Below, piece after piece: positions 1-18,079 of a stretch of 18,079 bases of DNA; position 1 is the stretch's first letter; the number at the start of each line of letters is the position of its first letter. This DNA is from Hormoscilla sp. Its GTDB lineage: Bacteria > Cyanobacteriota > Cyanobacteriia > Cyanobacteriales > Desertifilaceae. The stretch is from positions 1-18,079 of the forward strand of contig JBFRWI010000216.1 in NCBI GenBank assembly GCA_051439505.1, read 5' to 3'. The notes under the pieces were generated by a model, which was not told the origin of the DNA, searched no databases, and worked only from the letters and a program-made list of their open reading frames with translations. The translations under genes were made by a program, and so were the position numbers.

Positions 1-48
1 TCTGCAACCGTTGCGCCGCTGTCTGCAACCGTTGCGCCGCTGTCTGCA
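1..48. repeat. 21-bp perfect tandem repeat (TCTGCAACCGTTGCGCCGCTG) x2.3, probably cut by the window edge
   Basis: Units at 1-21 and 22-42 plus partial TCTGCA at 43-48. Each unit contains the internal palindrome GCAAC-C-GTTGC. Confidence 0.9.
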
Positions 49-126
49 ACTCTTACATGCCTGTGGCGGCCTGGGCTATATATGTATCTGAGATGCCGCT
101 AGCTATCAACTACTTTTGACCACACC

Positions 127-224
127 CATTGCGAGGGGGGGGGTATATTTAGCGAGTAACTTTTGATTTATGAGTCGCGCAGCGTTGCGAGGCACGAAGC
201 AATCCCCCCCCCCGAAGCAATCTC
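127..224. repeat. Partial dispersed REP/MITE-like element (CATTGCGAGGGGGG...CGAAGCAATCTC family)
   Basis: 127-175 aligns with 5636-5690 (CATTGCGAGGGGGG..TAGCGA(G/T)TAACTT..TGAGT). CCCCCCCGAAGCAATCTC ending at 224 is the reverse complement of GAGATTGCTTCGGGGGGG at 5817-5834. Confidence 0.7.
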
Positions 225-330
225 TGGCAGCATATCACACTAATATGAGAACCGCTATATCATATCCAGACTGTTGCTTGACGCACCGCTTCAATATCCA
301 AACCTAGCGTTTCAGCTAGCTGTTCGACAG

Positions 331-3300
331 TCAACCCAATGGCAACTCTCCATACAACTCCACCTGTAACGGCGAAATATCTCCCTGACAGATCCAGGCC
401 CCCCAATAATAAGGATGAGACAAGGGACAACCCTCATCCCCATAATTCCATTTCAATCCTTGCAAAATCTCCCGGCCCAAGTCCGACTGACGCAAGACCC
501 CAGCCGTGACCGTGCGAACGTCAAACTGAGCCTGGGCAAGAGCTTCCGCCCGTCCGAGTCCGGCCTTCAGGTGGTGGAAAAAGCGCTCCATCAGGTAAGC
601 GGTGGCACGGGCCGGAACCGACCAAAGGCTCATCAATAATGTTTTTGACCCCGCGACGACAAAAGCCCGCCGCAAGCCAAATACCCCCTCGCCATAAGAG
701 ATTTCACCGAGTCCGGTTTTGCAGGCAATCAGGGCGCTGAGTTCGTTGCCCCACAAGTCCAACGTGGCAACATCCTGGGCAAACAGAATCCCCTTCATCC
801 CTTCTGGAAGAGGCTTTCCCTGGTTCCAGATGTTGGCTCCCGCCAGGGCAATTCCTGCCCGGTACATGGCATCCTCCGCCTCCTCGGGATCGATGGGACT
901 GGGGGGATTTTCCTGGAGGTAGGCTTGAATTTGGGGGATAAAATTGCGTGACCGTTGGGTAATTTGGGGATTCTTAGCCTCGAAATATTGGGCAACTTCT
1001 TCTACCGCGTCCAACAGACGCCTGTTCATCAGATTCAGATAAGGATCTTTCTCAAACAGGTTAGTTTCGGTTCCTGGTTCGGCTTCAAGTAAAGTGAGCA
1101 CAAACTGAATATAAGCTTTTTGGGCGATGCCAGCGAAACCGTGGGTGGCAATTACCAGGATCCGGGGACAGTCTCCATCGGTGAGATGGTAGGAAACCGC
1201 GTCCTTGTCTAGGTGGGGTTGCGTGTCTAAGAGTTCTCCCACGCGACGACCGAAAATATCGGTTCCTTCGGCACGAGTGAAACCGGAGAGAGTAGCTACA
1301 GTGGTTTCTAAACTTGCGGTGGCAATTCCTTGGGAAGGTTCAGCAGCCGCAGGGTGGGTCTTTTTCCCGTCCCAATTATAATCGGGGTCGGCGAGAATGG
1401 TTGCCGGACAGACTTTCAGAGGGCGTTCAGTGATATCGAGACGCAGGAGGTCGCGTCCCGCACTGAGGTAGCTGATACGATATTCATCGCCGAGATAGGG
1501 TTTATTAGTCGTTATATCCAGGGGGAGAATCTGAAACGGCAGTAGATTCAGGGTACTGTCAGGCGCGAGGAACCAGTGGGAAGCGGAGTCTAAGGCATTT
1601 ATTAAAGGTTGGCAGAGGGTTTGATAGAGTTGATAGAGTTGCTGCTGCTCGTCTAACTGCTTCTTGGCTTTTTGGGCTGCAAACTTTTTCTTATGAAGGC
1701 CGAGGCGAAGGCGATCTTTTTCAGAGACAACATAACTGCGAAACACTTCAATTAACTCGTCTAGGGGCTTGGCTTTTCCTAAGTCTAGGAGTCTCACTTG
1801 TTCTGGTTGGTGCGCCATGACCGCAAAAGCGAGATAGCGATCTTCTTGCCATTGCGCTTCTTTCGGTGCATTAAAATCACAGCGTCGGAAGCGGACAAAC
1901 TCCACCAGGGCCGAACCTTCCGGCAGTTGCTCGGCAATGACTTGACGGTTAAGGTTTTCTTGGTTCAGTTGCAGTTCCGGGATTTCCTCGGCCAGTTGTT
2001 TTTCGAGGATTTCGGCTTTATTTCGCTGTTGAGTCACTTTGTCGCGGCGTTCTTTCAGGCGTTGTTGGTAATTTTCAGAAGATTCATTCGGTTGAGGAAT
2101 AATCACCTTAAACGTTTCTTTTTTCAGCTCCTCAAGGCACTGTTGCCAATCACGGAAGAGGGATTTAATCTCTTCTGAATAGCGCCCGCTATAGATAGCC
2201 GCACTTTGCGCCGCTAGAGCAGCAGTGGTTAGGGCTTTGCGGCGCAATACCGCATCCAACGCTGCACCAACTGCCTGGGAGTCGTCCCGGAGATGTTGCC
2301 AGATGAGGTTAAGAAATAAATAATAGGTAGAGGGATTTTTTTGCAAGTATTCCCGGCGTTCGCGATCGGAACTGGTGCTGAATACATAGCGCAGGCGCAG
2401 GTTTTCCGACTCTAAGGACGCTTGAAACTGTTGGAACACTTCTTTGTATTTGCCCTGAGACCGGTACAACTCTGCCAAGTTATTCAGGGTGCTAGCGAGA
2501 TAGGGATGGTTTTGGGGTAAGGCTATGCGGACAATATCGAGCGCTTCATGGTAGCGTCGTTCCGCTTCTTCGTATTTGCTCTGAGAATAGTACAAATTAG
2601 CCAGGTTATTCAGGTGGGTGGCGAGATGGGGATGGTTTTTGGGTAAGGCTATGTGGTCAATGGCGATCGCTTCATTTAAGCGTCGTTCCGCTTCTTCGTA
2701 TTTGCCCTGAGAACGGTACAACTCTGCCAGGTTATTCAGGTCGGTGGCGAGTGAGGGATGGTTTTTGGGTAAGGCTATGCGGTCAATGGTGTAAGCTTCA
2801 TGGTAGCGTCGTTCCGCTTCTTCGTATTTGCCCTGAGAATAGTACAAATTAGCCAGATTATTCAGGTGGGTGGCGAGTGAGGGATGGTTTTTGGGTAAGG
2901 CTATGCGGTCAATGGCGATCGCTTCATGGTAGAGTGGTTCGGCTTCTCTGTCTTTGCCCTGAAATTCATACAACAGGGCCAGGTTATTCAGGTGGGTGGC
3001 GAGATGGGGATGGTTTTGGGGTAAGGCTATGCGGTCAATGGCGATCGCTTCATGGTAGAGTGGTTCGGCTTCTTTGTCTTTGCTCTGTTCGTTGTACAAA
3101 AGAGCCAGGTTATTCAGGCTTATGGCAACTTTGGGATGGCGATCGCCCCAGCGTTGTCGCGCAATTTCTACGGCTTGTTGCGCCAGGGGAATAGCAGCGC
3201 CGTAGTTACCTTGTTGGTACAACTCCATGACTTGTTGGTTTACCGCGTCCCAACTGTCGGAGTTTTCAGCAGTTGTAGCGCCCACAATCTGAGGTTGCAG

Positions 3301-3504
3301 TTCTTGGGCCAGTTGTTCCAACCACTGCGCTGCATTATCTTGACCTTGCTGCCGAAGGTATTGACTGTAATGTGCCATCACTGTTAACAATCCTGCATCA
3401 AGCAGCTTCGTATGGGCTTCGAGAATAGCTAATTTCTCGCCATTGGGACAGCCCAGTAGTTCTTGAATCAGTTCGAGGTATTGCTGAATCAGTTGTTCGT
3501 TCAT
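331..3504 (-). CDS. TPR-repeat CHAT-domain (caspase/separase-like, clan CD) cysteine protease
   Basis: N-terminal helical domain, then ~7 42-aa TPRs (LNNLAxLYxxQGKYEEAE), then a CHAT domain. CHAT motifs: APDSTLNLLPF, ILADPDY, IATHG (His788, nt 1141-1143), LIACKTGLG (Cys928, nt 721-723), GEGVFGLRRAFVVAG, LMSLWSV, HPYYWGAW. Confidence 0.93.
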   Translation of the reverse strand: MNEQLIQQYLELIQELLGCPNGEKLAILEAHTKLLDAGLLTVMAHYSQYLRQQGQDNAAQWLEQLAQELQPQIVGATTAENSDSWDAVNQQVMELYQQGNYGAAIPLAQQAVEIARQRWGDRHPKVAISLNNLALLYNEQSKDKEAEPLYHEAIAIDRIALPQNHPHLATHLNNLALLYEFQGKDREAEPLYHEAIAIDRIALPKNHPSLATHLNNLANLYYSQGKYEEAERRYHEAYTIDRIALPKNHPSLATDLNNLAELYRSQGKYEEAERRLNEAIAIDHIALPKNHPHLATHLNNLANLYYSQSKYEEAERRYHEALDIVRIALPQNHPYLASTLNNLAELYRSQGKYKEVFQQFQASLESENLRLRYVFSTSSDRERREYLQKNPSTYYLFLNLIWQHLRDDSQAVGAALDAVLRRKALTTAALAAQSAAIYSGRYSEEIKSLFRDWQQCLEELKKETFKVIIPQPNESSENYQQRLKERRDKVTQQRNKAEILEKQLAEEIPELQLNQENLNRQVIAEQLPEGSALVEFVRFRRCDFNAPKEAQWQEDRYLAFAVMAHQPEQVRLLDLGKAKPLDELIEVFRSYVVSEKDRLRLGLHKKKFAAQKAKKQLDEQQQLYQLYQTLCQPLINALDSASHWFLAPDSTLNLLPFQILPLDITTNKPYLGDEYRISYLSAGRDLLRLDITERPLKVCPATILADPDYNWDGKKTHPAAAEPSQGIATASLETTVATLSGFTRAEGTDIFGRRVGELLDTQPHLDKDAVSYHLTDGDCPRILVIATHGFAGIAQKAYIQFVLTLLEAEPGTETNLFEKDPYLNLMNRRLLDAVEEVAQYFEAKNPQITQRSRNFIPQIQAYLQENPPSPIDPEEAEDAMYRAGIALAGANIWNQGKPLPEGMKGILFAQDVATLDLWGNELSALIACKTGLGEISYGEGVFGLRRAFVVAGSKTLLMSLWSVPARATAYLMERFFHHLKAGLGRAEALAQAQFDVRTVTAGVLRQSDLGREILQGLKWNYGDEGCPLSHPYYWGAWICQGDISPLQVELYGELPLG
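2440..3135 (-). repeat. 126-bp intragenic tandem repeats encoding the 42-aa TPR units
   Basis: RTTATTCAG (LNN on the minus strand) recurs every 126 bp from 2479 to 3109 (6 copies) with high DNA identity between units. Confidence 0.95.
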
Positions 3505-3558
3505 AATTTGTTAAGAGGAATAAACCACAAAGGCACAAAGAACACAAAAGAGAAATAT

Positions 3559-4503
3559 TTAAACTATCTCTAATTCGGTAGAGAGTAACCGCGCCTGGGG
3601 ATGTTTCGTCACATACTCCAACATTTCCTGCAAGTGCGACGGTTGCAACTCCAACGGCTCCCAAGGACTTGGTTTCAACCATTCAAAGATGTCAGTCTGA
3701 GAAGTCAGCAGCGCCAACCACTGTTCTTTACCCACATCCGTCGCCGCAAATGTTTGATAAGTACCCTCCCGCTCTTGCAGTTGCGGTAACTCGTGCATCC
3801 CCGCAGAGAGACGATTGTTCGGTGCATATTCCCCCGACGGACAGAAACAGACCACCGTCCCATCAGTTTCCCGCCCCAACAAAGTCAAATTAGCCGCTTC
3901 TGTGAGAGTCATCTGTAAAATCAGCTCACTCCCAACTTTCACCTGTTCCACATAGGGTAGACGTCTGCGGTGACGCCCTAAATCAGCGACAGCTCGGGGT
4001 GAGACTACCGGTTGAGGTCTGCTGTGCGCTGAATTAGCGAAGGGTTGGGGTGAGACTACCGGTTGAGGTCTGCTGTGACGCGCTGAATTAGCGAAGGGTT
4101 GGGGGAGTACCTCACGAAACCCCATCTGTTGCGTCCGTTGGGACTTATCGGCGAGCATCTCCCACAACCACGGCCCATACTGGGTCTGCGCCAACCACTG
4201 ACGCGCCTGCACCCAGAGTCTTCTAGCATTGTCTTCATAGGTGAATCCTAATTTCCTCAGTTTGGGAAGAATTTCTCGACTCCAACGGTTTTTTCGCGCT
4301 TCCTCAGCTGTCACATGAGGCTGGAGCGATTCGACAATCTCGTCCCACTGGTATTCGAGTTTATCCTCAGATAACCGCTCGGTCAGAATATTAGCCACAG
4401 AGGGCTGGAGGTCTAGTTTCGCGGCGATATAACGGAGGAACTCCGCTTCGTAGTCCTTGGGAATCTCCATGGTTTCCACCACCTTGATATTAAACGATTC
4501 CAT
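3559..4503 (-). CDS. Putative N-terminal HTH-like domain + repeat linker + C-terminal DUF4384-like beta domain protein
   Basis: The C-terminus VKVGSELILQMTL..NLTLLGRETDGTVVCFCPS..YAP..L..G.HELP..F.ATDVGKEQWLALLT fits the DUF4384 pattern. The helical N-terminus (YQWDEIVESL..TAEEARKNRWSREILPKL) is HTH-like. The gene ends 54 bp upstream of the CHAT gene on the same strand. Confidence 0.7.
   Translation of the reverse strand: MESFNIKVVETMEIPKDYEAEFLRYIAAKLDLQPSVANILTERLSEDKLEYQWDEIVESLQPHVTAEEARKNRWSREILPKLRKLGFTYEDNARRLWVQARQWLAQTQYGPWLWEMLADKSQRTQQMGFREVLPQPFANSARHSRPQPVVSPQPFANSAHSRPQPVVSPRAVADLGRHRRRLPYVEQVKVGSELILQMTLTEAANLTLLGRETDGTVVCFCPSGEYAPNNRLSAGMHELPQLQEREGTYQTFAATDVGKEQWLALLTSQTDIFEWLKPSPWEPLELQPSHLQEMLEYVTKHPQARLLSTELEIV
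3963..4100 (-). repeat. In-frame 51/54-bp tandem duplication in the inter-domain linker
   Basis: 3996-4046 and 4047-4100 are identical except for a 3-bp indel (PQPFANSA[R]HSRPQPVVS). A diverged third copy lies at 3963-3995 (RAVADLGRHRR). Confidence 0.9.
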
Positions 4504-4585
4504 ATTGTAACTCTCCTAACTGCCATTCAGCCTGTCCTTATTCTAAACACTGTTTGGGAAAAATTATTGCCTCAAAAAAACTTAT

Positions 4586-4662
4586 GAGACAAAATGCGAC
4601 ATCCCGCGACATCAGGAGACAAAATGCGATAAAACCTGAAAATAAGGAGACAAAGTACGACA
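4586..4662. promoter_or_regulatory. Helically phased direct-repeat array, probable operator in the divergent promoter region
   Basis: 15-mers GAGACAAAATGCGAC (4586), GAGACAAAATGCGAT (4616), GAGACAAAGTACGAC (4647). Core G(A/C)GACA-like hexamers at 4586, 4596, 4606, 4616, 4626, 4647, 4657. Confidence 0.65.
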
Positions 4663-4726
4663 AATAACCTTGTGGATTAAAGATTGGGTTTGCTAAAAAT
4701 AAAGCATAGAGTTAAAGGTCTCAATT

Positions 4727-5236
4727 ATGAAACTGCAATCCCTCAAGCAAATCCCCTTGCAAAGCCCTACCCTTCGCGAACTACATAGCCAAATCTCGCA
4801 GCAGCGCCCGGAAATCAAACCCGTCAAACCTTTACCCTCTCTGTTTTCTGGCGGACGGCTACAAATGTCCCAACACTTAGACATGTGCATCCGCATTCTG
4901 ATTCCCACTACCGTAGATGTGCAGGTTCCTGCCGACAGTTCCCAGTTTGTCGAACGGGCAAACTTGCTTTTGTCGCGACACTTTGGGGGAACGATGTGCA
5001 AATTACTTCTCGGCTTTTACGAGAGCGAAAATCAAAATATCGGTTTGGTGAAGGAAACAATTTTTGAAGTCGAAGCCTGGACCAATGAGGCGGGTTGGAA
5101 ACAAGCTGAAGCCGCCATTGAGGAGTTCCTGGCAGATATGTTGGTGGAACTCAGGCAAGAAACGGTGTTTGTGGCAGTTAATAATAAGGAAGCCTATTTG
5201 TTGAAATTATCCCCTGACCAAACCCAAGTCGCTTAA
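4727..5236 (+). CDS. Hypothetical protein; C-terminal ~115 aa resemble a DUF3574/PII-like ferredoxin-fold domain
   Basis: Pattern IRILIPTT..LLSRHFGG.....GFYES....LVKE....VEAW...LRQETVFVAVN is typical of these small alpha/beta domains. The N-terminal ~50 aa are Pro/Gln-rich, so the start could be at a later Met. Confidence 0.6.
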   Translation: MKLQSLKQIPLQSPTLRELHSQISQQRPEIKPVKPLPSLFSGGRLQMSQHLDMCIRILIPTTVDVQVPADSSQFVERANLLLSRHFGGTMCKLLLGFYESENQNIGLVKETIFEVEAWTNEAGWKQAEAAIEEFLADMLVELRQETVFVAVNNKEAYLLKLSPDQTQVA

Positions 5237-5263
5237 TTTCATCGCTATAGCCCGAGGGTGGGC

Positions 5264-5311
5264 GGGTGCATCTCACTCCTACAAATACATCTGCAAATCT
5301 GAGATGCACCC
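5264..5311. mobile_element. 48-bp miniature inverted-repeat element / IS footprint
   Basis: Perfect 12-bp inverted repeats GGGTGCATCTCA (5264-5275) and TGAGATGCACCC (5300-5311). It sits exactly where the Rpn-like pseudogene is truncated. Confidence 0.6.
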
Positions 5312-6080
5312 ATCCGAACATTTCTTCAATCTCCTGAATACTTAGGGTGGTAAACTTGTAGAAGACCATCCTCTCAATTAATTCTCGAACAGCCCGATCG
5401 CATCTTCCTCAAAGGACTGTTGTGCTTGTTAAATTAATCGCCCCGATCGGGCAGCAGGGGTTGCAGGAGGTTCTACAATTAATTGTATCATGCCCAAACC
5501 CACTGACCGGTCTGCTGCCGGACCAAACTATCCAGATAGATGGGCATCACTTGCTCGGACATGAGGTATCCCCGATACTGCCTCGGCACGGATCCTGACT
5601 GCGCCCAATACTTCTCGGTTAAGAATTTTATTTGTCATTGCGAGGGGGGTACGTAGCGATTAACTTATGCTTTCTTGAGTTAACCCCCCGTTAGCGCAGC
5701 GGCGCGACGCAGGAGCGCTAGCAATCCCCCGCCTAGTATAATAGGAAGAGCGCTTCGGCATCGTTCGCTGTATCGTCCGGAGCGCGGTTGAAGACTACTG
5801 GACGATACCGCGCGGTGAGATTGCTTCGGGGGGGAACTCGGCGGAGATCCCTCAATTATCGGTTTTGGTTTCCCCCCTCGCAATGACAGGTTCTTAACCG
5901 AGAAGTATTGAAACTGCACCTGGTGTGATGTATACTGGTTCATATGGTATCATCAGGCAGCTTCAGCAGCCCATCCATGGGGAATGTCGGCTGTTTGATT
6001 TCTACCGAAGTAAATCTGTATGCTGAGGGCATGAACTGGCGATGTAACGGTGGATGAACTGGTACAATAGATTTGTGAAA
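5312..6080 (-). pseudogene. Degraded Rpn-family recombination-promoting nuclease / putative transposase (DUF2887-like), split by a MITE
   Basis: Minus-strand fragments in order: TNLLYQFIHRY / SAYRFTSVEIKQPTFPMDG / EPVYIT / QVQF [MITE 5606-5910] GSVPRQYRGYLMSEQVMPIYLDSL / AADRSVGLGMIQLIVEPP..RLI*QAQQ / ELIERMVFYKFTTLSIQEIEEMFG. These match the DUF2887 consensus (YRFxSVEVKQ..FRIDG, EVQFQ, IYLDEL, ELIETI.VYKF..LS..EIE.MFG), with several frameshifts and an in-frame TAA. Confidence 0.85.
5606..5910. mobile_element. 305-bp non-autonomous MITE with nested inverted repeats
   Basis: Perfect 20-bp terminal IRs CAATACTTCTCGGTTAAGAA (5606-5625 / 5891-5910). Perfect internal 17-bp IRs TGTCATTGCGAGGGGGG (5633-5649 / 5872-5888). 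No transposase ORF; it interrupts the Rpn pseudogene. Confidence 0.85.
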
Positions 6081-6292
6081 ATCAACTCTACCAGTTCCCG
6101 GACAATACGAGAAGACTCCGATGACGAGATCCGATGCTTTAGCCCAGAGAAATACCCTCTTGCTAAAACCCCGCCTATATGATAATATTGTCAATGCAGC
6201 AACTGTGGCCCAAAATAGGTACGGGCGATCGCAAATCAAAACATTCAGTACCGTCAACAGGGAACTGCAAGGGCAAATGTAGAGAATATATA

Positions 6293-6838
6293 ATGAAAAA
6301 TAATCCCTTAGTAAAAATCAGCAAATACCTGAGTAAACATCTGCGGCATAGTCCCGACAGAATAGGTTTAGAACTGCAACCGGGAGGCTGGGTTTCGGTC
6401 GCAGAACTCCTGGTAGCTTGTCAAAAACATAAATTTCCCATTTCCGAGAATGAATTGAAAGAAGTTGTCGCACAGAACGATAAAAAACGCTTCTCATTCG
6501 ATCCCACAGGCACGCGCATTCGGGCCAACCAAGGGCATCCTGTAGAAGTAGACTTGCACCTTCGATCCCAAATTCCCCCAGATGTACTTTACCACGGCAC
6601 TTCTCACAATGCTATTGAAGCGATCGCCCAGACAGGTTTATTGAAAATGTCGCGACACCACGTGCATTTATCGACAGATATTGCCACAGCACGAAATGTA
6701 GGCAAGCGTCGGGGGCGTCCGGTAATTTTTGCCGTAGATGCTGCCGCCATGCACGCCGCAGGTTATAATTTCTACTGTAGCGAAAACCGAGTTTGGTTAG
6801 TCGATCGCGTTCCCCCGGAGTATCTGGTGGAGGTGTAA
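6293..6838 (+). CDS. kptA: RNA 2'-phosphotransferase (Tpt1/KptA family)
   Basis: Motifs SKYLSKHLRH, GGWV, NDKKRF, IRANQGH, LYHGT, GLLKMSRHHVHLS, VGKRRG, NRVWL. Homology begins at the ATG at 6293 (181 aa), not at 6179. Confidence 0.95.
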   Translation: MKNNPLVKISKYLSKHLRHSPDRIGLELQPGGWVSVAELLVACQKHKFPISENELKEVVAQNDKKRFSFDPTGTRIRANQGHPVEVDLHLRSQIPPDVLYHGTSHNAIEAIAQTGLLKMSRHHVHLSTDIATARNVGKRRGRPVIFAVDAAAMHAAGYNFYCSENRVWLVDRVPPEYLVEV

Positions 6839-6937
6839 AGAGACCCCCGATCGCCCCTCAACCGCTTTGTTCGAGAGCGCCAAAACAGCCAGAAAGCGGA
6901 AGGCGATCGGCTATTGTCCCTGTAAAAATTGAATAGT

Positions 6938-6966
6938 TTGCCATTTACCACTAAAAGAGGTATAAT
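6938..6966 (+). promoter_or_regulatory. Sigma70-type promoter upstream of the AAA ATPase gene
   Basis: TTGCCA (6938-6943), 17-bp spacer, TATAAT (6961-6966), about 130 bp before the ATG at 7098. Confidence 0.6.
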
Positions 6967-7097
6967 CTAGACAACCCTTACCACCAGTTGAGAGGGAGCA
7001 TGTTCAGAGCCACGTATAAGTATTTTTACTCTTAGATGTAATTACCAGTTAATTGAGATGGTGCTGACAGCTGAAAAATGACAACCGACAACTGACA

Positions 7098-8342
7098 ATG
7101 GATCCAGAATTAGAGAACATCATACGAGAAATTGAAGCAATGGACTCAAGAGACTTTGGCTACCCAGACTCAGGATATAACAACCATCAAAGCCGAGGGT
7201 TACTAACAGCAGGTTGGCGACCTTTAAATCGAGAAGTGGATTGGGAATATTTACGGCATCTGGTGTATAACGATCCCTGGGAATTGACCCAGAAAACCCT
7301 GGGTTTCGTCAGCGATCTAGCAGATGCCTTAGGTCGGACTCAATATAGCTGGTGGGCAAATATATTTAATCTCTTCTCAGAAAACACCCGATATGAATTG
7401 GATGAATTTTGGGATTACATAACTCCCCAGCCCCTAGCCCCAGATTATCGATATAAAGATGTTATCAGTACAGAAGCACCAATAGTTCAGTCAGTCAGCC
7501 GCGATCGCATTCCCATCGATTATGTCCTCAACCGGCTCCAGGAGATTACCGTTTTCAAGATTCTGGAATTATTGTCCAAGCCAGAATTAATCACACAGTA
7601 TTACCTAGACCGACATTTTTATTATCCTGTAGAAAAATTTACCAGTTGGGAAAGGGTGGAAACCCTGGGCAGCGTTTCCGCCTACTGGTCAAAATTTCAA
7701 GTTTGGCTGCAAATAGATAATATGGGCCGCAGCCGGCGACGCTACACGCTGATCGCCCAAGACATTGCCCCACTGGTGAATAAAGCCACTTACAATCTAG
7801 CAGTGATGCTCAGTGGTTATCAAAATCGGATTGGACAGGTACATTCTCAGTTTCCTATTAAAACATTTCCAGCAGATATCCAAAGCTTCACTGACAAAGT
7901 TCAGCAGGCAATAATCGACCAAAACCAGCTAGCAGTTCTGGTACAAGGTGAACCAGGTACGGGGAAAACAGCCTGGACCCAAGCGGTGGCCAAAGAAATC
8001 TTAATGCCCCTAGGATATGTAATTTTTATCCTCGACCATGATGCGGTGGAAAACTTTATCCCCCCCAGTTACCTGGAACGGATTTGTCTCATCATCAATG
8101 AAGCAGATAACTTGGCCCAAGACCGCTCAATGGCAGCAGCTCAAAGAAATAATAAAACTGAGCATATTCTCAGTTTACTGGATGGAACATTGTACAATAG
8201 TGTCATAGAGGAATCGGGGGTGCAGTTGCAACAAAAATTCGTTGTATTGATGACTTGCAATACCACAGAAAGACTAGACCCAGCGATGTTACGCAAAGGA
8301 AGAGTCGATTGGACTTATGAATTTGTTCACCGATTTGTATAA
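7098..8342 (+). CDS. AAA+ family ATPase with an uncharacterised N-terminal region
   Basis: Walker A GEPGTGKT, Walker B-like LIINEAD, sensor-1 MTCNT, and SRH/Arg finger LDPAMLRKGRVD near the C-terminus. Confidence 0.88.
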   Translation: MDPELENIIREIEAMDSRDFGYPDSGYNNHQSRGLLTAGWRPLNREVDWEYLRHLVYNDPWELTQKTLGFVSDLADALGRTQYSWWANIFNLFSENTRYELDEFWDYITPQPLAPDYRYKDVISTEAPIVQSVSRDRIPIDYVLNRLQEITVFKILELLSKPELITQYYLDRHFYYPVEKFTSWERVETLGSVSAYWSKFQVWLQIDNMGRSRRRYTLIAQDIAPLVNKATYNLAVMLSGYQNRIGQVHSQFPIKTFPADIQSFTDKVQQAIIDQNQLAVLVQGEPGTGKTAWTQAVAKEILMPLGYVIFILDHDAVENFIPPSYLERICLIINEADNLAQDRSMAAAQRNNKTEHILSLLDGTLYNSVIEESGVQLQQKFVVLMTCNTTERLDPAMLRKGRVDWTYEFVHRFV

Positions 8343-8484
8343 TTGAGAATTGAGCAATTGTTAATTGAAAACTAGAGTAAACAAAGTAGCAACTAAGGCA
8401 AGACATCGATCTAGGGTGAATGGCACAGACATAGCAGACAAAAATTCTCAACAACTTTTTACCTACTGTCAGTGCTATTCTTAT

Positions 8485-8592
8485 GTAGCGTGGGCACTGC
8501 CCACCAGAAGCCACCAGTAGCACTGCCCACCAGAAGCCACCAGTAGGGTGGGCCGTACCCACACCTCATGCACTATCCAACGCTACCCCTAC
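8485..8592. repeat. GTAG-type REP-like cluster with a 26-bp tandem duplication
   Basis: GTAGCGTGGGCACTGCCCACC (8485) and GTAGGGTGGGCCGTACCCAC (8543). CACTGCCCACCAGAAGCCACCAGTAG is duplicated at 8495-8520 and 8521-8546. An inverted ACCCTAC end lies near 8592. Confidence 0.7.
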
Positions 8593-8667
8593 TGGAGATA
8601 CCGATCGCACCCCAAGTCCGATCGCCAGCTCCCAAGAGGCAAAAAACATAGTAGATATAATTAAGCC

Positions 8668-9054
8668 ATGAAAAAAATAATGCGCAGATCACAACTAGCA
8701 GTCTTAGCAATAGCAGCCTCCGCAGTCTGGTGGATACCAGCAGCAGAGGCACAGTCAGGCAGGCGATCGAGCCAAGCAGATGTCACCCTCTCAGGTGAAT
8801 CCCTGCGTACCATTGAGAGTCGCACGACATCTTCAGATTACCAAAGGTCATTTAACCGACTGTCCCCAGCTGGTGTTGATGCCTCGGCGGATCTCTCAAG
8901 AAGCCGCCAAGAGAATCAATTGAGAATAGACGAGCGCACGGAAGTAGTCGTTGATGAACTCAGTGATTCAGGGGACAATCTCAATTTGTTCAGGGTGCCT
9001 GGGGACGTGAGGGATTCTAGAAGAGTGCTTCTGAAGATAGAGCTGGGAGATTAG
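8668..9054 (+). CDS. Hypothetical secreted protein
   Basis: Basic N-terminus, hydrophobic core and AEA|Q signal peptidase site. Fills the gap between co-oriented genes. Confidence 0.75.
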   Translation: MKKIMRRSQLAVLAIAASAVWWIPAAEAQSGRRSSQADVTLSGESLRTIESRTTSSDYQRSFNRLSPAGVDASADLSRSRQENQLRIDERTEVVVDELSDSGDNLNLFRVPGDVRDSRRVLLKIELGD

Positions 9055-9209
9055 CATCCGCAAGGGTTTGGGGTCGGATAATCAGCGAAAATCTCCAACA
9101 GCTCAAATCGGGTTTCCTAGAGACATCGGCACTGATAACTGCACGGAAAGCTCTCCAGACAGGTTAAGATGGTGGTACTGGGTGCATCCGTGATGCCTTA
9201 TCTTGTCTC

Positions 9210-10769
9210 ATGACACAAACAGCACAAATACTCTCGCAACTACCAGGAGATGTCCTATCAGGACTGCGTCGGGCCGATCGACTCTGGCAAGCTATCAAAG
9301 AAAATACCAACCCCGTACCTCAGACAGTGCAAGAGAGCCCCCTCCCATTATCAGAGGTAGATGGGGATGTGGTGGTCTGCGGTGGCACCTTAGGCATTAT
9401 GATTGCCTGCGCCCTGCAATTACAAGGGCTGCGCGTGGCCGTAATGGAACGGGGAATCCTGCGGGGCCGAGAGCAAGAGTGGAATATCTGCCGCCGGGAA
9501 CTGGAAGTGCTCTTAGAATTGGAGTTACTGACACCAGCGGAACTGGAAAGGGCGATCGCCACCGAGTATAACCCAGCACGCATCAGCTTCCATGGTGGCC
9601 CCGATATCTGGGTGCGCGACGTACTCAACATTGGCGTAGATCCAGTCTATCTGCTAGAAACCCTGAAAAATAAATTTATAGCCGCCGGCGGTCAACTGTG
9701 GGAAAATACCGCCTTTACAGGAGCAGTCATTCATCCAGATGGGATCGCAGTATTATCGGGCGATCGGGTTTTCAAGACCCGCCTATTGCTAGATGCCATG
9801 GGGCATTTTTCTCCCATAGGGCGGCAGGCAAGGCAGGGGAAAAAACCAGACGCCATCTGCCTAGTAGTCGGCACCTGCGCTCAAGGCTTTCCTGGCAACG
9901 ACACCGGCGACATATTAGTTTCCTTTACTCCTCTGCTTAATCAATGCCAGTATTTCTGGGAAGCCTTCCCCGCCAGGGATGGCAGAACCACATACTTATT
10001 TACCTATATAGATGCTCACCCAGACCGTTTTAGCCTAGAATTTTTCTTTGACGAGTACCTGCGCTACCTGCCAGAATACCAGCAGATCGACCTCGACCAA
10101 CTGCAATGGCAACGAGCCTTATTTGGCTTCTTCCCCTGCTACCAGCAAAGCCCCTTAAAAACCCCCTTCAACCGCATTTTACCTGTAGGAGACAGTAGCG
10201 GTAATCAATCGCCTCTGAGTTTCGGCGGATTTGGTGCCATGATTCGCCACCTGAAGCGCCTGACAGCAGGGATTACCGATGCCCTGAGGAATAGTGCCCT
10301 TTCCGCCGGAGATCTCGCAATCTTACAACCTTATCAACCCAATCTCGACCTTACCTGGCTGTTTCAACGGTCGATGAGCGTTGGCCTGGGCCAAAAAATT
10401 CCTCCAGATCGAATCAACTGCCTGCTCGGGGAAATATTTACGATCATGTCTGAACTCGGAGACGAGGTCATGCGCCCGTTTCTCCAAGATGTCGTGCAGT
10501 TGCGCGGTTTATCCCAAACCCTGCTGCAAGCGACCTTCCGTCAGCCGGACTTAATTGTCAAAGTGATTGGGCAGGTCGGAGTGAAGACCTTAGCTGACTG
10601 GATGATTCACTATACCAACCTAGCGGCTTACAGGGCATTGTATCCCTTGGGACGATCGATCGCCCCCTGGACAAAAGCCTTACCGGGAGTGCAACAATAC
10701 TACTACCGTCGCTTGATAGATGCGTGGCAGTACGGTTCTGGGGTAGACTACAGCCAGATACAGGCTTGA
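9210..10769 (+). CDS. cruP: FAD-dependent oxidoreductase, CruA/CruP lycopene-cyclase family (CruP-sized)
   Basis: DVVVCGGTLG, ERGILRGREQEWNI, LLLDAMGHFSP, QYFWEAFP, GDSSGNQSPLSFGGFG, PFLQDVVQ, W.YGSG.DY. Its 519 aa match CruP rather than the longer CruA. Confidence 0.85.
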   Translation: MTQTAQILSQLPGDVLSGLRRADRLWQAIKENTNPVPQTVQESPLPLSEVDGDVVVCGGTLGIMIACALQLQGLRVAVMERGILRGREQEWNICRRELEVLLELELLTPAELERAIATEYNPARISFHGGPDIWVRDVLNIGVDPVYLLETLKNKFIAAGGQLWENTAFTGAVIHPDGIAVLSGDRVFKTRLLLDAMGHFSPIGRQARQGKKPDAICLVVGTCAQGFPGNDTGDILVSFTPLLNQCQYFWEAFPARDGRTTYLFTYIDAHPDRFSLEFFFDEYLRYLPEYQQIDLDQLQWQRALFGFFPCYQQSPLKTPFNRILPVGDSSGNQSPLSFGGFGAMIRHLKRLTAGITDALRNSALSAGDLAILQPYQPNLDLTWLFQRSMSVGLGQKIPPDRINCLLGEIFTIMSELGDEVMRPFLQDVVQLRGLSQTLLQATFRQPDLIVKVIGQVGVKTLADWMIHYTNLAAYRALYPLGRSIAPWTKALPGVQQYYYRRLIDAWQYGSGVDYSQIQA

Positions 10770-10953
10770 TGATTGTTCTTCTATTTGGCCTAGACATTTG
10801 GCTAAGAGCTGCAATCAATAGCCTAGAGAGCGAGCATTCATGGTAGATGACAAGTAATCCGCACCCCCAACCCCCACCCCCAACCAGCAGTGGGGCAAGC
10901 TGAAAGTAAATGGTATAGGTTTTAACTTTTTACTTCCCAAAGGTGATATCGGT

Positions 10954-12681
10954 ATGAAGAGGTGGCGACATCGTGCCTGGAGATTAATAAAGGCGTTGTG
11001 GCACAACGTCGCTACAGCTTGGGTGCATCTGAGTACTACGGACAAGTTGACACCGGCGTTTGCAGCATTATTGCTACTAATCGTATTAGTATCAATGACA
11101 GGCTTGCTAGCGTTAAAAACTGTACGTACTGAAACAGATGCTGCAATCATCACTAGCGTGGAAATCCAACGTCAGGTGATTGCCATGGATAAAGCTTTAC
11201 AAAAAGCCCGCCAGATAGAAAGGGACTTTTTTCTGCGCTGGTCAACCAATAATTTGGACAATGTTACCCAATTATATCTGAGAACTCATCAAAACCAAAT
11301 TAATAAAACGATCGACATTAGTGGGGGCTTACAAAAATTACTGGCAGGTGAGAATGTGAGCGATGCCTTGCGCCGTAGCAACCCAGAGGTGGTCAGTTAT
11401 GTCGAACTGGTGAAGCAATATTCTGACAGCTTCAATGACGCGGTGCGGCTAGTGGGTGATTTAAGTATGGATGATATCGGCCTGATGAATAGGCTACAAC
11501 AAAACTCTTCCTTACTGTACCTCAAGCTGCAGCTGGTTAACGATAGAATGTTGCTCAACCTGTACGAGCAGCTTAAATTTGCGGAAAAAGAATATCTGCT
11601 GACGCGCCAGCAGTCTGAAAAAGAGAAGCTGTTTGAGATCATTGCCCAATTGCGATCGGGGATTATCTCTAGAGAGAACATAGACGTTGCTAGACAAAAA
11701 TCTATGTTATCCTATTTGGAAGCTCATCAGGAAGTTGCCCAAGAGGTTAGCGAACTGGACGCCAATATCCGCAGCAGAATTACTAGCTCAGACGATCGAG
11801 CAGCGGCGGTTTCTAATAAATTGATCGACCTAGCAAACGAGGAAATTCTCCGGGCCCAAAAGAGAATTGCCAAGACTAGCGAGTTGGCGAGAAAAGTCCT
11901 CCTGGGGGCGATGCTAGTGGCATTGGTACTGGCCGTGATCATTGGGATTATTTTACGCTCGGCCTTAAAGCAATTGGAAGAAGAACAGAAAAAGTCAGAG
12001 CGGTTGCTATTAAATATCTTACCAAAACCGATCGCGGAGCGACTGAAACGGCAAGAGCAGACGATTGCCGATGACTTTGCCGAAGTGACGGTACTATTTG
12101 CTGATATTGTTGGCTTTACTAAGCTCTCATCCCAGGTGACTCCTATAGAACTGGTCAAGTTGCTCAATCGGATATTCTCGGCATTCGACCAGCTAGCAGA
12201 TAAACATGGGTTGGAGAAAATTAAAACCATTGGAGATGCTTATATGGTAGTGGGAGGACTGCCAGTGCCACGGGAAGATCATGCCTCGGCGATCGCCCGC
12301 ATGGCCCTAGACATGCAAAAAGTGATTGCCCAATTTAATGCAGAGCAAGCGCAGTACAATAGTCATAACACCCAGACATTAAAAATTCGCATCGGCATCA
12401 ACACGGGTCCAGTGGTGGCCGGAGTAATTGGGGTGAAAAAGTTTATCTACGACCTGTGGGGGGACACTGTAAATATTGCCAGTCGCATGGAATCTCACGG
12501 GATTGCCGGTTACATTCAGGTTTCGGAAGCCACCTACGAACACCTCAAGGAAAATTTTAGATGTAAACCCCGAGGGGCGATCGAAGTAAAAGGAAAGGGA
12601 GAAATGCTCACCTATATCCTCATCGGTCCCCAACTGAAAAACTTAGCAGCACCCCAGGGAGTAACTTCTTCTCAGAGATAA
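10954..12681 (+). CDS. Membrane-anchored class III adenylate cyclase with an extracytoplasmic helical sensor domain
   Basis: Two TM helices flank a ~260-aa helical region, followed by the linker EQKKSERLLLNILP. Catalytic motifs FADIVGFT, EKIKTIGDAYM and YDLWGDTVNIASRMES carry the Lys/Asp pair that specifies ATP. Confidence 0.92.
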   Translation: MKRWRHRAWRLIKALWHNVATAWVHLSTTDKLTPAFAALLLLIVLVSMTGLLALKTVRTETDAAIITSVEIQRQVIAMDKALQKARQIERDFFLRWSTNNLDNVTQLYLRTHQNQINKTIDISGGLQKLLAGENVSDALRRSNPEVVSYVELVKQYSDSFNDAVRLVGDLSMDDIGLMNRLQQNSSLLYLKLQLVNDRMLLNLYEQLKFAEKEYLLTRQQSEKEKLFEIIAQLRSGIISRENIDVARQKSMLSYLEAHQEVAQEVSELDANIRSRITSSDDRAAAVSNKLIDLANEEILRAQKRIAKTSELARKVLLGAMLVALVLAVIIGIILRSALKQLEEEQKKSERLLLNILPKPIAERLKRQEQTIADDFAEVTVLFADIVGFTKLSSQVTPIELVKLLNRIFSAFDQLADKHGLEKIKTIGDAYMVVGGLPVPREDHASAIARMALDMQKVIAQFNAEQAQYNSHNTQTLKIRIGINTGPVVAGVIGVKKFIYDLWGDTVNIASRMESHGIAGYIQVSEATYEHLKENFRCKPRGAIEVKGKGEMLTYILIGPQLKNLAAPQGVTSSQR

Positions 12682-12689
12682 GCAATATA

Positions 12690-13496
12690 ATGGAAGCACG
12701 AAAACATTTCTATCAGGAAATAATCTCTCCGCAAATCAACCTGGCAAAGGCCGCTCTTTACATTGCTCTCGAAGAGTACCCAACCCTGGATGTGGAAGCA
12801 TACCTCAAGCTATTGGACAGCATGGCCGCAGCGGTCCAAAAACGCTTGCCAGCCGATCGCTATCCTCTGCGAGTGATTAAAACTATTAATCATTACCTGT
12901 ACGATGAGTTGGGCTTTACGGGGAACGCCGATGATTATTACGACCCCCGCAACAGCTTCTTAAATGACGTGCTCGATCGCCGGACTGGCATTCCCATTAC
13001 TTTGTCCCTAGTATATTTGGAGATTGCTCGGCGGCTTGATTTTCCCATGTTGGGTATCGGCATGCCCGGACATTTTCTGATGCGTCCGGACTTTGAAGAT
13101 GCTGGCATCTTTGTCGATGCTTTCGATCGTGGCGAAATTCTGTTTCCGCAGGATTGTCAGGAACGACTAGCTCAGATCTATGGGCGGACTGTACACTTAT
13201 TGCCAGAGTTTCTCGAACCGATCGCTCCCCAGCAGTTCTTGGCCCGGATGCTGACGAATCTGAAGATGATTTACCTCAACCGACAAGATCCTCGCAAAGC
13301 TTTGGCCGCGATCGAACGTATTTTACTGCTTTTCCCCCAAGCACCCTACCAATTGCGCGATCGAGGACTTCTGTACTTCCAACTGGGACGGCCAACAGCG
13401 GCCTGTCTTGACCTGGAGAAATATCTGGCGATCGCTCCTGATGCACAAGATGCTGGTATGATTCGCCAGTTGCTACAGCAGCTGAGAAATAATTAG
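12690..13496 (+). CDS. SirB1/YchA-family transglutaminase-like protein with C-terminal TPR
   Basis: GFTGNADDYYDPRNSFLNDVLDRRTGIPITLS, GMPGHF, RMLTNLKMIY, RDRGLLY. Confidence 0.92.
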   Translation: MEARKHFYQEIISPQINLAKAALYIALEEYPTLDVEAYLKLLDSMAAAVQKRLPADRYPLRVIKTINHYLYDELGFTGNADDYYDPRNSFLNDVLDRRTGIPITLSLVYLEIARRLDFPMLGIGMPGHFLMRPDFEDAGIFVDAFDRGEILFPQDCQERLAQIYGRTVHLLPEFLEPIAPQQFLARMLTNLKMIYLNRQDPRKALAAIERILLLFPQAPYQLRDRGLLYFQLGRPTAACLDLEKYLAIAPDAQDAGMIRQLLQQLRNN

Positions 13497-13960
13497 GACT
13501 GAAGACTTTCTGCAACGAGCTTGAGGCGTTGCAGTTGGGCCTGCATGTCCGCCCTCGTCAAGCGTTGGGCAAAAGCATTAAAACCAAAGCGGATCAGGGG
13601 ATTGGGAATTTCAAAGGAAAATTGATTCCGCAGATGGGTTCCTCCTTCTGCCGGTTGGCATTCCCAGAGGTCTTGTCCTCGGAAAAATCCGGAAAACCCC
13701 CAGACCACCTTGCCCGGTTCGCGCTCGACCACCACAGTTTCCAAGGTAGGCTGCCACAGAGGAATCTGGATAATAAAGCGACCTCTAGCACCGATGCTAG
13801 TATCCCAAGTAGCTTCCTCTTGCGTGGTACCCCCTGGCTCACACCGGAGCATGGGGTGAAGCCATCGGTGCATCAAATCCCGCTCTGTGATGCAGCGCTC
13901 GACTACAGCAGCACTGGCATGAATGAGAATTGATTGCTCAAAAACTTGACTAGATGACAT
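13493..13960 (-). CDS. SRPBCC (START/polyketide cyclase-like) family protein
   Basis: FEQSILIHA..VERCIT...MHRWL.P.LRC, VVEREPG.VVWGF.GFF.G.D.WEC, QLQRLK..AE. Convergent with the SirB1 gene, overlapping by 4 bp. Confidence 0.85.
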   Translation of the reverse strand: MSSSQVFEQSILIHASAAVVERCITERDLMHRWLHPMLRCEPGGTTQEEATWDTSIGARGRFIIQIPLWQPTLETVVVEREPGKVVWGFSGFFRGQDLWECQPAEGGTHLRNQFSFEIPNPLIRFGFNAFAQRLTRADMQAQLQRLKLVAESLQS

Positions 13961-14185
13961 AGTTGGGATATAGATATGAAATGCTGCTGGGCGATACCAA
14001 AAAGCGGAGACCGTAATTATGGTAATGCCCTGTGCGCCAGGTCAGGAGCCGAAAATTATCGATCTGAGCACCGGTATGCTCGGTAACAGTCAGGAAACTG
14101 ACGCACTCGGGAGGATAATTCCAAGTTAAAGCTTCTATCTGGAGCAATGTTGGCAACTGACTATCGTTGAGGATAGAAAAAATCT

Positions 14186-15835
14186 ATGAATGAAATGTGG
14201 CAAGGCATAACTCAATCGGTGGGGTTAGGCCCAATAATGGCAACAGATCGGATGTCGGTGCCACCGACTCTGGCACAATTTACAATGCCCGATCTTTCCA
14301 GCTTAATCCCTCGTCTGGTGGATATCGCCATTGCGGTGCTGATTCTGGTAGTCGGCTTTATAGTGGCTAAAATTCTGGCAGGAGTGGCCAGAGGAATACT
14401 GAAAAGCACCAAGCTGGATAACAAGATCGCAGGATGGGTCACGGGTCGTGCCGATCAACCGTCAACGCTACAGACTGAGAAATGGGTCTCGGATATAGTG
14501 TTCTGGCTGATCATGGTGTTCGTGTTCGTGGCCTTTTTGGACGCCCTGAAGCTACAGGTGGTTTCTCAGCCCCTGAATAATTTCCTGAGTGAGATTCTGA
14601 CATTCTTGCCCAGGATAGCCAGTGCAGGACTTTTGTTGGCGATCGCGTGGGTGCTAGCAACCATCGTCAAGATGGTGGTGACGCGGGCGCTAAATGCCTT
14701 TAATTTAGATCGGCGTTTGGGTCAGCAAGTCGGTCCTCAGCCTGGTGGCAACCAGTTGGCGGTGAGTAACACCCTGGCAAATGCCCTGTACTGGTTCATC
14801 TTCCTGCTATTTCTGCCGTCCATTCTCAGCACTTTACAGCTTGAGGGCACGTTAGAACCGGTACAGGGGCTACTGGATGAATTCCTCTCGATTCTGCCCG
14901 ACATTGTGGCGGCGGGATTGATTGCTGTGGCAGGCTGGTTGGTAGCAACGGTGGTGCGTCGGATCGTTACCAATCTGTTACTGGCAAGCGGCGTAGACCA
15001 GTTGGGGTCGAGGTTTGGACTTTCTCCCACCAGCGACACCCAAACCCTTTCCCGGTTAGTGGGTACGATCGTTTATGTTTTGGTTTTGATTCCCTTTGCG
15101 ATCGCGGCCTTAAACGCTGTCGGCATTGAGGCCATCTCTGCCCCAGCGGTAGCGATGCTGGAGGATATTCTCGGCATTGTCCCCCTGCTGTTTGTGGCGG
15201 CGTTGATTTTGGCCATAGCTTACGGGATCGGCAGGTTTGTCTCGGATTTAGTGGCAGAACTCCTCAAGCAATTTGGGTTCAACAATATCTTTTCTTGGTT
15301 GGGTTTGCAATCAGTACAGACAAGTGATACTAAGCCGCCATCGGATGGCGAACAGCCGACTCTGCTGCAAAAGACCCAGACCCAAACCCCTTCAGAGATT
15401 GTGGGCACCCTGGTGCTGGTGGCCATCATGCTGTTTGCCACAATTACGGCAACTGATATCCTGGGCTTAAATGCACTGACATTAATTCTGGGGACGATTT
15501 TGCAGATAGCTGCTCAGGTTTTAGTCGGGGTAATAGTGTTTGCCCTTGGTCTGGCTGGCGCTAACTTCGTCAAAAACCTCATTATCAGTTCTGGCACTAA
15601 CCAAGCGGGATTTTTAGGTCAGGCTGCTTACATTGCGATTCTCATCTTGGTGGGTGCGATGGCACTGCAACGGATGGGAATTGCTCCGGACATTGTTAAT
15701 TTGGCTTTTGGCTTGCTTTTGGGTGCTATTGCTGTGGCGATCGCCCTGGCCTTTGGTCTAGGGGCTCGCGATCTTGCTGGCGAGCAACTCAATGAATGGC
15801 TAGCAAGCTTCAAGGGGGATAACAAAGGGGAATAA
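14186..15835 (+). CDS. MscS-type TM-helix repeat membrane protein (CmpX-like, mechanosensitive channel family)
   Basis: Repeated units of FLP.I..A.L......W..A..V...V...L....LD..L, many TM segments, and C-terminal AVAIALAFGLGARDLA. Confidence 0.85.
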   Translation: MNEMWQGITQSVGLGPIMATDRMSVPPTLAQFTMPDLSSLIPRLVDIAIAVLILVVGFIVAKILAGVARGILKSTKLDNKIAGWVTGRADQPSTLQTEKWVSDIVFWLIMVFVFVAFLDALKLQVVSQPLNNFLSEILTFLPRIASAGLLLAIAWVLATIVKMVVTRALNAFNLDRRLGQQVGPQPGGNQLAVSNTLANALYWFIFLLFLPSILSTLQLEGTLEPVQGLLDEFLSILPDIVAAGLIAVAGWLVATVVRRIVTNLLLASGVDQLGSRFGLSPTSDTQTLSRLVGTIVYVLVLIPFAIAALNAVGIEAISAPAVAMLEDILGIVPLLFVAALILAIAYGIGRFVSDLVAELLKQFGFNNIFSWLGLQSVQTSDTKPPSDGEQPTLLQKTQTQTPSEIVGTLVLVAIMLFATITATDILGLNALTLILGTILQIAAQVLVGVIVFALGLAGANFVKNLIISSGTNQAGFLGQAAYIAILILVGAMALQRMGIAPDIVNLAFGLLLGAIAVAIALAFGLGARDLAGEQLNEWLASFKGDNKGE

Positions 15836-15878
15836 ACAGCCCCGGTCTTAATTAACAATTTTTTCTCTTATCCTTACG

Positions 15879-15909
15879 CCCTCTCCCAATTTGGAAGAGG
15901 GATTTTTTT
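15879..15909 (+). terminator. Rho-independent terminator
   Basis: Hairpin CCCTCTCCCAA-T-TTGGAAGAGGG (one mismatch) followed by ATTTTTTT, 43 bp after the stop of the membrane protein gene and between convergent genes. Confidence 0.65.
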
Positions 15910-16048
15910 ATCTAACATTCGCCGTTGGAGAAACCCGCAGAAGTTAGAGGCGCTTTTCTTTTACTTGGGAATAAGTATGTAAGCTCCTTTGGTCAGGCTG
16001 CGGGTTATTTCTATCATAGTAGATATTGGCGGGAAATGACAAAGATTT

Positions 16049-16687
16049 TCATAACTCAAAGGGTTTCACGGCAAAATCTCCCAGAGTCATGGTAAAACTC
16101 TGCTGCTGTTTGCTAGCGACAAAGGTAATAATCACCTCGCAGGCGACAGCTACTGTCAGCATCACCAGATTCCGTGCCAAGGGATAATCGCAAACATCAT
16201 CATTGGCAGGGGAGGGGACGCGATAGATGTCATTCCAGATGACTTCGGCATAATCTGTAGCTAAACCTACATGCAAACAGGGCATATTTGCCTCAGCACA
16301 GTAATCTTTTACTGCTTGACGCCCGACGCTATTGTCAAAGGTGTCGATCGCCATGGCGCTTCCCTTTAACAACTGCGAGGCATTAGCTGAGTTTAATTCT
16401 TTGGTAACTCCATCTACAGCTACTCCCAAGGCCCGGTAGAGACTATTGGCGATCATTTTCGCTTTATAAGCACCAACATCGGATTTGTAGTATGGTTGGG
16501 TGGAAAGGTTGCGCTCCTCTATGCGATCGCGATCGATTATCCTCAGCTTAGCAAACCCAGTCCGCGCCAAGTTTTCGGTTATATTAGCACCCAGGGCCCC
16601 CGCACCGCAAATGGTTACGGGTAAATCTTTTAGCTGGGCCATCAATGCTGGCGTTCTGTAAAGTTGTTCGTGAAAGAAAATAGACAT
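16049..16687 (-). CDS. ThiF/MoeB/E1-like adenylyltransferase
   Basis: ICGAGALG nucleotide-binding loop, IDRDRIEERNLSTQ, DVGAYKA, IDTFDN. The likely start is the ATG at 16687 (MSIFFHEQLYR); the ORF track starts at an upstream TTG at 16705. Confidence 0.9.
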   Translation of the reverse strand: MSIFFHEQLYRTPALMAQLKDLPVTICGAGALGANITENLARTGFAKLRIIDRDRIEERNLSTQPYYKSDVGAYKAKMIANSLYRALGVAVDGVTKELNSANASQLLKGSAMAIDTFDNSVGRQAVKDYCAEANMPCLHVGLATDYAEVIWNDIYRVPSPANDDVCDYPLARNLVMLTVAVACEVIITFVASKQQQSFTMTLGDFAVKPFEL

Positions 16688-16807
16688 AATTTCTCGATTA
16701 GTCAATTAGTCAATTAGCCTCCTGGCCCGCCTTTTGTTCAAACCCAAAGGCTTTTAGCTAAAGTGGGTTAAAACCCACTCTCTACATTGTCTAGAAAGCA
16801 TTTTTAC

Positions 16808-16856
16808 CTTGTTCCCTGGCTCCGCCAGGGAACAAGTTATAGAGGCTCTTCCTCTA
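16808..16856. repeat. REP-like double hairpin
   Basis: Perfect 13-bp stem CTTGTTCCCTGGC-TCC-GCCAGGGAACAAG (16808-16836), then TAGAGG-CTCTT-CCTCTA (16840-16856). Confidence 0.7.
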
Positions 16857-17003
16857 GTTGGCAATGGTGCCAGATATGAGTTTTTACCGACTAATAAATA
16901 ATGCTTGAAGTAATTGTAGTATTGTTTTCCCCAAATGGGATAATTTCTTTTGGGATTTTTTTTCCGCACCCTTAAGCGATCGCCCGTGGAAGACCAAATT
17001 GAT

Positions 17004-17112
17004 GCGATCGCACCACCCCCCCCGGACCAGAAACCGGGTTTCTTATTTCAACTTTGGATAAGATTAGAAGATATCTCAGAAACCCGGTTTCTTGCAGCAA
17101 GGGGGCGATCGC
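17004..17112. repeat. HIP1-bounded AGAAACCSGGTTTCT dispersed repeat, copy 1
   Basis: GCGATCGC (17004), AGAAACCGGGTTTCT (17029), TTGGATAAGATTAGA, AGAAACCCGGTTTCT (17078), GCGATCGC (17105). Confidence 0.85.
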
Positions 17113-17227
17113 TCGGTGGAACCACGGCCATCTGCACAAACTAGAGCAAAATTGTTAGCATATTTAAATATGCGTTAAATATAGTCGCGGTACTCTCACG
17201 GTGATGATCCCCGGAAATATCAGCGGT

Positions 17228-17822
17228 CCTCAACGGTTGCTAGTCCGAGTCAAGTTTGGCCAAAACCTGCGGGAAACTATCTATCCTGCTATTCTGACTC
17301 AGGAATAGCCACCGGTTACTACTTGTTACCTGTTGCTCCCTTTGCTGGGAAGTATCTTTTGCTGCGGGGATCCGAACGTGCTGTTGCCGGTTATACTAGC
17401 CCAGAAACCCGGTTTTTCGACAAAACCGGGTTTCTTCATGCATTCTTGAGATGCTCTCGTGGCACCTTATTGATGGCGAGATCGCCACCTGCTGGCACCG
17501 GTGTATACAGGCCGCTTCGATGCCAAATTATCCCTGGGAGGTTATGACTCGCAGTTGTCACCTGCTGGCACCGGCGTACTGGACGATGCTCTCGCAGTCT
17601 GCGAGGTTATTGCTCCCAAAATGGCACCGATGGCGATCGCCACTTGCTAGCACCGGCGTATACAGGCTCCTTCCCAGGGAGGTTATTGCTCCGGTGGGAG
17701 GTTATTACTCGCAGTCACCACCTGCACCGCACCGGCGTATACAGAGACTCTCTCGCCAGGAAAGGCTGGCTTATCCATGGCTGGGGGACGATAATTGTAT
17801 CTGACATCACCGGAGTGGTACT
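17228..17822 (-). ncRNA. Putative structured non-coding RNA array, ~8 units of 73-82 nt
   Basis: Core CAC(C/T)TGC..GCACCGG(C/T)GTA(TACAG) at 17486, 17559, 17641 and 17719, with degenerate in-phase copies on both sides. Most spacings are not multiples of 3, and interiors are hairpin-rich. The repeats are observed; the RNA function and the strand are inferred. Confidence 0.5.
17403..17435. repeat. 33-bp palindromic AGAAACCCGG element inserted in the array
   Basis: AGAAACCCGGTTTT-TCGAC-AAAACCGGGTTTCT is a perfect 14-bp inverted repeat. Confidence 0.85.
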
Positions 17823-17919
17823 TTATCGATTTTTCGGACCGTCCGCGGGCCGATCGCGCCCTACCCGGCGTCGGCTACGGTCGCCCGATCGCTCTTAGCA
17901 TTGCGCCAGAGGATATTTC

Positions 17920-18062
17920 AGAAACCCGGTTTCTTGCTTTAACCAGTCAAAGGGGCGATCGCACCCACCACCAGCACCAGAAACCGGGTTTCTTTTTGAA
18001 CCTTGGATAAAGATTAGAGGAGATCTCAGAAACCCGGTTTTTCGCAACTGGCGGGCGATCGC
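17920..18062. repeat. HIP1-bounded AGAAACCSGGTTTCT dispersed repeat, copy 2 (17955-18062), plus a preceding half copy (17920-17934)
   Basis: Direct repeat of 17004-17112 with the same layout: HIP1 at 17955, palindromes at 17979 and 18028, HIP1 at 18055. Confidence 0.85.
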
Positions 18063-18079
18063 ATCCACCACCAACGGGC

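Follow-up and report, generated by a model that had tools for sequence, protein, structure and literature searches.

The window analysed here, a stretch of 18,079 nucleotides of a Hormoscilla sp. contig, contains three open reading frames that make up the locus of interest (Table 1). A gene for a TPR-CHAT protease is preceded on the same strand, after a gap of 54 bp, by a gene for an HTH-like/DUF4384 protein (the partner), and across a spacer of 223 bp a third, shorter gene, for a protein of 169 aa, points the other way. The initial annotation had described both this layout, with an intact His/Cys dyad in the protease (H788/C928), and the divergent gene, and was correct in each respect.

Table 1. 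Features of the locus (positions in the window; res, residues of the respective protein)
Feature	Positions	Strand	Basis
TPR-CHAT caspase-like protease, 1057 aa	331..3504	-	ORF, TPR and CHAT Pfam matches
N-terminal helical domain (res 1-78), also occurs as internal copy	3271..3504	-	
42-aa TPR units, 5 full and 1 partial; near-identical 126-bp repeats; predicted sensor	2383..3138	-	
Protease loop motif LGLHKK (res 601-606), mirrors partner motif	1687..1704	-	
Catalytic His788	1141..1143	-	
Copy of N-terminal helical domain between catalytic His and Cys (res 796-865)	910..1119	-	profile E 7e-6
Catalytic Cys928	721..723	-	
HTH-like/DUF4384 partner, 314 aa	3559..4503	-	
Predicted HTH DNA-binding domain (res 15-113)	4165..4461	-	weak fold match of model
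51-bp duplication, lengthens loop before motif; missing in related strains	3975..4076		
LGRHRR motif of partner (res 175-180), candidate site of cleavage or docking	3964..3981	-	
DUF4384 core (res 188-269)	3697..3942	-	Pfam PF14326
Possible -10 hexamer TAGAAT of leftward operon	4540..4545	-	by eye; absent from promoter scan output
Predicted operator: seven GMGACA-type boxes with 10-bp phasing	4586..4662	+	
Divergent gene for a predicted SAM lyase of PII-like fold (G96, Y98, E110, Q144, E145)	4727..5236	+	

Contigs of three other runs are colinear with all three genes and part from the window sequence directly 3' of the stop of the divergent gene (at about 5259). The initial annotation had proposed a survey of co-occurrence. 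Among 34 loci with a DUF4384 partner, five (L006, L007, L043, L054 and L061) were set aside for a contig end or an insertion, and in all 29 assessable loci a CHAT gene lies downstream of the partner, on the same strand and within 4.2 kb. Locus L112 is a duplicate of L002 and was dropped from the comparison. The distribution is patchy, as the cassette was not found in four other genomes of the same genus. Our literature search, which covered few subscription papers and no supplements (e.g., Csx30 alignments), found no paper on an HTH-DUF4384/TPR-CHAT cassette.

The protease, its partner and their common motif

By domain and dyad the protease is a member of the CHAT family (caspase-like, clan CD) with predicted activity. 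Its CHAT match is strong (E 2.5e-43; 149 bits against a curated cut-off of 24) and accompanied by TPR matches in Pfam, and H788 and C928 are invariant in all 23 aligned CHATs. Positions 3, 6, 7, 13 and 16 of the TPR units are hypervariable, with pN/pS values of 1.6-2.6 against 0.6 overall; the invariance of positions 8-12, 14 and 15 is an artefact of the search pattern, in which they were set, and locus L001 yielded no units. The copy of the N-terminal domain between the catalytic residues, detected by profile search and not by pairwise BLAST, is present in 12 of 14 CHATs tested.

The DUF4384 domain of the partner exceeds its cut-off (29.2 bits against 27; E 9.9e-7). The N-terminal domain has no Pfam HTH match, and the HTH-like fold proposed for it in the initial annotation is still a prediction: its confident model weakly resembles HTH domains (best Spo0A, Z 6.1, rmsd 4.1 over 90 residues), and nearly all top structural matches are HTH domains, at Z values of 4.5-6.1, where scores of 5-6 lie within the range of chance arrangements. 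At locus L046 this domain is replaced by a Cro/C1 HTH above cut-off, and in relatives the HTH seen in the window is fused to NACHT, NB-ARC or AAA_35; a STAND NTPase is absent from both protease and partner by Pfam. The ESM Atlas gave no usable match for the HTH domain and only unnamed clusters for a Cro-type partner, and a PDB sequence search with the partner profile gave no match. Foldseek with the partner model returned nothing significant, with Csx30 not among the matches listed, which excludes nothing because the DUF4384 half is poorly modelled.

A helix and a strand at about residues 109-130 are common to partners with unrelated N-terminal domains (model positions 112-273), and the C-terminal module has weak fold matches that begin at 116-123 (Z 2.9). 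Since this segment travels with DUF4384, the loop that carries the LGRHRR motif probably lies within the C-terminal module. The initial annotation had placed the candidate cut site in a linker between HTH and DUF4384, which is thus not clearly the case, and clustering of partners after cleavage is therefore at least as plausible as release of the HTH.

Each protease loop mirrors the motif of its own partner. Over 24 pairs the mean best 5-mer score is 21.6 for cognate combinations against 14.8 +/- 1.0 for permuted ones (0 of 100000 permutations; kin are not independent), and the match holds within clades (p 0.011, 0.031 and 0.003). Three pairs added later match as well (LDMG/LDMG, LDMV/LNMA, HLGM/HFGL). 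The cognate loop ranks first in 8 and among the top three in 17 of the 24 pairs; the pair in the window is modest, with a score of 18, while another stretch of the protease scores 22. The match is missing in L055 and in one L044 copy, and for L110 the loop could not be placed in the protease. Duplication at the DNA level was rejected as its source because codons are identical at no more than 16 of the 41 shared residues. An acidic residue after the CPS motif of DUF4384 goes together with a basic tag residue in 19 of 21 cases, against 0 of 31 others, although this pairing amounts to about three changes on the tree, with two exceptions, among kin that are not independent.

The phased boxes and the divergent gene

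The phased repeat array reported in the initial annotation is real and consists of seven GMGACA boxes, which start at 4586, 4596, 4606, 4616, 4626, 4647 and 4657, with a degenerate box at 4636. None of 30 dinucleotide shuffles reached a chain of seven (the best reached 5). The 6.47-Mb genome holds ten chains of at least five boxes, of which nine are perfect 21-22-bp tandem repeats; the array as a generic genomic repeat was rejected, as it is the only chain phased at 10 bp. GACA chains of 3-7 occur in all nine loci of clade A, a single supported branch of the HTH tree, against at most 2 in all 35 others, the pattern having been chosen after the data were seen. TCTAY chains of at least 3, likewise a pattern chosen after inspection, occur in 6 of the 7 DUF4384 loci of clade B and in 5 of the 10 loci at which the same HTH is fused to STAND, against at most 1 in clade A. 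At L040 the boxes are kept though the divergent gene differs. Across the sequences compared, the box sequence thus tracks the HTH clade, and neither the divergent gene nor the C-terminal fusion. In a de novo phasing test most Cro-type and STAND loci were not significant. A promoter scan gave two consensus matches, against 0.6 +/- 0.9 by chance; since no promoter could be placed, activation and repression are both compatible with the array.

The divergent protein resembles the phage SAM lyase Svi3-3 in fold (Foldseek E 4.3e-7; VIA Z 9.7, rmsd 3.8 over 121 residues). Svi3-3 is also the top PDB match of a profile of 77 sequences (E 0.0068), where an earlier profile of 12 sequences had no PDB sequence match. 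All five active-site residues are kept, those listed in Table 1 corresponding to G56, Y58, E69, Q104 and E105 of Svi3-3, whereas most orthologous divergent genes belong to a 143-aa subfamily in which Y98 is replaced by W and Q144 by E. PII-like folds serve many functions; the residues and the modelled fold lead us to regard the protein as SAM-lyase-like and predicted to destroy the methyl donor SAM. In clade A, 8 of 9 loci have a divergent gene of this kind, and the spacer before it is conserved at about 220 bp. Among 30 lyase-like loci, 12 adjoin HTH-DUF4384 genes, 8 large STAND/WD40/TPR genes and 4 CHAT-DUF1822 operons; elsewhere the gene is wired to HTH-STAND or CHAT-DUF1822 front ends. The copy in the window is without the C3a124, pentapeptide and zinc-ribbon genes that come after this gene in certain relatives. 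No paper covered by the literature search, again with few subscription papers and no supplements, described a host SAM lyase acting as effector.

Relation to known systems

The closest parallel is the Craspase arm of type III-E CRISPR (Csx29, Csx30, Csx31, RpoE), in which a TPR-CHAT protease also has a two-part partner encoded next to it. According to the preprint (bioRxiv 10.1101/2022.08.17.504292), DUF4384, the family found above cut-off here (PF14326), forms the C-terminal domain in one Csx30 group, which bears out the link between DUF4384 and caspase-like proteases drawn in the initial annotation. The same source maps the cut in Csx30 between AVGM and KK, within a hairpin of the C-terminal domain. 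The shared L-G-x motif resembles this site, a hydrophobic-Gly-x sequence near the start of the C-terminal domain, and is a candidate cleavage site by analogy; a transcriptional output, predicted here, would be a further likeness. Compared with Craspase as described there, Cas7-11 and crRNA are missing from this contig (the longest ORF has 1057 aa, Cas7-11 well over 1300), the partner has its own HTH rather than holding a sigma factor, and the locus has a dedicated phased array and a motif copy in the protease. As to the other Craspase components, the N-terminal anti-sigma domain of Csx30, Csx31 and an ECF sigma factor, PADLOC gave no match for the partner, whose predicted HTH-like N-terminal domain has 110 aa, or for the divergent gene. 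The label CRISPR-independent given in the initial annotation holds for this contig, but one cassette family adjoins RT-Cas1 and CRISPR arrays.

DdvA-DdvS of Myxococcus xanthus likewise has a TPR-CHAT sensor, and DdvA controls transcription of a defence island that includes type III CRISPR. As described in PMC11506125, DdvA is a membrane anti-sigma factor with an incomplete active site, whereas here the dyad is complete, the HTH partner is separate and no sigma factor was recognised. Phage SAM lyases (Svi3-3, T3) and CRISPR SAM-AMP lyases (PMC7877911, PMC12255297) share with the divergent protein the PII-like fold and G/Y/E/Q/E at matching spacing; the protein here, whose lyase activity is predicted, differs in being host-encoded, in lying behind a sensor-regulator and in having a 45-residue N-terminal extension. 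The cassette also resembles, in its repeated boxes and in the NTPase fusions of the same HTH in relatives, both STAND activators and cleavable repressors, with the difference that the switch here is a separate caspase-like protease in place of an NTPase. STAND activators (MalT, AfsR) and cleavable repressors (LexA/CI, CapH/CapP) act by a signal-dependent change of oligomer state on repeated boxes.

A putative protease-gated switch

Comparison of these sequences indicates that in filamentous cyanobacteria the protease, the tag-sharing partner and the phased boxes are a conserved unit, which likely switches on a neighbouring, probably defensive gene: the SAM-lyase-like gene here, CRISPR spacer-acquisition genes in relatives. 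The earlier reading as a protease-controlled switch gains comparative support from the co-occurrence, the predicted HTH-like fold, the clade-tracking operator, the motif match and the published link between DUF4384 and a CHAT substrate, though not in the linker position of its cut site. Tentatively, and at slightly less than even confidence, we favour a reading in which protease and partner form a two-gene transcription switch, gated by the protease, whose predicted effect is expression of the divergent gene. A foreign or stress ligand would bind the variable TPR groove and activate the protease, which would cut, or at least engage, both its own L-G-x loop motif and the counterpart in the partner. 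In what is the weakest step, a neighbouring DUF4384 would read the exposed tag and thereby draw partners into clusters, whose HTH domains would jointly occupy the seven boxes, which all face the same side of the helix. The divergent gene would then be transcribed, and its product may deplete SAM or a SAM-derived nucleotide and slow the infected filament cell.

The reading closest to the initial annotation is derepression of the LexA/CI type, in which the intact partner oligomerises via DUF4384 and represses, and a cut parts the HTH from the oligomerisation domain, so that the boxes are vacated and both promoters fire. The same co-occurrence, operator and motif evidence applies to it; cooperativity would be needed because six-base boxes are too short for a monomer, a minus-strand consensus promoter (4592-4563) overlaps the first box, and Csx30 cleavage frees an N-terminal regulatory part. 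We nevertheless consider derepression unlikely. The segment at 109-130 belongs with DUF4384 and the fold matches start at 116-123, so that cleavage at 175-177 may leave the HTH attached; moreover, the same HTH and boxes serve STAND fusions. STAND proteins such as MalT switch on by oligomerising, which also counts against derepression.

It seems improbable to us that the motif escapes cleavage altogether and serves as a docking tag or pseudo-substrate. Tags would then be exchanged, and the partner would be an inhibitor or be held by the protease until the ligand arrives. Within clade A the motif indeed goes with the type of DUF4384 and not with the catalytic core: L005 (LGM) groups with L038 (LGA/LGV) in the tree of CHAT cores (99/95), and with L039 (both LGM) in that of DUF4384 (92/82). 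Weak Foldseek matches to chagasin/ICP protease inhibitors (E 0.17-1.4) would fit as well but are not significant, and both the invariant dyad and the resemblance of the motif to the mapped Csx30 site argue for cleavage. More improbable still would be an HTH that regulates its own operon only, with the protease acting on other cellular targets (in cell death or differentiation) and the divergent gene as replaceable cargo outside the control of the boxes. This gene does vary (TauD-like, GNAT, PD-(D/E)XK, AraC, RT-Cas1) and is lacking at some loci, and six of the 30 lyase-like loci have no recognised regulator; yet the other 24 adjoin one of three sensor-regulator types, the divergent arrangement and spacer are conserved in clade A, and the matching motif links the protease to its partner.

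More broadly, and with greater doubt than attaches to the two-gene switch itself, the cassette may be a split proteolytic equivalent of NLR-type transcription activators. TPR-CHAT would sense, a peptide code shared by protease and partner would seed DUF4384 clustering, and an exchangeable HTH would read its own 10-bp-phased array, with sensor, peptide code, DNA code and output each swappable. The outputs would include a host-encoded SAM lyase that serves as effector in defence and, from type III CRISPR, the RT-Cas1 adaptation module.

Orthogonal pairs of motif and boxes could give modular protease-gated switches for synthetic biology. The cassette bears on the role of DUF4384, on the targets of the many stand-alone TPR-CHAT proteases of cyanobacteria, and on how filamentous cyanobacteria induce defence genes, including those for CRISPR spacer acquisition. 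If the proposed reading is true, an inducible host SAM lyase would be a known phage anti-restriction enzyme turned host effector.

Cassette layout, distribution and putative sensor

The gene arrangement, the intact His/Cys dyad and the phased array in the 223-bp spacer between partner and divergent gene, as described in the initial annotation, were all found again in the sequence. The window spans the entire contig. The partner gene lies 54 bp upstream of the TPR-CHAT gene, whose catalytic residues H788 and C928 are unbroken and invariant in 23/23 aligned CHAT relatives. The hairpin next to the divergent gene (5264-5311) draws unrelated contigs in matching.

Features of the window, with the basis of each assignment
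Feature	Position	Strand or location	Basis
TPR-CHAT gene, 1057 aa	331-3504	minus	ORF; Pfam TPR and CHAT
HTH-like/DUF4384 partner gene, 314 aa	3559-4503	minus	ORF; Pfam DUF4384 at 188-269
Seven GMGACA-type boxes, 10-bp phase	4586-4662	spacer	box chain count
Divergent gene, 169 aa	4727-5236	plus, per divergent layout	ORF; Pfam scan without a domain
Nested perfect inverted repeats, MITE-like (20 + 17 nt arms; 12 nt arms)	5606-5910; 5264-5311		
KptA/Tpt1 RNA 2'-phosphotransferase	6179-6838		
AAA ATPase with unannotated N-terminal part	7098-8342		

Across the phylum, the partner profile finds a match in 31 of 401 genomes, and homologues bearing names come from filamentous cyanobacteria. We inspected 34 DUF4384-partner loci, five of which were not assessable; all 29 others have a CHAT gene on the same strand no more than 4.2 kb downstream, as the proposed co-occurrence predicted, and frameshifts, gaps or insertion elements interrupt several of these CHAT genes. 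The cassette was not found in four other genomes of the genus. In contigs of three other runs it is colinear, and the sequence departs just past the divergent gene. The cassette behaves as a patchy, self-contained module. The genome also carries a paralogous DUF4384/CHAT pair (G000:C226; L001:2201-7744), which has a different HTH, TCTAY boxes and an LDMW/LEMW motif.

The 42-residue TPR units of the protease are near-identical in DNA and vary at positions 3, 6, 7, 13 and 16, where pN/pS reaches 1.6-2.6 versus 0.6 overall (36 units, 8/9 genes; repeats not independent). This is as expected if the units form a ligand groove under diversifying selection, and variable TPR sensors are described in fungal NLRs (PMC10907252). 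In 12 of 14 CHATs a copy of the protease's own N-terminal helical domain is inserted between the catalytic His and Cys.

Predicted DNA binding and the divergent genes

The DNA-binding role claimed for the partner's N-terminal domain has partial, comparative support. Confidence in the structure model is high over residues 10-120 and low outside them, and the best fold matches are HTH domains (Spo0A, NarL, sigma-4), but weak at Z 4.5-6.1. Genomic evidence is stronger: a Cro/C1 HTH stands in for the domain in one partner family, and the box sequence follows the HTH-like domain. Chains of 3-7 GACA boxes occur in 9/9 loci of clade A, the HTH-like branch that includes the window, and chains of at most two in 35/35 others; TCTAY chains of at least three occur in 6/7 clade-B DUF4384 loci and 5/10 STAND fusions, both patterns having been picked after inspection of the data. 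In an unbiased phasing test, none of 30 shuffles equalled the observed chain for eight of nine clade-A loci; the spacer of the ninth carries an insertion. The seven-box chain of the window was equalled by none of 30 shuffles and is the sole 10-bp-phased one among ten long box chains in the genome. Conserved columns of the divergent spacer are the boxes, not the stretches between them, and in locus L040 the boxes are kept though the divergent gene is TauD-like. A promoter scan could place no promoter in the 223-bp spacer. The N-terminal domain is elsewhere fused to NACHT, NB-ARC or AAA_35 ATPases.

The divergent protein is modelled with a PII-like fold, and the phage SAM lyase Svi3-3 is its best match in Foldseek (E 4.3e-7), in VIA (Z 9.7) and with a 77-sequence profile (E 0.0068). 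Its G96, Y98, E110, Q144 and E145 correspond to the substrate-binding residues G56, Y58, E69, Q104 and E105 of Svi3-3, of which the Glu and Gln are common to SAM-AMP lyases (PMC7877911, PMC12255297). In most orthologues the place is taken by a subfamily of 143 aa, related by hhalign at 93.5%, in which two of these five residues are altered. The lyase-like family occurs in 34/301 genomes of the order. Among the 30 loci retrieved, 12 face HTH-DUF4384, eight face large STAND/WD40/TPR genes (6 by Pfam scan, 2 by likeness) and four come after CHAT-DUF1822 operons, and therefore three front ends appear to share one output; in the other six no regulator was recognised.

SAM-lyase-like domains also form the C-terminal part of many bigger proteins (P0042, P0048, P0052, P0053 and others); a cNMP-binding domain in 11 of 23 longer matches scanned suggests cyclic-nucleotide-gated versions. 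In four loci (L119, L120, L121, L123) the lyase-like gene lies 3' of CHAT, then a 205-309-aa gene without annotation, then DUF1822; the middle gene has no Pfam match and may be sigma-like. Behind the lyase-like gene, six loci (L002:2392-5088, L003:2001-4579, L106, L117, L118, L121) share a recurrent cassette of a small Cys-rich protein, a C3a124-family gene, a 240-aa protein and a pentapeptide-repeat protein; C3a124 (PADLOC match tested in L002 and L003) is catalogued among type III-B accessories.

The Cro-type family has RT-Cas1 as its divergent gene, amid CRISPR arrays. Among its 12 Cro/XRE-type loci (L045-L054, L061, L062), full-length RT-Cas1 is directly adjacent and divergent in seven and broken or rearranged in others, CRISPR-like arrays accompany all 12 in a crude scan, and Cas2, Cas6 and Cas10/Cmr2 were confirmed in L046 and L047. 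Elsewhere the gene opposite encodes a PD-(D/E)XK nuclease, but GNAT, TauD or AraC genes occur there too. PD-(D/E)XK, Cas4-like nuclease genes are divergent from related HTH fusions in L058, L059 and L066, the first two with TGWCAT-type phased boxes.

A motif common to protease and partner

A motif just ahead of DUF4384 in the partner is echoed by a loop in its own protease, with LGLHKK (protease) and LGRHRR (partner) in the window and LGARR/LGARR, LGM/LGM or FGM, LDMW/LEMW, LGLR/LGLR and LGW/LAW elsewhere. Cognate pairs, 24 in all, score 21.6, compared with 14.8 +/- 1.0 after permutation, and the match holds within clades (p 0.011, 0.031, 0.003), kin being not independent in either comparison. 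The cognate loop ranks first in 8/24 pairs and in the top three in 17/24; two of the 24 lack a cognate match, three later-added pairs have one, and the window taken alone is not outstanding. Codons mostly differ at the common motif residues, being identical at 16/41. In L044:7815-9807, with two tandem HTH-DUF4384 genes ahead of one CHAT, only the gene nearer to it matches the protease loop.

In clade A, tree comparison shows that the motif goes with the DUF4384 type, not with the catalytic core. An acid in DUF4384 pairs with a basic tag residue in 19/21 cases versus 0/31, with about three changes on the tree, which suggests that DUF4384 reads the tag. The initial annotation placed a cut in the linker between HTH and DUF4384; a candidate motif does precede DUF4384, but its loop is probably part of the C-terminal module, because a helix and strand at about 109-130 accompany DUF4384 irrespective of HTH type. 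A published precedent for the motif is Csx30, which is cut at AVGM|KK within its C-terminal domain, which in one Csx30 group is DUF4384 (bioRxiv 10.1101/2022.08.17.504292).

A probable protease-gated switch and its alternatives

We consider some form of protease-gated transcription switch probable. Its full chain, which we hold more tentatively and at slightly less than an even chance, would run from a ligand that turns CHAT active, through a cut in the L-G-x tag and DUF4384-mediated clustering of the partners, to cooperative loading of their HTH domains on the phased boxes and switching-on of the divergent gene. STAND regulators activate by oligomerising, as in MalT. Clustering is favoured because the STAND fusions with the same HTH and boxes may be functional equivalents. 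That the partner is instead a repressor that is released seems unlikely; docking of protease and partner without cleavage appears more doubtful still, and autoregulation beside an unrelated cargo is the least probable of these.

In its working the switch would resemble the Csx29-Csx30-sigma arm found in type III-E systems, yet it is not a member, and the contig is without a Cas7-11-sized gene. It is likewise akin in purpose to DdvA-DdvS (PMC11506125) but not a member. Its dyad is complete, and its partner is predicted to bind DNA directly. Our literature search found no account of an HTH-DUF4384/TPR-CHAT cassette. On the comparative evidence the cassette appears to be a real and conserved case of protease-gated defence transcription, a reading that yields sharply testable predictions.
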